This document shows positions 1-64,000 of a DNA stretch of 64,000 nt, piece after piece. The first letter of the stretch is position 1, and every line of letters starts with the position of its first letter. Below the pieces are notes generated by a model. That model worked only from the letters and a program-made list of their open reading frames with translations. It was not told where the DNA came from and did not search any database. A program made the position numbers and the translations under genes. Location of the stretch: IMG/VR virus record IMGVR_UViG_3300033145_003233, positions 62,001 through 126,000 of that record; one strand, given 5' to 3'.

Positions 1-31
1 AAGTGAAAAGAATCATAGTATAATAGTTGCT

Positions 32-508
32 ATGAAAAAAGAATTTGTAATAATGCGTGGTCTTCCTGGCTCAGGTAAAAGCACCCTAGCTAAGCAATTA
101 GCAGGAACAAATGGTCAAATATTCTCTGCTGATGATTTCTTTATGGACACAGATGGAAACTATAATTTTGACCCTTCTAAATTAGGACAAGCTCATGAGT
201 GGAATTATAATAGAATCAGAGAGGCTATCAGCGCAGGGGCCTCCCCTGTTATCCTGGACAATACAAATGTTGCACAATGGGAGTTAAGGAAATTAAAACC
301 TCTCATAGAACATGCTACATTAAGAGGATACAAGTCAAGAATAGAAGAACCTCAAACTCCTTGGGCAATGGACCCAGAAGAACTTGCGAAAAGAAACACT
401 CACGGAGTTCCTCAAGAAGCTATTGAAGGAAAACTTAGAAAATGGGTTAAAGATCCCACAATAGAAGATATCCAAAGCAATTTTGGCATTCCTCAATCTC
501 CCCAATAA
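32..508 (+). CDS. P-loop kinase/ATPase, AAA_33 / N4BP2-like polynucleotide kinase
   Basis: Walker A MRGLPGSGKST; FSADDFF, HEWN and ILDNTN motifs typical of N4BP2-like kinases. Confidence 0.75.
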   Translation: MKKEFVIMRGLPGSGKSTLAKQLAGTNGQIFSADDFFMDTDGNYNFDPSKLGQAHEWNYNRIREAISAGASPVILDNTNVAQWELRKLKPLIEHATLRGYKSRIEEPQTPWAMDPEELAKRNTHGVPQEAIEGKLRKWVKDPTIEDIQSNFGIPQSPQ

Positions 509-565
509 AAATGGGGAGAAAACCCTTGCAGGCCTTCCCCCCACAGAGTAGTGGAATCAGGGGGG

Positions 566-1180
566 TTATTTACATTTTATCGCGTTAGCAAATAAATCTT
601 TTATTTTAACTTCTTCCATTTTATACCATCCGGTTGGCATATCATTAAAATATTGATTTATATATTGTTTATAAGAATTGAACCAGTTCTTTCTGTTTTT
701 TTCTGATGTTTTGTTTATTTTTTTTCGGCTAATTCCAGTCAAATATGTTGCATAGTCTTCTGCTTCTTTGTTTACATTATCAGAATCATTCTTATTGCAG
801 GAAGCAGGCCCCCAATGAAGCAACTTTCTATCTGAAGAAATGGCCCAACAGTCTACATTATATTTAGACAATTCTAAAAATTTCTTACTAAATTTTATAG
901 CTTGAGGATCATAACCTTGATTTTCTAAATTCTCGTCAGAACGACTTTCTTTAACTATTACATCATTTATAGCTATTAAGTCGCCAGAATTGAATTGAGT
1001 TTTAACTAAAACATCTATATCTCTAATTCTAAAATCTGAATTATCAATATTCTCAGCATAAGATCCCCAGAGATAAAGATCTTTAACTCCCTTTACTTTT
1101 CTAAAATCTTCTAACGCCCCTGATATGTGGGGCTTTATATCTTTTATCTTAGGCATACACTTTTCGTACCAAGAACTCAA
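566..1180 (-). CDS. Pol-beta superfamily nucleotidyltransferase-like protein
   Basis: LYLWGSY...IRDIDVLV matches the hG[GS]...DxD motif; TTG start. Confidence 0.6.
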   Translation of the reverse strand: MSSWYEKCMPKIKDIKPHISGALEDFRKVKGVKDLYLWGSYAENIDNSDFRIRDIDVLVKTQFNSGDLIAINDVIVKESRSDENLENQGYDPQAIKFSKKFLELSKYNVDCWAISSDRKLLHWGPASCNKNDSDNVNKEAEDYATYLTGISRKKINKTSEKNRKNWFNSYKQYINQYFNDMPTGWYKMEEVKIKDLFANAIKCK

Positions 1181-1321
1181 TATTAATCTCCTCGTAACTT
1201 TATTAATGTTTTTTATTTCAAGTATATTTATTATATTCCTTTTTTTGTCTTTCCGCTTAATGAAAAAAAGAGGTTTTTCCGATATATAAAAATATATAAA
1301 AGGGGTTTTAAAGTATAAAGA

Positions 1322-2179
1322 ATGAAAAAAATATTTTTAATTCTGTTATTGTTATCGTTAATAACTGCTGCTTGGGCAGGAACAAGAAGAACTAGGGAAC
1401 AAGAGTACCTGAAAGGGTCGTTCACTATAGAAGAAGGTATGTCTTTTTCCAGAAATTTTCGGGCTTGTGATGTAGATGGAGATCCCTTAATAATAGAAAT
1501 AGATGACTTGCCTCCAGGAGCAACTTTATCAGATGCCATACCTTTAATCTGGGACCCTGATCCCAATCATTGTAATAATGAATCAGATCCAAACTATTGC
1601 ATGACCTGTTTCTCTGGTTCTGTAAATACTAGTTGGTATATTTCAACTTTTGACTGGACCCCCGATTATACTCAAGCAGGATTCTATCAACTACATCTTC
1701 ATGTAATGGACGATCAGGGAGGAGATGATTGGGTGATGTATGAGATAACTGTTACCAATGTAGATCAAGGGCCTGGAACAAGAAGACCAAGAGAAGACGA
1801 ATATTTAGCAGCCACGATAAATGTATCAGAAGGAGAACTTGTTTCTGCTACTATCAGAACTTGTGATGTAGATGGAGACCCGATACAAATAGAAGTAGAA
1901 GATTTGCCTGCTGGGGCAATCTTGTCAGATGCCATTGAAATAGTCCCATCTCCTGATCCAAATGTGTGTGACGAAGATCCCAACAATATGGAAGCATGCC
2001 TTGCATGTTTAAATAGTCCTACTACAAGCTGGTATTCTGCCACTATAACGTGGACTCCAGATTATTCACAAGCAGGGCAATATAAGCTTTACGTTCACTC
2101 AATGTCTGGCCTTGGTGGAGAAGATTGGGTGGTGATAATAATAAATGTAGCCGATAAAAATAGAGAACCTGTATTATAA
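1322..2179 (+). CDS. Secreted protein with two Ig/cadherin-like (He_PIG-like) domains
   Basis: Signal peptide MKKIFLILLLL...AWA; two repeats of CDVDGDP..I.I.DLP.GA.L...WTPDY.QAG.Y.L. Confidence 0.7.
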   Translation: MKKIFLILLLLSLITAAWAGTRRTREQEYLKGSFTIEEGMSFSRNFRACDVDGDPLIIEIDDLPPGATLSDAIPLIWDPDPNHCNNESDPNYCMTCFSGSVNTSWYISTFDWTPDYTQAGFYQLHLHVMDDQGGDDWVMYEITVTNVDQGPGTRRPREDEYLAATINVSEGELVSATIRTCDVDGDPIQIEVEDLPAGAILSDAIEIVPSPDPNVCDEDPNNMEACLACLNSPTTSWYSATITWTPDYSQAGQYKLYVHSMSGLGGEDWVVIIINVADKNREPVL

Positions 2180-2196
2180 TTTATAAAGGAGAAAAA

Positions 2197-2643
2197 ATGA
2201 AAAAGAAAATGATATTACTTTTAATGATTGCTGCATGCTTAACTGTCAGCACTGTTCTATTTGGTGTGTCTAGACACACTAGGGTAGATGCGCCAGTTCG
2301 TTTTAGCATAACCATAACAGAAGGAGAAGCTCTCACAAAGACTATTTCATGTTATGACCCTGATGGAGACCCAGTGACCATTACGGTAGAAGACCTTCCA
2401 GCAGGAGCTAGTGTCGCCCCTCAGGTAACACAACCTCCTGGGTATAGTGATCCTGATTTGCCAGCTGTGCCTCCAGATGCCCCTAATGCCGTTTGGTACA
2501 CAAGAGAACTCACATGGACTCCTGATGCAGAACAGTCTGGGGTAGCCACAATTTATATTCATGCAACAGATGACTCAGGCGATGATGACTGGGTAAAATA
2601 CGAGATTACTGTTACTAACGTAAATCGTCCTCCTGTGTTATAA
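2197..2643 (+). CDS. Secreted single Ig/cadherin-like domain protein, paralog of upstream gene
   Basis: Signal peptide; CYDPDGDPVTITVEDLPAGA...WTPDAEQSG...DDWVKYEITVTNVNRPPVL aligns with the repeats of 1322..2179. Confidence 0.7.
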   Translation: MKKKMILLLMIAACLTVSTVLFGVSRHTRVDAPVRFSITITEGEALTKTISCYDPDGDPVTITVEDLPAGASVAPQVTQPPGYSDPDLPAVPPDAPNAVWYTRELTWTPDAEQSGVATIYIHATDDSGDDDWVKYEITVTNVNRPPVL

Positions 2644-2668
2644 CATATAGTTATTGTTATATAAAAAT

Positions 2669-2723
2669 AGAGGGTCTTATAGAATTACGATGGAGGAGGA
2701 GTAATTCTTAGACCCTCTTTTTT
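2669..2723 (+). terminator. Intrinsic terminator
   Basis: AGAGGGTCT...AGACCCTCT stem with inner AGAATTAC/GTAATTCT pairing, followed by a T run. Confidence 0.7.
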
Positions 2724-2736
2724 CCGATAATAAAAT

Positions 2737-3480
2737 ATGAAAAAAGAAATTTATAAATTTATAGACAAAGAAAAATATATTCCTGTTATAGCCAAGGAAA
2801 TAGTAGATACGTTTCAGACCGAAGCTGATCAAGAGAATATCGATTACAGCTTTACAATAAATAGAAAAACAGGAGAAGTATGTAATCAAGAGGCCAACAC
2901 ATATTTCCTTTTTGACACCTGTGGTCAAACTGTACTTCATAATTTTAAAAAAGCACTGTTTAATGATGATTTATCTCATATCGAAGAGGGAAGCGAAGAA
3001 GAGCAAAAATTAATGGAAGATGTTAAAAATTTTCTTTTAAAAGTTTGTAAAAATATAACAAAAGAATATTATGGAAATTTACAAGAAACAGTTAGAAGGG
3101 TAATTCTAGGAAATAAAGTTGATGCTGAAATAGCCCCTCTAGATATTATAGAAGTAATATCAATTGATTTAGCTGATTATTCTTCAATCCCAGAATCTTC
3201 AAAATATTTATTAAAGATAGGTAAGAAACCAGATTCAGATATAAACACAGATGAAATTATTAAATTTGTTCAGAATAGACAAGAAAAAACAGGCATGGAT
3301 ATTGATACAATTCTTTCTATTGAACAAAAAGCAGGAAACCCCATGTTTAAGAATGTCATAAGCATTGAAAAAGGTAGAAAATTTCTAAATGAAATCTCTA
3401 TTTATTTTTTTGTTGATTATTCTCTTAAAAATGAAAAAATAGAGGAAAAAGAGCTTGACAATAAGAAAGAAACAGTGTAG
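2737..3480 (+). CDS. Hypothetical protein
   Basis: 247 aa ORF; CCGATAATA motif just upstream of ATG. Confidence 0.7.
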   Translation: MKKEIYKFIDKEKYIPVIAKEIVDTFQTEADQENIDYSFTINRKTGEVCNQEANTYFLFDTCGQTVLHNFKKALFNDDLSHIEEGSEEEQKLMEDVKNFLLKVCKNITKEYYGNLQETVRRVILGNKVDAEIAPLDIIEVISIDLADYSSIPESSKYLLKIGKKPDSDINTDEIIKFVQNRQEKTGMDIDTILSIEQKAGNPMFKNVISIEKGRKFLNEISIYFFVDYSLKNEKIEEKELDNKKETV

Positions 3481-3483
3481 AAT
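3455..3483 (+). promoter_or_regulatory. Sigma70 promoter upstream of tRNA-Gly
   Basis: TTGACA-N17-TAGAAT with TG extension. Confidence 0.75.
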
Positions 3484-3492
3484 AGCTTGTGC

Positions 3493-3564
3493 GTCGTGTT
3501 GGTGTCAATGGTAGCATATCAGCCCGCCACGCTGAAGGTGAGGGTTCAAGTCCCTTACACGACT
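3493..3564 (+). tRNA. tRNA-Gly (GCC)
   Basis: Acceptor GTCGTGT/ACACGAC; anticodon arm TCAGC-CCGCCAC-GCTGA; T arm GAGGG-TTCAAGT-CCCTT; no encoded CCA. Confidence 0.9.
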
Positions 3565-4233
3565 TATCTCTTCTTTTGAAATTTTTCCATGCCCCAAATC
3601 CCAATGGTGGTTCGGGCATAAAAAGACTAGGTTATCAAAGGAATTAATTTCGTTTAAAGTTACATCGTCATTAAAACTCCCTATATCTTTAATGTGACAT
3701 AAATCTAAATGATTTAAATAATCGCATAATAAACATTTGTCAGATTTCAACTTATAATATCTAGCTACCTGATGAGCGTGATTTCTTATCCCTTGATATC
3801 TATTTTTAGATGCTGGAATTTTTCGAAATTCTCTTATAGACTTTTCTCCAAATTTTTTCATAGTATAAGGAATATAACATTTTCTACAAGTTTGCGATTG
3901 TCTGATTATCCTTTTTCCACATATTTTACACAGATTGGGAGGCCCATACCGTCTTTTATTACTATAGGTGGCATTACAAGATTGGGAACAAAATTTAGGA
4001 TTTTTTGTTTTTTTGCCGCAATTTTTACATTCAATAATGGGTCTTTTTGGAGGTTGGATTCTTACCACCTCTCCAAAACATTCTAATAATGCATTGTTCC
4101 AGGTGCCAAATCTTCTTTCAACAGTTGCAGAATTGTATCTCCCATATTCATCATAATATTTTTTAGAAGGGATAGATTTTATTTTATTTTTTACGCTCTT
4201 TAAGTCATCTAAAAGCTCTTGTGTCTTAATCAT
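3505..4233 (-). CDS. HNH homing endonuclease
   Basis: N-terminal YDEYGRYNSATVERRFGTWNNAL homing-endonuclease-associated repeat, CxxC clusters, LCHIK...NLVFLCPNHH HNH core; C-terminus runs antisense through the tRNA-Gly. Confidence 0.8.
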   Translation of the reverse strand: MIKTQELLDDLKSVKNKIKSIPSKKYYDEYGRYNSATVERRFGTWNNALLECFGEVVRIQPPKRPIIECKNCGKKTKNPKFCSQSCNATYSNKRRYGPPNLCKICGKRIIRQSQTCRKCYIPYTMKKFGEKSIREFRKIPASKNRYQGIRNHAHQVARYYKLKSDKCLLCDYLNHLDLCHIKDIGSFNDDVTLNEINSFDNLVFLCPNHHWDLGHGKISKEEISRVRDLNPHLQRGGLICYH

Positions 4234-4359
4234 TTTAGGTTCTCCAGAATCGAAATACACAATATCATCTTCCTTATATATTATGTACTACAAACGAGAT
4301 ACCTCTTTTTTATTTCATACACTCGAAAATTCATTCCTATAATATTTTTCAAAAAGTCC

Positions 4360-4388
4360 TTGACAAAAGTATATAAAAGTAGTATAAT
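4360..4388 (+). promoter_or_regulatory. Consensus sigma70 promoter
   Basis: TTGACA-N17-TATAAT. Confidence 0.85.
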
Positions 4389-4400
4389 GTCGATATTAGA

Positions 4401-4557
4401 ATAGAGGAACTGTAGGCGTAGATACGATCCATAAATTGCTATGTCAAGTTCGCTAGCGACTCGTTGGTAGTTTAAAATCCTTAACGATTGGATATTTAGG
4501 ACCAATCAGCGAGACATATAAGGTGGAGAATCGGGAATCCTTACTACATTTCTCTGT
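4401..4557 (+). ncRNA. Candidate structured RNA or long structured leader (~157 nt)
   Basis: Closing stem ATAGAGGAACTGTAG/CTACATTTCTCTGT; inner TATGTC/GACATA, TCGCT/AGCGA, TCGTT/AACGA and TTGG/CCAA pairings; directly after a consensus promoter. Confidence 0.5.
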
Positions 4558-4586
4558 TTCGTAAGTAATTTATCTAGGAAATAGAC

Positions 4587-5120
4587 ATGGAAACAAAAGA
4601 AGAATTAAAAGAAAAGATTAAAAAACTTGATCGTCAGCAAGATAGAATTCATGCGCAAAGTCAAGCCCTATGGAATCAAGGCTCAGAAATACAAAAACAA
4701 AGAGAAAAAGTTGTTATGGAGTATTTTAAGGTTTGTGGTTTTCTAAGCAGAATGACATGGAGAATTGATACTCCTAATTTCTTCGATAGATTTATGTTAT
4801 CCGCTAAAGAAGATTGGATACAATGTCCCCAAGAACTTGTTGATATACTTAAACCTAGTTATCATGAGCACTATTCTTTTGATGAGAATGAGATAGAGGG
4901 AGTGAAATTTAAATTACATTTTGATGATGGAGAAATATCTTTAGAGATAATATTAGACGAAGGTAATACCAATATAAATGATATACAAAGATTCTTAGAA
5001 CTATGGAAAATAAAAGTAGATTTAACAACAATAGAAAATGACATAATTGACCATCAAAAAAAGATAGACACAAAACAAAAAATTATTAATTCCTTTAATA
5101 GCATAAGAGAGAAAAAATGA
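4587..5120 (+). CDS. Hypothetical protein
   Basis: 177 aa ORF with coiled-coil-like N-terminus. Confidence 0.7.
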   Translation: METKEELKEKIKKLDRQQDRIHAQSQALWNQGSEIQKQREKVVMEYFKVCGFLSRMTWRIDTPNFFDRFMLSAKEDWIQCPQELVDILKPSYHEHYSFDENEIEGVKFKLHFDDGEISLEIILDEGNTNINDIQRFLELWKIKVDLTTIENDIIDHQKKIDTKQKIINSFNSIREKK

Positions 5121-5428
5121 AACATGGTCGTCTTCTATCTATTACCCCTGAAAAAGTTGGACCTCACAAAATGGAAATACGAGTTGATGGTCGTGCCATC
5201 GGGACTGTTCAAGGAGAAGTATTTAAAACTATAGAAACCAAGAAATTCAGAAAAAATGTATTAAATGAAAAAACAGGACGTTATGAAGAGAAAATAGTAG
5301 AAGAGAAAACAGAAGGAACTGTTAATAGCATGATAGAAAAAACTAAAGCAATAGTAGAATGGATGACAACTCAATACAAGCCAATGACTCATGGAGAATT
5401 GTCCTTTATAGATCCAAAACATTTATGA
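5117..5428 (+). CDS. Hypothetical protein
   Basis: 103 aa ORF, ATGA overlap with upstream gene. Confidence 0.65.
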   Translation: MKHGRLLSITPEKVGPHKMEIRVDGRAIGTVQGEVFKTIETKKFRKNVLNEKTGRYEEKIVEEKTEGTVNSMIEKTKAIVEWMTTQYKPMTHGELSFIDPKHL

Positions 5429-5988
5429 ACGATCAGCCATCAAAATATTATCTAATTACAGATACCCACTTCTTTCATGATAAAATGACACTCTATTGTA
5501 ATAGACCTTCTGATTTTGACAGGATTATTATAAACCAGTGGAGAAATATAGTAAAACCTCAAGATGTAGTTTTTCATCTAGGAGATGTAATATGGGGATC
5601 TCAAGATCAGCTAATCTCAGTTATGAACCAGCTGCCTGGAATAAAAATCCTTATCAGGGGGAATCACGATAGAAACCATTCTAACAACTGGTTTATAAGG
5701 GCTGGCTTTGCAGCAGTGGTAGAAAAAGTCCAAGTTAGTGGTATTGTTCTTTCTCATTTTCCCGCGATTTTATCAGAAGAAGAACTCAAAAGAGGAATAA
5801 TTAATGTCCACGGACATTTTCACAATAATCCTGCCGACAAATGGGAAAGAGAACAAAAGAAAAAAATCACTAAAAATCACTATATTTTGGTCCTAGAAGA
5901 TGTGGGATATATGCCAATATCCCTACAATCTGTCTTAAAACGAAAATTTATCAAAAGTTCTCAGAAAATTCTTGAAAGTGAAAGATAA
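5425..5988 (+). CDS. Calcineurin-like metallophosphoesterase
   Basis: LITDTHFFH, VFHLGD, GNHD, SHFP and VHGHFH motifs; ATG at 5425 overlaps the upstream stop. Confidence 0.9.
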   Translation: MNDQPSKYYLITDTHFFHDKMTLYCNRPSDFDRIIINQWRNIVKPQDVVFHLGDVIWGSQDQLISVMNQLPGIKILIRGNHDRNHSNNWFIRAGFAAVVEKVQVSGIVLSHFPAILSEEELKRGIINVHGHFHNNPADKWEREQKKKITKNHYILVLEDVGYMPISLQSVLKRKFIKSSQKILESER

Positions 5989-6054
5989 TGTGGTATAAAG
6001 TGATAAGTTGTATTAATGATGTAGATATGGTTAAATTTTTCAAAGGATGAAGAA

Positions 6055-6333
6055 ATGGCAAGAAATGGCGTAAAAATAATTGACAGAGCCGTAGGAAGGT
6101 TCAAGGGGATAGTGAAGGACCTCGACAATGGTATTAATGCCTGTGGCAAAGAGCAAACGAAAAATACCGCGAAGGTGGACAAGCTAACTGCCAAGAACGA
6201 GGTATTACAAACCAAAACGAAGCAGGCAGTAATCTTCAGAGATAATCTGAATTCTATGCTTCATGACGAAAAACCCCCTTCTGGAGAAGAAAAGGCCGAA
6301 GAGCCGGAAAATGCCGAAGATCAGGAAAATTAA
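6055..6333 (+). CDS. Hypothetical protein
   Basis: 92 aa ORF with SD-like GGATGAAG, downstream of a TTGAAA-AGTGA promoter. Confidence 0.6.
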   Translation: MARNGVKIIDRAVGRFKGIVKDLDNGINACGKEQTKNTAKVDKLTAKNEVLQTKTKQAVIFRDNLNSMLHDEKPPSGEEKAEEPENAEDQEN

Positions 6334-6418
6334 TTCTGCGAGGACATAATATCTGATTAAAGGAGTTCTGTCATTTATTTCGAATATATAGATATAAACT
6401 ATTTATATAGGAGAAATA

Positions 6419-7105
6419 ATGAGAAAAAGGACAAATGTAGTATGGGCGTCCCCTCTTAAGGAACTGAAAAAAGTTGTTGCTGAAAGCAATAGCTTAGCTG
6501 ATATTTTAAGACATTTCGATCTTCCTTTAGCGAGTGCAAATTATAGAACTCTAAAGAAAAGATTAAATGAAGAAAAGATCATCTATACTCATATCCAGTT
6601 AGGAATAAATAGTAACAGAGGTAGGAAATTTCATGGCAAGGGGATTCCTTTATCAGAAGTGATGATAGAAAATTCTAATTATGATAGAGGATCTTTAAAA
6701 AAAAGACTGATAAGAAATAGCATGTTAAAAAATAGATGTGCTATATGTAATTTAGAACCAATCTGGCAAGATAAAAATTTAACAATGGTTCTAGACCATA
6801 TTAATGGGAATGGTAGTGATCATAGGTTAGAAAATTTAAGATTATTATGCCCTAATTGCAACAGCCAAACTTCTACCTTTTCCGGCAGACATCGCAAAAA
6901 ACGTTATTATTGTAAAGAATGCGGAGAAGAAAGAAAATGGAAAGATTCTAAATTGTGTCACAAGTGTTCAGGAATTCAAAGAAGAAAGGTCAAAAATAGA
7001 CCTCCTAAAAAACGGTTATTGAAAGAAATAGAAGAAACTAATTGTTGTGCTGTAGGTAGAAAATATGGTGTTTCTAACAGTGCTATTATAAAATGGTTGA
7101 AATAA
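6419..7105 (+). CDS. HNH endonuclease
   Basis: CAIC...LDHINGNGSDHRLENLRLLCPNCNSQT; AGGAG SD. Confidence 0.85.
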   Translation: MRKRTNVVWASPLKELKKVVAESNSLADILRHFDLPLASANYRTLKKRLNEEKIIYTHIQLGINSNRGRKFHGKGIPLSEVMIENSNYDRGSLKKRLIRNSMLKNRCAICNLEPIWQDKNLTMVLDHINGNGSDHRLENLRLLCPNCNSQTSTFSGRHRKKRYYCKECGEERKWKDSKLCHKCSGIQRRKVKNRPPKKRLLKEIEETNCCAVGRKYGVSNSAIIKWLK

Positions 7106-7145
7106 AAAAAGGGTTCGGCCCATCTTGGTCGAAGTTTAATATGAC

Positions 7146-7217
7146 TGAGCAGTAGTTCAATGGTAGAACGTCTGGCTCTGAACCAGAAGGTTGTAGGTTC
7201 AAGTCCTACCTGCTCAA
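7146..7217 (+). tRNA. tRNA-Gln (CTG)
   Basis: Acceptor TGAGCAG/CTGCTCA; D arm GTTC/GAAC; anticodon arm TCTGG-CTCTGAA-CCAGA; T arm GTAGG-TTCAAGT-CCTAC. Confidence 0.95.
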
Positions 7218-7313
7218 CTTTAAGAAAGAAAATGGAAAAAGAAAACGACAGTTTAGAATCTGACCCGTATCATCAGCGATGGTGCGGAATAAATTCTAGG
7301 GTAAGAACAGAGA

Positions 7314-7610
7314 ATGATTTCAAGGACTATATCTATAGATATTGTACGGCATCTACAAAAGAAAGGATATTCTGTAGATGATATATCTAATTCTATGGGT
7401 ACGTCTCCTCAACACATAAATAATGTCATAGATAAAAAAGAACCTCTCACACCTGACGATATCAATATTTATCTCAATAACACCAAAATATCATTTTGGG
7501 AATTTGCCTATGAAGCTATCCCACTTTCACATCTCCCCGAAAAGGCCCAAAAAAGAATTCTACTTTGCAAAGAGATTGCAGAACACTTGAAAAAAAAGAA
7601 TAAAAAGTAG
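7314..7610 (+). CDS. XRE-like helix-turn-helix protein
   Basis: LQKKGYSVDDISNSMGTSPQHINNVI has an HTH pattern. Confidence 0.6.
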   Translation: MISRTISIDIVRHLQKKGYSVDDISNSMGTSPQHINNVIDKKEPLTPDDINIYLNNTKISFWEFAYEAIPLSHLPEKAQKRILLCKEIAEHLKKKNKK

Positions 7611-7689
7611 TTGATAGTGAAAGTGATTTATGGTATAATGCCAACTGATTAAATATGAATAATTATAACTAATTACAGGATAATGACTT

Positions 7690-8349
7690 ATGAATAATAA
7701 TGATAATGATAAAAAATTACTTTTAGGGTGTGAATGCCGATGCATGAACCATATAGCCCGTTTTGACTATTATATTCCTACCACAAAAGAAGAAGAGGAA
7801 GATGAAGAATATAATGTTGTTTATTTTACAGTAACTACAGCAAATCTTTTTAGTAGTATTGTCCCCCCAATCAGATATTGCTATGATCTTAGTGATTGGG
7901 CGGCATATTTCAGATGGCATATCTTCAATCGCATATGGATAGCTCTTAACCATATTTTTAATCTCCACTATACAAAAAAAGATGGAATACTAAATTGCTT
8001 TGATTTTATGAATAAAGACCTTCCTGCTCTTTATGAATTTCTTACTTATCTATCAAAAGAAGAAACTAAGGTATCATTTACCTCTCCTGTAAATATCCAC
8101 AATGAGAGATTAGCAATAATCTTCTCATCCCTACAAATAATCGAACAGACTCCATGGGGATTAGGGTGGGAACCACAATTTATAAGAAGAGGTTTTTTCA
8201 GAAAAATCAAAGATGGATTTAAATATATATTTGGGATGTTTCCTGACGAACAGGATTTTGAAATAACAAAAAAACAAGCAGCAGCATTAAAGGGATTAAT
8301 AACTTCTATATTAGAAAAAGAAGAAAAGAGGATCGATGGAACAGACTAA
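7690..8349 (+). CDS. Hypothetical protein
   Basis: 219 aa ORF behind a TTGATA-N17-TATAAT promoter. Confidence 0.65.
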   Translation: MNNNDNDKKLLLGCECRCMNHIARFDYYIPTTKEEEEDEEYNVVYFTVTTANLFSSIVPPIRYCYDLSDWAAYFRWHIFNRIWIALNHIFNLHYTKKDGILNCFDFMNKDLPALYEFLTYLSKEETKVSFTSPVNIHNERLAIIFSSLQIIEQTPWGLGWEPQFIRRGFFRKIKDGFKYIFGMFPDEQDFEITKKQAAALKGLITSILEKEEKRIDGTD

Positions 8350-8776
8350 AGATCAAGGAGTCAAAGTAGGACTAACTGCTATGATTGTAAGAGATGGTAA
8401 GGTCTTACTTGGAGAAAGAAACAACACAGAGACAGCGAAAGGGCTTTGGGCATTTCCAGGAGGAAGAATGGACTATGGGGAGACTCCTAAAAGTGGCCTT
8501 GCAAGGGAAGTATTCGAAGAGACTGGATTAGTAGTAGATTTCTCTCGTTTAAAATTTCTTCGCTATGCAAATGAACCTTTTATTGAAGAAAAAAAACACT
8601 ATGTAAGTTTAGTGTTTTTAGTATGGGGTCTTCATGGAGAGCCAGAGATAAAAGAACCAGACAAATGTAAAGAATGGAAGTGGTTCTTTCTTGATGAACT
8701 TCCAAGCAATATATTTATTCCGTGTCTTAACAGTATCAACATATATAAAGACGAAGTAGAACTACTCCAGAAATAA
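8336..8776 (+). CDS. NUDIX hydrolase
   Basis: Nudix box PGGRMDYGETPKSGLAREVFEETGL. Confidence 0.9.
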   Translation: MEQTKDQGVKVGLTAMIVRDGKVLLGERNNTETAKGLWAFPGGRMDYGETPKSGLAREVFEETGLVVDFSRLKFLRYANEPFIEEKKHYVSLVFLVWGLHGEPEIKEPDKCKEWKWFFLDELPSNIFIPCLNSINIYKDEVELLQK

Positions 8777-8811
8777 TTTTCCAGACAAATGTTTTTCTGG
8801 AACAATAAAGA
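8777..8811 (+). promoter_or_regulatory. Putative phage promoter class TTTTCCAGACA-N18-TA(A/T/G)A
   Basis: Same box and the same 18-nt spacing to a -10-like hexamer as at 43434-43468 and 51754-51788. Confidence 0.5.
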
Positions 8812-8836
8812 AAAAGATGTAAAAAGGATGAAGTAA

Positions 8837-10918
8837 ATGGCGAAAACTGAAAAAGTTGATATATTTGCACCTGTCATCGATAAAGGTGAATCTCCAAGAA
8901 TCAAACAACTTGAATTTATCATTACGGCACTTGACACAGCTTTTCATATAAGGGGAGATGATTGCATTAATCCCGTTACAGGAGAAATAGTTCTTGATAA
9001 CGAATATGATGCTCTCAAAAAAGAACTTTTTGCTCTTTGCCCTGAATCCAAGATTTTCAAAAATATTACAGCAGCACAGGGAGAAGTAAAAGGAACGAAA
9101 ATCGTTCATGATCCTCCCATGACTTCTATCGATAAGTGTAATGGGACAGAAGAAGAAAAAGAGCAGATGTTTTCAAGTTGGAGAAAAAAATGTTTTCCAA
9201 TTTTCAAAACAACACTTAGTGCCGTTTTATCTATGTCTTATAAACACGATGGTCTTGCTCTTTCCTGCGAATATGAAAATGGAGAATTAAAAAGGGTAGG
9301 CCTTCGTTCTAAAAGCGGAATGGACGGCATCGATGTTACTGATAAAGCTAAATATATAAAAGGCATTCCTCAAACCCTTAATAAATCTATAACTTGCAAA
9401 ATTAGAGGAGAAGTAGAAACCACAATACCTGAGTTTAAAAGGTCTAGCATCGAACTTGGAGAGAATGCTAAAGCCAACCCAAGAGCGCATACCGCTGGAA
9501 GCATGAATCAAAAAACGGCAGCAAAAATGAAAGATAGAGGATTAAGATTTATAGCTTATAATATTGTGGATATTGAAAACCCTCCATATCAAACAGAAAT
9601 AGAAAGAGCAGAATTTGCCACAAAAGTTCTTAAAATAAATTATGTCAAAACAATTCCCTTCTCTACAAAAACATTGAAATTATTTGAAGAACAACATCGT
9701 AGATTAGATTTTATGGTGGATGGCGTGGTTATTTCTGTTAATCACTTAGAAACACAACAAGATCTTGGACAATCAGGAGATAAAGATACTGGTAATCCTA
9801 GAGGAAAAATAGCATGGAAATTCAAAGACGAAGTTAAACCAGTAACTGTAAAAGATATAATATGGCAAACAGGAAGAGTTGGAAATGTTACTCCTGTTTT
9901 AATATTTGACGGAATACAATTAGAAGGAACAACCGTATCAAAATGTACCGCTCACAATGTAGGAATCATTAAACAAAATTCTATAGGGATAGGCTCTGTC
10001 ATTGAAATTATTAAATCTGGCAAAATAATTCCCAAAATCAAAAAGGTAATTAAAGCTAGTGGTAAACTCAATATTCCTAAAACATGTCCTTCTTGTGGAG
10101 AGAAGGTTATGATTGAACAAGGTTCTGATGGAGCAGAAGCATTAATGTGTCTTTCAAAAGGCTGTCCTGCTCAGAATATAAAAAATCTCAATCACTTCTT
10201 AACCATATTGGGAGTAAAGGGAATCTCAGAAAAAACTATTGGGAAGTTAGCGGACTTGGGGCTTTTAGAAGAACCAAAAGATTTTTATCGTTTAACAGTT
10301 AAGGACTTAATGGAAGAAGGGATAACAGAAAGAAGTGCTATACTTATAGTGGCTAGAGTATGGATGATTCATGCTCCTGAACAAATAAAAGATAATACCA
10401 AATTAGCTATTGCTATAGCCAATAAAATTAAGAATCCGATCAAGATTCCAATGGAGAAGTTGTTTGCAGCTTTCGGAATGAAAAGCGCAGGAAAAGAAGC
10501 TGGCAGAATTCTTTCTAAAACTTATAATGATTGGTATAAAATCAAAACTGCTCTCCCTCAAGAACTTGAGAACCTTGATGGCATTGGTCCAACTATGGCA
10601 AAAGAAATATATGAATTCTTCCATAATAATTGGGAAATGGTTGAAGATGTAGAAGGCTACTTTGAGTTTGAGGCTACCCAACAAAAGGGAGATAAATTAA
10701 AAGGAAAGAAGTTTGTTCTTTCTGGAGCAGTAGATGGTGGAAAATCAAAGTGGAAGAAGATTATAGAAGAAAATGGTGGAGAGATAAAAAGCAGTGTTAG
10801 TAAAAAAGTTGATTACCTTCTCGCAGGAGCTGGCTCTGGTAGTAAAACGGACAAGGCAAACAAGTTGGGAATAACCATTCTAACAACTGAAGATTTAAGT
10901 AAAATGATTGAGGATTAA
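8837..10918 (+). CDS. ligA: NAD-dependent DNA ligase
   Basis: DNEYD (domain Ia), KHDG adenylation motif, RGEV, DGVV, TGRVGNVTPV, CPSC Zn finger, HhH and C-terminal BRCT (FVLSG...SVSKKVDYLLAG). Confidence 0.95.
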   Translation: MAKTEKVDIFAPVIDKGESPRIKQLEFIITALDTAFHIRGDDCINPVTGEIVLDNEYDALKKELFALCPESKIFKNITAAQGEVKGTKIVHDPPMTSIDKCNGTEEEKEQMFSSWRKKCFPIFKTTLSAVLSMSYKHDGLALSCEYENGELKRVGLRSKSGMDGIDVTDKAKYIKGIPQTLNKSITCKIRGEVETTIPEFKRSSIELGENAKANPRAHTAGSMNQKTAAKMKDRGLRFIAYNIVDIENPPYQTEIERAEFATKVLKINYVKTIPFSTKTLKLFEEQHRRLDFMVDGVVISVNHLETQQDLGQSGDKDTGNPRGKIAWKFKDEVKPVTVKDIIWQTGRVGNVTPVLIFDGIQLEGTTVSKCTAHNVGIIKQNSIGIGSVIEIIKSGKIIPKIKKVIKASGKLNIPKTCPSCGEKVMIEQGSDGAEALMCLSKGCPAQNIKNLNHFLTILGVKGISEKTIGKLADLGLLEEPKDFYRLTVKDLMEEGITERSAILIVARVWMIHAPEQIKDNTKLAIAIANKIKNPIKIPMEKLFAAFGMKSAGKEAGRILSKTYNDWYKIKTALPQELENLDGIGPTMAKEIYEFFHNNWEMVEDVEGYFEFEATQQKGDKLKGKKFVLSGAVDGGKSKWKKIIEENGGEIKSSVSKKVDYLLAGAGSGSKTDKANKLGITILTTEDLSKMIED

Positions 10919-10919
10919 A

Positions 10920-11489
10920 ATGGAACAAGTAAAACACGTAAATATTATCAAACATGAAACAGCCGTTCCTCTAAATGATCGTGGGGATATTCTAAAACCA
11001 TTTGAAGATTGGAAATCTACTTCCACTGGCGGAGGATGGTTTAGCGCGGTTCCAGAAGATTTTTATACCAAAAAATTATATTTTCCTTTAACTTCTATTT
11101 CTCAAAATCCATGGAAAACCTTAAAAAGTTTGAGAGTACAATGCTTTGATTTTCAAGAGATGGTTCAATATATTTGCCCCTATAATGACTATGTTCATTA
11201 TTGGGCAGTTCCTGTTATTATATTTACAGACGATGTAAAATTCTGGCTCAAAAGATATAATATCGTTAGGCAACAAAGATATCTTGATGATGAGTGGATG
11301 AGAATCCATTGCCCTCCCAAAACCAAAGAAGGGCTAACATTTACAAAAATACAACGAGCATTATTAGGACCAGGATATACGGAAATGGCATGTCAAGACG
11401 ATGGGAATAGCTTCTTATATGATGGAATCGTAGCTATGGACAACGGAGACTACATGGGCGTTAAGGTATGGATATGGTTTAATAAATGA
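10920..11489 (+). CDS. Hypothetical protein
   Basis: ORF directly after ligA; ATG at 10920. Confidence 0.65.
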   Translation: MEQVKHVNIIKHETAVPLNDRGDILKPFEDWKSTSTGGGWFSAVPEDFYTKKLYFPLTSISQNPWKTLKSLRVQCFDFQEMVQYICPYNDYVHYWAVPVIIFTDDVKFWLKRYNIVRQQRYLDDEWMRIHCPPKTKEGLTFTKIQRALLGPGYTEMACQDDGNSFLYDGIVAMDNGDYMGVKVWIWFNK

Positions 11490-11623
11490 TAACTACCTTG
11501 TATTACTGAAGTTATAAAAAAATATGAAAAAAGTGATTTTTTCCTTGCAATTTAAAAGTGAAAGTGTATAATATGTCTTGTTGACATTAGCCGTAAATTT
11601 AAAATCCCGAAAGGAATAAGAAA

Positions 11624-12457
11624 ATGGCAAAAGAAAGAATTGATTTAGTTATCATTGACCCCCAAAAAGATTTTTGTTGCTCCGGCACTGGGGGAGAGGT
11701 CCATCAGGGAACTCTTTATGTCGATAATGCGGAAAACGACATGAAAAAAGTGGCGATGCTGGTGGAAAAATTCGGTTCGAAAATTAAAAAGATCCATGTT
11801 ACATTGGATTGTCACCACCTCATCGATATCGCTCATCCTAATATGTGGAGGAATAGCGATGGAAAACATCCGGATCCCTTCACCATTTTTGGATCTAAAG
11901 AAATTCGTGACGGAGAATGGACTCCTATTTACCCGAATCTTCGTCAAAGATTCATTGATTACTGTGAGGCTCTTGAAGCGACAAAGAGATATCCTTTGTG
12001 TATATGGCCTCCCCACTGTCTTATCGGAAGTTCAGGGAATACCATATATGATTCTCTGTTTGAAGTTCTTCTTAAATGGGAAGAGGAAAAGAACAACAAT
12101 GTCGATTATGTGAGTAAGGGTAGCAATCCCTATACAGAACATTATTCGGCTGTTAAGGCAGAGGTTCCTGATCCAAACGATCCCTCCACTCAATTAAACA
12201 CCCGTTTGATTCAGACCTTAATGGAAGCGGATCAAATTCTGATTGCTGGAGAAGCAGGAAGTCATTGCGTTAAGAACACTGTCGAAGATATCGCAGACGG
12301 TTTCGGTGACGATTCCTATGTCAAAAAGATGGTGATGTTGACAGATGGAGTTAGCCCTGTTCTAAGTCCGTATGTTGATTTCCCAGCCATCCAGAAACAA
12401 TTCATCGCTGATATGCAAGTCAGGGGAATGAAAACAGCCTTAACGACTGATTTCTAA
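11624..12457 (+). CDS. Nicotinamidase/isochorismatase-family cysteine hydrolase (PncA-like)
   Basis: LVIIDPQKDF, LDCHH, WPPHC, SKG and GEAGSHCV motifs. Confidence 0.85.
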   Translation: MAKERIDLVIIDPQKDFCCSGTGGEVHQGTLYVDNAENDMKKVAMLVEKFGSKIKKIHVTLDCHHLIDIAHPNMWRNSDGKHPDPFTIFGSKEIRDGEWTPIYPNLRQRFIDYCEALEATKRYPLCIWPPHCLIGSSGNTIYDSLFEVLLKWEEEKNNNVDYVSKGSNPYTEHYSAVKAEVPDPNDPSTQLNTRLIQTLMEADQILIAGEAGSHCVKNTVEDIADGFGDDSYVKKMVMLTDGVSPVLSPYVDFPAIQKQFIADMQVRGMKTALTTDF

Positions 12458-12512
12458 ACCCAGTTTTGTTAAAAATGAATAATAATGAAGAAATAAGAAA
12501 GGAGCAAAAACA

Positions 12513-13256
12513 ATGAGCAACAGTACCACGTTAGTAGAACACAGTCTGACTGGAGATAGTTTTGGATATTCAGCAGCAGACTTAGGGGATTTAGGAGCTA
12601 CAGAATATACTCTCGTCACCATCGCGGTAGATAAGAGTAGTAGCGTTGCTGAATTCGAAACAGAAATGGAAAAATGCATCCAAGAAATTATCAAGGCATG
12701 TAAGTATAGCCCCAGGTCGGACTATCTACTTATTAGGCTCGTAGCCTTTAATCGATCCATGGATGAAATTCATGGTTTCAAACAACTCGTTGACTGTGAA
12801 TTGTCAGATTATGACGGATGCCTGAAGGTCGGAGGTTCGACTCTTCTGTTTGAGACGGCTCGCAATGCCATTTCTTCCACGGCCGACTATGCAAAAGACC
12901 TTGTGGAAAATGAATTTGATGTTAACGCTATCGTTTTCATTCTAACAGACGGAATGGATAATGAATCTGGCAGCATCGATGCTGATTCGGTTGGACAAGC
13001 CCTTCAACAAGCGATGAGAGATGAGAAACTTGAATCTATCTTATCAATCCTTATCGGAGTTGGAGTTGGCAAGTATGCGGGTGTAAGCGATTACCTCAAT
13101 GAATTCAAAACCGATGCAGCACTTAGCCAGTACGTTGAAATCAAAGATGCTAATGACCAAACATTGGCGAAATTAGCAGATTTCATCTCCAAATCTGTGT
13201 CCAGTCAAAGTAATTCTATCGGAACTGGTGGCCCTAGTCAGACCCTCCAGTTTTAG
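12513..13256 (+). CDS. vWA domain protein (TerY-like)
   Basis: MIDAS motif AVDKSSS, GSTLLFE, FILTDG. Confidence 0.85.
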   Translation: MSNSTTLVEHSLTGDSFGYSAADLGDLGATEYTLVTIAVDKSSSVAEFETEMEKCIQEIIKACKYSPRSDYLLIRLVAFNRSMDEIHGFKQLVDCELSDYDGCLKVGGSTLLFETARNAISSTADYAKDLVENEFDVNAIVFILTDGMDNESGSIDADSVGQALQQAMRDEKLESILSILIGVGVGKYAGVSDYLNEFKTDAALSQYVEIKDANDQTLAKLADFISKSVSSQSNSIGTGGPSQTLQF

Positions 13257-13272
13257 TTGGACCAAAGAACAT

Positions 13273-13304
13273 GCCCCACCCGTAATTAGGGTGGGGCTTT
13301 ATTT
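13273..13304 (+). terminator. Intrinsic terminator
   Basis: GCCCCACCC-GTAATTA-GGGTGGGGC followed by TTTATTT. Confidence 0.75.
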
Positions 13305-13318
13305 GAAGGAGATACTAA

Positions 13319-14206
13319 GTGAACACAGATTGCGCTTTTTACATAGGAACGACACATGAAGTCTGTCACGATTACACCCTATCTGGAAAAGATAAGATAA
13401 TACTATCAGACGGTTGCTCTGGGTCTCGCTTATCAGATATGGGTTCAAGAGTATTAAGCATAACAGCAATAAATAAAATAGCAGAAGTTGACGATCTTCA
13501 TAACTTTGAACCGGGAGAATGCATATTGCTTTCTCGCCCCTCAATAAAAATATTAAATCTACCAAATACCTGTTTAGATGCTACCCTACTAGGAGCAGCT
13601 GGTGAAGAGGATTGCTTGCAAGCATTTTGCTATGGAGACGGGACAATAGCACTAAAAACAAAAAACGGGGACATTGCTATCATTGATATAGTTTATACAG
13701 ATAATCATCCTTTTTATATAAATTATCTTTATGATAAAACTGGCAGATTTACAAATTGGGAACAAAATCATAATAAGAGAAAAGTAACTTTATCTATAAT
13801 AAAGAAGGATGGAGAAATTAAACTTATTAAAGACAATTGTGATTATCCCAACATTGTTAACTCTGTTACTAGAATCCCTATGAATGGAGGAGTAGATATA
13901 GGTTTGGTAACAGTTTCTCCCGACAGAACATTTGTCCAAATAGTTAATGATAAAATTGATGATGAAATTGAATGGATTGCCATTATGTCAGATGGGGTTC
14001 ATAGTTTCTATAAGCCCGCTATAACAGAAACCTCAAAGAAGAATGAGCCTGTACCTTATCTTGAAGTTTTAAAATCTTTGTTGAACTTTAAAAATTATAA
14101 TGGCAAATTTGTTCAAAGAAGAATAAATAGATTTCTAAAAGACTGTAAAAAAGCCGACTGGCATAATGCTGATGATGTTTCTTTAGCTGTAATCCATTGC
14201 GGATAG
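13319..14206 (+). CDS. PP2C-like protein phosphatase
   Basis: CHD, ILSDGCSGS, AIMSDGV and DDVS motifs; GTG start. Confidence 0.8.
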   Translation: MNTDCAFYIGTTHEVCHDYTLSGKDKIILSDGCSGSRLSDMGSRVLSITAINKIAEVDDLHNFEPGECILLSRPSIKILNLPNTCLDATLLGAAGEEDCLQAFCYGDGTIALKTKNGDIAIIDIVYTDNHPFYINYLYDKTGRFTNWEQNHNKRKVTLSIIKKDGEIKLIKDNCDYPNIVNSVTRIPMNGGVDIGLVTVSPDRTFVQIVNDKIDDEIEWIAIMSDGVHSFYKPAITETSKKNEPVPYLEVLKSLLNFKNYNGKFVQRRINRFLKDCKKADWHNADDVSLAVIHCG

Positions 14207-14214
14207 GAAACAAA

Positions 14215-16192
14215 ATGTCAAAACACGAAGAAATCTTAAATAAAATTGAAGAAGGGGATAAGAAGCTTGATAAGATTGCAAGGCATCTTAAAAAGAAATT
14301 TGTAGGCATTGATAAGGTTATAGATAAAATTATGCAAAATATTCGCATATGGTATATCTTTCCAGAATTAATCCAAAGACCTATCATTATTTGTTTATGG
14401 GGGTTAACGGGAGTTGGAAAAACTGATCTCGTTAGAACTCTAGTCCGTGAAATTAAATTTTCAGGAAGATACATCGAAACAGATCTTAGCACAAAAAGAA
14501 GTAATTCGATGTGGGGGAGAACAAACGATAGAGAGCATACTTGAATATTCTTCTATAGAGAATGATGAACCAGGTATTTTTCTTCTTGATGAAATACAAA
14601 GGTTTAGAACTATAGATTCTACTGGATTAGAAATCCTTGACACTCCTTATCAAGATTTATGGACATTATTAAGTGATGGTAAATTTAGTTCCAGTGGTCA
14701 GAAAAAAGATCGATTAATGTGCATGTATTTTGATGCTCTTTTTGACGAAGATCAACATAGATCCGAAGAAGAAGAGAAATCAAAAGAAAAAGACGAAGAA
14801 AAAAAAGAAGAGGAAAAAAAGAAGAAAAAACAAACGAAATTCAAACAAAATGTATGGAGAGCGAAGTACCTTAAAAAAACATTGAAACTAAAAGAAACTG
14901 TACTCGAAATTATGAGATGGGACAGTAGAAAAAGGCTCACTTTATTAAAAAACTCTCTAGAACAGATAAGTCTTTTTGAAGGAGAATCTTTCTCTAAATT
15001 GCTTATTTTTATTTCTGGGAATCTTGATGAAGCTTATTATATGGCAGATAGAAATGCTGATGCAGATATTGATGCAGATATTTTCCATGAAAGATCAAAA
15101 AATATTAAAGTCACAAATATTAAAGACGCATTAGGTAAAAGATTCAAACCAGAACAAATTGCTCGTTTTGGTAATACTCATATTATTTATCCCTCATTAT
15201 CGAAAAAAAATTACAGAAAAATAATCCGTAACAACATAAGAAAAACAATCGTTGCTATACAAAAACAACATAATATCAAAATATCATTTGATAAAACAGT
15301 TTATGAATTTATTTATAGAAATGGAGTGTACCCATCGCAAGGAGTTAGACCAGTTCTATCTACAATATCTTCTGTTATTGATAATTCAATTCCTACTTTT
15401 ATCATGTTTTGTTTAAGACAAAATGTGAAAGAAGTAAAGGTTGTTTATAAAAATAGTTATTTATTAGCAGAAATCAACGGTATTATAGAAAAATATGAAA
15501 CCATAGGGGACATAGATGACATTAAAAAAGGTCATGGATTAGATCAAAAAGCTAGCATAGCCACTCACGAGGCAGCACATGCAGTAGTTTATGCTATTTC
15601 TTTCAGCTTAGTCCCTTCTCAAATTGTTGCAAGTTGCTCCCTTCCTGATACAGGAGGGTATATAGGTTGCCATACTTTCTCAGAAAGTAGCAATTATATT
15701 AAAAGACATTTGCAAGTACTATTAGCAGGCAGGGTAGGGGAAGAAATGATATTTGGAGAAGAATTAGTAACTTCGGGAGCAGCCTCAGATCTTGCTCAGG
15801 CCACAAAGTTGGCATCAAAATATTATCGTGTTTTTGGAATGGGAAACACTCTTAGTAAGAAAATGAACAAGTACACAACTCAAGCTCCTCAATTTAATTC
15901 TGATTTTGATGAAGCCAATACTACAATAGAAAGTCTTTTACAAAATGAGAAAAAAGTAGTAGTAGAAACCTTAAAAAACCATAAACCCTTTTTCATGACA
16001 GTCGCTAAAGAATTATATCGAAATGGAAAAATATCATCAATTGATTTTCAAAAAATGGGAGTAAAATTTGGTTTCAAATTCGAAATAGTAAATACTCAAA
16101 GACCAATATACGAAAACTTTGCATCTTTATTAGAAGGTCCAAAAGAGGAACAAGAGCAAATACCTAGAGCAGCTTCTAGTAACCCGAAATAA
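14215..16192 (+). CDS. AAA+ ATPase fused to M41-type Zn peptidase, split by an apparent +1 frameshift at G5 (14513-14517)
   Basis: Walker A GLTGVGKT in frame 1; Walker B FLLDE, Clp-like RFKPEQIARFG and HEAAH / GAASDL (M41) in frame 2; deleting one G joins them into about 658 aa. Confidence 0.75.
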
Positions 16193-16217
16193 ATATAATT
16201 ATTTATGGAAAAATAAT

Positions 16218-17930
16218 ATGGAAGTAAGAGTAAAAGGCAATCAGAAAAAAATCAGACTCAATAAAAATAACTTTATTGCAGCTGGTGGAGAGGGTCAAAT
16301 ATATGCTGCCAACAAAGTTGCATTTAAAATTTATACCAAAGTTAAAAATATGCTTCCGTTTGCCAAGATACAAGAATTATCTGCCATAACTAATTCTAAT
16401 GTAATAAAACCAGAGAAAGTAGTTCTCAACACCAGACAAAAACCTATTGGATATACAATGAAGCATATCTCTGATACATATGCTCTTTGTCAAATATTCC
16501 CCAAGGGGTTTAGAGACAGAATGCATTTAGATGGAGATGCTGTTTTAAAACTTATCCGGAGAATGCAATCAACTATATCTGATATACATAATATGGGAGT
16601 TCTTATCGTTGATTTAAACGAAATGAATTTTCTTGTTGATAAGAAATTCAAAGAGATATATTTTATAGATGTAGATAGTTATCAAACACAAAGTTTTCCA
16701 GCTACAGCAATAATGGAATCTATTAGAGATAGGCATACTCGGAAATTTAGTCAGTTAACAGATTGGTTTTCATTCGGAATAGTTTCTTTCCAAATGTTTG
16801 TCGGCATTCATCCCTATAAAGGAAAACATCCTAAGATACATTATCCTCATGATAAACCGAGACAACTAAATGAGAGAATGGAAAAAAATATTCCTGTTTT
16901 TCATAAAGATGTTAGGTTCCCTCAATCTTGCCTTCCTTTTGGCACTATTCCTAAAATCTATCAGGATTGGTATAAGGCAATATTTTTTGAAGGAAAAAGA
17001 GTACCTCCACCAACAGAGTTAGGACAAGTTATTATTGTTCCTGTTGTAATTAAAACTGTATCTGGAAATGAGGATTTTGAGATCATAGAAATATTTGAAT
17101 ATAGCTCTAATATAGTGAGATTCTTATCGATAGGCGGCATAAGAACAACAGTTACTTCCAAAGATTTTTATATTAATAACAAGATTATGCCTCAAAATTG
17201 CAACCAAGATATCCATGTGGGCATTACTCCCTTGGGTAACAAAGTGATCTCTGCTACATTGAAAGATGGTTGTTTACTTTTATTTAATTCTACTGATAAC
17301 AATGTCCCTAAACATGATATAAGAGCAGAAGATATCATGTCATATAAAGGCAGAATATTTATAAAGAATAAAGACATTCTTTCTGAAATAAAATTTGTAG
17401 AAATGGGAAGTAATATCCATGCTGTGCCTCATCATATAGCAAATGTAATGGAAAATGCTACTAAACTTTTTGATGGGGTCGCTATTCAAAACATCCTGGG
17501 ATCATTCATAGCATCAATTTTTCCTTCCTCTGGAACTCATCATCAAATCCAATGTCCAGAATTTCAAGGATATCAAATAGTTGATGCAAAATACGACAAC
17601 AATGTATTAATGGTTATAGCTAGCCAAAAAGGAAAATATGATAAATTTATCCTGAAATTTGATGAAAAGTTCTCTTCCTACTCGATAAGAAAGGTAGAGG
17701 ATATTTCTTATTGCGGTATTAATTTTGCGGTTTTGGACAATGGAATCGTTATTCATATTAACGAAAATGAAGAAATTGAAATATTTTCTAACAAAAAAGA
17801 TAAAAATACTGTCAAAGTGATTGATAGTTCAGTAATATCGGGAGATATGAAGTTATTTAATGATGGAGCAAAAGTCGTTTTTGCTCAAGGTAAAAAATTA
17901 TATCAACTCAAAATGAAGAAAGGGCAATAA
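16218..17930 (+). CDS. Ser/Thr protein kinase-like protein (TerY-associated type)
   Basis: AGGEGQIY, VAFKIY, IVDLNEMNFLV, FIDVDSYQ; long beta-rich C-terminal region. Confidence 0.8.
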   Translation: MEVRVKGNQKKIRLNKNNFIAAGGEGQIYAANKVAFKIYTKVKNMLPFAKIQELSAITNSNVIKPEKVVLNTRQKPIGYTMKHISDTYALCQIFPKGFRDRMHLDGDAVLKLIRRMQSTISDIHNMGVLIVDLNEMNFLVDKKFKEIYFIDVDSYQTQSFPATAIMESIRDRHTRKFSQLTDWFSFGIVSFQMFVGIHPYKGKHPKIHYPHDKPRQLNERMEKNIPVFHKDVRFPQSCLPFGTIPKIYQDWYKAIFFEGKRVPPPTELGQVIIVPVVIKTVSGNEDFEIIEIFEYSSNIVRFLSIGGIRTTVTSKDFYINNKIMPQNCNQDIHVGITPLGNKVISATLKDGCLLLFNSTDNNVPKHDIRAEDIMSYKGRIFIKNKDILSEIKFVEMGSNIHAVPHHIANVMENATKLFDGVAIQNILGSFIASIFPSSGTHHQIQCPEFQGYQIVDAKYDNNVLMVIASQKGKYDKFILKFDEKFSSYSIRKVEDISYCGINFAVLDNGIVIHINENEEIEIFSNKKDKNTVKVIDSSVISGDMKLFNDGAKVVFAQGKKLYQLKMKKGQ

Positions 17931-17931
17931 A

Positions 17932-18150
17932 ATGATTGAAGCATTGTGCATAATAGTTCTTATATTGGGAGTGCCTTTTATGATCGTGGGATTTCTTCAA
18001 GGATATTTTACTAAGGCCAAATGGTTTTGTCATACGATGGGATGGCATTTAAATCCATCTATCCAAGGTTTTGACGGTTGTAGCTCAACTGGCATTTGTC
18101 CTAGGTGCAACGAGGCAGTTATGCAAGACGGCCAAGGTAATTGGTTCTAA
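17932..18150 (+). CDS. Small membrane protein with Cys cluster
   Basis: N-terminal hydrophobic helix; GCSSTGICPRC. Confidence 0.6.
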   Translation: MIEALCIIVLILGVPFMIVGFLQGYFTKAKWFCHTMGWHLNPSIQGFDGCSSTGICPRCNEAVMQDGQGNWF

Positions 18151-18168
18151 AAGAGAAGCTTTTACAAT

Positions 18169-18531
18169 ATGATCGGGGAGAAAAAAAAGTATCTGATACA
18201 ACTTTTTTTAAAAAGATGTACATTACAAGAAATTAATAGAAAACATATTGATTTCTCATTTGAACTTTTTAAAAATACGTATAATGTCTCGGATGAAGTT
18301 CTGTCCAAATTAAGAAAAAAGTATAATATAGACGAGTATATAGATAGGCTGCTGCCATTAATAGACGAACAATTTACAACTGAAGAATTGCAAGCAATAG
18401 TAAAGTTTTATTCTTCAGATATGGGGAAAAAAATATTAGATCCTATTTTTTTAGAGAAAGTAGGAAAAATAGGTACTAACATGTTTGCTCAAATAGAGCA
18501 AGAATTTTCTATCAACAATAACTTAAAATGA
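18169..18531 (+). CDS. DUF2059-like protein
   Basis: QFTTEELQAIVKFYSSDMGKKIL pattern. Confidence 0.65.
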   Translation: MIGEKKKYLIQLFLKRCTLQEINRKHIDFSFELFKNTYNVSDEVLSKLRKKYNIDEYIDRLLPLIDEQFTTEELQAIVKFYSSDMGKKILDPIFLEKVGKIGTNMFAQIEQEFSINNNLK

Positions 18532-19625
18532 AAAAACCAAAACCAAAAAAAATATATGTAATGCCTAGAGGGTCTCTTGCTTACTCTTTTTATGAGAAGA
18601 TACCATATATCCATAAACATTTATTGAAACATGCCGACACCAAAGAAATAAAATATTTATTTGTAACTCCTTTTTCAAATGGGGGACTATCTGTTTGTGA
18701 AAGATCTCAAGAACCAATATATAGAATAGTAACATCATGCGAGAAGTCAGATAAAGCTTTAAAAAAGTTCTTTGATCAAGGATTTATAATTAAAAATATG
18801 TTTTTAAATAATTATGTAAGATACTCTCCGTTGATACAAGAATATGCAAAAAAACACGGAACTAAAGTTAGTGTTTGTGAACATAGTTGGTTCCCAGCAT
18901 CTCAATGGCATTTAGATCCTGTCGGTTTTTCTCATGAATCGTTATTGGCTAAATCTAGATTAGATAATGTTAATATAGATATAGAGAAAGAGAAAGAGAA
19001 AATAAAAGAATATAAAAAAGATTTAATTCAACACAAATATAGTATAAATAAACCTTATATTGTATTAATTCTTCAAAAGACTCAAGATATCACTATCGAT
19101 ATAGGGTATCCAGATTTTCCAGGCTGGCAAAGAATAATAGATTGGGCCAACTCATTGAGAATTGATAAAGAAATATTAATTATTAAATTAAGGCATACTC
19201 TATTTAAGCTTAAAAGACTTGGAGAATCATACGTTTTTCCTAAAGACTCTATTGTTATCCAATCAAAAAGAGTAAATAACAATATTTTAAAAAATGCTAA
19301 TTTAGTAATAGGTGTTAATTCTACAATGTTATATGAGGCAAGCCTTATTTACAATAAACCTGTTTTAGCTCTAGGCAGTAGCTGGTTTGATGCTCATCAT
19401 CCTGAAGTGGTAAAAAAAATAAAAATAGATGATAAAATAGAGAGACCAGTTGTTAGTGAAGAAGATCTTAATTATCGTGCTAAAATGTTTTATATAATGT
19501 CAAAAATGCAAATTCCTAAGAAATTTTATTCGATAAAACAACCCCTTGAATTTGCTAACGATTTCTTAAAAAAACATGCACAAGCTTCTCAAATTAAAAA
19601 AATAGAAGATTGGGTAGATGTGTAG
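18528..19625 (+). CDS. Capsule polysaccharide biosynthesis (KpsS/KpsC-like) glycosyltransferase
   Basis: CEHSWFP, LILQKTQD, VIGVNSTMLYEASLIYNKPVLALGSSWF. Confidence 0.65.
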   Translation: MKKPKPKKIYVMPRGSLAYSFYEKIPYIHKHLLKHADTKEIKYLFVTPFSNGGLSVCERSQEPIYRIVTSCEKSDKALKKFFDQGFIIKNMFLNNYVRYSPLIQEYAKKHGTKVSVCEHSWFPASQWHLDPVGFSHESLLAKSRLDNVNIDIEKEKEKIKEYKKDLIQHKYSINKPYIVLILQKTQDITIDIGYPDFPGWQRIIDWANSLRIDKEILIIKLRHTLFKLKRLGESYVFPKDSIVIQSKRVNNNILKNANLVIGVNSTMLYEASLIYNKPVLALGSSWFDAHHPEVVKKIKIDDKIERPVVSEEDLNYRAKMFYIMSKMQIPKKFYSIKQPLEFANDFLKKHAQASQIKKIEDWVDV

Positions 19626-20666
19626 ATGTTGGGCAATATAGATAATTCAGAGTTTATACACAAAATAGTCGCAGCAGAAAAAAACTCCAAACTAGACCTA
19701 AAACCTAGAAAAATATTATTGATCAACGAACTATGCCCAGGAGATCTTCTTATGTTAACTGCTGCCATAAGAGACTTAAAAATCTGCCACCCAGAAATAT
19801 CAGTAGAAGTAAAAACAGTTTGTCCTGCGATATGGGAAAACAATCCCGACATAACTCAATTTGAAAAAGACGATCCAGAAGTAGAAGAATTTAAAATAGG
19901 CTATCCTCTTATCCATAGCAGCAATAATGGCCAATATCATTTCATTCATGGTTTTAGAAAAGATATTGAAGATAAGCTGGGAATTACTATAACCCCAACT
20001 AAATTTAAAGGGGCAATATACTTAAGTGAAGAAGAAAAGTCGTGGCTCTCTCAAATAGAAGAGATGGGAATAAAAGATAAATTTTGGATCATGGTAGCAG
20101 GAGGGAAATATGACTACACAGCTAAATGGTGGAATCCTGATTCTTATCAACAAGTTGTGAATCACTTTAAAGGAAAAATAACTTTCGCACAATGCGGAGA
20201 AGAAGGACATTGGCATCCCCCATTGAAAAATGTGGTTAACTTGATCGGCAAAACAAATTTAAGACAATTTATAAGACTAATTTATCACTCTATTGGGGTT
20301 CTTTGTCCTGTAACTTTTGCAATGCATGCAGCGGCGGCGATTGATTGCAAATATAATTTACGAAATAGACCGTGTGTAGTTATTGCTGGAGGAAGAGAAC
20401 CTTCCCAATGGGAAAAATATCCTCATCACAGATTCCTTGAGAACAATGGCTGTTTGCCTTGTTGTGATAATGGAGGATGTTGGAAAAGTAGATGTCAAAA
20501 AGTTGGGGATGGCGACGAAAAAGATACAGAAGGAGTCTGTCTTTTTCCGATAAAAATTAAAGAAGATTTATTAATACCTAAATGTCTAGATATGATAAAA
20601 CCAACTGATGTTATACGTGCAATAGAGATGTATTATAATGGAGGTGTTTTACAATATAATGAATGA
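19626..20666 (+). CDS. Glycosyltransferase family 9 (heptosyltransferase-like)
   Basis: PGDLLMLTAAIRDLK, NNPDI, NLIGKTNLRQFIRLI. Confidence 0.8.
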   Translation: MLGNIDNSEFIHKIVAAEKNSKLDLKPRKILLINELCPGDLLMLTAAIRDLKICHPEISVEVKTVCPAIWENNPDITQFEKDDPEVEEFKIGYPLIHSSNNGQYHFIHGFRKDIEDKLGITITPTKFKGAIYLSEEEKSWLSQIEEMGIKDKFWIMVAGGKYDYTAKWWNPDSYQQVVNHFKGKITFAQCGEEGHWHPPLKNVVNLIGKTNLRQFIRLIYHSIGVLCPVTFAMHAAAAIDCKYNLRNRPCVVIAGGREPSQWEKYPHHRFLENNGCLPCCDNGGCWKSRCQKVGDGDEKDTEGVCLFPIKIKEDLLIPKCLDMIKPTDVIRAIEMYYNGGVLQYNE

Positions 20667-22581
20667 AAATTTTATTAATCAAAAAGAAATAAGAGTCCTA
20701 GGACTAAAAAGAACAGGACATCATGCTGTTATTAACTGGATTATAAAACAAACTAAAGGAACAGTATGTTTCATAAACGATGTTAAAGTAGATAGAAATC
20801 CGTTTAGAACGTCCAATGCTTATAGCTCTATAAAAGATAGAAAAAAGCAAATGAAAGGAGATTTAAGAAAAAAAGATTTGCTTATCTACAGCTATGAAGA
20901 TAAATTATGGGAAGAATGTATCACTCAATTTTATGAAGATAATAGAGAATCATATGTTGGAAAAAGCAAAGAGAAAATTGATATATTAATTGTGAGAGAT
21001 CCTTTTAATCATTTTGCTAGTAGGTTAAAAACTAATAGAAAAAAATGCCTATGGTCATGGGGGGAAGAGAATGAAGAAAATGCGAAATATTATATGGAAA
21101 AATGGAAAAATCACACAAAAAAATATCTACACTTCAAAGAATCAGAAAATGTTGTTATTATAGACTATAATAAGTGGGCACGAAACAAACCTTATCGAGA
21201 AGAATTGGCCAATAGATTAGGAATAGAATTCACCGATGATGGATTCGAAGAAATCACTAAAGCAGGTGGAGGCAGCGCATTTACAGGAAGAAAATTAGAT
21301 GGTAAAGCGTCTCAAATGGATATTCTCAATAGATGGAAAGTATTTTATGGAGATCCATATTACCTATCCCTCTTCGACAAAGAAATAATGGAGTTGTCTA
21401 AAAAGATATGGACAGAAGAAGAATTAAGATATATGTACGTTAAAATAGGATTATTCTCAAAATTTAGGACTGAATCCGAAACAGTTGAAACAAAATCTTC
21501 AAAAAATAAAGTTAAAAGCATCTTAATAGATTTGAAGAACATAACCCTATTCCTCGATAAACCTAATCATATACCAAACATCCTTCTCAATTTAGCACAT
21601 TATCTTCAAACTCAAAAAGGAACAAAAATTTATATTCACATGCTTGCTAGGTCACACTCAGCATTGAATAACTTTTTAAAAACTAAACAGTTTAAATTCG
21701 AAGAAATTGATTTAGAACTAGATGGAAATGCCCCTTCAAGCGTAAAAAGACTACAAGATGTCGATTTTTATATCGGTTTCTGCGGATTTAAACATCGGGG
21801 AAAAAGAAAATGTTTTAAACAATCTAAAAAACCATACCTAGTATACGAAGCAGGAGGTATGGATAATACTCTTTTAGTTGATCCAATAGACATTTACGGA
21901 GGAGGGCATATAGCTAAACAATTCGATTCTATATTAAAGAATTATCCATTAAAAGACACACAAGAATATTGTAACTATATGGTGAAAAATCATATTAGCA
22001 AAAGAACACAAAAAGGAAACTCGCAGATACCAGATGAGAAATTTATTTTTTTACCAGGACAAGCTCTTAGAGATACCTCTATCACCAAATGCAGCACAAT
22101 AGGTATCCTAGAATTTATAGACATTGTTTCAGCTTTCGCTAAAAAACATAATCTCTTAATAGTTTTTAAGCCACACCCAGGACTAGTACCAGGCAAACCC
22201 AGACATGGGAGAGAAGCACAATTAGATCACTGTAAAAAATATGATAATATCCGTATAATTGAGAACTCTATTTATAATATAATTGATAAAGCTCTATTCA
22301 CAGCCACAATAAATTGCGGAGTGATTGTAGATTGCTTTATGGCAAATACTCCCATTTATTGTTCTGGAGAATCATATTTTATGAGAACCAAAGCATTGCA
22401 TTATAATAATGACATTAATAAAGGATTGTTACAGATGCTAAATAAAGAATATGATTGGGAATTAATGAAAGAAAGACAACTTCAAACCATATCATGGTTA
22501 AGAGACAATTTATTAATAGAAACAGCCTCACCAGCTGAGAATTGTAAAAGAGTAGAAAGGATAGCTAATATAGTTTTTTAA
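20659..22581 (+). CDS. Fusion of sulfotransferase-like domain and capsule-synthesis-like domain
   Basis: N-terminal LGLKRTGHHAVINWI and IVRDPFNHFAS (PAPS-binding-like); C-terminal FLPGQ...FKPHP...TINCGVIVDC (KpsS-like). Confidence 0.6.
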   Translation: MNENFINQKEIRVLGLKRTGHHAVINWIIKQTKGTVCFINDVKVDRNPFRTSNAYSSIKDRKKQMKGDLRKKDLLIYSYEDKLWEECITQFYEDNRESYVGKSKEKIDILIVRDPFNHFASRLKTNRKKCLWSWGEENEENAKYYMEKWKNHTKKYLHFKESENVVIIDYNKWARNKPYREELANRLGIEFTDDGFEEITKAGGGSAFTGRKLDGKASQMDILNRWKVFYGDPYYLSLFDKEIMELSKKIWTEEELRYMYVKIGLFSKFRTESETVETKSSKNKVKSILIDLKNITLFLDKPNHIPNILLNLAHYLQTQKGTKIYIHMLARSHSALNNFLKTKQFKFEEIDLELDGNAPSSVKRLQDVDFYIGFCGFKHRGKRKCFKQSKKPYLVYEAGGMDNTLLVDPIDIYGGGHIAKQFDSILKNYPLKDTQEYCNYMVKNHISKRTQKGNSQIPDEKFIFLPGQALRDTSITKCSTIGILEFIDIVSAFAKKHNLLIVFKPHPGLVPGKPRHGREAQLDHCKKYDNIRIIENSIYNIIDKALFTATINCGVIVDCFMANTPIYCSGESYFMRTKALHYNNDINKGLLQMLNKEYDWELMKERQLQTISWLRDNLLIETASPAENCKRVERIANIVF

Positions 22582-22584
22582 ATT

Positions 22585-23193
22585 ATGGCAAAAGAAAAAT
22601 ATAAATATGAAAAAATATACCAAGGTAAGGGCATCTATAGAAGAAATAGAAAAATAGACAAAACAGGAAAAATAAGAAAAACATATGGTAGAGAAAATTG
22701 CGGCAAAAAACATCTTCAATATATAATCAATGAAATTCAACCAACTTCTATTATAGATGTGGGTTGTGGAAGTAATAAATTCTGTGCTATGTTAAAAAAA
22801 ACTAATATAAAATCAATTGGCATTGATTGCGCCTGCCCTCTTGCAGATGTTATCTCGGATGCTGATAATCTTCCTTTTCACGATAATCAATTTGATTTAT
22901 TAACGGCATTCGATGTACTAGAGCATATACCAGAAGAAGAAATAGATATAGTATTTAAGGAATTTAAAAGAGTAGCTCATCGCTTCATGTATCAAATAGC
23001 CTTAAGAAAATCTCCCTCCTCCATAGATCATGAGACATTACACCCGACAGTTAAACCTTATGACTGGTGGATAGATAAAATTACAAAAGATGATCCAAAA
23101 ATAATTAAGATAATGTATAAACGAAAAAGGTACATAGTCCCGCCAGAAGATGCAAAGAAACTTATTATTTATGGAATATTTGATAAGACATAA
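22585..23193 (+). CDS. Class I SAM-dependent methyltransferase (paralog 1)
   Basis: IIDVGCG, LPFHDNQFDLLTAFDVLEHIP. Confidence 0.85.
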   Translation: MAKEKYKYEKIYQGKGIYRRNRKIDKTGKIRKTYGRENCGKKHLQYIINEIQPTSIIDVGCGSNKFCAMLKKTNIKSIGIDCACPLADVISDADNLPFHDNQFDLLTAFDVLEHIPEEEIDIVFKEFKRVAHRFMYQIALRKSPSSIDHETLHPTVKPYDWWIDKITKDDPKIIKIMYKRKRYIVPPEDAKKLIIYGIFDKT

Positions 23194-23196
23194 CCT

Positions 23197-24117
23197 ATGC
23201 TTTATATAGACTATTCTGGAGCAGAATTCGGGAGCACTATTTCAACAGGACTGTGGCTTCCTTATATCTATAGGAATACAGGGCAAAAAGTAGGAGTATA
23301 TACAAAAATCCCTTTTCCAAAAGAATGGGTTTTGGACAAGTGGTTTGATGATTACATCCCGATGGAAACTCCTCTCCATGGGATAAATAAAGGAAGATCA
23401 ACTGAGACTCTACTAGTAGATAGACATAGAATACAAAATTTAGTTGTAAGAGATAGATTTATTCCGATTGTCCCTAACAGCGCCATACACTCAATGCCCT
23501 TACCAGATTTTAAAAGAAAAACGAAAGAGAAATATGTCGTTATCGTCCCTAATGTTTATGAACATATGTTAGAAAGAAAGGGGCAAATAACCCATGCATG
23601 GAGATGGAGGCATTCTCTAAGTTTTAAAAACTGGATGAAGATAAGTAAGCTACTAAGAAAACACAAAATCAGAATAATAGGTTTTGGATGTTCTAGTTCT
23701 TGTTCAGAAGATCATTTAAAGAGTATGAGCGATGAATACTATTTCTTCACCGCAAAATCAGTTCGTGTTAAAAATAATATTTTTGTAGAGCAATTAAAAT
23801 GGATGAAAAATGCATTATGCACTATTGCTTTCGGTGGAGCTATGCACCCCCATTTTGTATTTAAAGGACTTTCTATTATCGGATATGACAAAAAAATAGA
23901 AAGAATATATAGTTATTTAATTAAACAAGCAAAAACCGAAAGAAATGATTTACATTTTATACAAGATCCAGAAATGTATATTCATCAAAATGATTTATTA
24001 AATTTCTCTAGCAAACATCTTCACCGTTATAGAATAATGAGTCGAAAAGAATCTTTTCAAGCTAATAACTTTGTAAGAGATTTAGTAATTAAAAAGATTA
24101 AAGAAGTAATATTATAA
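23197..24117 (+). CDS. Putative glycosyltransferase (GT-B, GT9-like)
   Basis: Position within the glycan cluster; only weak GT9-like pattern. Confidence 0.4.
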   Translation: MLYIDYSGAEFGSTISTGLWLPYIYRNTGQKVGVYTKIPFPKEWVLDKWFDDYIPMETPLHGINKGRSTETLLVDRHRIQNLVVRDRFIPIVPNSAIHSMPLPDFKRKTKEKYVVIVPNVYEHMLERKGQITHAWRWRHSLSFKNWMKISKLLRKHKIRIIGFGCSSSCSEDHLKSMSDEYYFFTAKSVRVKNNIFVEQLKWMKNALCTIAFGGAMHPHFVFKGLSIIGYDKKIERIYSYLIKQAKTERNDLHFIQDPEMYIHQNDLLNFSSKHLHRYRIMSRKESFQANNFVRDLVIKKIKEVIL

Positions 24118-24759
24118 ATGGCAAAAGAAAAATACAAATACGAAAAAATATATCAGGGCAAAGGTGAATTCAAAAGAATTTATCAGCTAGATGGATCGGG
24201 AAAGAAACGAGAGATGTATGGACATAATAACCACGGTAAACAATATTTTAAGTTTATACTAAGAAAAGTTAAACCCACTTCGGTTGTAGATATAGGTTGT
24301 GGATATAATGAATTTTGTGAGATGCTGAAAGAAAAAGGAATAGAATCAGTAGGTGTTGACTTCGCCTGTCCCGGAGCCGACATAATGGCTAGTGCTGAAA
24401 ACCTTCCTTTTAGAGATGGGCAGTTTGATTTATTAACAGCATTCGATGTATTAGAGCATATACCAGAAGAAGAAATAGATACATCATTAAAAGAATTTGA
24501 GAGAATAGCTCATCGCTTTATGTATAAAATATGTTTAAGAAAAGATTTTAAAAAAATAGATGGAGAAACATTGCACCCCACAGTTAGATTCCCTGAATGG
24601 TGGATAGATAAAATTACAAAAAATGGTGGACATATAGGCCAAATAATATATTCTAATAAAAAAGGAATAATGCCAAAATGCAGGGCTAAAATATTAACCG
24701 TTTATGGATTTTTTCATGTAAAACCACCTCCTCCAAAAAGCAAATCATATTATGATTAA
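24118..24759 (+). CDS. Class I SAM-dependent methyltransferase (paralog 2)
   Basis: VVDIGCG, LPFRDGQFDLLTAFDVLEHIP; same MAKEKYKYEK start. Confidence 0.85.
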   Translation: MAKEKYKYEKIYQGKGEFKRIYQLDGSGKKREMYGHNNHGKQYFKFILRKVKPTSVVDIGCGYNEFCEMLKEKGIESVGVDFACPGADIMASAENLPFRDGQFDLLTAFDVLEHIPEEEIDTSLKEFERIAHRFMYKICLRKDFKKIDGETLHPTVRFPEWWIDKITKNGGHIGQIIYSNKKGIMPKCRAKILTVYGFFHVKPPPPKSKSYYD

Positions 24760-24770
24760 AGAAGAATAAG

Positions 24771-25322
24771 ATGGCAAAAGAAAAATATAAATATGAAAAA
24801 AGAATCAAAGAAATAAAATATTCTGACAAGGATAAAAAAAAGAACCATGGACTAAAAACAATGCCATTCATAAAAAATATTATCAAACCTTCTTCAGTTA
24901 TAGATGTTGGATGTGGGTGGAACTCGTTTTGCCATTTATTAAATGAAAAAGGGATAGAATCAGTTGGTGTTGATTTCGCTTGTCCAGGTGCAGATATTAT
25001 AGCAGATGCCGAATATCTTCCTTTTAAAGATGGGCAATTTGATTTATTAACAACATTTGATGTATTAGAGCATATACCAGAAGAAGAAATAAATATGGTG
25101 TTTCAAGAATTTAAAAGAGTAGCAAATAAATTTTTCTACCAAATATGTCTAGGAAGAGGAAAGAGACATATAACTCTTAAATCTCCCACATGGTGGCTAT
25201 TAAAAATAATAGAAAACCAAGGAGATATTGGACAAATAACATATTATGATGGGGCAAATAACATAGTCCCCAAAAATAAAGCAAGATGGATTACTGTTTA
25301 TGGTTTCTTTAATAAAAATTAA
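24771..25322 (+). CDS. Class I SAM-dependent methyltransferase (paralog 3)
   Basis: VIDVGCG, LPFKDGQFDLLTTFDVLEHIP; same MAKEKYKYEK start. Confidence 0.85.
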   Translation: MAKEKYKYEKRIKEIKYSDKDKKKNHGLKTMPFIKNIIKPSSVIDVGCGWNSFCHLLNEKGIESVGVDFACPGADIIADAEYLPFKDGQFDLLTTFDVLEHIPEEEINMVFQEFKRVANKFFYQICLGRGKRHITLKSPTWWLLKIIENQGDIGQITYYDGANNIVPKNKARWITVYGFFNKN

Positions 25323-25345
25323 TTTTCCAGATTGTCATTTTTTTC

Positions 25346-25374
25346 TTGACAAAACCTACAAAAAGTAGTATAAT
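25346..25374 (+). promoter_or_regulatory. Consensus sigma70 promoter upstream of the radical SAM gene and the MKIR array
   Basis: TTGACA-N17-TATAAT; shares AAAAGTAGTATAAT with the promoter at 4360. Confidence 0.85.
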
Positions 25375-25436
25375 AAACAATTCGAAAGTAGAGATATGGG
25401 GCAGTAGGAATGTAACCGCTTATGACAGAGGAAGTT

Positions 25437-26483
25437 ATGAAAATAATCGATAAAAAAGATAGAAAAGCTCTTTATTCACGGAATTATAATTTTGTTCTAA
25501 ATAAGAAAAATGGGCTTTTTATAAGATAGGGAAGGGCTTTAGGAGATGATCCTCAGTTCTCTCCATTTGGACCTGAAATTTTGGATTTAGAGATTTCCTC
25601 TGGTGGAGATTGTCTCGGAAATTGCCCCTTCTGTTACAAATGTAATGGTGGAGATCAACCTACTCACAATATGACTTTTATAGAGTTTAAGACAATCTTT
25701 GATAAGATGCCTAAAACTCTTACTCAGATTGCTTTTGGGATTATGAATATTAAAACTAATCCCGACTTCTTTAAAATGATGAAGTATGCTAAAAAGAATG
25801 GAGTTATTCCTAATTATACCTGTCATGGTTTGGATGTTACTCCTGAGATGGCAGAAAGAACTTCCAAACTTTGCGGAGCAGTAGCAGTTAGTCTTTTAAA
25901 TAAAAAGAAAACGTATAAGGCTATTAAGCTTTTTACTAGTTTCGGTATGAAGCAAGTTAATATTCATTATATGCTTAGTGAAGAGACTTATGATAAAGCA
26001 TTTGAGATTGTAGATGATTTGGCATCTGATTCTGACTTAAAGGATTTTAATGCTATTGTCTTTTTACAGTATAAATCAAAAGGCAGAAATCCAGATGATT
26101 TTACTTCTGTTCTGGACGTAGAAAAATATAAGAAGCTAACAGAATATTGCAAAGCAAGAAATATTCGCTATGGCTTTGACTCTTGCTCTGCTTCTATGTT
26201 TATAGATAGTTTGGAAGGACAACCTGATAAAAAGGTCACAGAGCTATTTGTAGAGCCTTGTGAGAGTGGATTGTTTAGCTCTTATATAAATTGTCATGGA
26301 AAATTCTTTGTTTGTAGTTTTGCTGAGGACGAAGATGAATGGATAAAAGGATTAGATGTTTTACATTGTGATGATTTTATGAAGGATATTTGGGACCATC
26401 CAAGACTTGTTGCTTGGAGAGAAAGATTGATAAAAAACAAAAGAGAATGTCCGATTTATGATTTATCTTTGGAGAAAGCATAA
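25437..26483 (+). CDS. Radical SAM protein with SPASM/twitch-like C-terminus; in-frame TAG at codon 31
   Basis: CLGNCPFC (CxxxCxxC), CESGLFSSYINCHG...VCSF, RECP; ATG at 25437 with GAGG SD is in frame, TAG at 25527-25529. Confidence 0.85.
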
Positions 26484-26764
26484 TGCAAGAATGGATTAAA
26501 TTTGTTTGTCAGAATTGCGAGCAGGGAGTGAAAACACCTGTAGAAAATGCGGGCAAAAAAGGAAGATGTCATCAATGCAAGACAGAATGCATTATCCCAG
26601 AAAGAGAAACAGAAGAAGAGAGAGAAGAGGCATTTATTTCTGATCTCTTTAAAGATCTTGACGAAATTGATAAACAAGCAGAAATAGAATCAAACTCTTT
26701 AGCTAAAATTTTAAAAAATCAAGAAGCAATGAGTGGATCAATGGATTTGGACGATCCAATATAA
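26483..26764 (+). CDS. Zn-ribbon hypothetical protein
   Basis: CQNC...CHQC. Confidence 0.65.
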   Translation: MQEWIKFVCQNCEQGVKTPVENAGKKGRCHQCKTECIIPERETEEEREEAFISDLFKDLDEIDKQAEIESNSLAKILKNQEAMSGSMDLDDPI

Positions 26765-26789
26765 GTTTAAAAAATTATTGGATATATAA

Positions 26790-27182
26790 ATGAAAATTAG
26801 AACAGGATTTGTTAGTAATAGTAGTGTCAGTTCTTTCACTATCTATGGATGGACAGAAAAAGATCTGTCCGAACATCTTGCAAGTTTATGTTCCTCTTTT
26901 AAAAATGTGGATGTCAGTATAGATGAGAGCTTTATAGAATCTCTTGATGAAATTTGGGAAGGTAATAAGTGGGATCTTAATTCTACATATGGCCCTGATG
27001 GAAGAATGGTTTTTGGACTTGGCACTCATGATAGTGAGGTAGATCATAGTGGATATGATTATACAGGCGAAAACTTTAAATTTCCAGAACCATCATATAA
27101 AGATCAAAAGAAATTTGACGAATTGGCTAAAAAACTAAAATTACCTCAACCCAAAATGCATCAAGCAACATGGTATGATTAA
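26790..27182 (+). CDS. MKIRxGFVSNSS-family protein 1
   Basis: Starts MKIRTGFVSNSSVSSF. Confidence 0.8.
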   Translation: MKIRTGFVSNSSVSSFTIYGWTEKDLSEHLASLCSSFKNVDVSIDESFIESLDEIWEGNKWDLNSTYGPDGRMVFGLGTHDSEVDHSGYDYTGENFKFPEPSYKDQKKFDELAKKLKLPQPKMHQATWYD

Positions 27183-27194
27183 TAGGAACTAGAT

Positions 27195-27791
27195 ATGAAA
27201 ATTAGAACAGGCTTTGTTAGTAATAGTTCAAGTGCTTCTTTTGCCATACCGTCTATTCTCCTTACAGACGAGCAAAAAGAAATGCTGCTTAGCATAGATG
27301 ATATGAAAGAAGAAAAAGCAGGATTGCAAGAAAAATTTGGAGATGATCATAATTGGGAAACCTCAAAAAATGATTATCCTGTTAATGAAGAATATCATAG
27401 AATTTATCAGAAAATGCTCGATGATAATAGATGGGACGATAGTTGGTCAATAGGAGAACATAAAGAAGATCAACTAGTCTCAGGAAGCACAATGATGGAA
27501 AATGGTAGTTTGAGAGTATTGATGGAACATATCGGAATAGATATAGAAATAGTTGAAGCCCATGAGCAACTCTCTACTCGCTTGGCAACTCATCCTGAAG
27601 CAGTAAAATATTTTATAGAACTGAATAAAAAATATAGAAAGAAATTCGAAGACCTGGACAAAAAGCAACAAGAGATACAATCAGAATTTCTTGGAGGCGC
27701 TCCTCTTGAAAGAGGCCCTTATGAAATGAGTGACAAAGAATTAGAAGAAAATGAACTACCATATTATAGAAGGGGAAAAGATGAAAATTAG
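27195..27791 (+). CDS. MKIRxGFVSNSS-family protein 2
   Basis: Starts MKIRTGFVSNSSSASF. Confidence 0.8.
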   Translation: MKIRTGFVSNSSSASFAIPSILLTDEQKEMLLSIDDMKEEKAGLQEKFGDDHNWETSKNDYPVNEEYHRIYQKMLDDNRWDDSWSIGEHKEDQLVSGSTMMENGSLRVLMEHIGIDIEIVEAHEQLSTRLATHPEAVKYFIELNKKYRKKFEDLDKKQQEIQSEFLGGAPLERGPYEMSDKELEENELPYYRRGKDEN

Positions 27792-28224
27792 AATAGGATT
27801 TGTAAGCAACAGTAGCACTAGCAGTTTTGTATTAGCTGGTTTTAATTTAGGTCAAGAGAAAGTTTTGTATGAACAGATCTATACCAGCATTACCGGCAAA
27901 ACCGAAGAATACATTACTACCAAGATGAAAGAATCAAAAGGTTATAAAGATGACTCAGACGATCCAGAATATAGAGAAGAATATGTTAGAGAATACCTAT
28001 GGAATGAAATCCAACCTGAGATTGCTATTCAGTCTGGTAGCGAATCCGGAGTTGGAGACAAAACAGTTGTTGGTAGGATGCTAGTATGGTCGGGTTCAGA
28101 TGGAGACTACTGGGACAATATAGAAGTAGATATGGACAAACTATCAAAAGAATTAGAACCCTTAAGACAAATACTTGGGACAGATTCGGAATTGAAGTTG
28201 TTTATCGGTTCTGCATGTTGTTAA
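27781..28224 (+). CDS. MKIRxGFVSNSS-family protein 3
   Basis: Starts MKIRIGFVSNSSTSSF at ATG 27781. Confidence 0.8.
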   Translation: MKIRIGFVSNSSTSSFVLAGFNLGQEKVLYEQIYTSITGKTEEYITTKMKESKGYKDDSDDPEYREEYVREYLWNEIQPEIAIQSGSESGVGDKTVVGRMLVWSGSDGDYWDNIEVDMDKLSKELEPLRQILGTDSELKLFIGSACC

Positions 28225-28234
28225 GGAATGTAAT

Positions 28235-28792
28235 ATGAAAATTAGAACAGGATTTGTGAGCAATAGTTCAACACAGAGCTTCGTGTGTCCTCTTTGCGAT
28301 GATCTCTATCTTCTTATGGACGGAGATCCAGAGACTAACACCTATGCTTTATGTATTTGTAAGAACCATCATGCTTTCTGTCAAGTTCATATTCCCTTCT
28401 CTGTAGAAGAAATTACAAAAGTAATGAAAGAAGAATTAAAAAAGAATCCGCCGGATGCCGTAATTCCTTCACATATTAAAAAAAAGATTGATAAACTTTC
28501 TCTTAGAGAATTAAAAGAATTATTTGATAGGAAGAATGAGGATAAAAAAACAGCGATGGAAATGAATGATTTTATTCATTACTTCTTCCGCAATCTTCCT
28601 ACAAAATTATGTCCCATCTGCACTTTTAAACGCATTCTGCCATGTGATGTTAAAGATTATTTCTTTATAACTGCTGAAATGGACACGGTTTTAAACAATA
28701 TACAAAAAACATTTGGAACTTATAAAAAGTTTCAAAAATTTCTTGATACAAATAGAAATCAAAATTTAGACTGGGACGAAAATGAAGATTAG
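28235..28792 (+). CDS. MKIRxGFVSNSS-family protein 4 (Cys/His Zn-binding)
   Basis: Starts MKIRTGFVSNSSTQSF; CPLC, CKNHHAFC, CPIC. Confidence 0.8.
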   Translation: MKIRTGFVSNSSTQSFVCPLCDDLYLLMDGDPETNTYALCICKNHHAFCQVHIPFSVEEITKVMKEELKKNPPDAVIPSHIKKKIDKLSLRELKELFDRKNEDKKTAMEMNDFIHYFFRNLPTKLCPICTFKRILPCDVKDYFFITAEMDTVLNNIQKTFGTYKKFQKFLDTNRNQNLDWDENED

Positions 28793-29186
28793 AAAAGGTT
28801 TTGTAAGTAATAGTAGCACTTCAAGCTTTATTGTGGGAATCCCTAAAGACTTATCAGAAGAAGAAAAAAAGATCTTCCTAATAAATAAAATGGGAGGAGA
28901 AAAAAGTATATTCTCAGAAATGTTTGAGCCAATAGCAAACCTCATTCTAGGAGGAGATATTGGAGAAGAACGTATTCTTGAATACTGGGGAGAGGATTCT
29001 CTTGAAGGATTGAAAGAGAATTGTTCCGATATGTATGATATAATAATGAAATGTAGAGAAAAAGGTCTGGAAATTCATATGGGAAGTGCTGATGACCAAA
29101 GCTCAGATAGGTCAGAAATATCATTTTGTGGAATGACTATCTATGTAGATGAAGATGATTTCTTTTTTGATAAAGAAGGAAGATAA
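28782..29186 (+). CDS. MKIRxGFVSNSS-family protein 5
   Basis: Starts MKIRKGFVSNSSTSSF. Confidence 0.8.
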   Translation: MKIRKGFVSNSSTSSFIVGIPKDLSEEEKKIFLINKMGGEKSIFSEMFEPIANLILGGDIGEERILEYWGEDSLEGLKENCSDMYDIIMKCREKGLEIHMGSADDQSSDRSEISFCGMTIYVDEDDFFFDKEGR

Positions 29187-29716
29187 TGAAAATCAGAAAT
29201 GGATTTATTTCTAATAGTTCAGCTAGTTCTTTTATCGTTCAAACGAAAAAAGATAAATTTGATATGATTATGGAGAAAGAAATAGGAACTCTTGATCAAG
29301 AACAGGTGAAACTCTTAAAAGAAAACGGTTTTGCTCCGACTACAACAAGCGATCCATTTTCTTTTTTAGAACTTAATAGAAGATCTTGGCCCGATAGTAA
29401 AGGTCAAGAAGAGGATATAGACAATGATGTTTATATGGCCCTTATGGTAGCTTGTAATCAGGATGAAATAATATATCTTTTAGTCAAAAATAATATTCCA
29501 TTTAAAGCAGCTTGTCATTATGGACAAGAGTTTATATGCTATGAAAAAGATTCAGATTATATGTTTAAAGCCAATAATTTTGGCATGGAGGCTTGTATGT
29601 ACGGGGCCGAACATGTCGAAGAAGACAGGTTCAATTCTCCCAAATTCGAGAGAATAGATGTTAAAGGATGGATGGAAAAAGAAGAACCAGTGTTGGAGAA
29701 TGAAGATGAAGATTAG
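29186..29716 (+). CDS. MKIRxGFVSNSS-family protein 6
   Basis: Starts MKIRNGFISNSSASSF. Confidence 0.8.
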   Translation: MKIRNGFISNSSASSFIVQTKKDKFDMIMEKEIGTLDQEQVKLLKENGFAPTTTSDPFSFLELNRRSWPDSKGQEEDIDNDVYMALMVACNQDEIIYLLVKNNIPFKAACHYGQEFICYEKDSDYMFKANNFGMEACMYGAEHVEEDRFNSPKFERIDVKGWMEKEEPVLENEDED

Positions 29717-30260
29717 AAATGGATTTGTAAGCAATAGCTCAAGTAGCTCTTTTGTTATAGCCTTTCCGAGCAAACCGAAATCAATAGAAGATGTTAAAAA
29801 AATGATATTCGGACAACAAGAGTGGCATTATTCGGGATATATAGGAAGAGATGAGAGTGACGTTCCAACTCTACCTATTGCAGAGAATGTTTTTTCCAAA
29901 ATAGAAAAGAAAGCAACTAAAAAAGAAATCTTAGAATCAATTAAACATGGATGGTTTGGCCCATATTATGATTCTCTTGAACATCTTCCTGGATATAAAA
30001 GCAGAGATATAGGTGATCAAAAAGAACTTCAAGCATTAAAACATGGTTCTCCTGAGTGGCATAAGCTTTATGATAAAATTGCTAAAGTCGAAGATGAAGA
30101 AAATGAGAAAAGAGCCAACGATATCGTTGAGGCATTTATGTTAATGAATCACAAAAGCTATTTTGTGGTTATGGATTTTTCTGATAATGATGGAGAAGCA
30201 ATAGAAGAACATACAGAGATCTTCGGAAGACTTCCACATATTAGAACAAGTTATCACTAA
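29706..30260 (+). CDS. MKIRxGFVSNSS-family protein 7
   Basis: Starts MKIRNGFVSNSSSSSF at ATG 29706. Confidence 0.8.
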   Translation: MKIRNGFVSNSSSSSFVIAFPSKPKSIEDVKKMIFGQQEWHYSGYIGRDESDVPTLPIAENVFSKIEKKATKKEILESIKHGWFGPYYDSLEHLPGYKSRDIGDQKELQALKHGSPEWHKLYDKIAKVEDEENEKRANDIVEAFMLMNHKSYFVVMDFSDNDGEAIEEHTEIFGRLPHIRTSYH

Positions 30261-30268
30261 GGAATATT

Positions 30269-30610
30269 ATGAAAATCAGAACAGGATTTATAAGTAATAG
30301 TAGTAGCTCTAGCTTTCTATGTAGGGGAAATTTTACGCCAGAAGAAGCAAAAGATATTTTACAAGAGACATTGGATTTTTACAATAAAATGTGCGGCACT
30401 GACAAGACTTTTGGAAGTGTTTTTGAAGAACCTAGATTAGGAACCAAAGCTGATTTTAAATTTTATTCTGAAGATTGGGAAATTGGAGTTATTGAAGAAG
30501 AAGTTGTTGGACATCTTATTATAAATGGTTGTGATGATAACTCTATTCCTTACGAATTATTTTATTTAATAGAGCGCAAATTTGACGCTCAAAGGTTTCA
30601 TTTAGGATAA
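30269..30610 (+). CDS. MKIRxGFVSNSS-family protein 8
   Basis: Starts MKIRTGFISNSSSSSF. Confidence 0.8.
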   Translation: MKIRTGFISNSSSSSFLCRGNFTPEEAKDILQETLDFYNKMCGTDKTFGSVFEEPRLGTKADFKFYSEDWEIGVIEEEVVGHLIINGCDDNSIPYELFYLIERKFDAQRFHLG

Positions 30611-30624
30611 GAGGGAGACAAATT

Positions 30625-31014
30625 ATGAAAATAAGAACAGGATTTATAAGCAATAGTAGTAGTTCTTCTTTTGTCGTGCTGGGAGAATGGGTGGCTAGGT
30701 GGAGAGCAAAAGAAGAATTTGCAAATGGAAATAAAAAAATTTACGCTATTGGGGATTCCCTTGGAGATGGAGACGACATTATCCATGTAACCCCCAAACT
30801 AGCCAAATACTTATTCTCCGAATCTCCTGATTTTGATTTTGGAGATATGCAGTTTCTTATAGCTATCGTAGCGGCCAGTGGAGAAGGAACATTTAATACA
30901 TCAGATATTGACCCTACTAAAAATATAGAATTAACCGTAGTCTCTCTGGAAAAGGATATGCATTCCTGCCAGACAAAAGCAGATTTATTAGATATTTATG
31001 GAATAGAAAAATGA
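30625..31014 (+). CDS. MKIRxGFVSNSS-family protein 9
   Basis: Starts MKIRTGFISNSSSSSF. Confidence 0.8.
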   Translation: MKIRTGFISNSSSSSFVVLGEWVARWRAKEEFANGNKKIYAIGDSLGDGDDIIHVTPKLAKYLFSESPDFDFGDMQFLIAIVAASGEGTFNTSDIDPTKNIELTVVSLEKDMHSCQTKADLLDIYGIEK

Positions 31015-31373
31015 AAATCAAAAGAGGTTTTGTAAGTAACAGTTCGACAACATCGTTTATGGCATACGGAATATGCGCAGATAGTAATGAAATTATGGAA
31101 GCCCTTAAAGAAACAGGAACAATTACCGATGGAGAAGATTTTGAATGTATCTCAGACTGGACATGGGATAATCGTAAGGTTCTTGAAGATATGGAAATCG
31201 ATTGTTGGCTTCCTCCGTATGACGATACTTGTTATATGGGAGTTAGTTATAACTGTCTTAAAGATGATGAAACTGGTAAGCAATTCAAGGACAGAGTTAC
31301 AGCAGAAATGAAAAAATTATTAGGGGATAAATTTGATTTCTCCATTATCGAAGATGGATGGAGAGACGGATAA
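31011..31373 (+). CDS. MKIRxGFVSNSS-family protein 10
   Basis: Starts MKIKRGFVSNSSTTSF. Confidence 0.8.
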   Translation: MKIKRGFVSNSSTTSFMAYGICADSNEIMEALKETGTITDGEDFECISDWTWDNRKVLEDMEIDCWLPPYDDTCYMGVSYNCLKDDETGKQFKDRVTAEMKKLLGDKFDFSIIEDGWRDG

Positions 31374-31387
31374 GAAAGAGGTAAGCA

Positions 31388-31786
31388 ATGAAAATTAGAA
31401 TAGGTTTTGTAAGCAATAGCTCAAGCACATCTTATGTGCTAGCTGTAACAAGAAATTTCAAGCTCACGGACGAAAAGAGAAAAGAACTATTTGAAGAGCA
31501 TGTCGATTGGAGCGGCGAAGAAGATATAACAATAGACCAAATAGATGGATACTTTCAGGACATCATTGAACGACTATGCTCTAGTGGAGAAGTATATGAA
31601 GATGATGATGAGCCTCCTCTATTTTACCCCTTTATTACCGTATTTGAAGATGAGATACTCTTCACAACAATAGAGGCAGGTCCAGGGCAAGGAGTCCATA
31701 TCAATCTTCTATCTGACAAGGAAATAGAAAAAACTCTTAAGAAAATGAAAAAAATAATCTCTGAGAATGATGAAACATCATCATAG
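31388..31786 (+). CDS. MKIRxGFVSNSS-family protein 11
   Basis: Starts MKIRIGFVSNSSSTSY. Confidence 0.8.
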   Translation: MKIRIGFVSNSSSTSYVLAVTRNFKLTDEKRKELFEEHVDWSGEEDITIDQIDGYFQDIIERLCSSGEVYEDDDEPPLFYPFITVFEDEILFTTIEAGPGQGVHINLLSDKEIEKTLKKMKKIISENDETSS

Positions 31787-31849
31787 ATTTTCTCAATATT
31801 TTCTTGAAAAGTGATTGTATCTATAATATAATCTTTGAAAGGATTTCCT

Positions 31850-32512
31850 ATGACAAAACAAAGAATCTTATTATTTGGCGGCACATTTAACCCTATCCAT
31901 GTGGGACATCTCCTAATGGCCCAGGAAGCCGTAGAACGTCTCAATTTCGATAAAGTCATTTTTATACCCTCTGCTATCCCCCCCTTCAAGAAAAGCCCTG
32001 TATCGTTCTCTCAGAGGCTCAAAATGGTCACTATGGCTATCGATGGTATAGACTATTTCGAAGTTTCAGATATAGAGGCAAAAAGGGGTGGTCCAAGCTA
32101 TACAATCGATACTGTCAGATATTTCAAAGAAAAATGCCAGAACTGGGCAAAAATCTATTGGATGATAGGTTCTGACTGTGTTAAAGAGTTAACAAAATGG
32201 CATAAAATAAGAGAACTTCTTGATGAATGCATATTTGTGATAGCCGAAAGAAATCAATATAGAAATTATGAGGGGGGAGATTTTATGTCGTTTGTTTATG
32301 AAACCCTGAAAGAAATAGCAGATATAAATCAACCTATCATGACAAATCATTTTACCCCTCTTATTAATAGGGTATTAGAAATTTCCTCAAGTGATATCCG
32401 AGATAGATTAAGATGTGATGAATCAATCAGGTTTTTAGTTCCTGAAGCAATAGAACAATATATAAAAGATAATGAACTCTATTCAAATAACAGACAACAT
32501 ATCGCTGTATAA
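31850..32512 (+). CDS. nadD: Nicotinate-nucleotide adenylyltransferase
   Basis: ILLFGGTFNPIHVGHL, SYTIDT, WMIGSD, ISSSDIR. Confidence 0.92.
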   Translation: MTKQRILLFGGTFNPIHVGHLLMAQEAVERLNFDKVIFIPSAIPPFKKSPVSFSQRLKMVTMAIDGIDYFEVSDIEAKRGGPSYTIDTVRYFKEKCQNWAKIYWMIGSDCVKELTKWHKIRELLDECIFVIAERNQYRNYEGGDFMSFVYETLKEIADINQPIMTNHFTPLINRVLEISSSDIRDRLRCDESIRFLVPEAIEQYIKDNELYSNNRQHIAV

Positions 32513-33296
32513 CGGAGAAGCGGAGAAAGTTATTCCCATTTTAGAAGATGATAGCATTGACTTGACTATCACTTCTCCACCCTATAATGTAAAATTAGGG
32601 GATAACAAGTTTAATAAGAATCCCTACGACTTATACAACGACAATAAAGATCATAAAAAATACATAAAGTGGTTAAAAGATATCTTCTCTAGACTCTACC
32701 CCAAATTAAAATCAGGAGGAAGAGTCTGTATTAATATTGGAGATGGGAAAAATGGAGCAATTCCAACCCATGTGGATATTATCCACTTTATGACAAGAGA
32801 ATTAAAATACATTCCTATGGCTAATATTATATGGAACAAAAGCCAGATAGGGAATAGATTTTCATGGGGGAGCTATATGTCTCCTAGTTGTCCTTCTTTT
32901 CCCAAACCATTTGAATATATAATGGTTTTTGCTAAAGAAACTACAAAATTACAGACAAAAGGAGAGACAGATCTAGTTCCTAAACAATTTATAGAATGGG
33001 CATTTTCTATATGGAATTTTGCCCCTGAAACAAAGATGAAAAAAATAGGCCATCCAGCAATGTATCCTGTTATACTTCCCTATAGATTAATAAAAATGTT
33101 GAGTTGGACAAATGCTACAATTCTTGATATTTTTAATGGAGCAGGGACTACAGGTGTTGCTTGTGAGCAGTTAGGTAGAAAGTATATTGGAATAGAAATG
33201 TCTAAAAAATATTGTGATATAACAGAGAAAAGAATAAAAGATACAAGACCATTAAGCGAAATAAATATGTTTCCGGGAGAAGAAAAATGGATATAG
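32472..33296 (+). CDS. DNA methyltransferase (N4-C/N6-A, beta class)
   Basis: ITSPPYN catalytic motif precedes HPAMYP and DIFNGAGTT (SAM-binding). Confidence 0.9.
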   Translation: MNSIQITDNISLYNGEAEKVIPILEDDSIDLTITSPPYNVKLGDNKFNKNPYDLYNDNKDHKKYIKWLKDIFSRLYPKLKSGGRVCINIGDGKNGAIPTHVDIIHFMTRELKYIPMANIIWNKSQIGNRFSWGSYMSPSCPSFPKPFEYIMVFAKETTKLQTKGETDLVPKQFIEWAFSIWNFAPETKMKKIGHPAMYPVILPYRLIKMLSWTNATILDIFNGAGTTGVACEQLGRKYIGIEMSKKYCDITEKRIKDTRPLSEINMFPGEEKWI

Positions 33297-33337
33297 TTTT
33301 AATTGTCCCCACAGGGATAGGTTGTAAAATAGAGTAA
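33287..33337 (+). pseudogene. Truncated 5' remnant of the DUF3326 gene
   Basis: Encodes MDIVLIVPTGIGCKIE*, nearly identical to MNIVLIIPTGIGCEIG at 36234. Confidence 0.75.
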
Positions 33338-33382
33338 AACTGGCTAAAATAAAGGTATTAATTTATTTTTTTTAGAATAGTA

Positions 33383-33410
33383 TTGAAAAGTGATTATTAA
33401 TCACTATAAT
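33383..33410 (+). promoter_or_regulatory. Promoter with operator-like palindrome
   Basis: TTGAAA-N16-TATAAT; the spacer region carries the inverted repeat AGTGATTA-T-TAATCACT. Confidence 0.6.
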
Positions 33411-33514
33411 GATTTTAGACTTTTGAGAGAATATCTTAAGAGCATTATAGATTATTTTTAACTAGTTTAGTAGTACCGTATGGGCTATTAGACGCAATGT
33501 AAAGGAAACGTATT

Positions 33515-35164
33515 ATGTTAGAACAAAATGTAGTGAACAGTTCACAGGAGCCTTCATTTAAGTATGGTAAGGTTTCAATTCAACCATCACCAATGTTGAT
33601 AGATTCCATTCGTTATTCAGGTCATAATTATAAAACAGCTATAAAAGACATTGTTGATAATAGTCTTGACGCTGGGGCAAGTGAAATTTTTATTTTGATA
33701 GGGAAAGAAGATAAAAAATCAAGAATAGTCATTGCAGATAATGGAAGCGGGATGTCCCCCGCCACTTTGCAGAAAGCTTTTTCTCTGGGCTGCTCTATTA
33801 AAAATGGAGGTACAGATCAAAAGTTGGGTAGATTTGGAATGGGTTTAAAAACTGCTTCAGGATGCTTAGGCAATGAGTTAGTTGTTTTAACAAAAAGTGA
33901 AGGAAAAAGCCTTATTAGAGGAGAGCATTTTTTCAAGAAGATAGAGAAAGAAGGATGGTTCGCTAATATCTCAGTCGCTAATGATGATGATAATGAATAT
34001 TTCAATAATATTTTTAAAAGTAGCAAAAAGGGGACAATAATTATAATTCAAGATCTTCGTATTTCAGATAATATCTATCAACTTAAGGAACCTATGTTAA
34101 AAGAAATTGGAAGAACATATAGATATTTTCTTGCTCCAAAATTAAAAAAAGATCAATCTCCGGCACCGATAGGAAAGATAAAAATGTATTTTGGATCTTC
34201 TGTTTCAAATTGTAAACCCGTATATGGTCTAGATCCTTTAGAGCGTCAGCATAAGGATACAAAGATTGTGTTAGAAGAGGATGTAAAATTAGATAATGGT
34301 CGTAGTTTTAAAGTAAGCATATCTATATTGAACAGAACGTCTCTAGATTGTGACCTTAATTTTAAACCTACTTTAATAAATCAGGGAGTTTATATAGTTA
34401 GAGAAAATAGGGAGATACAAGCGCATACTGCTAAACATAGACTTTTTGGAGGAAAAGTGAAAGATCCTCATATGAATTACATCAGAATGGAAATAAGGTA
34501 TTCTAATATGGACGATGTATTTGAATTAAATAACACTAAAACGAGCATTGAAACAATTGATCAACCTATCGCTGATAAAATCGAGACACTAACAAGTTCT
34601 TATATTAGCCAGTGGGCTAAGGATTGTAAAAAAGCTTCCAGTGTTGACTCTACAAAGGGGCTAGATAAAATTCTTTTAAAAGCTCAAGAAGAGGTTGAGG
34701 GCAAAAAGAATATTTTAGAATTGCCATCGGCTGCGAAAGGTAAAAAAAGACCAGGCACAACGGATAAAAAAGGAACAGTAAAAGGTACAGGAGAAGGATC
34801 TCATCACTCTAATAAAGAACCTAAAGAACCTAAAGATTATAGCAATAAACCTAAAGATTATGAATTTAAAGAGAGAGATATGTCAGAAGCTGGCCCTATC
34901 TTTGAATATGGAGGTCTTGATAATGGGGTAATAGAGATTACATGGAATGTTGCTCATCCTTATTTTTGTAAATTTATTGCTGGTAATATTGATAAAGATT
35001 CTAATGATAGTTTACTTTTATCATTACAATACATGGCATTCGCTATGACATCTTCATTTATGATTTTTTGTCAGAGGGCTAATATGGAATATGAAGATGC
35101 TCAGGTTCTTACCGAAAATATGATGGGAACAATTTCTAATAATCTAAGAGCCTTGTCAAGATAA
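33515..35164 (+). CDS. GHKL (HATPase_c_3, MORC-like) ATPase
   Basis: DIVDNSLDA, IADNGSGM, GRFGMGLKTAS, KGT motifs. Confidence 0.85.
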   Translation: MLEQNVVNSSQEPSFKYGKVSIQPSPMLIDSIRYSGHNYKTAIKDIVDNSLDAGASEIFILIGKEDKKSRIVIADNGSGMSPATLQKAFSLGCSIKNGGTDQKLGRFGMGLKTASGCLGNELVVLTKSEGKSLIRGEHFFKKIEKEGWFANISVANDDDNEYFNNIFKSSKKGTIIIIQDLRISDNIYQLKEPMLKEIGRTYRYFLAPKLKKDQSPAPIGKIKMYFGSSVSNCKPVYGLDPLERQHKDTKIVLEEDVKLDNGRSFKVSISILNRTSLDCDLNFKPTLINQGVYIVRENREIQAHTAKHRLFGGKVKDPHMNYIRMEIRYSNMDDVFELNNTKTSIETIDQPIADKIETLTSSYISQWAKDCKKASSVDSTKGLDKILLKAQEEVEGKKNILELPSAAKGKKRPGTTDKKGTVKGTGEGSHHSNKEPKEPKDYSNKPKDYEFKERDMSEAGPIFEYGGLDNGVIEITWNVAHPYFCKFIAGNIDKDSNDSLLLSLQYMAFAMTSSFMIFCQRANMEYEDAQVLTENMMGTISNNLRALSR

Positions 35165-35192
35165 GTAGATGAATATAGATTTTTTAATTTTC

Positions 35193-35229
35193 AAGGCTAT
35201 AACTCGACATCAGGGTTATAGCCTTTTTT
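35193..35229 (+). terminator. Intrinsic terminator between convergent genes
   Basis: AAGGCTATAAC...GTTATAGCCTT followed by a T run. Confidence 0.8.
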
Positions 35230-35251
35230 GCAAATAGAAACGAATGTAATT

Positions 35252-35947
35252 TTAACCTGTTTTGAGATATTCATTTATTTGTTTTTTATTGTTATTTTTA
35301 TATCCATATTTTTTATGAAATTTTGAGTGACAGTCATTACAAAAAGTTATCCCATTAAATTTTATAAATCTTAATTTTTTGTTATTTATATAATTTTTTA
35401 TATGGTGAGCATTTAACTTTCCTCTTAGTTGAAAACATTTTTGACAGGTATATTGATCTCTTTTATATACTTTTTCTCTCCATTTTTTATAAAATGGACT
35501 TCTTCTTCTGTTTTTGTTATCTTCTCTTTGTTTGTCAGTTAAATTTGGATTGTAGTTATAATGATTGCATCCAGAATTTTTTTTAATACCACATTTTTTA
35601 CATCTTTGTCCTAATCTGAAGTGGTCAAAAACTATTTTGCTAACATCTCCGCAATTGCATTTATATTTTAATTTGCTGCGTGCATTTTTATATTCTTTTT
35701 CTAATAATTCACAATTTTCTTTTTTAAAAAAGGTATTTACGTATTCATACGTCAGTTTTTCTCCTCCTTTGCATTTTGAACATCTTTGGCCTATTTTAAA
35801 AGATTTGAAATTTATTTTGCTAATATTGCCACAATTACATTTATATTCTAGATGGGTTTTATTATCTTTATATTCTTTTTCTAATAATTCACATCTTTGC
35901 TCTTTGAAATATTCCTTAATATACTTAAAAGTATATTTTTTACTCAT
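35252..35947 (-). CDS. HNH endonuclease with two N-terminal Cys-rich repeats
   Basis: Two CELLEKEY...KCNCG...GQRC repeats; RDQYTCQKC...LNAHHI...NGITFCNDCH. Confidence 0.85.
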   Translation of the reverse strand: MSKKYTFKYIKEYFKEQRCELLEKEYKDNKTHLEYKCNCGNISKINFKSFKIGQRCSKCKGGEKLTYEYVNTFFKKENCELLEKEYKNARSKLKYKCNCGDVSKIVFDHFRLGQRCKKCGIKKNSGCNHYNYNPNLTDKQREDNKNRRRSPFYKKWREKVYKRDQYTCQKCFQLRGKLNAHHIKNYINNKKLRFIKFNGITFCNDCHSKFHKKYGYKNNNKKQINEYLKTG

Positions 35948-36090
35948 TTTTTTCTCTCTAAATAATAGTCTATTATTTTTCTAGTCATTTCAGAAAAAGT
36001 TATTTCTCTATTTTCTGCTTCTTTATAAATTGCTTTGTGTTGTTTTTCTGTTATATACATTTCTGTTCTTCTCATTTTCTTTTTTGACAT
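35944..36090 (-). CDS. Small ribbon-helix-helix (CopG-like) protein, not in the ORF track
   Basis: MSKKKMRRTEMYITEKQHKAIYKEAENREITFSEMTRKIIDYYLERKK; AGGAG SD; stop overlaps the HNH start. Confidence 0.65.
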   Translation of the reverse strand: MSKKKMRRTEMYITEKQHKAIYKEAENREITFSEMTRKIIDYYLERKK

Positions 36091-36233
36091 TTTTATTTCT
36101 CCTATATATTATATACGGTGTTATAACTGATACTCCTCTTTTTATCGGAAATTATTAAAAACTTCTTTAAAAGTGAATGAATAAGTTGTATAATAAGAAA
36201 TAGATTATATAATTAAATTAAGGAGAGCAAGGT

Positions 36234-37268
36234 ATGAATATAGTATTAATCATTCCCACAGGGATAGGATGTGAAATAGGAGGCAATTGCGGAGATGCCA
36301 ATCCAGTAGCTAAATTAATTGGGAAATGTTGTGACAATCTTATTCTACATCCAAATGTAGTTAATGCTTCAGATGTAAATGAAATGCCTGAGAATACATG
36401 GTACGTAGAAGGAAGTCATCTAGATGAGTTTTTAGAAGGAAATTTATTTTTAGAAAGAGTTCATCAGAATAGAGTTTTAATAGCAGTAAATAAAGCAGAT
36501 TGGCAATCTATAAATGCAGTTTCTGCTGCTAGAGCAACAATAGGATCTAATGCAGAAATTATTGAATTAGAGACTCCTCTGGAATTAATTGCTCAAATAA
36601 AAAATAAAGTAGCCACAGGAAAAGTTAATGGATGGGCAAGACTAGTGGAGCAATTAGCTCCATATGAATACGATGCCTTAGGAATAGCCACTCCTATTAC
36701 AATTTCCGAAGAAATGTTAAGACATTATTTTAAAGTGGGAGGAGTAAATCCTGTTGGTGGAGTAGAGGCTGTTGCTACTAGATTAATAGGAAGTGCCATT
36801 GGAAAGCCCGTAGCTCATGGACCAGTAGACTACGCAATACCTGGATTTGAAGAGATAGTAGATCCTCGAAAAGCTGTTGAAGTAGTTACGTTAAATTTTA
36901 TTCATTGCTTATTAAAGGGCCTTAATAAAGCCCCTAAACTTATCTTCCGTCCATTTGAACATAAGTTCGATAATAAAAGTAATAAAAGTCTAGGAGTGGA
37001 AGATGTAGATTTTATGATAAGCCCTCATGGATGCTGGGGCCGGCCTCATAAAGCTTGCAGAGAAAAGGGTATTCCTATTATTATAGTAAAAGAAAACACA
37101 TCTGTTCTTAATGATGGCTATCCTTCTGGAACTGATTTGATTTTTGTAGAAAACTATCTTGAAGCAGCTGGATATATTCAATCTATCAAAGCAGGAGTTA
37201 ACCCTTCTTCTGTAATAAGGCCATTAACGAGTACTATAGTGTGGTCTTCTAAGAACCAACAGCCTTAA
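36234..37268 (+). CDS. DUF3326 family protein
   Basis: IIPTGIGCEIGGNCGDANP, LILHPNVVNASD, NYLEAAG. Confidence 0.8.
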   Translation: MNIVLIIPTGIGCEIGGNCGDANPVAKLIGKCCDNLILHPNVVNASDVNEMPENTWYVEGSHLDEFLEGNLFLERVHQNRVLIAVNKADWQSINAVSAARATIGSNAEIIELETPLELIAQIKNKVATGKVNGWARLVEQLAPYEYDALGIATPITISEEMLRHYFKVGGVNPVGGVEAVATRLIGSAIGKPVAHGPVDYAIPGFEEIVDPRKAVEVVTLNFIHCLLKGLNKAPKLIFRPFEHKFDNKSNKSLGVEDVDFMISPHGCWGRPHKACREKGIPIIIVKENTSVLNDGYPSGTDLIFVENYLEAAGYIQSIKAGVNPSSVIRPLTSTIVWSSKNQQP

Positions 37269-37575
37269 ATTTTCCAACAGGACAAGTGAGTTTAAGATTC
37301 TGAGAAATAGCAACGAGAGAAAGTCCTTTTTTAATTTTGTGGCATATCCTTATTCTGGACTTTTCTTCTAATCTAGTTTGTATTGAGTGTGAACATTTGC
37401 TACATATAGCACGTCTTTGAGCTTGTATCCCCAGCTTTAGTTGCTCTGCTTTCATGACTTTACCATTTTTTACTAATCTTTTTGCTTTCAGCTTTCTTGC
37501 TTTCCGCATAGCTTTATTCTTAGCTTTATCTCTAGCTATTCTATTTTTTCTAGCTTTTCCACAACCGCAGCCCAT
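37249..37575 (-). CDS. Basic Cys-containing hypothetical protein
   Basis: MGCGCGK start, CSKC and CPVGK; GGGAG SD. Confidence 0.6.
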   Translation of the reverse strand: MGCGCGKARKNRIARDKAKNKAMRKARKLKAKRLVKNGKVMKAEQLKLGIQAQRRAICSKCSHSIQTRLEEKSRIRICHKIKKGLSLVAISQNLKLTCPVGKFKAVGS

Positions 37576-37641
37576 ATAGTTCTCCCTTTTATTATTGGTA
37601 ATAATTAATCGAAAACCTTTATAGATCTCGATAAATATATT

Positions 37642-37971
37642 ATGGATAAATACGAAAACATGAGAAAAATTATAAAAGAAGAAAATAATGATGTCTTATT
37701 TTTAGCACATGAGTTTAATGAGGCCCTTATGGGCAGTTGTCTTATTGAAACAAATAAAGCTGTGGCTGTTTATGATACTGATATTTATATAAGAATATTA
37801 ATAAAGAATCTTGAAATAGAAGAGCTAGAGGCATTGAAAAAGTTAGAAGATTGTATTCTCTATTATTATGGCTACCCAAATCATCCGGTATTTATTAATG
37901 ATTTTAGACGAATAAAAATGGTTAATCTTGAACATTTAGAACCAACAGATACAATAGAAGATCTATCTTAA
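37642..37971 (+). CDS. Hypothetical protein
   Basis: 109 aa ORF. Confidence 0.6.
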   Translation: MDKYENMRKIIKEENNDVLFLAHEFNEALMGSCLIETNKAVAVYDTDIYIRILIKNLEIEELEALKKLEDCILYYYGYPNHPVFINDFRRIKMVNLEHLEPTDTIEDLS

Positions 37972-38351
37972 GAAGCGCAAACAGGCCACTCTGATATATC
38001 ATATCCTATATCTTCAGATATGTAGGACCAGTTAATGGGAATGCAACCTTCATCCCATGAAACTCCATTAATAAATACTGCAAGGTCTCCATAAGTTCTC
38101 TCAGTAAAAACATTTATTGCTTTTATAATCCTTTTTCTTTCTCCGTCTATATCCCAGTTATCTAATGCCCATCTATGAAATCTATCCATTTTACCAAGTA
38201 AAGCAAGTTCAGCGGCGAGTCCATCATCAGAGCTATCTATATCCACAATGGTTAAAAGAGCATTATAGATGTAGCCCACAGCCCCCGGTTTATCTGTAAC
38301 GGTAGCTTCTATGTCTAAAACGAGTGATTTATAAGTCTCTTCCCATGCCAT
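37968..38351 (-). CDS. Hypothetical protein
   Basis: 127 aa ORF. Confidence 0.6.
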   Translation of the reverse strand: MAWEETYKSLVLDIEATVTDKPGAVGYIYNALLTIVDIDSSDDGLAAELALLGKMDRFHRWALDNWDIDGERKRIIKAINVFTERTYGDLAVFINGVSWDEGCIPINWSYISEDIGYDISEWPVCAS

Positions 38352-38465
38352 AATACTATTAATTTCTATTTTTACCCTAAATTTCCTCTAAATTCCAGTT
38401 TTTTTGTTGGAAAGTGAATGTGTTTTCGATTATAATATATAGACATAATATTCAGGAGATGAAAA

Positions 38466-38903
38466 ATGATAAAAGTAGGTTTCACAGGTACTCGTCATGG
38501 GATGAACGATACCCAAAAAGAAGAATTCTCAAAAATAATTCATGCCAAAGAATTTTCAGAGTTCCACCACGGAGTCTGTATAGGCTCAGATAAAGAAGCT
38601 CATGATATAGTTACTAAGCTGAAAATAGACAAACTTAAAAATGGAAAGGGTGATATTAAAAGAGTTGGACATCCTCCCAAATTTAAAGGATCTATGGCAG
38701 ATTGTGAATGTGACCTTTTAATGAAGGCTGATGAATATCTAGCAAGGAATCACAATATTGTAAATCACACAGATGTTCTTGTTGCAACTCCTGATACAAA
38801 AGAAAAAATAAGATCAGGTACATGGTCAACCGTTAGATATGCTCGTAAACTGGGAAAGAAAATTTATATCATTCATAAAAATGGGAGGATAACAATAGAA
38901 TGA
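38466..38903 (+). CDS. SLOG superfamily (DprA/Smf-like) protein
   Basis: VGFTGTR, HHGVCIGSD, RNHNIV, RSGTWSTVRYA. Confidence 0.7.
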   Translation: MIKVGFTGTRHGMNDTQKEEFSKIIHAKEFSEFHHGVCIGSDKEAHDIVTKLKIDKLKNGKGDIKRVGHPPKFKGSMADCECDLLMKADEYLARNHNIVNHTDVLVATPDTKEKIRSGTWSTVRYARKLGKKIYIIHKNGRITIE

Positions 38904-39268
38904 AAAAGCAACGTGTAGAGATTAGACCAGGAGATTGGTTTTGGATATACTGCGAAAACGGCGAATATGGGACTGTGCATTTTGATGAACCACAAAAAAT
39001 TGCTAAAGTAAAGGGTAAATTTTTTCAAATTGTAAATTACGACAGACAATATGATAAAGGTGAAAAGTACACGATATCTAATTACAAGTTCACTAGAGTC
39101 TCTAAAAAGAAATGCGATGAAAAAATAGAACTTATAGCAAAAATAGATGAAGCAGAAAAACTCATCGCTAGGCTGATAACGGAGATAGTCAAAAAAATAG
39201 AAAATATTGATGATGACATTGATGTTAGCTATCATGATGGCAAATATGCAAGTCAGAAATATATCTAA
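38900..39268 (+). CDS. Hypothetical protein
   Basis: 122 aa ORF, ATGA overlap. Confidence 0.6.
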   Translation: MKKQRVEIRPGDWFWIYCENGEYGTVHFDEPQKIAKVKGKFFQIVNYDRQYDKGEKYTISNYKFTRVSKKKCDEKIELIAKIDEAEKLIARLITEIVKKIENIDDDIDVSYHDGKYASQKYI

Positions 39269-39286
39269 TAACAAGGAAAAAATAAC

Positions 39287-40129
39287 ATGAATATCAAGAA
39301 AATAATTATATTATTAATTATCTTATCAATAAATATTAACCTATTAGGTTGCTTGCCCACCAAGCAAAGACTCACCAGACGAAGACCTGTCAAACCAATA
39401 CCCACCAAACTAAGACTTGCTAAACCAAGACCCACTAGGCGAATTCTCCTCAAACCGATGCCCCTTTTTTATATTATGCCTCCTTTAACTACCGGAAACA
39501 TCTTTTTCAATATCAATGAATATTATGTATGGGCAATTGCTAATGATCAGTTTAATATCCCTGTAGGATTTATACCTACAGAAGTAAATTTAATATTAAA
39601 TGGAATATCTCATGTCTTAGATGATCCTGATTGTCAATTAGATATCTATTTAATTGATAATCCCTTAGTTTCTGAGGTTGGGAATTCTTTTACAACAAAT
39701 GATGGAGATGTTATAGATAACATAGAAAATTCTTCTCATCCTGCAAGAAGAGAGATTATTCCTCTAAAACCCACATTAATTTATTCATATACTGACAATG
39801 CTCCAGGTTTGGAAAATATATCTTTTAATATTAATCAAACAAATGATCCTAATTCATGGTTCTTCAATAACTCTACTATTTCTGGGCCAATTGATATGCA
39901 ATTATCAGATTCCTCTACTACTACTATGAATTCAAAATTATTAGAATTTATAGATTTTGCTGGATCCGGAGAAAGCCTTGGATTGCTTTTTGACCCAGAA
40001 GGAGTAAATAGTTTCACAATCAATGAATTATCAATAGAGATAAAAATAGAAACATATGTCGGAGAATATACATCTATAACACAACGTATTTCAGCATGGC
40101 CTGACAATAATCCACCATTTACTTTCTAG
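39287..40129 (+). CDS. Putative lipoprotein
   Basis: Hydrophobic leader ending in LLGC, followed by an Arg/Lys/Pro-rich stretch. Confidence 0.55.
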   Translation: MNIKKIIILLIILSININLLGCLPTKQRLTRRRPVKPIPTKLRLAKPRPTRRILLKPMPLFYIMPPLTTGNIFFNINEYYVWAIANDQFNIPVGFIPTEVNLILNGISHVLDDPDCQLDIYLIDNPLVSEVGNSFTTNDGDVIDNIENSSHPARREIIPLKPTLIYSYTDNAPGLENISFNINQTNDPNSWFFNNSTISGPIDMQLSDSSTTTMNSKLLEFIDFAGSGESLGLLFDPEGVNSFTINELSIEIKIETYVGEYTSITQRISAWPDNNPPFTF

Positions 40130-40196
40130 AGAAGGAAACATCCGAAATTTGTTAAATAGTATATAAAACAATTCTATTTAATAAAAGGGGATCAAC

Positions 40197-40469
40197 ATGA
40201 GAATGGATGAAAATAATACTATTTGTTGCCCATGGTGTGATGAATGGCAACATTTAGATGCTCTTAATAAAGATGATTCATTACACCGATGGACAACATT
40301 AGAATGTGAAGATTGCCACAAACTATATAGAGCATCTACATATAGAGATCTCACTTATTATTGGGAAATTGAAAAATATGAAAAACAAGAAGAACCTAAA
40401 ATAAAAGTAGAGGACGTCCCTGGGCAATTATTTTTTTGGAAGAACCTTATTCTCAGAGGGGTCACTTAA
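40197..40469 (+). CDS. Small Zn-finger protein
   Basis: CPWC...CEDC. Confidence 0.6.
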   Translation: MRMDENNTICCPWCDEWQHLDALNKDDSLHRWTTLECEDCHKLYRASTYRDLTYYWEIEKYEKQEEPKIKVEDVPGQLFFWKNLILRGVT

Positions 40470-41449
40470 TAGCTCTTTAGTTTTTCCACAAATGCTAATT
40501 TAATAAAAGGTTGCTCTTCATCTTGTTTAAGATAATAAGTTACAAGATATAAGCTTTCATTAAACTTCGCCATGCCAGTATATCCAAAATTATATTGATT
40601 TTTAGGATATTCCCAATCTATAGGAGAATTATCTATTATCTCTCCGCTATCTAAATCATGATTAAAAATAGATACCTGACAAGAATCTGTTTGTCTATAT
40701 GCCCCTATCACATTTTTGCCTTCCCTATTGGCAGTAACCCTTTGCCCAAAAAGTGGAAGTTCAACTGGATTAGACCATGAAATGCCGTCCCTAGAAGAAA
40801 CATAATAAATAGGTCTTTTATGCTTACTATTGTCTCTTAAATATGCTACTAAAAATTCACCCATATTTACGATAGATGCTTCACAATATTGATGTTCTAA
40901 GTCATGAGCTATGATATTTGTATCAAACCATGTCGCTCCGTTGTCCCTAGACCATGTTACAAGTTGGACCAAATCATTCTTAATAGATTTTATTTTATGA
41001 TTAGCACAAAATAATTTATCTTTAAATTTAATAACTCTATCAGGAAGCATACCTGGAATATTTGTAAGATATTTATGGAAAAATTTATATTTATATTTGG
41101 GTTTTATTATAAAAGTTTCGAATTTAGCTTTTCTTTCAATTACACCATCTTTTGTATCACAGACAATACTAGGAAGAGTATTATTATCTAAATAAGAAAA
41201 TCTTGGACAATTCCATACTTTTCCATCTCTTTCTAAGCTTAAAGGAAAAGATTTTATTTCTTTCCATGTTCTGCCCCTATTCTTTGATACCATTAGATGA
41301 AGATATGACCATGTAGGATGATGAGCATTGCCTGACCTATATATAAGAAAGAATTGATTAGGATTATCCTTGCTTTGAATAATATCTGGGAATGATAAAT
41401 AGCTCTCATTATCTTTTGCCACTATTACTGAATTTTTAACTTTAAACAT
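40466..41449 (-). CDS. Sialidase-family (BNR/Asp-box) beta-propeller protein
   Basis: Asp boxes SKNRGRTW, SRDNGATW, SRDGISW. Confidence 0.8.
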   Translation of the reverse strand: MFKVKNSVIVAKDNESYLSFPDIIQSKDNPNQFFLIYRSGNAHHPTWSYLHLMVSKNRGRTWKEIKSFPLSLERDGKVWNCPRFSYLDNNTLPSIVCDTKDGVIERKAKFETFIIKPKYKYKFFHKYLTNIPGMLPDRVIKFKDKLFCANHKIKSIKNDLVQLVTWSRDNGATWFDTNIIAHDLEHQYCEASIVNMGEFLVAYLRDNSKHKRPIYYVSSRDGISWSNPVELPLFGQRVTANREGKNVIGAYRQTDSCQVSIFNHDLDSGEIIDNSPIDWEYPKNQYNFGYTGMAKFNESLYLVTYYLKQDEEQPFIKLAFVEKLKSY

Positions 41450-41687
41450 TATCTACCTCGTTTTCCTCTTCTTTATAATATGTTTCCTGATTATAAAATC
41501 TATCAAAATCCCTTAATTTGTCATTATAACTTTTATCCTCATTTGGTTCTTTTGTCTTGTCCTTCTTATCTATCATCTTTATTTTCTTTTCACTACACCT
41601 ATGTAATGGAACCCCCTTCTCTATCTTATCGTCACAAATGGGGCAAAATCTATCTTCTGGCTCAGTTAAATCATTATTTTCTTCCAT
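41442..41687 (-). CDS. Hypothetical protein
   Basis: 81 aa ORF with CPIC. Confidence 0.55.
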   Translation of the reverse strand: MEENNDLTEPEDRFCPICDDKIEKGVPLHRCSEKKIKMIDKKDKTKEPNEDKSYNDKLRDFDRFYNQETYYKEEENEVDNV

Positions 41688-41694
41688 ATATATA

Positions 41695-42417
41695 TTATCG
41701 GATTTTGTTGATTATTTCTTCTTGATCTTTAAGATATTTAATACTTTTCTCCCATATCTCAAAATCCATAATAAGGGCAATAGCTATTTTGTTGTGTAAA
41801 TCCGTATCTGGGTCTATTATTTGTGAGGCCATAATTCTAATAGATGATTCCATAACTATTGGGAGATCATGGTCCCAAGCCACTTGAAGCTCATTTAGCA
41901 ATCCATGGAGTTCAGATAAAACAAGATCGTGAGGATTAAGACATTTGCAATGTATTTTTTGACAATTGTAATGTCCTATCTCATGCGCATAAACAACCAT
42001 TATTTGTCTTGGGGCCAATGCTTCATTAATAAAAATAAATTCGTTAGGCCAACCTTTTACCCCATGATTAATAACATACATTCCGAGTATGTTTATATCT
42101 TCTACAGAAGATACTTTTAATCCTATAGAATTAGGATCATCGAGAAAATAATAAAGAAAATCAAAGGCAAACTCATTCATGCTCATAACAAAAACGGGAA
42201 TAGGGGAAGAACTTAATATCTCATCATATTTCTCCATCCTGACAGCATAATCTATTTGTAGATTATTAGGGTCCATGCCAGAGAAAGAGAAGGAAGGCAC
42301 TTCCCACTCAGTTATAGATAAGGTTTGAAGAGGGGAACAAGAAGAAAATAAGAACAACGAGATAAGAATTAAGAATGTAGCTGCTTTTCTACTCCACATT
42401 TGTAAAAAAGTGTTCAT
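41695..42417 (-). CDS. Putative lipoprotein with HExxH Zn-metallopeptidase motif
   Basis: Leader ending in FSSC; VYAHEIGH. Confidence 0.55.
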   Translation of the reverse strand: MNTFLQMWSRKAATFLILISLFLFSSCSPLQTLSITEWEVPSFSFSGMDPNNLQIDYAVRMEKYDEILSSSPIPVFVMSMNEFAFDFLYYFLDDPNSIGLKVSSVEDINILGMYVINHGVKGWPNEFIFINEALAPRQIMVVYAHEIGHYNCQKIHCKCLNPHDLVLSELHGLLNELQVAWDHDLPIVMESSIRIMASQIIDPDTDLHNKIAIALIMDFEIWEKSIKYLKDQEEIINKIR

Positions 42418-42458
42418 ATACTTTAATACAAGAGAGAAAGATAAAAACCTCTATTATT

Positions 42459-43091
42459 TTACGCCTCGGCAGGAGTGATAGGAGAGACAATGAGGTAATA
42501 ATTATTTTCTACTCTCCCAGCGGTAAGGGGTTGACCACCTATTCGAACAGTCATAAATTCTGCTACATCGTCCATGGAATATTCACTATTATTTAGAATT
42601 AGTTCATTCTGACTTCCTTGTGCCATTTGAATTCCCATAAACATCACAACATTTTCTGCATTCCCAGTTAATCCTGTTTTAACGATATTAAAATAATATC
42701 TGTTATCTTTTTTACTAGCTGATAATCTATTACCCTTTAATACAAATGTTTTATCACTAGGAGCAGTTGGAATAACTATCCCCTCACTATTACTAGGATT
42801 GAGGTTCTCTATCTCTGGATCTTGCTCATTGTTATTTTCTATGGTATCTAAAGCCCAGAATGAAGTAATTTGATTTAGAGCGAAAGATGGTTCTGCATCA
42901 GGATCTAAGAAAAAAGAGATCGATAATGGTATCCCACCTAAAAATAATTCCCTGTTATAATCAAGAGTAGTTTGATTCCAATTAGAAGAATTGGCATAAG
43001 ATGCTAGAATAGTTGATGCAGAATTATTCCAATGACGGTTGTTTACAACAGCTATCCTTGCCCCTCCTATTGTGGCGTATTCTATCTCCAT
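42459..43091 (-). CDS. Hypothetical protein
   Basis: 210 aa ORF; TATAAATA upstream. Confidence 0.6.
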   Translation of the reverse strand: MEIEYATIGGARIAVVNNRHWNNSASTILASYANSSNWNQTTLDYNRELFLGGIPLSISFFLDPDAEPSFALNQITSFWALDTIENNNEQDPEIENLNPSNSEGIVIPTAPSDKTFVLKGNRLSASKKDNRYYFNIVKTGLTGNAENVVMFMGIQMAQGSQNELILNNSEYSMDDVAEFMTVRIGGQPLTAGRVENNYYLIVSPITPAEA

Positions 43092-43132
43092 AGTTATTTA
43101 TATTCTTAATTGTAATCCTAAATCCTTTTAAT

Positions 43133-43164
43133 AAAAAACCCGACTAAGAATTACCTTAGCCGGG
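43133..43164 (-). terminator. Intrinsic terminator
   Basis: CCCGGCTAAG/CTTAGTCGGG stem followed by T6 on the minus strand. Confidence 0.65.
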
Positions 43165-43196
43165 ATGATCACAAAAATATCTTTAACATAAAACAG

Positions 43197-43415
43197 TTAA
43201 ATCATGTTTTGTTTTTCCTTATTTTGTTCTTTAAGATGTTTTGCCACGGCCCTGGATTCTGAAATCTTGCGAGTAGCAGTTGATTTCTTAGTGGGGTTAA
43301 TATGGAGAGAACCACAAGAACTACAACGGCACGCAGACCTACGCCCCCTATCTCTAGCTGATACCCAAGTAAAAGCTCCACACTCATCACAAACGTATTT
43401 AAACCGACCTCTCAT
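43197..43415 (-). CDS. Zn-ribbon protein
   Basis: CDEC...CSSC. Confidence 0.6.
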   Translation of the reverse strand: MRGRFKYVCDECGAFTWVSARDRGRRSACRCSSCGSLHINPTKKSTATRKISESRAVAKHLKEQNKEKQNMI

Positions 43416-43433
43416 GTTACATATTCCCTTTTT

Positions 43434-43468
43434 ATTATATTGTATCAGAAAATTAATTGTCTGGAAAA
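43434..43468 (-). promoter_or_regulatory. Putative phage promoter class TTTTCCAGACA-N18-TATAAT
   Basis: CAGACA at 43463-43458, 18-nt spacer, TATAAT at 43439-43434. Confidence 0.6.
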
Positions 43469-43473
43469 ATAAA

Positions 43474-43692
43474 CTAAGTATTCTTACTTTTTCTTATTCC
43501 ATAATCTTTTCTACAAACAGGGCAAAAGGCTTTATTGCCGGGCCTGAACAGCCACCCAGCTGCTTGATAATCTTTTTTATATTCTGCTGCGCTCGTATAT
43601 GGGGAATCTCCTTGACATGCTTCTCGACCGTAAAATTCGCAATCTGGAGAGCCTCCATTACAATAAAGATATATTACTCTGCTAAATCCCAT
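43474..43692 (-). CDS. Small Cys-rich hypothetical protein
   Basis: 72 aa ORF with CPVC. Confidence 0.55.
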   Translation of the reverse strand: MGFSRVIYLYCNGGSPDCEFYGREACQGDSPYTSAAEYKKDYQAAGWLFRPGNKAFCPVCRKDYGIRKSKNT

Positions 43693-44170
43693 TTTTTTGC
43701 TTCGTCCTTCTTATTACTTCATTTCTTACAGTGTTAAAAAGAGGACTAGAACAGCCACAATCAAACATCGGCCATGTCTCATCTTTTTCAAATTCTTTAA
43801 TTTCTTTATAGATTAAACATTTGTATGTTCCTAATTCTGAATCATCAACCATTAAAAATCTGCAATGTTCTTCTATAGTTTCCCCATAAGAGCAGGGACC
43901 TACTTTGCAACAATATCCACACCGGATGCACGAAGAAATCATATCTTGATTTTCAATAACTTGTTTCATTGATTCTACTATCCCTTTCTTATGAGGAAGA
44001 ACACAACTGCTACAATCCCATATTTTATCTTTAAGCCATGTTCCTAACTCTTCATCCTTACAAGGGTATAAGGGGCAATAACAATAGGTGCAATCTTCTA
44101 ATCCTTCATGACAAGGAAAATGAGGGCAATTTTCTTTAATTATTTTTAAAATCCCTCTTTTTTTGATTCT
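43682..44170 (-). CDS. Cys-rich small domain plus CxxCxxCC (YkgJ-like) domain; start uncertain
   Basis: The frame stays open upstream of the tracked ATG (43969): CPHFPCHEGLEDCTYCYCPLYPC...WDCSSC, then CIRCGYCC; no ATG/GTG/TTG precedes the first domain. Confidence 0.5.
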   Translation of the reverse strand, partial: RIKKRGILKIIKENCPHFPCHEGLEDCTYCYCPLYPCKDEELGTWLKDKIWDCSSCVLPHKKGIVESMKQVIENQDMISSCIRCGYCCKVGPCSYGETIEEHCRFLMVDDSELGTYKCLIYKEIKEFEKDETWPMFDCGCSSPLFNTVRNEVIRRTKQKNGI

Positions 44171-44400
44171 TCATTCTTTTCATATTCGTGAATACATTGA
44201 GAAATTGCATCGTGCTTACAACAAGCAGTATAATGCCCTTGAAAATCAAAAAACATAGGTAAATCTACAAACCATTTACCTATCCCTTGATCTCTATAAA
44301 CAGAGATATCTTTCAAAAGCATTTTATGTTCTTCTCTATCCCTTTTACACATTGTCATACAAAAACTATGCATTATTTTTTCCCTGAATGAGCTGGGCAC
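44146..44400 (-). CDS. Hypothetical protein
   Basis: 84 aa ORF. Confidence 0.5.
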   Translation of the reverse strand: MPSSFREKIMHSFCMTMCKRDREEHKMLLKDISVYRDQGIGKWFVDLPMFFDFQGHYTACCKHDAISQCIHEYEKNEESKKEGF

Positions 44401-44579
44401 ATAACTACTTTTTTATCAACTATCTGCCAACCATCTTTTCTAGCTTTTCTTTTACATTGCCCTAAAGTATCTCCGTAAAAAGTGGCATCTGTTTGACATT
44501 TTATAATACGAGAAAATATTCCTGTTCCCGTATGATCACATGTTATTCTAAGTTCATAAATACTTTTACAAATAGCCAT
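44373..44579 (-). CDS. Hypothetical protein
   Basis: 68 aa ORF ending in CPAH. Confidence 0.55.
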   Translation of the reverse strand: MAICKSIYELRITCDHTGTGIFSRIIKCQTDATFYGDTLGQCKRKARKDGWQIVDKKVVMCPAHSGKK

Positions 44580-44690
44580 TATGCACTCGTAATTCTCGCA
44601 AGATTGTTTTTCAACTTCACATCTGCTCCTTCTTCAGCAGCTTTAATCAGAGCAAGGATTTTTTCTTTCGATGCCATTTTATTATCCTTT

Positions 44691-45062
44691 TTAGAAATTA
44701 ACCGATTTAAGGAACAAATAAAGAAGTGTCGGCACTATACAATAACCTATAGTCCCACCTATTATACTACTTACACTACGATCTCCTTCGAAAGCATTAA
44801 ATAAGATGAGACCACCGAATGCACCAATCGTAAGCCATGCATAAGAAGATATTAATCTAACAGTATTATATATAATATTAACTAATAATTTTAAAATAAA
44901 TTTAATAAGATATGCCCAATTACAAAAAATCCAAGAAACTATTCCTGCTAAAATGCATAAAATCCATGTAACTATTCCTACTAGAATATATACAAGAAAC
45001 ATCCATAATAAGAATACAACAAAAACATAGCACATATTCATTATTATTTGTAAAATTTCCAT
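44691..45062 (-). CDS. Membrane protein
   Basis: Three to four hydrophobic segments. Confidence 0.55.
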   Translation of the reverse strand: MEILQIIMNMCYVFVVFLLWMFLVYILVGIVTWILCILAGIVSWIFCNWAYLIKFILKLLVNIIYNTVRLISSYAWLTIGAFGGLILFNAFEGDRSVSSIIGGTIGYCIVPTLLYLFLKSVNF

Positions 45063-45085
45063 TTTCTTTTCTTCTAAAATTATAT

Positions 45086-46333
45086 TTTAAGAGCTATTTT
45101 TATTATTCTTTTATAAATTAATATTTTCTTAAAGGTTTTTCTTATATATTCCGATAATATACATATATGAAACTAATTCGTACAATTAAACTTAAATTAA
45201 ATATACCTGAATCAGAGATATTACCTACTATTCAGGCATATACAAAAGCATATAATCTTGTATGCCAACAAGGTTGGCAAGATAGTGATTATAATGCTAT
45301 ATCTTTACACCACAAGACCTATAAAACCGTTAGAGAACAATTTAACCTTCCTTCTCAACTTGCTATTTCAGCTAAGACAAAGGCAACTGAAAGCCTTAAA
45401 TCCGTTAGAGCTAAAATTATTAAAAAGAAAAAGGCTACTCAACCATTCTCTAAACAGTGTTCTATTAGATACGACAAAAACTCTATTACTATCTGGTTCG
45501 ACAAAGAAAAGATTTCTCTTCTTACTATAAATGGTAGAAAAAAATTCTCTATTCAAGTTCCAGACTATTTTAAACAATATATTACTTGGAGAAAATGTTC
45601 TGCTGACCTCTTTATTAGAAACCATGTTGTTTTTCTTAATATAGTAGTTTCTACAGAAAAAACAGATATTCCTAAAATAGATACTTATGTAGGAATAGAT
45701 CGTGGTATTAAAAAAATAGCAGTAACATCTGAAAAACAATTCTTTAGTGGTTCTAAAATCAAACAAATTACAGATAAATACGAAAGATTTAAAAGCAAAC
45801 TGCAAAGTAAAGGAACTAAATCTGCAAAAAGACACCTTAAAAAACTTTCTAAAAAGGTTAACCGTTATCGCAGAGATGTTAATCATTGCATTGCTAAGCA
45901 AGTTGTTCAATCTGTGGCCCCAGGAAGCACTATCATTCTTGAAAAGTTGACGGGTATTCGTCAAAACGTTAGGTTGAGAAAAAAACAGAGAACAGAACTT
46001 CACAAATGGAACTTTTATCAGTTTGAACAGTTTCTGAAGTATAAAGCAGAAGAAAAGGGTACTCAGGTAGAATATGTCTCTGCCAGATATACTTCTCAAA
46101 AATGTAGTAAATGTGGTCATGTTTCTCGTTCTAATCGTAAAAACCAATCTCAATTTAAATGTACTCAATGTTCTTATCAATTAAATGCAGACTTAAATGC
46201 TGCTTTTAATATAAAACAAAATTATTTGGATAGTATATCTTACCCAAGTAGGGCTGATGTCAATCAGCCTATTGTAGCATCGTCATAATGACGATAGCTA
46301 TAAGCTTCTACCTTTATGGTAGAGACAATTGAT
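45086..46333 (+). mobile_element. Solo tnpB (IS1341-type, IS200/IS605 superfamily) element; left boundary uncertain
   Basis: tnpB with no tnpA nearby; right-end hairpins ending at CAATTGAT (46326-46333). Confidence 0.65.
45167..46288 (+). CDS. tnpB: RNA-guided endonuclease TnpB
   Basis: RTIKLKL; RuvC-I VGIDRGI; RuvC-II IILEKL; YTSQKCSKCGH...CTQC Zn finger; RuvC-III NADLNAAFNI. Confidence 0.92.
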   Translation: MKLIRTIKLKLNIPESEILPTIQAYTKAYNLVCQQGWQDSDYNAISLHHKTYKTVREQFNLPSQLAISAKTKATESLKSVRAKIIKKKKATQPFSKQCSIRYDKNSITIWFDKEKISLLTINGRKKFSIQVPDYFKQYITWRKCSADLFIRNHVVFLNIVVSTEKTDIPKIDTYVGIDRGIKKIAVTSEKQFFSGSKIKQITDKYERFKSKLQSKGTKSAKRHLKKLSKKVNRYRRDVNHCIAKQVVQSVAPGSTIILEKLTGIRQNVRLRKKQRTELHKWNFYQFEQFLKYKAEEKGTQVEYVSARYTSQKCSKCGHVSRSNRKNQSQFKCTQCSYQLNADLNAAFNIKQNYLDSISYPSRADVNQPIVASS

Positions 46334-46352
46334 CTACCTTAGATATAGCCGC
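46240..46352 (+). ncRNA. 3' part of the TnpB omegaRNA/reRNA plus putative guide
   Basis: Hairpins GGCTGAT-GTCA-ATCAGCC, ATCGTCAT/TGACGAT and TCTACC-TTTAT-GGTAGA, then TTGAT; the 5' boundary lies further upstream and is not resolved. Confidence 0.55.
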
Positions 46353-46781
46353 TACCGCTAATCTATCACATTCTTCATTTTCGGGATGTCCAGCATGACC
46401 TTTAATCCATTGTATTGTAATCGTATGTTTATCTATTAGCAAGATAAATCTCTTCCACAGGTCTATATTTTTAACTTTTTTCTTTCCACTGGTTTTCCAC
46501 CCATTATTTTCCCAATTTTCTAGCCATCCCTTATTGATAGCATTGGCCACATATTGAGAATCTGTAAAAATCTCAATAGTAAGACCTTCTTTCCATTCAG
46601 TCATATGTTCTAATGGAGCTATAACTCCAAGCAATTCCATCCTGTTATTGGTGGTTAGCTTATACCCTCTCTTGAAAGTTATCCTGTTTTTAGGAGAAAA
46701 AAAGGAGATAGATCCATATCCACCTGGCCCAGGATTACCTGAGCAAGCTCCATCAGAATATAATTTCATATTATCACTCAT
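46314..46781 (-). CDS. rnhA: Ribonuclease HI
   Basis: LYSDGACSGNPGPGGYG, TNNRMEL, TDSQYV, WIKGHAGHPENEECDRLA. Confidence 0.95.
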   Translation of the reverse strand: MSDNMKLYSDGACSGNPGPGGYGSISFFSPKNRITFKRGYKLTTNNRMELLGVIAPLEHMTEWKEGLTIEIFTDSQYVANAINKGWLENWENNGWKTSGKKKVKNIDLWKRFILLIDKHTITIQWIKGHAGHPENEECDRLAVAAISKVDQLSLP

Positions 46782-47230
46782 TCTATATGTCCTTCTCTCT
46801 TTCCCCATTCTAGCCATGCATGTTGAATTAAACGAATTTTGCCACGCATACATTCAGTAATAGGAATATCTTTTTCTTCCACCAGGTATTTTAATAAGCT
46901 AAATATCATACTATCTTCGACCTGCATCCTCTTTAAAATCCATGGGATAGCTTTTTTACCCATCAAAATTATTTTAACATAAGAAGGATGATCCTTTGCC
47001 TCAAAAGATAGAACCATCGTCTCTCTTATATATTTATCAGCTAGAGCATTAAAATATGCTTCTTCGTCATTATACCCTCTATGCCCTACACCAGAACAAG
47101 AACGACAGGATTCATCAGGATGAGATTTGTTAAACTCATCTAAAAACTCATCAGGGCATTTTATATATTCTCTATAGGCGTTAGAAGGAGTTCTTCCATC
47201 TCCATCGCATTTCACACAAGTTGTAATCAT
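46778..47230 (-). CDS. Hypothetical protein with CxxCxGxG motifs
   Basis: CVKCDGDG, CRSCSGVG. Confidence 0.6.
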   Translation of the reverse strand: MITTCVKCDGDGRTPSNAYREYIKCPDEFLDEFNKSHPDESCRSCSGVGHRGYNDEEAYFNALADKYIRETMVLSFEAKDHPSYVKIILMGKKAIPWILKRMQVEDSMIFSLLKYLVEEKDIPITECMRGKIRLIQHAWLEWGKREGHIE

Positions 47231-47243
47231 AAAAATCTCGTTT

Positions 47244-47519
47244 CTAATAATGCAGCAATTTGGTTCTATGGTCCCAATATGCTACAATCTGACCATCCGT
47301 ATTAAGCCACATTGAATCATACTTCTTAATTTGATCGTAGATGTCTAATTTAATATGACCCTTTCTTGTAAGAAAGACCTCTGTTAAAAATCCGAGATGA
47401 AGGTTTGAAAAAATAGCTTGCGCTTTTTCATCAAACTTAGTATCATCAAGCATGTGGGCAGTTCTTGTAAAACTCTTAACATCTATATCTACTTTTTCTC
47501 TTTGCATTGTTTTTAACAT
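47244..47519 (-). CDS. Hypothetical protein
   Basis: 91 aa ORF. Confidence 0.55.
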   Translation of the reverse strand: MLKTMQREKVDIDVKSFTRTAHMLDDTKFDEKAQAIFSNLHLGFLTEVFLTRKGHIKLDIYDQIKKYDSMWLNTDGQIVAYWDHRTKLLHY

Positions 47520-47535
47520 TTACCAATCCCTTTCA

Positions 47536-47991
47536 TTAACAAACATTTAGTACTGACCATAATCCGAATGTTTTCTCATCCCAAAATCCAAGAGGTTCCA
47601 ACTTGTTCTTCATTTCTATTTTTAGAGCATCGATGTCTTCTGGTATTTTAATCATATTCTCATCATGCTCATCAATATGATGATCATCTTTTACAACCTC
47701 AATAGCCACATAAGTTCCTGATGGGCCATAATCTGAACCATGATAAAGAACAGCATAACCACATAAACTATGACCAATAGGAAATTCTTCCCAATCATTT
47801 TCTTCTGTGTTGAATTGAGGAATAGGAACCTCTTCGAAATTCCAAATTCTTTTTCCACATGTGCCGCAGAAATTTTCTTTATCTATATCCTTTATTATAT
47901 GCCCGCAAGACCTTGATTTTTTTGTGGTCCTAAGTTTGGAGTCATCTATTTTTACTCCAATAAAAGCATAAGATGAATAGGTAATACTCAC
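47536..47991 (-). CDS. Hypothetical protein
   Basis: 151 aa ORF with GGAG SD. Confidence 0.6.
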   Translation of the reverse strand: MSITYSSYAFIGVKIDDSKLRTTKKSRSCGHIIKDIDKENFCGTCGKRIWNFEEVPIPQFNTEENDWEEFPIGHSLCGYAVLYHGSDYGPSGTYVAIEVVKDDHHIDEHDENMIKIPEDIDALKIEMKNKLEPLGFWDEKTFGLWSVLNVC

Positions 47992-48002
47992 TGGGCATCT
48001 CC

Positions 48003-48725
48003 TTAAAAATCTAATGAGAAATTAATTCCTACAACGATAAAATCACTATCCTCTCCAAAACTTTTGGAGTCCCTTACCTTTTCGCCTATCAGAGATATAT
48101 AGCTGATAGAGGGAGTGATTTTCCAATCATTGACCTCTATAAGAGTGGAGAGGGATAGAACAAAATCATTAAAATTATTTTTATCCTTATCCCAATAGGC
48201 ACTATTATAGTCATTATCTCCCCATCCTACCAATGAACTAATAGTTAAGGGCAAACAACCATTCTCGAAAGTATGCTCTATTCCAACAGATGCATATGTT
48301 CCATCTACCTCGTCTATATCTCTATAGATGGCTATAGAAGGCTTGAGAAAGACATCAAAATTCAAACCGGCATATATCTCCGTTGTGATAGGAGCATCAC
48401 TATGAGGGAAGTCATAGACGATCAGACCCAGAGAATACCCTACACCATCAGATAATTCGTTAGAATAGTCTAGTATCCCATTGATTTCTGTGATGTTCCC
48501 AGATTGGTCATTCTTATTGGTTAAGTCTAAATTACCCCAACCAGTTAATGCCAAGTTTTCCCATTTTGCAGTTATAGATGTTTGGCTAACACCACCATCT
48601 ACCGCCCTTTGACCACGCCATACATAGTCGCTAAAAACACCAGTCGTAAAATTAAAACTGGGTTCTTCAGCCAATATGACATTGGACAAACCGATTAACA
48701 ACATTACAATAAATAACTTCTTCAT
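48003..48725 (-). CDS. Outer-membrane beta-barrel protein (TorF/TIGR02001-like)
   Basis: Signal peptide; SDYVWRGQ motif; alternating beta strands; C-terminal Phe (INFSLDF). Confidence 0.7.
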   Translation of the reverse strand: MKKLFIVMLLIGLSNVILAEEPSFNFTTGVFSDYVWRGQRAVDGGVSQTSITAKWENLALTGWGNLDLTNKNDQSGNITEINGILDYSNELSDGVGYSLGLIVYDFPHSDAPITTEIYAGLNFDVFLKPSIAIYRDIDEVDGTYASVGIEHTFENGCLPLTISSLVGWGDNDYNSAYWDKDKNNFNDFVLSLSTLIEVNDWKITPSISYISLIGEKVRDSKSFGEDSDFIVVGINFSLDF

Positions 48726-48738
48726 TTGTTTCTGCTCC

Positions 48739-49449
48739 TTACAATTCTAATTCTCGCCATTCTTTTATATCGGCAGTTGGACCGCCCAATGCTTTGCCGT
48801 TATTTACTTCAAGTTTCCATTCTCCTCTTTCGTTTAAATGTGCTACAGTGATTATGTCGTCATGCAATTTAACAAGAACAGGAACATCGGGAGATGGTTT
48901 AATAACGCTATTATATTTTTCCCATGTAGGTTTTTCCCTTGCGAGTTCCATCAATGCTCTGACTTCCTTGTACTCTTTATGCTCTCTTTCTCTTTTTTGA
49001 GCTTCTATAAATGTTGGATCACGATGCATCGCTTCGTCAGCGACCGAGCGCCTTCCCCTTTTGGCACTTCTATCAATTGCAGAGGCAGAAGTAGTAGTCT
49101 CCCATTTAAAATCATTTTTTTGGACACGGGAGTAATTGTATGTAGTAGATTTGACTCTTACATATAGATCTCCCTTTTCTCCTACTTTTGGAAGATGATC
49201 GCAGACCAACCTCTCCATCCTGATAATACTTCCATCTGTAAAATTGAGTTGCACTTCATGAAAATGCTTGCTACATGCCTGATCAAAATAATAAATATTT
49301 GATATTTCTCCGGTATGATGTATAGTCCACTCCCACTTTGATGCCGGAGGTTCCTCTTCGAAGCAGCCGCTAACAAGTGTTATTATAAGCATGAAACAAG
49401 TAGTTAAAAAAACCTTGCCGAATATCTTATCTTCAGTTTCTTTCGTCAT
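48739..49449 (-). CDS. Putative lipoprotein
   Basis: Hydrophobic leader ending in VSGC. Confidence 0.55.
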   Translation of the reverse strand: MTKETEDKIFGKVFLTTCFMLIITLVSGCFEEEPPASKWEWTIHHTGEISNIYYFDQACSKHFHEVQLNFTDGSIIRMERLVCDHLPKVGEKGDLYVRVKSTTYNYSRVQKNDFKWETTTSASAIDRSAKRGRRSVADEAMHRDPTFIEAQKREREHKEYKEVRALMELAREKPTWEKYNSVIKPSPDVPVLVKLHDDIITVAHLNERGEWKLEVNNGKALGGPTADIKEWRELEL

Positions 49450-49469
49450 TTTATTGTTCCTTTCTCAAT

Positions 49470-49640
49470 TTACGTTAAATCAGATTTTTCTATTAACAAT
49501 AACAAGGCCCCTAAAGGGCAGTCATCTTTATGCTCACCTGTAAATTGATATTCTCCACAGTGCAAACATCTATTTTCACAATTGGAATATTCCCAATTTC
49601 CCCTATTAGCAAGTTCTAACACTTTTTCTTTTGTAATCAT
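49470..49640 (-). CDS. Small Cys/His protein, not in the ORF track
   Basis: MITKEKVLELANRG...CLHC...HKDDCPLGALL, 56 aa. Confidence 0.5.
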   Translation of the reverse strand: MITKEKVLELANRGNWEYSNCENRCLHCGEYQFTGEHKDDCPLGALLLLIEKSDLT

Positions 49641-49641
49641 A

Positions 49642-50232
49642 TCATCCCTTCTTAGACATATGTTTCTTCATTCCATTCTTATAGAGAATAGAATCACAAA
49701 GCATTGTTAACATTTTTTCAGGGTCAGTCCCCTTCATTTCAGTTCCACCCTTAAGATGCAACCAGTTTCTTACGAGAGTCATAGGATCTATTGGAGGAGG
49801 ATTTTTTTTCAACCTACCATTTATAGAGACTATATCCCAATCAGCACCAGTTACATTATCTCCATCTTCCTCAAGAACATCTTTTCTATAGAGAACAATG
49901 TCCACAAATTTGCATCTTTTCTTAGGTTCTAATATTTTAACTTTTAACTTAGCTGGTTCATGTTCTCTGCCAGGAACCTTCTCCCAACTTGCGGCTAACT
50001 TCATTCCTTCAAACATGGGAAATCCATCATAAGTCCAGAATCTACTAGAGCCGAACATCCCATAAGCATGGACAAGCACAACTCCATCCCTATATCCTGG
50101 AGACCAATCGCCTATATTGAAGCGATATTCAGTCAATGCTATTAAATCTTCCCAGCTTCCCTTAAAAGAAGTAAACTGGGATTCGAAAGTCTGTCTTTTT
50201 ACAAATTCACTTACACCTATAAGGTCTGACAT
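49642..50232 (-). CDS. DUF3228-like protein
   Basis: SEFVKRQ and GYRDGVVLV patterns; WDIVSIN. Confidence 0.6.
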   Translation of the reverse strand: MSDLIGVSEFVKRQTFESQFTSFKGSWEDLIALTEYRFNIGDWSPGYRDGVVLVHAYGMFGSSRFWTYDGFPMFEGMKLAASWEKVPGREHEPAKLKVKILEPKKRCKFVDIVLYRKDVLEEDGDNVTGADWDIVSINGRLKKNPPPIDPMTLVRNWLHLKGGTEMKGTDPEKMLTMLCDSILYKNGMKKHMSKKG

Positions 50233-50582
50233 GCCTTCTCCTTTGTGTTTATTATATTTATTGTATCAATATAGGTGGTATCTCTAAAACACCTATTTGT
50301 CATTATATCATTCCATCTATCTTTGTCTATTCTTAGAGTTATTAATTTGGCATTCGGGTTACAATCATGATTATCATAATAATCTTGATCTTCGAACTCT
50401 AGGAATGTTTCTCCATCATCAAACAATATGAATTCTGCATCAATAATTTTGTTCTTATCTTTATATCTCTTATCATCGAAATTTTTGTCGTAGCCACGGA
50501 CAGCAACTATCTTTTTACCTATTAATAGTTGTTGTATTATATTCTTCCATGCTTCTAATTGTTTGGCTTTAGTTAGTGCCAC
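50217..50582 (-). CDS. Hypothetical protein
   Basis: 121 aa ORF. Confidence 0.55.
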   Translation of the reverse strand: MALTKAKQLEAWKNIIQQLLIGKKIVAVRGYDKNFDDKRYKDKNKIIDAEFILFDDGETFLEFEDQDYYDNHDCNPNAKLITLRIDKDRWNDIMTNRCFRDTTYIDTINIINTKEKACQTL

Positions 50583-50997
50583 GATGTTTTTCCCTTCTAT
50601 CCTTAGTTAAAGCTACTACATCTCTTCCCAGTTGATTTAAAATCCTATCAGTTTTGGCTTTCTCTGCCATATATTTTTTTATTTCTTTATTTAATTTCTT
50701 TATCGCCAAGAAATATTCTTTATCTGTAATCTCGGTTGTTGCTGCTCCTTCAACAATGAACTCTCTACCCCTAGTCATATATCCCGCCCCATACGTCCAT
50801 TTTTCTTTGCCTTCTTTTTCTGCGGCACTATTCCATTTCTCCACCCATTCTTTATCAAGATGGACAGCAACAACGATTTCTCCCATATTAAACTGGCAAG
50901 AAGTTCCATAATATAAAGAAGACATTAGATCACTAACTAGAATTTTAATAAATACCAGTTTATGCCCTTTTTTTGTCTTCACCATATATTTTTTCAC
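50569..50997 (-). CDS. Hypothetical protein
   Basis: 142 aa ORF. Confidence 0.6.
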   Translation of the reverse strand: MKKYMVKTKKGHKLVFIKILVSDLMSSLYYGTSCQFNMGEIVVAVHLDKEWVEKWNSAAEKEGKEKWTYGAGYMTRGREFIVEGAATTEITDKEYFLAIKKLNKEIKKYMAEKAKTDRILNQLGRDVVALTKDRREKHRGTN

Positions 50998-51008
50998 AAT
51001 ATATTCCC

Positions 51009-51269
51009 TTACAAATCCAATATATCAAATCTACTTTCTATTTCATGGGACTCAGGATTCTCTGCCCAATCATCTAAGCCATCTACTTCCTGTTTCCTTC
51101 TCAACAATTCTTCTCTTACCATTTTGATTTTTGAGCGATTTCTAGCTCCTTGCCCGGCATCGCAATCGAAAAACCTAATAACATTTTTTAAATGCTCAGT
51201 CGTCATTTTCCTGACAGGGATTTTACGTCCGTCTTTAGTTGTCCAAATCTGTTCTTCTGCCATTATCAA
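51009..51269 (-). CDS. Hypothetical protein with C-terminal SRFDILDL motif
   Basis: WTTKDGRKIPVRKMTTEHLKN...ESRFDILDL. Confidence 0.6.
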   Translation of the reverse strand: MIMAEEQIWTTKDGRKIPVRKMTTEHLKNVIRFFDCDAGQGARNRSKIKMVREELLRRKQEVDGLDDWAENPESHEIESRFDILDL

Positions 51270-51496
51270 TCAAAATGTGCAAATGTTTTTCCACGAGTAG
51301 GGTGCTTACTAACTGAGTCATTTACCATTTTCCTAAACTTACCTTCTGCTTCTATAATAGCTGCATCACTTACTCTTGTGCAGTCCCAGCCCAACCTATG
51401 GGTTTTACAACGCTCTTTAATATATGCCTTAAGTCCTGCCCGATTTAACAAGCTATTTATTTTCTTTCTCCTCTTCTTTTCCATTTTAATCTCCAT
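51266..51496 (-). CDS. Small basic protein
   Basis: 76 aa ORF. Confidence 0.55.
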   Translation of the reverse strand: MEIKMEKKRRKKINSLLNRAGLKAYIKERCKTHRLGWDCTRVSDAAIIEAEGKFRKMVNDSVSKHPTRGKTFAHFD

Positions 51497-51734
51497 TATT
51501 TTCTTCTGTTAAGACTTCATACGAAAAGTCTTCCAAATCTTCTTTAGCAAAATAGAAATAACCTGTATGTTCTGTCCATATATACAGATATTTTTCATCT
51601 TCTTCTACATAAGCACAAGTCAATTCAAAATATGACTCATCCAAATGCTTTATCTCAACATAGTATTTAAAGTCCTTGTCGCTTCGGAGATCCTTATCCT
51701 TCTTCTCCATAAAAGCTACTATGCTCTGATTCAT
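51486..51734 (-). CDS. Hypothetical protein
   Basis: 82 aa ORF downstream of two promoters. Confidence 0.6.
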   Translation of the reverse strand: MNQSIVAFMEKKDKDLRSDKDFKYYVEIKHLDESYFELTCAYVEEDEKYLYIWTEHTGYFYFAKEDLEDFSYEVLTEENNGD

Positions 51735-51753
51735 ATTCTACTTCCTTATCTAT

Positions 51754-51788
51754 ATTCTATTGTTTGTAATTTTTGATTGTCTGGAAAA
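51754..51788 (-). promoter_or_regulatory. Putative phage promoter class TTTTCCAGACA-N18-TAGAAT
   Basis: CAGACA at 51783-51778, 18-nt spacer, TAGAAT at 51759-51754. Confidence 0.6.
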
Positions 51789-51849
51789 TTAATAAATCAC
51801 TATAACTATTTACATAGTAGGCGGTTATATTTCCTACCAAGTTTCACTC

Positions 51850-51878
51850 ATTATAGCAGAAATGGATTTTTTTGTCAA
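51850..51878 (-). promoter_or_regulatory. Consensus sigma70 promoter
   Basis: TTGACA-N17-TATAAT on the minus strand. Confidence 0.85.
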
Positions 51879-51943
51879 GTGTTTTTTTAGAAGTGAAAAT
51901 AAGAGGTGCAAAATGATATAGGAAGAACTACTCTAATAGCAAC

Positions 51944-52255
51944 TTATCTTCTATGTAAATGGGTTATGGCTCCCCTGTGCTTGCCTATTTGTAATTGTAT
52001 CTTTTTCTTTTGCTCATCTGACAACATAGGATTTTTTAATTGCTCTTCTAGTTCTGCAATAGCATCTTGATTAATATATATTTTACGCCATTTGTCAAAT
52101 CTCTTTTTTCCTCTATCAATAAGAAGCTCTTCTTCATCTTTCTGTCTCCATTTTGATAGCTGATCATCGTCATAATTATCTTCTCCCTTATAATATGACA
52201 TATCTCTATCAGAGGGATAGAGCCAACGATTCTGTGATTTCTTATACCAGTTCAC
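51944..52255 (-). CDS. MNWYK-family protein
   Basis: GTG start overlapping the upstream TGA gives (M)NWYKKSQNRW. Confidence 0.65.
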   Translation of the reverse strand: MNWYKKSQNRWLYPSDRDMSYYKGEDNYDDDQLSKWRQKDEEELLIDRGKKRFDKWRKIYINQDAIAELEEQLKNPMLSDEQKKKIQLQIGKHRGAITHLHRR

Positions 52256-52422
52256 CTGTACGGTTTCCTTAATCTCCCTGTGGGAGTGCATATCCCAACT
52301 CTTACTAAAAGCTCTAAGGCTTTCTCTGGATTGTCCTTCATTTCTTTTCTTTTTTCTCTACACCACTTTTTAAAATTTCTTAATTCTTGTTCTGGTGTAG
52401 GTCTAAATCTGTTTTTGATCAT
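52252..52422 (-). CDS. Small basic hypothetical protein
   Basis: MIKNRFRP...GICTPTGRLRKPYR. Confidence 0.5.
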   Translation of the reverse strand: MIKNRFRPTPEQELRNFKKWCREKRKEMKDNPEKALELLVRVGICTPTGRLRKPYR

Positions 52423-52891
52423 CCCAAAATCTCCATAATTCACCTAAAAATTGATACTGATAAGCAAACTCTTCTGCTTCTCTTTCGTCCATATCGAAGT
52501 TAATTCCTTCTTGTATTCCATGTGCCAACTCATGTAGTATAGACATTTCTAAATCACTTTTCAACTCAGAACCATATTCTGTAGCAATTTCTCTGGTTCT
52601 TTCTATGTCTATAAGGATAACAACCCATGGTTGTGTCCCGCTTATATATCGTGCTATCATCTCCTTTCCATCATTCTGAACAAAACCAACTTTGATATCT
52701 TGAATAAATCCTATTTGTGGTAATAATTCTTTTTTTAATTTGTTTATATATTGTTCTACATATTGGACTATTTGTTGATCTGGGTTGTTATTCATCTCAT
52801 AGTCCCAGTTAGGATCATAATCATGCTCTGCTCCAGGATATTCCCATTTAGGAGATTCTTCAAATTGTTGAGATTTTTTATACCAATTCAT
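52403..52891 (-). CDS. MNWYK-family protein with HExxH metallopeptidase-like motif
   Basis: MNWYKKSQ start; ILHELAHGIQE. Confidence 0.7.
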   Translation of the reverse strand: MNWYKKSQQFEESPKWEYPGAEHDYDPNWDYEMNNNPDQQIVQYVEQYINKLKKELLPQIGFIQDIKVGFVQNDGKEMIARYISGTQPWVVILIDIERTREIATEYGSELKSDLEMSILHELAHGIQEGINFDMDEREAEEFAYQYQFLGELWRFWDDQKQI

Positions 52892-54464
52892 ATTTACCTA
52901 TTTGCTTTTTATTTTTATACCAATTCCCAGTCATAGCAATTGTAGGTTGTGGATTTTGTTGTTTTTCCATTTCTTTTCTTTTTCTCTCTATGTCAAAAAG
53001 TGCTTGAGCACTAGGTATTATGCCTTGTTCTCTATAATCTTTTATTTCATTTAATAAATCTTTTGCAAAACCACCTTCAAGACTTTGCCCTAACCATTCG
53101 TCATGTATATCTGCTTCTGCTTCTTGGAATGCCTCCATAGCTTCTTCATACTCTTCTGGAGTTTCATAATTTTCTTGATGAGGATAATCTAATCCACTTT
53201 CATACTGCATAAAAGTATCTTCTACTTCGTCTATTTGCTTCCATGCCCATCGCTCTACTTCTTGTATGTGTTTCCAGTCTGTTTGTTTTGGATTATTAAC
53301 AATCATATCGTTATATTCTTGGCTGTGCCTTGGCCAACTTTCCAACTCTAGATCTTCTTTCAGAGCAAGATTAACAATAGTTGGAGGAGATTCAGTAATA
53401 TCTCCAGAATATTGATTATCTCTATTTGTGCTTTTTGCCTGAGTTAGAATGCCATCAAGAACTGTTTCTATATCAGAATCAAAAATATATCTTAATCCAT
53501 ATTCATTTTCTGTTCCTTGAAGAATGCTATCTATTGCTCCATTAATATCTGAGATATTTGCACTATCATAAGCATGATAATCTTCTAATTCTTCAAATGA
53601 ATTAATTTCTCTGTTGATTCCTATTTCTTCTCCTCCAGTAGATATCCATTCTTTTATCATGGCTTTAGATGCAGCATCTGGTTCCTGATTTGAGTTACCT
53701 TGAATTTGTTGCCAGCTGCCTGGAGAATATCCACTTGCTCCCCCTATCTCGATTGTAGCATGGGGATGATTTTGAGGATCTCTTAGAGAGTAAATAACAG
53801 TTTCCCCTCTCTCAACATCATTACAATAACTTCCCACACAATGATTCATCTTATTTCCTTCTGCCAATAAATCATTTTCACTTTCTACTCTTTGAATTGT
53901 CCATCCTGCCCATTCCGGGTTTGTCCATTGCGGACCATACTCAATCTGAGCTTTTCTAGTTGGTTCATATTCTTTACCAGTGCCTTGTCCTGCCATCATC
54001 CTGTGCCATTCATCTGAATGCTCTAATGCCTCTTGAAAAGAATAAGAGGATATATCTGGTTTAGGAATAGATCTTTGACTCCAGTCATATATCTCTTGTA
54101 ATTTATTAGAAATAGTATCGAGATTTCTATCTGACAGAAGAGAGTCAGCCTTACTAGGATCTGATATTCTTATTTTTCTAAAATTAACTAAAATCCATTT
54201 TTGTATTTCTGGGAATCTTTTTGCTATTGTTTTTTCTTTAATAGAATAAGGATCTTGTTTCTGAGGAAGTTGCATTTGTTGTAATTCCACAATAGTTAAC
54301 TGAGGATTTTTTCTTACTTCATTTGTAAGAAGTTGAGCAGTTGAAATGTCTAATGATAAAATATAGTTAAGAACATCTTGTCCAACTCCAAGTGTTCCTA
54401 AGTATCTTGCCATGCCTCCTACCGGAGCGGCTTGAGATAATATTGTTTTGAAATACTAATTCAC
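52878..54464 (-). CDS. MNWYK-family PcfJ-like domain protein; probable GTG start with TAG at codon 3 (tracked ORF starts at 54413)
   Basis: SDEWH, LLAEGNKMNHCVGSY, IYSLRD (PcfJ-like); upstream GTG AAT TAG TAT in frame; C-terminal GNWYKNKK. Confidence 0.7.
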
Positions 54465-54937
54465 TATAGCTTAACCTTATGCATAGCCCTAGTGAGCATA
54501 CTATTAATTCGATTAGGAGAATGTCCTTCTCTTTTTAACAGTCGAGTATATTCATTAATGCCTGCCCAATCTTTTTTCACATATAAATCTTTTAATTTAG
54601 CTACAAGCTCCCCTTCTACTACCTCATTATCACTAATAATATCTGTCATAACAGAGGAACCAGGTCTGTGCTCATCCCCCTGCTCTTGGCCTGGATATCG
54701 TGGACCGCGGGCGGCTTCTTTTTTTTCTAATTTCTCTTCCATCTTATCTAATTCTGTATAATAAGTAGGGAATTCTTCCAGATGGTCCATAGCTATATCT
54801 TTAGCAAGCTCTTTATCTTTAGTATGTTCTAATTCTATTTCCTCACCGCGAGAAAGTTCTTTTTGATTAAAATCAGAAGGCTTCTTCTTGTCTGCTAATC
54901 CTCCTGGTAAATTTTTTGCTTGTTTATACCAGTTCAT
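54464..54937 (-). CDS. MNWYK-family protein with DUF5661-like domain
   Basis: MNWYKQAK; GGLAD...IELEHT...IAMDHLEEFPTYY. Confidence 0.7.
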   Translation of the reverse strand: MNWYKQAKNLPGGLADKKKPSDFNQKELSRGEEIELEHTKDKELAKDIAMDHLEEFPTYYTELDKMEEKLEKKEAARGPRYPGQEQGDEHRPGSSVMTDIISDNEVVEGELVAKLKDLYVKKDWAGINEYTRLLKREGHSPNRINSMLTRAMHKVKL

Positions 54938-54945
54938 AATAATCC

Positions 54946-55563
54946 TTACTTATATTTTAGTAAAATATAATTTTGAGTTTCTGTAGGAGAATGTGCTATC
55001 CAATCTTCCCCATATTTTTCCCATGCATTTTTTACATTTCCTATTCCCCAATCATAAGATCCTAACCTTGTTTCAATATTATCAGGTATATTATAATATT
55101 TTAACATTTGAGGGATTCTTTGATTAAGATAATAATCGGCCACTTGGCTACTTTTATTATAATCCATAGATCCATTCCACCAATCCCAGTTTTTCCCCAT
55201 TCTACTCATCATCTCATTCCAAGTTTTTTCTAAAAATTGAAAATGCCCCCTAGCTCCTGCTTTGCTTCTGTCCATATTGGGATCTTGCCCGCTCGATGAT
55301 TCTATCCCCCATATTTTATTAATATCAATATTTATAGGGGCATTTTCTACTTGTTGGACCTGTGGTTCTTGTGGCGCTTGTTTTTCCTGTTGAGCTTGTT
55401 GAACTTGTTGGGTTAATTCTTGAGGATTTTCTTTAATCCGATTTTCAATATCAAAAACAGATACGCCCAATAATAAAGCTATAGCAGGAACAGCCAAAAA
55501 TCCGAAAGCTGTCCATAATCCCTTAGCTTCTTTATTCATTTGTGCTTTTTTGTACCAATTCAT
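54946..55563 (-). CDS. MNWYK-family lytic transglycosylase (SLT/lysozyme-like) with one TM helix
   Basis: MNWYKKAQ; IESS (catalytic Glu), GARGHFQF..KTW, SYDWGIGNV, ETQNY. Confidence 0.8.
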   Translation of the reverse strand: MNWYKKAQMNKEAKGLWTAFGFLAVPAIALLLGVSVFDIENRIKENPQELTQQVQQAQQEKQAPQEPQVQQVENAPINIDINKIWGIESSSGQDPNMDRSKAGARGHFQFLEKTWNEMMSRMGKNWDWWNGSMDYNKSSQVADYYLNQRIPQMLKYYNIPDNIETRLGSYDWGIGNVKNAWEKYGEDWIAHSPTETQNYILLKYK

Positions 55564-57707
55564 TAGGCAGAGATCCTTTTTCTATACCAATTATAACCCA
55601 ACTTCATTAAGACATAAGGTTGTATATCACCAGGAACTTTGTTCATCAATGCCTCAAAATTTGATGGTTGTCTATTTAGCATATTAGCATAATATTGTGC
55701 TGTTTCATCTATCAACTCAGCCGGTAAGTATGTTCTAACATTTTCTGGAACACTCATCCAAAATTGATGAAGCATACCTGGATATCTGCCCTTATTTCTA
55801 GCAAAAGCTTGACCTATATCTGCTCCATAAGTTTTCAAAAGAGCATCTTGAATATCGGGGGTCAAACTTTTCCAATAACCAGGGTCTCTCATAACATGAT
55901 TCTTTTTCTCTTCTAACAGATACCCTACTTGACCTACATCTTGCCCGCCTAAAATATCATTTTTATACTGAGGAGGCACATAGTCCATCCATTCAGGATG
56001 CCTTCTTAAAGCACCTTTAAAAGCTTCTACTATTTGCTCTCTAGTTATTAGCCCCATAGTTACTAATTTTTCCGCTCTTTGTAGTTTATCATATTTTCCG
56101 CGAGCTTGAGAAACAGGGAATTTGGCAAAATCTGCAAGAACATGTTTTTCAATTTCTCCGGCATCAAATAATTGCAAAATTTGAGGAAACATATAATCAA
56201 TATGCTCTGGATTTCTTTGTAATAATTCTGCCCACTCTGTTTTTAGATTATTTAATGGAAAATTCTGTTTAATATCACTAGGTATTCTCTTATCGTTATA
56301 ATGATAAGGATCTTGACCTATATAGTTATGCCATGCTGAAACCTGTTCCTGTTCAGAAAACATTTTCTGGATGTCAGGAGAAAATTCTGGAAAAAGAATA
56401 GGATTATGGTAAAAGGCACTTTTATGAGCTTGTAAAATACGAGGTTTCATATCCCCTAAAGCATTTCTTACTTCCTCTGGAATACGCCTATAATAATCTT
56501 GAAACGATTCAAATTTTCTTAAATATTCATCAGGCTGTACCCCTACTCCCTCTATTTCCAGAAGCCTATCATTTATTTTTATAGAATATCCTTCTTTAGC
56601 AGCCGTTAAAAATTCTGGGAAATTTGCTCTGTTTTTTTCACTTACTGAACGATATTGATTAGGGTCGTCTTTAATTATCCCCATAATATAATTAATTTTT
56701 TCTGTATCACCCTTTTCAATATCAGCATTCATCAACATTGTTTTTTCAAGGGTTTTATATTGAGCACATTCTTTATAGTCTAGGCCGCTTTGTGATAAAA
56801 AGTTAACAACTGGCTCCCAGTAAGGAGTTAGATTTTCATCTTTATTATGATGACCTCTAATTTCAGATACTCTATTCCCGACTAATCTTACCGCCACTGT
56901 AGCCTTACCATCTACTAGATATAACCAAAAATCTCCTTGTGATAGATATGGTCTAGCCTGACCGCATGCTGTACACCATCCAGTTCCTGTGCTAAATCTT
57001 TTTAACTTGTCTGCATTAGCCTCAAAATTTTTAGAATCTGCTGATTTAGATGGAATTCTTATCCACTCTCCACCTTCTTTAGTTCCTATCTTTTCTACAG
57101 ATTTTTTATCTACATCGGAAGCAAGCTTACCATACCTTTTAAGGATATTCATTTGGGTAGAACCTTGAGTAGTTAATTCATCCCATACTAATCCTAGAGC
57201 TTCAGCATTGATAGGTGGAGGAGCAGCCTTTTTTGTTTCGGGAGAACTATCGAAGATGGGTTTAAGAATAGAAAAAGCAAATGCTGGATTTTCTTTGTAT
57301 ATATCATTTTCTTTAGTTAGATATTCCCACCAATCAGAAAATACTTTCTTCTTATCATCATTAACTACTTTTAGAATTTTTTCTTTCGCTCCTTGAGGAT
57401 CTGCCTGATAAATTCTCATAGCTATTTGTACTTCAGGATTATTTGGATCTTGAGCAAACTCTCTTTCCAAATTTATATCTTTTACATAATTGTTGTTATC
57501 TGAAGAAGGGTCTATCTTAGATTGTAGGGAAGGAAGAAATTCAGTTGATATAATGTTTTCTAAATCTTCTTTGGTTTTTATTTTATTCCAGTCAACAAGC
57601 TTTTCATATTTATAGACAAACAACTTGAGAGCAGGATTAGCTATTCCTAACTTATTAATCTTATCTTTAGCACCAGCAAGTTTTGTTAGTTTTTTATGCC
57701 AATTCAT
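55563..57707 (-). CDS. Large MNW(H)K-family protein with GTGWCTA domain
   Basis: MNWHKK start; STGTGWCTA...GDFWLY...EIRG; C-terminal YNWYRKR. Confidence 0.7.
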   Translation of the reverse strand: MNWHKKLTKLAGAKDKINKLGIANPALKLFVYKYEKLVDWNKIKTKEDLENIISTEFLPSLQSKIDPSSDNNNYVKDINLEREFAQDPNNPEVQIAMRIYQADPQGAKEKILKVVNDDKKKVFSDWWEYLTKENDIYKENPAFAFSILKPIFDSSPETKKAAPPPINAEALGLVWDELTTQGSTQMNILKRYGKLASDVDKKSVEKIGTKEGGEWIRIPSKSADSKNFEANADKLKRFSTGTGWCTACGQARPYLSQGDFWLYLVDGKATVAVRLVGNRVSEIRGHHNKDENLTPYWEPVVNFLSQSGLDYKECAQYKTLEKTMLMNADIEKGDTEKINYIMGIIKDDPNQYRSVSEKNRANFPEFLTAAKEGYSIKINDRLLEIEGVGVQPDEYLRKFESFQDYYRRIPEEVRNALGDMKPRILQAHKSAFYHNPILFPEFSPDIQKMFSEQEQVSAWHNYIGQDPYHYNDKRIPSDIKQNFPLNNLKTEWAELLQRNPEHIDYMFPQILQLFDAGEIEKHVLADFAKFPVSQARGKYDKLQRAEKLVTMGLITREQIVEAFKGALRRHPEWMDYVPPQYKNDILGGQDVGQVGYLLEEKKNHVMRDPGYWKSLTPDIQDALLKTYGADIGQAFARNKGRYPGMLHQFWMSVPENVRTYLPAELIDETAQYYANMLNRQPSNFEALMNKVPGDIQPYVLMKLGYNWYRKRISA

Positions 57708-57708
57708 T

Positions 57709-60138
57709 TTATAATTTTGGTTTATATTCGTTATAAGTTCTTTTCAATACTCTTACCACTGCTCCCCTACCATGAGATGCATTCATTGCTTTTAAACTTT
57801 TTATATATTGAGCAGTAGCATTTGCATCTTGAAATTTAGGAGAAATCTGTGCCATAAGCTCAAAAAATTTCTCTATCACTTCATCAACATTTCTATTTTC
57901 TTTTATAATTCTTTGTTCTGCTAGTTCTCCGAGGTCATATTTGCCAAACCAAGAAGGTAAACCAGCAGGCTTTTCAGGGATAGCTTCAGGGATAGCTTCA
58001 GGAAGAGCTTCAGGAGGAGCTTCAGGTGCGGCCGCAGGATCAACTATTTCTAATTTCTTTATTTGGGTATTTCTATAACGAGCATTAGTAGGTCCTTTGA
58101 TTCCCTTCACATATATTTCTTCTCCCTGTTGTGCTCCACCCCATGGCTCACGATTAGTAAATAGAATATACTTGCTTGCATCTCGACCCCTAAACTCATT
58201 TAGATAATTAGTATATCCTCCACGCTGGAATGGTCTAGAGCTTACAAACTTAAGATGAGCAGTAAAGGTAGAACCTTCATCTACTTCTGTTATATTGTCT
58301 ACTCCAGCAGGTCCTTCTGGTTCAGGCGTAGGAACAGGAGCAGCTATTTGCTCAGGAGCAGCTACTGGTTCAGGCGTAGGAACAGGAGCAGCTATTTGTT
58401 CAGGAGCAGCTACTGGTTCAGACTCTTGAATCGGTGCAGGCTCTAAAGTAATTTGATTGGCCTCTAAATACATCCTAACCATTGCGAGAAGATTCCTTAA
58501 ATTTTTATCTTTTAATCCTATAGTACTAACAATACTTAAATTAACTTTATTTCTACCATCATCATAATCTTCTAAATCTAAACCCCCAACTTTATCCATC
58601 CACCATCTTCTTGCTTCCTTACCTATTCTAAAATCTTCTTCAGAAATATCGGGGGCCTTTCCATAATACCTCCCTCTCTGTTGCGCATTTGGATCATAAC
58701 CTGGCTTGGCCATTTCGTCCTGTTTCCGTTCATAGGAACGAGCACCTCTCCATAGGCTATTTAATAATCTATAATCTCGATCTTGTGCGGCAGGAGTTCT
58801 TAACAAATGAATAGCAGTAGCAAATAACACATCAGAACCGATACTACCATATCCCCATCCTCCTCCTTTATGTTTCTTCTTAGCTTTTGCTTTTTCATAT
58901 TCTTCTCTATATTTTCTTGCACTATTAACCCATCTTTTAAGATTATTAATTGTTTTTACAGCATCAAATGGATCAATACATTTACCCCCGAATTGTTGTT
59001 GTTGAGCGTTTTCTATATCTTCATCTCTAATAACCTTAACAGGTTGTTGTTCTGTTTGTCCACTTTGTCTATTTGTAACATTTCTCATCATAACTTGCTC
59101 TTGCCCATCTGGTCCTCTCATCGTCTTATTCTTCATTTGAGATTGAGGGACTACAACGCCAACGTAAGTGGCCTTTCTTGCTGTAGCTCCTGCTTTTTTA
59201 ACCTGACAAGCATGACAATATTGAGGAGAACTATACCAGAACTGACCATCTAATGGTGGAGCGCCCTCTAATGCTTCAACTTGATTAAAATATGGGGTTT
59301 CCCTTTTAGTCCTGCTCTGTTCAATAACTCCTCTTAATGGAGAATCAGCAGGTAGGGTTTGAAGATAATGCTGTTGTCTTTCTTCGTCTATAGGTATATG
59401 AGTTATTTTAGCAACTAATCTCACTCCAACAGGTTCATAACCATCAAAATTCCATTTCGTTGAACCGTCCCTTGCTGTTGTTGCCTTATATTTTTTAATT
59501 CTAATTACTTCGGAAGGACTTGGAAGAGTTCCAGATACCTTAACTCTTACAAAATCTTCTTTATATGTTCCATTTTGCCATTTAACTGGTTTAGGATATG
59601 GATCAGAAATTTGAACACTAATCTCAGGATAAAACATGTCCTTTAATCTTTTATTAGTCGTGTTTAGTCTTTTAATTAAAGTATTAACTCTGGCAGATGG
59701 AATCTCGAATGTCTCTAATAATGTTGGGTCAGAAGTTACTTTTTCTTCTAAACTAGGAGGAGTGTCTAACTGTTGAGTTAATGGAGCGCCTCCCACTTCT
59801 TCGTCTGCTGCCCCTTGCTCTCCTTCCTTCCCATCAGGCTCAATTACCTCTTCAGGAGGAGCCTGTGCTCTCTGTACATCAACCGGAGTAGGAACAGGCT
59901 CTTCTCCTACATCCATTCCTTGTAAATGAGTCATTAATCCATTGGGATCTCCTACAAGACCCCATAATTGAGGGTCCCTAAAAGCAGGATCTTCTATTGA
60001 CATTTCTCCTATAAATTGATTAATAATTTGAACAACATCTCCACCTTCTTGCAATGATTGCAACGCTTTATTTCTTATATCTGCTTTAGATGCTTCTTTG
60101 CCAAAAATACTCTTTGTTCTTTGTCTATACCAATTCAT
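57709..60138 (-). CDS. Large MNWYR-family protein with Pro/Ala-rich repeats
   Basis: MNWYRQR start; CHAC motif; PEPVAAPEQIAAPVPT repeats. Confidence 0.75.
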   Translation of the reverse strand: MNWYRQRTKSIFGKEASKADIRNKALQSLQEGGDVVQIINQFIGEMSIEDPAFRDPQLWGLVGDPNGLMTHLQGMDVGEEPVPTPVDVQRAQAPPEEVIEPDGKEGEQGAADEEVGGAPLTQQLDTPPSLEEKVTSDPTLLETFEIPSARVNTLIKRLNTTNKRLKDMFYPEISVQISDPYPKPVKWQNGTYKEDFVRVKVSGTLPSPSEVIRIKKYKATTARDGSTKWNFDGYEPVGVRLVAKITHIPIDEERQQHYLQTLPADSPLRGVIEQSRTKRETPYFNQVEALEGAPPLDGQFWYSSPQYCHACQVKKAGATARKATYVGVVVPQSQMKNKTMRGPDGQEQVMMRNVTNRQSGQTEQQPVKVIRDEDIENAQQQQFGGKCIDPFDAVKTINNLKRWVNSARKYREEYEKAKAKKKHKGGGWGYGSIGSDVLFATAIHLLRTPAAQDRDYRLLNSLWRGARSYERKQDEMAKPGYDPNAQQRGRYYGKAPDISEEDFRIGKEARRWWMDKVGGLDLEDYDDGRNKVNLSIVSTIGLKDKNLRNLLAMVRMYLEANQITLEPAPIQESEPVAAPEQIAAPVPTPEPVAAPEQIAAPVPTPEPEGPAGVDNITEVDEGSTFTAHLKFVSSRPFQRGGYTNYLNEFRGRDASKYILFTNREPWGGAQQGEEIYVKGIKGPTNARYRNTQIKKLEIVDPAAAPEAPPEALPEAIPEAIPEKPAGLPSWFGKYDLGELAEQRIIKENRNVDEVIEKFFELMAQISPKFQDANATAQYIKSLKAMNASHGRGAVVRVLKRTYNEYKPKL
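57973..58026. repeat. 12-bp tandem repeat within CDS (PEAx)
   Basis: TTCAGG(GAT/AAG/AGG)AGC x4.5. Confidence 0.8.
58319..58421. repeat. 48-bp tandem duplication within CDS
   Basis: GGTTCAGGCGTAGGAACAGGAGCAGCTATTTG(C/T)TCAGGAGCAGCTACT x2 plus a partial copy. Confidence 0.85.
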
Positions 60139-60265
60139 TTAGATATCCCTTACTGTAATCGCACACTGTCTGTAGAAATATGTTTCTATATTCGATAAAA
60201 ATCTCCAAAATCCTATATATATTTCTGAAAGGATTTTTATACCATAAAAACGAATAATAAGTATT

Positions 60266-61255
60266 ATGATAGGGAAATTATTACAACCTCTGAATTCTCT
60301 ACAATTGCCATCAAACCTTTTCATTGCTAGCGATAATCCTATCACTGAATATGATAGAATATGGATTAGAGATAATCTATATAGCGCCCTAGCTTATGAG
60401 GCAACTGGACAACAAAAAATAGTAGAAAAAATATACCACGCCCTACTAGACCTCTTCCTTAAATTTGAATGGAAAATTGATGAAGTAATACGAGAAAAAC
60501 CAACAGAAGACTATAAATTTCTACATCCTATGTACACAAAAGACCTAGAAGAAATAACAGCAGGATGGGGATGGAAACAAAATGATACAATTGGTGGATT
60601 TTTATACCATATAGGAAAATTGTGGGATAAAAAATATAATGTTATTAGAAATGGTATAGATCTAAAAATAATTAATAAACTTGCACGTTATCTAGAATCT
60701 ATACAATACTGGGAAGATGAAGATAATGGGATGTGGGAAGAGAACAAAGAAATTCATGCCTCTTCAGTAGGAGCATGTGTAGCAGGATTGAAGTCAGTAA
60801 GTAACCTCATCCATATTCCTCATGAGGTAATTGCAAATGGAGAAAAAACACTAACACAACTCCTTCCAAGAGAATCTCAGGAAAAACCAGTTGATCTATC
60901 TCTTCTAAGTCTTATATGTCCATATCAAATTACAACTCTTAAACAAACATATCAAATTCTTCAAAATATAGAAACTTATCTAATTAGAAAAAAAGGATCA
61001 ATTAGATATATAGGAGATAAATATTATATGGAAAATGATATAGAGGCAAGCTGGACTATGGGGCTACCATGGTTAGCGATATGTTATTATCTTTTGAAAG
61101 ACTTTGACAAATACAATCATTATATAGCAATGTCTATTGAGTGTCTTAATAGAAGAATGGAAATGCCAGAATTATATAAGGAAGATAAAATTCCCAATGA
61201 GAATACTCCATTAGGATGGCCCCAATCATTACTAATTGTAGCTCTTAGTTTATAG
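60266..61255 (+). CDS. Glycoside hydrolase family 15-like (glucoamylase / phosphorylase-kinase-like) protein
   Basis: WIRDN, GMWEE...HASSVGAC.AGL, PLGWPQS. Confidence 0.75.
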   Translation: MIGKLLQPLNSLQLPSNLFIASDNPITEYDRIWIRDNLYSALAYEATGQQKIVEKIYHALLDLFLKFEWKIDEVIREKPTEDYKFLHPMYTKDLEEITAGWGWKQNDTIGGFLYHIGKLWDKKYNVIRNGIDLKIINKLARYLESIQYWEDEDNGMWEENKEIHASSVGACVAGLKSVSNLIHIPHEVIANGEKTLTQLLPRESQEKPVDLSLLSLICPYQITTLKQTYQILQNIETYLIRKKGSIRYIGDKYYMENDIEASWTMGLPWLAICYYLLKDFDKYNHYIAMSIECLNRRMEMPELYKEDKIPNENTPLGWPQSLLIVALSL

Positions 61256-61654
61256 CTATTTAGACCAATGTTTGGGAGTTTTTGTGTGTTTTCTGCGATA
61301 GAGATTAGTTTCATATTTAGGAGGAGAATGACCATTACAAATTGGAGACTCTTTTCTATACGTCCTTCTCTGGGGAGTTCTATTCCTAAATTTTCTCCAA
61401 TCTCTTCTATATTGTAAATTATACATAGCCCTTCTACTATCCCAACTATGAGCACAATTATAAGTATTATAAGGGTGTTGCCTAATCACACGAGGGGAAT
61501 AACCGCTACGATTTTTTCTATTTTGAATTAGTTTTCTTTGAGCAACCGTCCGTCTATCTTTTAATAGTCTTCTTCGTCTGGTTCTTTTGGACTCTCCAGA
61601 AGCCACAGATGGAAGAAGTAGTAAAATCATGATAAATAAAAATGTCTTTTTCAT
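61256..61654 (-). CDS. Secreted Arg-rich hypothetical protein
   Basis: MKKTFLFIMILLLLPSVASG signal peptide; ATG at 61654 (the longer tracked ORF reads through the upstream RNA-like region). Confidence 0.55.
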   Translation of the reverse strand: MKKTFLFIMILLLLPSVASGESKRTRRRRLLKDRRTVAQRKLIQNRKNRSGYSPRVIRQHPYNTYNCAHSWDSRRAMYNLQYRRDWRKFRNRTPQRRTYRKESPICNGHSPPKYETNLYRRKHTKTPKHWSK

Positions 61655-61664
61655 TATTGTCCTT

Positions 61665-62051
61665 TCAAAAAATAGAAAGCAGGCAGGAATCTTCTCTGTA
61701 ATATGCCTTGCGGCTATTATCCTGCTGCAACAGATTGCCCGAGTACACGCTTTCAGCCGTCCGTCGGTACACGCCTTCCACGCCGCTGCTTCCCTAAAAC
61801 ATCCTAAAAGTAGGCAGTTGGTTTGCCTCCTATCTCCACAAGGGAAATAGGGATAAAATTTAACACTGCAACCTTTTTCAGCGGTAAAGACGCAAGTATC
61901 CAAAAGCCACTAAGGAACGGCAATCTCCACAAGTCAGGCTACCACACCACTACTTTCAAGAAATATCAATTTTTTAATGAACTATCTAAAAAGAAAGCAT
62001 CAAACTGAAGTGCTCCAGCCTGATGCTTTCCGGAGGGGAGAAAACTCTTTC
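61665..62051 (-). ncRNA. Candidate large structured ncRNA (~390 nt)
   Basis: GC-enriched island without a credible ORF, behind a sigma70 promoter; several hairpins, GNRA-type loops and internal direct repeats. Confidence 0.5.
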
Positions 62052-62057
62052 ACTAAT

Positions 62058-62086
62058 AATATACAAAGAATCCCCCGAAAAGTCAA
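62058..62086 (-). promoter_or_regulatory. Sigma70 promoter
   Basis: TTGACT-N17-TATATT on the minus strand. Confidence 0.7.
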
Positions 62087-62144
62087 GAGAAAAATAAAAA
62101 ATATTTAAAATTTTAAGTGCCTATAGAATAAAGAGTTATAAAAA

Positions 62145-62627
62145 TCACAATATTAATATTTCCCATCTATTATGAATCATACTATTTTCAACACATTTTG
62201 AGCAAGCATATGCCTTAGGAAAGTTATAGTGATTTTCAATCATTTCCTCGATTAAAAAATACTTTTTACAACTATTACAGAGATCATGATCGGGAGAAAA
62301 TTTTTCTGGGTTTAAACCAACACAGGTTTCACAATAATAACCATCATAATCAATCATTTCTTCAATTAAAAATCTCTCTATACAGCTATTACAATACTGG
62401 TAATCTGAAGATGATTTTTCTGGCATTAAATGGACACAATCCGAACAATAATAATAACCGTCACAATGATCATAATATAAATATTCTTTATATATTATTG
62501 TTCCTCAATTTGAGCAGTCTCCATAATCCTCTATCATAAAAGAGCATCTAAGACAACCATCATCTTTACAATGCCTAATATGTAGTATGTCATCTTCTTC
62601 TGAAAGATATCTATCAGGTACTTCCAT
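62145..62627 (-). CDS. Multi-CxxC Zn-finger repeat protein with in-frame TGA at 62505-62507
   Basis: MEVPDRY...CSN*GT...CSDC...CNSC...CETC...CNSC...CSKC...NRWEILIL; all one frame. Confidence 0.55.
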
Positions 62628-62952
62628 AAGCTTTCATCCTATATATAGCATCATACGTTAATTGATCCTTTATATATTGTCCACAATCCTCCCACTTTGC
62701 AACAGAAAAATTGTCAAAATTCTTAATATGATAAAAAGGGTCTACATCGCATTTCATCTCTCCACAAGCTATTTTTATACAAAAAGCATATCCCATGCTA
62801 TTATCAAGCAACTCAAAATATATATAAAGAAGAGTTTTATCTTCAACCTGATATACCTCCCACTCTTGCCCTTCGATAAAGAAGCTTGTAAGATATTGAT
62901 CTGAAGAAATAAGTTTCAATTCTTCTAAATGCTTTTTAACTAAATTTTCCAT
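62614..62952 (-). CDS. Hypothetical protein
   Basis: 112 aa ORF. Confidence 0.55.
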   Translation of the reverse strand: MENLVKKHLEELKLISSDQYLTSFFIEGQEWEVYQVEDKTLLYIYFELLDNSMGYAFCIKIACGEMKCDVDPFYHIKNFDNFSVAKWEDCGQYIKDQLTYDAIYRMKAYGST

Positions 62953-63730
62953 TTATAAAAGGATTGTCCCTCCATATAACATGATTTTTATCAACTCTAT
63001 CTTTGAAATTTTTAGCCATCTTTTTGTAATCTCCTGGTAATATTTTTTTGGGAAGAATATATGTAATGGGATCACTCACAAAATGGGACCAGACATATTT
63101 GAAATTATCTTTATCTATTTGTTGCAAAAAAGATTCTTTCCATATCTTAGAAAAATATTTATTACAACTAATTCTATCATAATGACCATGATATTTGTTC
63201 ACAAATCCTATTTTATCAACATGTAAGGTATACATGTAAAAAGCATAAAAAAAAGTTAGCATGTGACAAGTTTCTGTCCACCACCATGAAACACGGTCAA
63301 AATTAGTATATACCGGGAAGCACACTTTAAAAGCATCAGAATGAAAAGCTAATAAAATAGTGGTTTGATGTTCTATTTTATTAATAAAGTTATAGTAAAC
63401 AGTTCCAATAGCAGGTTGGTACTCTAATAAAAAATCATCAAATATTTGCCATGGATTCTTTCCCTCATCTTCAGGATATTTATCTTTTCTAATACGTAAT
63501 TCAAGGTCATTCTCCAAACAAACATAATATAAATATTTCTTAGGAACTATCTCTGCTAATTTATTTTTACCTTCCCAGCATGTGCTATTAGGAAAAAATA
63601 TACTATTTTTATACTCTACTGGCTTCTTCCACGATAAAATATATACGTCCCTTCCCATCTCTTCTAATGTTTTAACATATTTAGGGATATAGTCTGAAGT
63701 CTGAACTAGATATGCTATTTCTTTAGCCAT
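62936..63730 (-). CDS. Hypothetical protein, possibly glycosyltransferase-like
   Basis: 264 aa ORF; YVCLEND resembles a DxD-type segment (weak). Confidence 0.55.
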   Translation of the reverse strand: MAKEIAYLVQTSDYIPKYVKTLEEMGRDVYILSWKKPVEYKNSIFFPNSTCWEGKNKLAEIVPKKYLYYVCLENDLELRIRKDKYPEDEGKNPWQIFDDFLLEYQPAIGTVYYNFINKIEHQTTILLAFHSDAFKVCFPVYTNFDRVSWWWTETCHMLTFFYAFYMYTLHVDKIGFVNKYHGHYDRISCNKYFSKIWKESFLQQIDKDNFKYVWSHFVSDPITYILPKKILPGDYKKMAKNFKDRVDKNHVIWRDNPFINGKFS

Positions 63731-64000
63731 TTATAAAAGGGTTATTCTTCCAAATATTATGATCTTTTTTTACTCTTTTTTTGAAATCCTCTGCTAATTC
63801 CAAATATTCTCCAGGATAAGGTTTTTTATATTTAATACCAGTAGAGGATCTACCATTCCTACATTTAAATCCTTCATCTATTTTTTTCTTATCTTCTTCA
63901 TATAATAAAGAAGTTTTATAGAACTTATCCCAGAAATATCTTCTACGATATTTAACTCTTCCACCTCTATGAAGCCCATTCTCCCAACAGATATCAAAAA
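63723..64000 (-). CDS. Partial CDS, paralog of 62936..63730 (5' end outside the window)
   Basis: Ends PGEYLELAEDFK...HNIWKNNPFING, versus PGDYKKMAKNFK...HVIWRDNPFING. Confidence 0.6.
   Translation of the reverse strand, partial: FDICWENGLHRGGRVKYRRRYFWDKFYKTSLLYEEDKKKIDEGFKCRNGRSSTGIKYKKPYPGEYLELAEDFKKRVKKDHNIWKNNPFING

What the first reader, a model, noticed from the sequence alone, without database searches (positions are those of the whole stretch)
61665..62086. Promoter-driven, GC-enriched, highly structured ~390-nt non-coding island
Seen: a minus-strand TTGACT-N17-TATATT promoter followed by sequence clearly more GC-rich than its surroundings with no credible ORF. Hairpins include GAAAGCATCA/TGATGCTTTC (61993-62030), AGGCA/TGCCT (61812-61828), a GCC-GCAA-GGC tetraloop and a GCAGCAGG/CCTGCCTGC 3' stem before a T-rich tract. 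Direct repeats are ATCTCCACAAG (twice) and GTACACGC (twice). Established: large phages carry big structured RNAs such as GOLLD and ROOL. Inference: a large ncRNA or ribozyme that I cannot assign to a known family.
Basis: partly seen in the sequence, partly recalled or inferred. Interest (0 to 1): 0.65.

Follow-up and report, generated by a model that had tools for sequence, protein, structure and literature searches.

The report
Small host-like phage RNA plus orphan spacer
The flagged stretch is not one big 390-base RNA: its promoter drives a roughly 63-base regulatory RNA that this 548-kb phage shares with Planctomycetota bacteria, and the GC-rich 300 bases behind it are a dispensable insert with no sign of folded structure.

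Summary
The reading as one large structured RNA does not hold.

The region has two parts.

(1) Window 62086-61988 (minus strand) holds a TTGACT-17-TATATT promoter. It is followed by an unpaired C/U-rich stretch, UUUUCUCCCCUCCG, then an 18-bp hairpin and a U-tract. Together these make a small RNA of about 63 nt.
- Twenty distinct copies exist. Two other giant-phage lineages carry it at the syntenic position.
- Across 185,579 species genomes, all 14 exact hits are Planctomycetota MAGs.
- The upper stem covaries: 7 pairs change on both sides and 97.5% of cells are paired.
- Copies with a different terminator keep the same C-rich stretch.
- No Rfam family matches. I read it as a trans-acting RNA that pairs with G-rich ribosome-binding sites, carried by the phage as a copy of a host RNA.

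(2) Window 61987-61662 is the GC-rich "island".
- It folds no better than shuffled sequence (z from -1.0 to +0.4).
- It is single-copy and has no homologue anywhere searched.
- A close relative lacks it at the same site.
- A 13-nt direct repeat flanks it.
- The 215-aa ORF is an artefactual extension of a real 132-aa secreted protein.

The parts
62058..62086 (-). Sigma-70-type promoter, TTGACT-17-TATATT, of the small RNA
   Evidence: 10 of 12 matches. The same layout (TTGACA/TTGACT, 16-nt spacer, TATACT, then 17 nt to the conserved stretch) occurs in the phage relatives L031 and L041.
61988..62051 (-). Small RNA of about 63 nt. The start is inferred at about 7 nt after the -10 box; the end is the U-tract.
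   Evidence: Folds at -26.6 kcal/mol with z=-4.1, and the C-rich stretch stays unpaired. Scores 64.7 bits with model R1. 98% identical in a relative whose flanking genes are 84-92% identical.
62031..62044 (-). Conserved single-stranded C/U-rich stretch UUUUCUCCCCUCCG (the likely pairing seed, resembling the anti-Shine-Dalgarno sequence)
   Evidence: Invariant in all 20 aligned copies, but these were found by exact match, so that is partly ascertainment. Also kept in copies found by the model that have a different terminator.
61988..62031 (-). Intrinsic terminator: 18-bp hairpin (62031-61992) plus U-tract (to 61988)
   Evidence: The upper 7 pairs covary: 45 cells changed on both sides, 97.5% paired, 0 of 500 shuffles reach this. 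RNAalifold predicts the same helix independently.
61662..61987 (-). GC-rich 'island': an orphan non-coding insert that is present or absent among relatives
61953..61965 (.). Left copy of the 13-nt direct repeat flanking the insert (12 of 13 identical to 61662-61674; spacing 291 nt)
   Evidence: family D1. The relative's empty site carries one similar copy. The repeat is A/T-rich, so chance is not excluded.
61662..61674 (.). Right copy of the 13-nt flanking direct repeat; overlaps the T-run and the ribosome-binding site of the next gene
   Evidence: family D1.
61829..61851 (-). 9-bp hairpin inside the island (CCUAUUUCC / GGAGAUAGG). It weakly resembles the reverse strand of a type I-C CRISPR repeat.
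   Evidence: About 64% identity by my own hand alignment. No Rfam CRISPR-DR match. Judged probably chance.
61667..61794 (-). 3' domain of the island: closing stem 61794-61786 with 61682-61674, then T6 at 61672-61667
   Evidence: MFE structure, z=-0.9. A 151-nt contig of a relative covers 61667-61787 at 93% identity but continues differently downstream.
61256..61654 (-). Real gene: a 132-aa basic protein with a signal peptide (ribosome-binding site GAAAGGA at 61666-61660). The 215-aa ORF is its artefactual upstream extension.
   Evidence: Orthologue P0137 is 77% identical and starts at the same Met. Coding score is 0.26 for the gene and -0.02 for the extension.
62145..62426 (-). Upstream gene: a 93-aa Cys-rich protein with no relatives found

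Best explanation
The finding joins two unrelated things.

(A) A small-RNA gene. A sigma-70-type promoter at 62086-62058 starts transcription near 62051. The RNA has an unpaired 5' stretch, UUUUCUCCCCUCCG, and ends at a strong intrinsic terminator (18-bp hairpin plus U-tract, 62031-61988), giving about 63 nt. The same RNA is a chromosomal gene in Planctomycetota, with one or two copies per genome. It is also carried at a syntenic position by at least two other giant-phage lineages. By inference, the C-rich stretch pairs with G-rich ribosome-binding sites of the GGAGGGGAG type and blocks translation initiation. The phage copy would then let the phage act on the host RNA's targets or on its own genes. 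This also points to Planctomycetota as the host.

(B) Directly behind the terminator lies a GC-rich insert of about 290-320 nt (61987-61662). It sits in a slot that varies between relatives. It is non-coding, single-copy, no more structured than chance and dispensable. I take it as passenger DNA: an insertion, or the undeleted state of a deletion between 13-nt repeats. At most it is transcribed by read-through as a 5' leader of the 132-aa gene.

Shown: the anatomy, the covariation, the distribution, and the absence of the insert in a relative. Inferred: the transcript ends, the pairing mechanism, the host, and the lack of function of the island.
For: Small RNA:
- A metagenome scan with the 20-mer found phage-like AT-rich contigs (L031/L033, L041/L070/L081) with the same promoter, C-rich stretch, hairpin and U-tract layout.
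- In these contigs it lies upstream of homologues of the window's 809-aa and 714-aa proteins (38% identity over 728 aa), so the position is syntenic.
- The scan of 185,579 species genomes gave 14 hits, all Planctomycetota MAGs.
- Five of five such genomes have one strong copy (62.7-73.1 bits), and three have a weaker second copy.
- Copies with unrelated terminators keep AUCUUUCUCCCCUCCG.
- Covariation: 7 of 14 pairs change on both sides, 97.5% of cells are paired against 84% in shuffles, and only 44-59% are paired when the partners are slid. RNAalifold gives the same helix.
- The single-sequence fold gives z=-4.1.
- The module is 98% identical in a relative whose genes are 84-92% identical.
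- No Rfam match in the window or in host loci.
- GGAGGGGA-type ribosome-binding sites exist before several phage genes.

Island:
- z is -1.0 to +0.4 on both strands.
- It is single-copy in the genome.
- No hits in GenBank phages, in five exact-pattern scans of IMG/VR, or in 401 Planctomycetota genomes. The 41 hits at E<=0.1 there are about what chance predicts (roughly 40).
- In the X1/X2 relative, the terminator is followed after about 30 nt by a ribosome-binding site and ATG like those of the 132-aa gene.
- A 13-nt direct repeat flanks it.
- The coding score of the in-phase frame is -0.02. That is below the 1st percentile of real genes, 0.13.
- The orthologue starts at the same Met.
Against: - No RNA data exist. 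No RNA run holds the region, so the start, the end and terminator efficiency are predictions.
- The 20 aligned copies were ascertained by exact match to the C-rich stretch and lower stem. Their invariance there is therefore partly circular; only the upper stem and the copies found by the model are free evidence.
- Only 5 of 151 sampled Planctomycetota genomes matched under strict filters. The RNA is therefore patchy in the phylum, or the first-look filter missed copies.
- No conserved perfect target was seen in five host genomes.
- The phage GC of 34% is far below most Planctomycetota.
- For the island: its 3' domain is 93% identical in a relative, at the upper end of the 84-92% range for the neighbouring genes.
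- The frame in phase with the downstream ATG is open for 85 codons (P=0.003 by shuffling).
- A contig of a more distant relative has 532 uncalled nt upstream of the orthologue.
- Many real RNAs show no MFE signal.
Confidence: 0.62

Rival explanations
1. One reading: one non-coding RNA or ribozyme of about 390 nt runs from the promoter through the first hairpin to the T-run at 61667. The first hairpin would be an internal domain rather than a terminator.
For: There is one clear promoter and no second one inside the island. Both hairpin-plus-T-run elements lie on the minus strand. GC is enriched. The 3' domain is 93% conserved in a relative.
Against: - The first hairpin with its U-tract is the terminator of a self-contained RNA. 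That RNA is found in 20 or more other contexts without any island.
- The island has no MFE excess and no homologues.
- The island is absent at the orthologous site of a relative that keeps the small RNA at 98% identity.
- No Rfam large-RNA family matches.
Confidence: 0.07
2. The small-RNA terminator acts as an attenuator, and the island is a cis-regulatory 5' leader of the 132-aa secreted-protein gene. It would be read only when termination is overcome. Its 3' stem plus T-run would be a second checkpoint next to the ribosome-binding site.
For: In the relative without the island, the terminator is followed after about 30 nt by the gene's ribosome-binding site and ATG. The gene there must depend on read-through or on an unseen promoter. 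No separate promoter is visible before the gene. The island's 3' stem ends 6 nt before the ribosome-binding site.
Against: The gene works without the island in a relative. There is no structure signal and no riboswitch or leader family match. In L031 and L041 the same small RNA is followed by quite different genes or by the opposite strand. It is therefore not tied to this gene.
Confidence: 0.15
3. The island is the decayed remnant of a foreign, GC-richer protein-coding gene or an N-terminal extension. This would explain the 85-codon open frame in phase with the 132-aa gene.
For: The in-phase open frame has P=0.003, and the longest open frame across all six frames has P=0.09. The flanking repeats are 291 nt apart, a multiple of three. 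NCBI's pipeline called the 215-aa ORF on an identical contig. GC is unlike the rest of the phage.
Against: - The coding score is -0.02, and GC3 is 0.42 against 0.23 in the real gene.
- The only start is a TTG with no good ribosome-binding site.
- There is no Pfam hit.
- An exhaustive search of 1.84 billion proteins found nothing for residues 1-83. The only hits there were a translated CRISPR array and a repeat protein.
- The signal peptide would become internal.
- The orthologue starts at the later Met.
Confidence: 0.12
4. The island is a small mobile or modular element carrying a functional RNA. One example would be a solitary CRISPR-repeat mimic (RNA anti-CRISPR) read from the plus strand around 61829-61856.
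For: - The island is present or absent between relatives, with a flanking 13-nt direct repeat. Its 3' domain sits on a relative's contig that continues differently downstream.
- The hairpin 61851-61829 and its flank resemble the reverse strand of a type I-C-like repeat. The same 9-10 nt lie on one side, the stem is of like length with changed pairs, and the loop is similar.
Against: - Identity to that repeat is only about 64% (my hand alignment).
- The protein-level E-value (1.6e-5) is inflated because four identical repeat copies are summed.
- There is no Rfam CRISPR-DR match at E<=10.
- The second ATCTCCACAAG copy has no 3' arm.
- The phage has no CRISPR array.
- That array's 83 spacers do not hit the phage.
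- The island is single-copy and has no terminal inverted repeats.
- No plus-strand promoter or terminator is seen there.
Confidence: 0.04

Closest known systems
Trans-acting bacterial small RNAs with C-rich, anti-Shine-Dalgarno-like seeds. Recalled from my own knowledge: RsaE/RoxS of Firmicutes and the alpha-proteobacterial NfeR1 (alpha-r14) family with CCUCCUCCC motifs. NfeR1 papers appeared (PMC10746234; bioRxiv 10.1101/2025.11.14.688489) but were not read.
   Same: A short RNA with its own promoter, an unpaired C/U-rich stretch complementary to G-rich ribosome-binding sites, and a Rho-independent terminator. The seed is far more conserved than the rest.
   Different: No sequence or model match to any Rfam family. 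The seed sits directly against the terminator rather than in hairpin loops. Distribution is Planctomycetota plus giant phages. Pairing with targets is untested.
Phage-encoded regulatory small RNAs that act on host or phage mRNAs (for example prophage DicF in E. coli; recalled from my own knowledge)
   Same: A phage-borne, promoter-plus-terminator RNA of about 60 nt, conserved across related phages at one genomic position.
   Different: Here the phage RNA shares its whole seed and terminator base with a chromosomal host RNA family. That suggests capture or mimicry. No target is known.
Large structured phage RNAs GOLLD and ROOL
   Same: GC-enriched non-coding stretch in a very large phage genome.
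   Different: No covariance-model match. The island is about 300 nt rather than 500-800. It has no conserved homologues and no excess folding energy.
RNA anti-CRISPRs / solitary CRISPR repeat units in phages (recalled from my own knowledge)
   Same: A single repeat-like hairpin in a phage intergenic region.
   Different: Similarity is only weak, to one I-C-like repeat. There is no matching host system, no transcript signals on that strand, and no Rfam CRISPR-DR match.

Membership tests
Any Rfam 15 family, including GOLLD, ROOL, HEARO, tmRNA, riboswitches, CRISPR-DR and known small RNAs | Covariance-model score at or above the family's gathering threshold | tested here: not met
   Only two tRNAs elsewhere in the window reach gathering score. 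At E<=10 over 61400-62300 there are only seven chance-level hits of 14-23 bits, each 18 or more bits below threshold. Host and phage-relative loci give none.
Intrinsic (Rho-independent) terminator | G+C-containing hairpin immediately followed by a U-tract on the transcribed strand | tested here: met
   62031-61992: 18 pairs, loop of 4, then UUUUU. The helix is kept by covariation in 20 sequences.
Trans-acting small RNA (generic) | Own promoter and own terminator, independent of neighbouring genes | tested here: met
   Promoter consensus at a fixed distance in three phage lineages. A conserved promoter-like sequence lies upstream in several host loci. Neighbouring genes differ between loci.
Trans-acting small RNA (generic) | Seed conserved beyond the rest of the molecule | tested here: met
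   AUCUUUCUCCCCUCCG is kept in copies whose terminators are unrelated. Caveat: most copies were ascertained by this sequence.
Trans-acting small RNA (generic) | A discrete transcript of the predicted size | not testable with these tools
   No RNA run holds the region.
Trans-acting small RNA (generic) | Complementary target sites at translation starts | tested here: inconclusive
   Several phage genes have GGAGGGGA(G) just before the ATG. In five host genomes, nearly all exact 13-mers are the RNA genes themselves.
Large structured non-coding RNA (the island) | Homologues with compensatory base changes | tested here: not met
   No homologue was retrievable. The one relative fragment (93% identity) could not be read base by base.
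Large structured non-coding RNA (the island) | Folding energy below that of shuffled sequence | tested here: not met
   z is -1.03 for the full island and -0.9 to +0.4 for its parts.
Protein-coding gene (215-aa ORF) | Codon usage like the genome's genes, and a conserved start | tested here: not met
   The extension scores -0.02, against a 1st percentile of 0.13 for real genes. Orthologue P0137 begins at the internal Met. No Pfam hit.
Miniature mobile element (MITE-like) | Terminal inverted repeats, target-site duplication and several copies | tested here: not met
   A 13-nt flanking direct repeat is present, and an empty site exists in a relative. However, there are no terminal inverted repeats and only a single copy in 548 kb.
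RNA anti-CRISPR / solitary repeat unit | Close identity to the repeat of a CRISPR system of the host | tested here: inconclusive
   About 64% identity to one I-C-like repeat from an unrelated metagenome contig (my hand alignment). No CRISPR-DR model hit. The host's arrays are unknown.

The most novel reading that the evidence does not exclude
A 548-kb phage and its relatives carry a working copy of a conserved Planctomycetota small RNA and use it to reprogramme host translation. In addition, the GC-rich insert behind it is a mobile RNA module that moves between sites in these phages, possibly a CRISPR-repeat mimic. For the phage-borne host-like small RNA alone I would put the probability of function near 0.5. 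The probability below is for the island also being a functional mobile RNA.
Probability: 0.07. Interest if true: 0.7.

Novelty: new member of a known kind. Interest (0 to 1): 0.42.

Why it matters
This removes a false lead: there is no GOLLD/ROOL-like RNA here. What remains is smaller but useful.
- A small-RNA family absent from Rfam has an invariant 14-16-nt C-rich seed. It is shared between Planctomycetota chromosomes and at least three giant-phage lineages.
- Small-RNA regulation in Planctomycetota is, to my knowledge, almost unstudied.
- A phage copy of a host regulatory RNA gives a concrete, testable case of a phage borrowing host post-transcriptional control.
- It is also sequence-based evidence for assigning these uncultured sediment megaphages to a host phylum.

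Tried and rejected
- Rfam at gathering score and at E<=10 gave nothing. ARAGORN found no tmRNA or tRNA in the region.
- Looked for relatives through neighbouring proteins. The GH15 gene has 1610 relatives, the closest at 63% identity. Five contig sets were fetched, and none holds anything like the island. The one syntenic contig (P0003, Logan SRR26090899) and the 132-aa orthologue's contig (SRR29092999) have no DNA on hand.
- The 93-aa neighbour has no relatives. The 264-aa neighbour has only paralogues in this genome.
- Contigs identical to the window (L011, L012) carry no variation.
- IMG/VR protein-pattern scans gave nothing. Four exact-pattern scans with island sequence gave no hits or chance hits: one in a GC-rich phage, one in a helicase motif.
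- BLAST of the island against 401 Planctomycetota genomes gave 41 hits at E<=0.1, about what chance predicts (roughly 40). They cluster on the most GC-rich segment.
- Most of the 66 metagenome hits to the 20-mer are the ABC-ATPase signature motif read on the other strand, and were discarded.
- A second model hit in the genome (163254-163310, 29.6 bits) is just a C-rich stretch plus the terminator after a 73-aa gene. The GC-rich gap behind it encodes a 76-aa lipoprotein, so there is no repeated 'small RNA plus island' design.
- CRISPR idea: no array in the phage, and the spacers of the look-alike array do not match the phage.
- Hits to the island's translation are a translated CRISPR array and a repeat protein.
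Contigs labelled 'human gut metagenome' were microbial ABC-transporter genes and were not pursued.

Full report
Setting. The window is bases 62001-126000 of a 547,943-bp IMG/VR virus record. The genome has GC 33.6%, reads well under the standard code and carries 29 tRNAs. The finding lies in a 490-nt gap (61655-62144), and every relevant feature is on the minus strand. Upstream is a 93-aa Cys-rich ORF (62145-62426). Downstream is an ORF whose credible start is the ATG at 61654 (132 aa, signal peptide, very basic). A GH15 glycoside hydrolase gene converges on it from the plus strand.

The observation. The promoter-like site, the named hairpins, the two short direct repeats, the GC bump and the 215-aa ORF are all present. 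No Rfam 15 family matches at gathering score. At E<=10 there are only chance-level hits, and ARAGORN finds nothing. The claim of high structure does not survive dissection. The 406-nt stretch has z=-2.2, but the first 64 nt alone have z=-4.1. The remaining 326 nt have z=-1.0, and their sub-domains range from -0.9 to +0.4 on either strand.

Part A, a small RNA. The hairpin at 62031-61992 has 18 pairs and is followed by UUUUU. It begins only about 20 nt after the predicted transcription start. Laying two sediment metagenomes on the region showed a relative whose genes are 84-92% identical. Its stretch 62092-61988 is 98% identical, with one G-to-A change that turns a G-U pair into A-U, plus a one-base deletion.

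I scanned the metagenome collection with the 20 bases 62044-62025. Most of the 66 hits were the ABC-ATPase signature motif on the other strand. Nine loci (six distinct sequences) repeated the whole layout instead. That layout is a TTGAC(A/T)-16/17-TATA(C/T)T promoter, about 17 nt, UUUUCUCCCCUCC, then a hairpin whose base is GGAAAGC/GCUUUCU with a freely varying upper stem, then a U-tract.

Two of these lineages are AT-rich phage contigs (L031/L033 and L041/L070/L081). In them the module sits upstream of homologues of the window's 809-aa and 714-aa proteins, so the position is conserved. What lies between the module and the 809-aa homologue differs. L031 has nothing there. L041 has a 248-aa gene on the other strand. 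The window has the island, the 132-aa gene and GH15.

A gapped exact pattern scanned over one genome for each of 185,579 species gave 14 hits. Every one is a Planctomycetota MAG (Phycisphaerae, Planctomycetaceae, Isosphaeraceae, Pirellulales). One further hit is a 45-kb IMG/VR contig of GC 0.56. Several host loci share a promoter-like sequence about 30 nt upstream and a gcvH gene nearby in either orientation. The RNA is therefore a free-standing gene and not a leader.

On the 20 distinct sequences, the seven upper-stem pairs all show changes on both sides (45 cells). 97.5% of cells are paired, against 84% in column shuffles (0 of 500 reach the observed value) and 44-59% with slid partners. RNAalifold predicts the same helix. 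The lower stem and the C-rich stretch were fixed by my search pattern, so their invariance in this set is not evidence.

The covariance model R1 then found copies in other Planctomycetota genomes with quite different terminators. These still read AUCUUUCUCCCCUCCG. That is independent support that the single-stranded stretch is the constrained part. Five of five genomes tested have one strong copy, and three have a weaker second one. Only 5 of 151 sampled genomes of the phylum matched under the stricter large-scale filters. The family is therefore patchy, or copies were missed.

The RNA behaves like a trans-acting small RNA whose seed resembles the 16S anti-Shine-Dalgarno sequence. GGAGGGGA(G) occurs just before the start codons of several genes of this phage. 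No conserved perfect target was seen in host genomes. The mechanism is inference.

Part B, the island (61987-61662). It is single-copy in the genome. It has no match in GenBank phages, in IMG/VR by exact patterns (the two hits were chance), in any fetched relative, or in 401 Planctomycetota genomes beyond chance.

In the X1/X2 relative, one contig runs from the end of the 93-aa gene through the small RNA. Directly after the U-tract at 61988 it continues with about 30 nt ending in GAAAGGAACAATAATGAAA. That is the ribosome-binding site and start of the 132-aa gene with one extra base. So the island is absent at the orthologous site.

Another 151-nt contig of the same runs covers 61667-61787 at 93% identity. 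Its 30 bases beyond 61667 do not match the window. Either two strains differ here, or the segment sits elsewhere in that genome. These are low-depth Logan contigs, and the two runs may not be independent. I could not see the eight differences base by base.

A 13-nt direct repeat (12 of 13 identical; 61953-61965 and 61662-61674, 291 nt apart) flanks the segment. This fits either an insertion with target duplication or a deletion between short repeats in the relative. The repeat is A/T-rich, so chance is not excluded. No promoter of the type seen before the small RNA lies inside the island.

Coding? The frame in phase with the ATG at 61654 is open for 85 codons (P=0.003 by dinucleotide shuffling; P=0.09 for any of the six frames). 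Its codon-usage score is -0.02. Real genes here score 0.26-0.46, and the 1st percentile of 85-codon pieces of long ORFs is 0.13. GC3 is 0.42 against 0.23 in the real gene. The only start is a TTG.

Pfam finds nothing. An exhaustive search of 1.84 billion proteins with the 215-aa ORF found one true relative. P0137 (133 aa) matches residues 84-214 at 77% identity and begins at the same Met-Lys-Lys. The 215-aa ORF is therefore an artefact, although a decayed foreign coding fragment cannot be excluded.

A CRISPR lead. The second hit of that search is a translated CRISPR array next to cas2, with a 33-nt repeat of type I-C style. The island's 9-bp hairpin (61851-61829) and one flank resemble the reverse strand of that repeat, at about 64% identity by my own alignment. 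Against this:
- the E-value sums four identical repeats;
- no Rfam CRISPR-DR model matches;
- the phage has no array;
- the array's 83 spacers do not hit the phage.

I treat it as chance but list it as a low-probability rival.

Verdict. It belongs to an undescribed family shared by Planctomycetota and giant phages. The GC-rich remainder is an orphan, dispensable insert with no evidence of RNA structure. This is a new member of a known kind (a seed-plus-terminator small RNA). The phage-host sharing and the host clue are of moderate interest. The large-RNA claim is not supported.

Noticed in passing
Outside the window: genome G000:C1 about 259561-259909, minus strand (L015:1562-1910): The phage encodes a full-length tmRNA (Rfam RF00023, 105.6 bits, E=1e-40). 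ARAGORN run over the whole genome did not report it.
   Followed up: partly
window 62936-64000 and upstream in the genome (L010:1-5795): The 264-aa ORF belongs to a tandem array of at least eight paralogues (254-293 aa, 43-56% identical). It has almost no relatives outside this genome and no Pfam family.
   Followed up: partly
window 60266-61255 (+): The phage GH15 glycoside hydrolase has 1610 relatives. Many of the named ones are from Woesearchaeota or Nanoarchaeota MAGs at about 50-55% identity. The closest (57-63%) are unnamed, on short contigs and on large ones of up to 461 kb.
   Followed up: partly
L002:10093-10672 (461-kb JGI contig, minus strand): A 580-nt gene-free gap holds three tandem copies of a unit of about 90 nt. 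Each has conserved ends (GAAAGGCUAUUU...CUUCCUUCUAAC ... AAGCUUUCC) around a variable hairpin. It is unrelated in sequence to the island and looks like a repeated structured RNA.
   Followed up: no
L018:1235-1675: Downstream of a 62%-identical GH15 gene there are three copies of a motif of about 22 nt (CAUUGCUUAAGGCAAUGACUCU-like hairpins) in a 440-nt gene-free gap.
   Followed up: no
L005:7196-7384, L006:71-259, and the P0003 contig: Relatives carry a 61-62-aa CsrA-family gene (PF02599) a few hundred bases from their GH15 gene. A phage-borne RNA-binding translational regulator sits near the slot where this phage has its small RNA.
   Followed up: no
Outside the window: genome G000:C1 163254-163310, minus strand (L013:6755-6811): Second, weak hit of the small-RNA model (29.6 bits): a U/C-rich run plus the terminator after a 73-aa gene. 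A 76-aa lipoprotein gene with a lipobox follows it.
   Followed up: yes
window 55563-60138 (-) compared with L031, L041 and L070: The 809-aa and 714-aa proteins have no Pfam family. They are conserved in that order behind the small RNA in distant giant-phage contigs (714-aa protein: 38% identity over 728 aa).
   Followed up: partly
L100:5327-5392 (IMG/VR contig of 44.8 kb, GC 0.56): A second, GC-rich viral contig also carries the small RNA in its host-like form. It may be a Planctomycetota phage or prophage.
   Followed up: no
Genomes G002, G004 and G005 (Planctomycetota MAGs): Each has a second locus with the identical 13-nt seed complement and a weaker model score (28-30 bits). The host RNA therefore seems to exist as two paralogues with different terminators.
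   Followed up: partly
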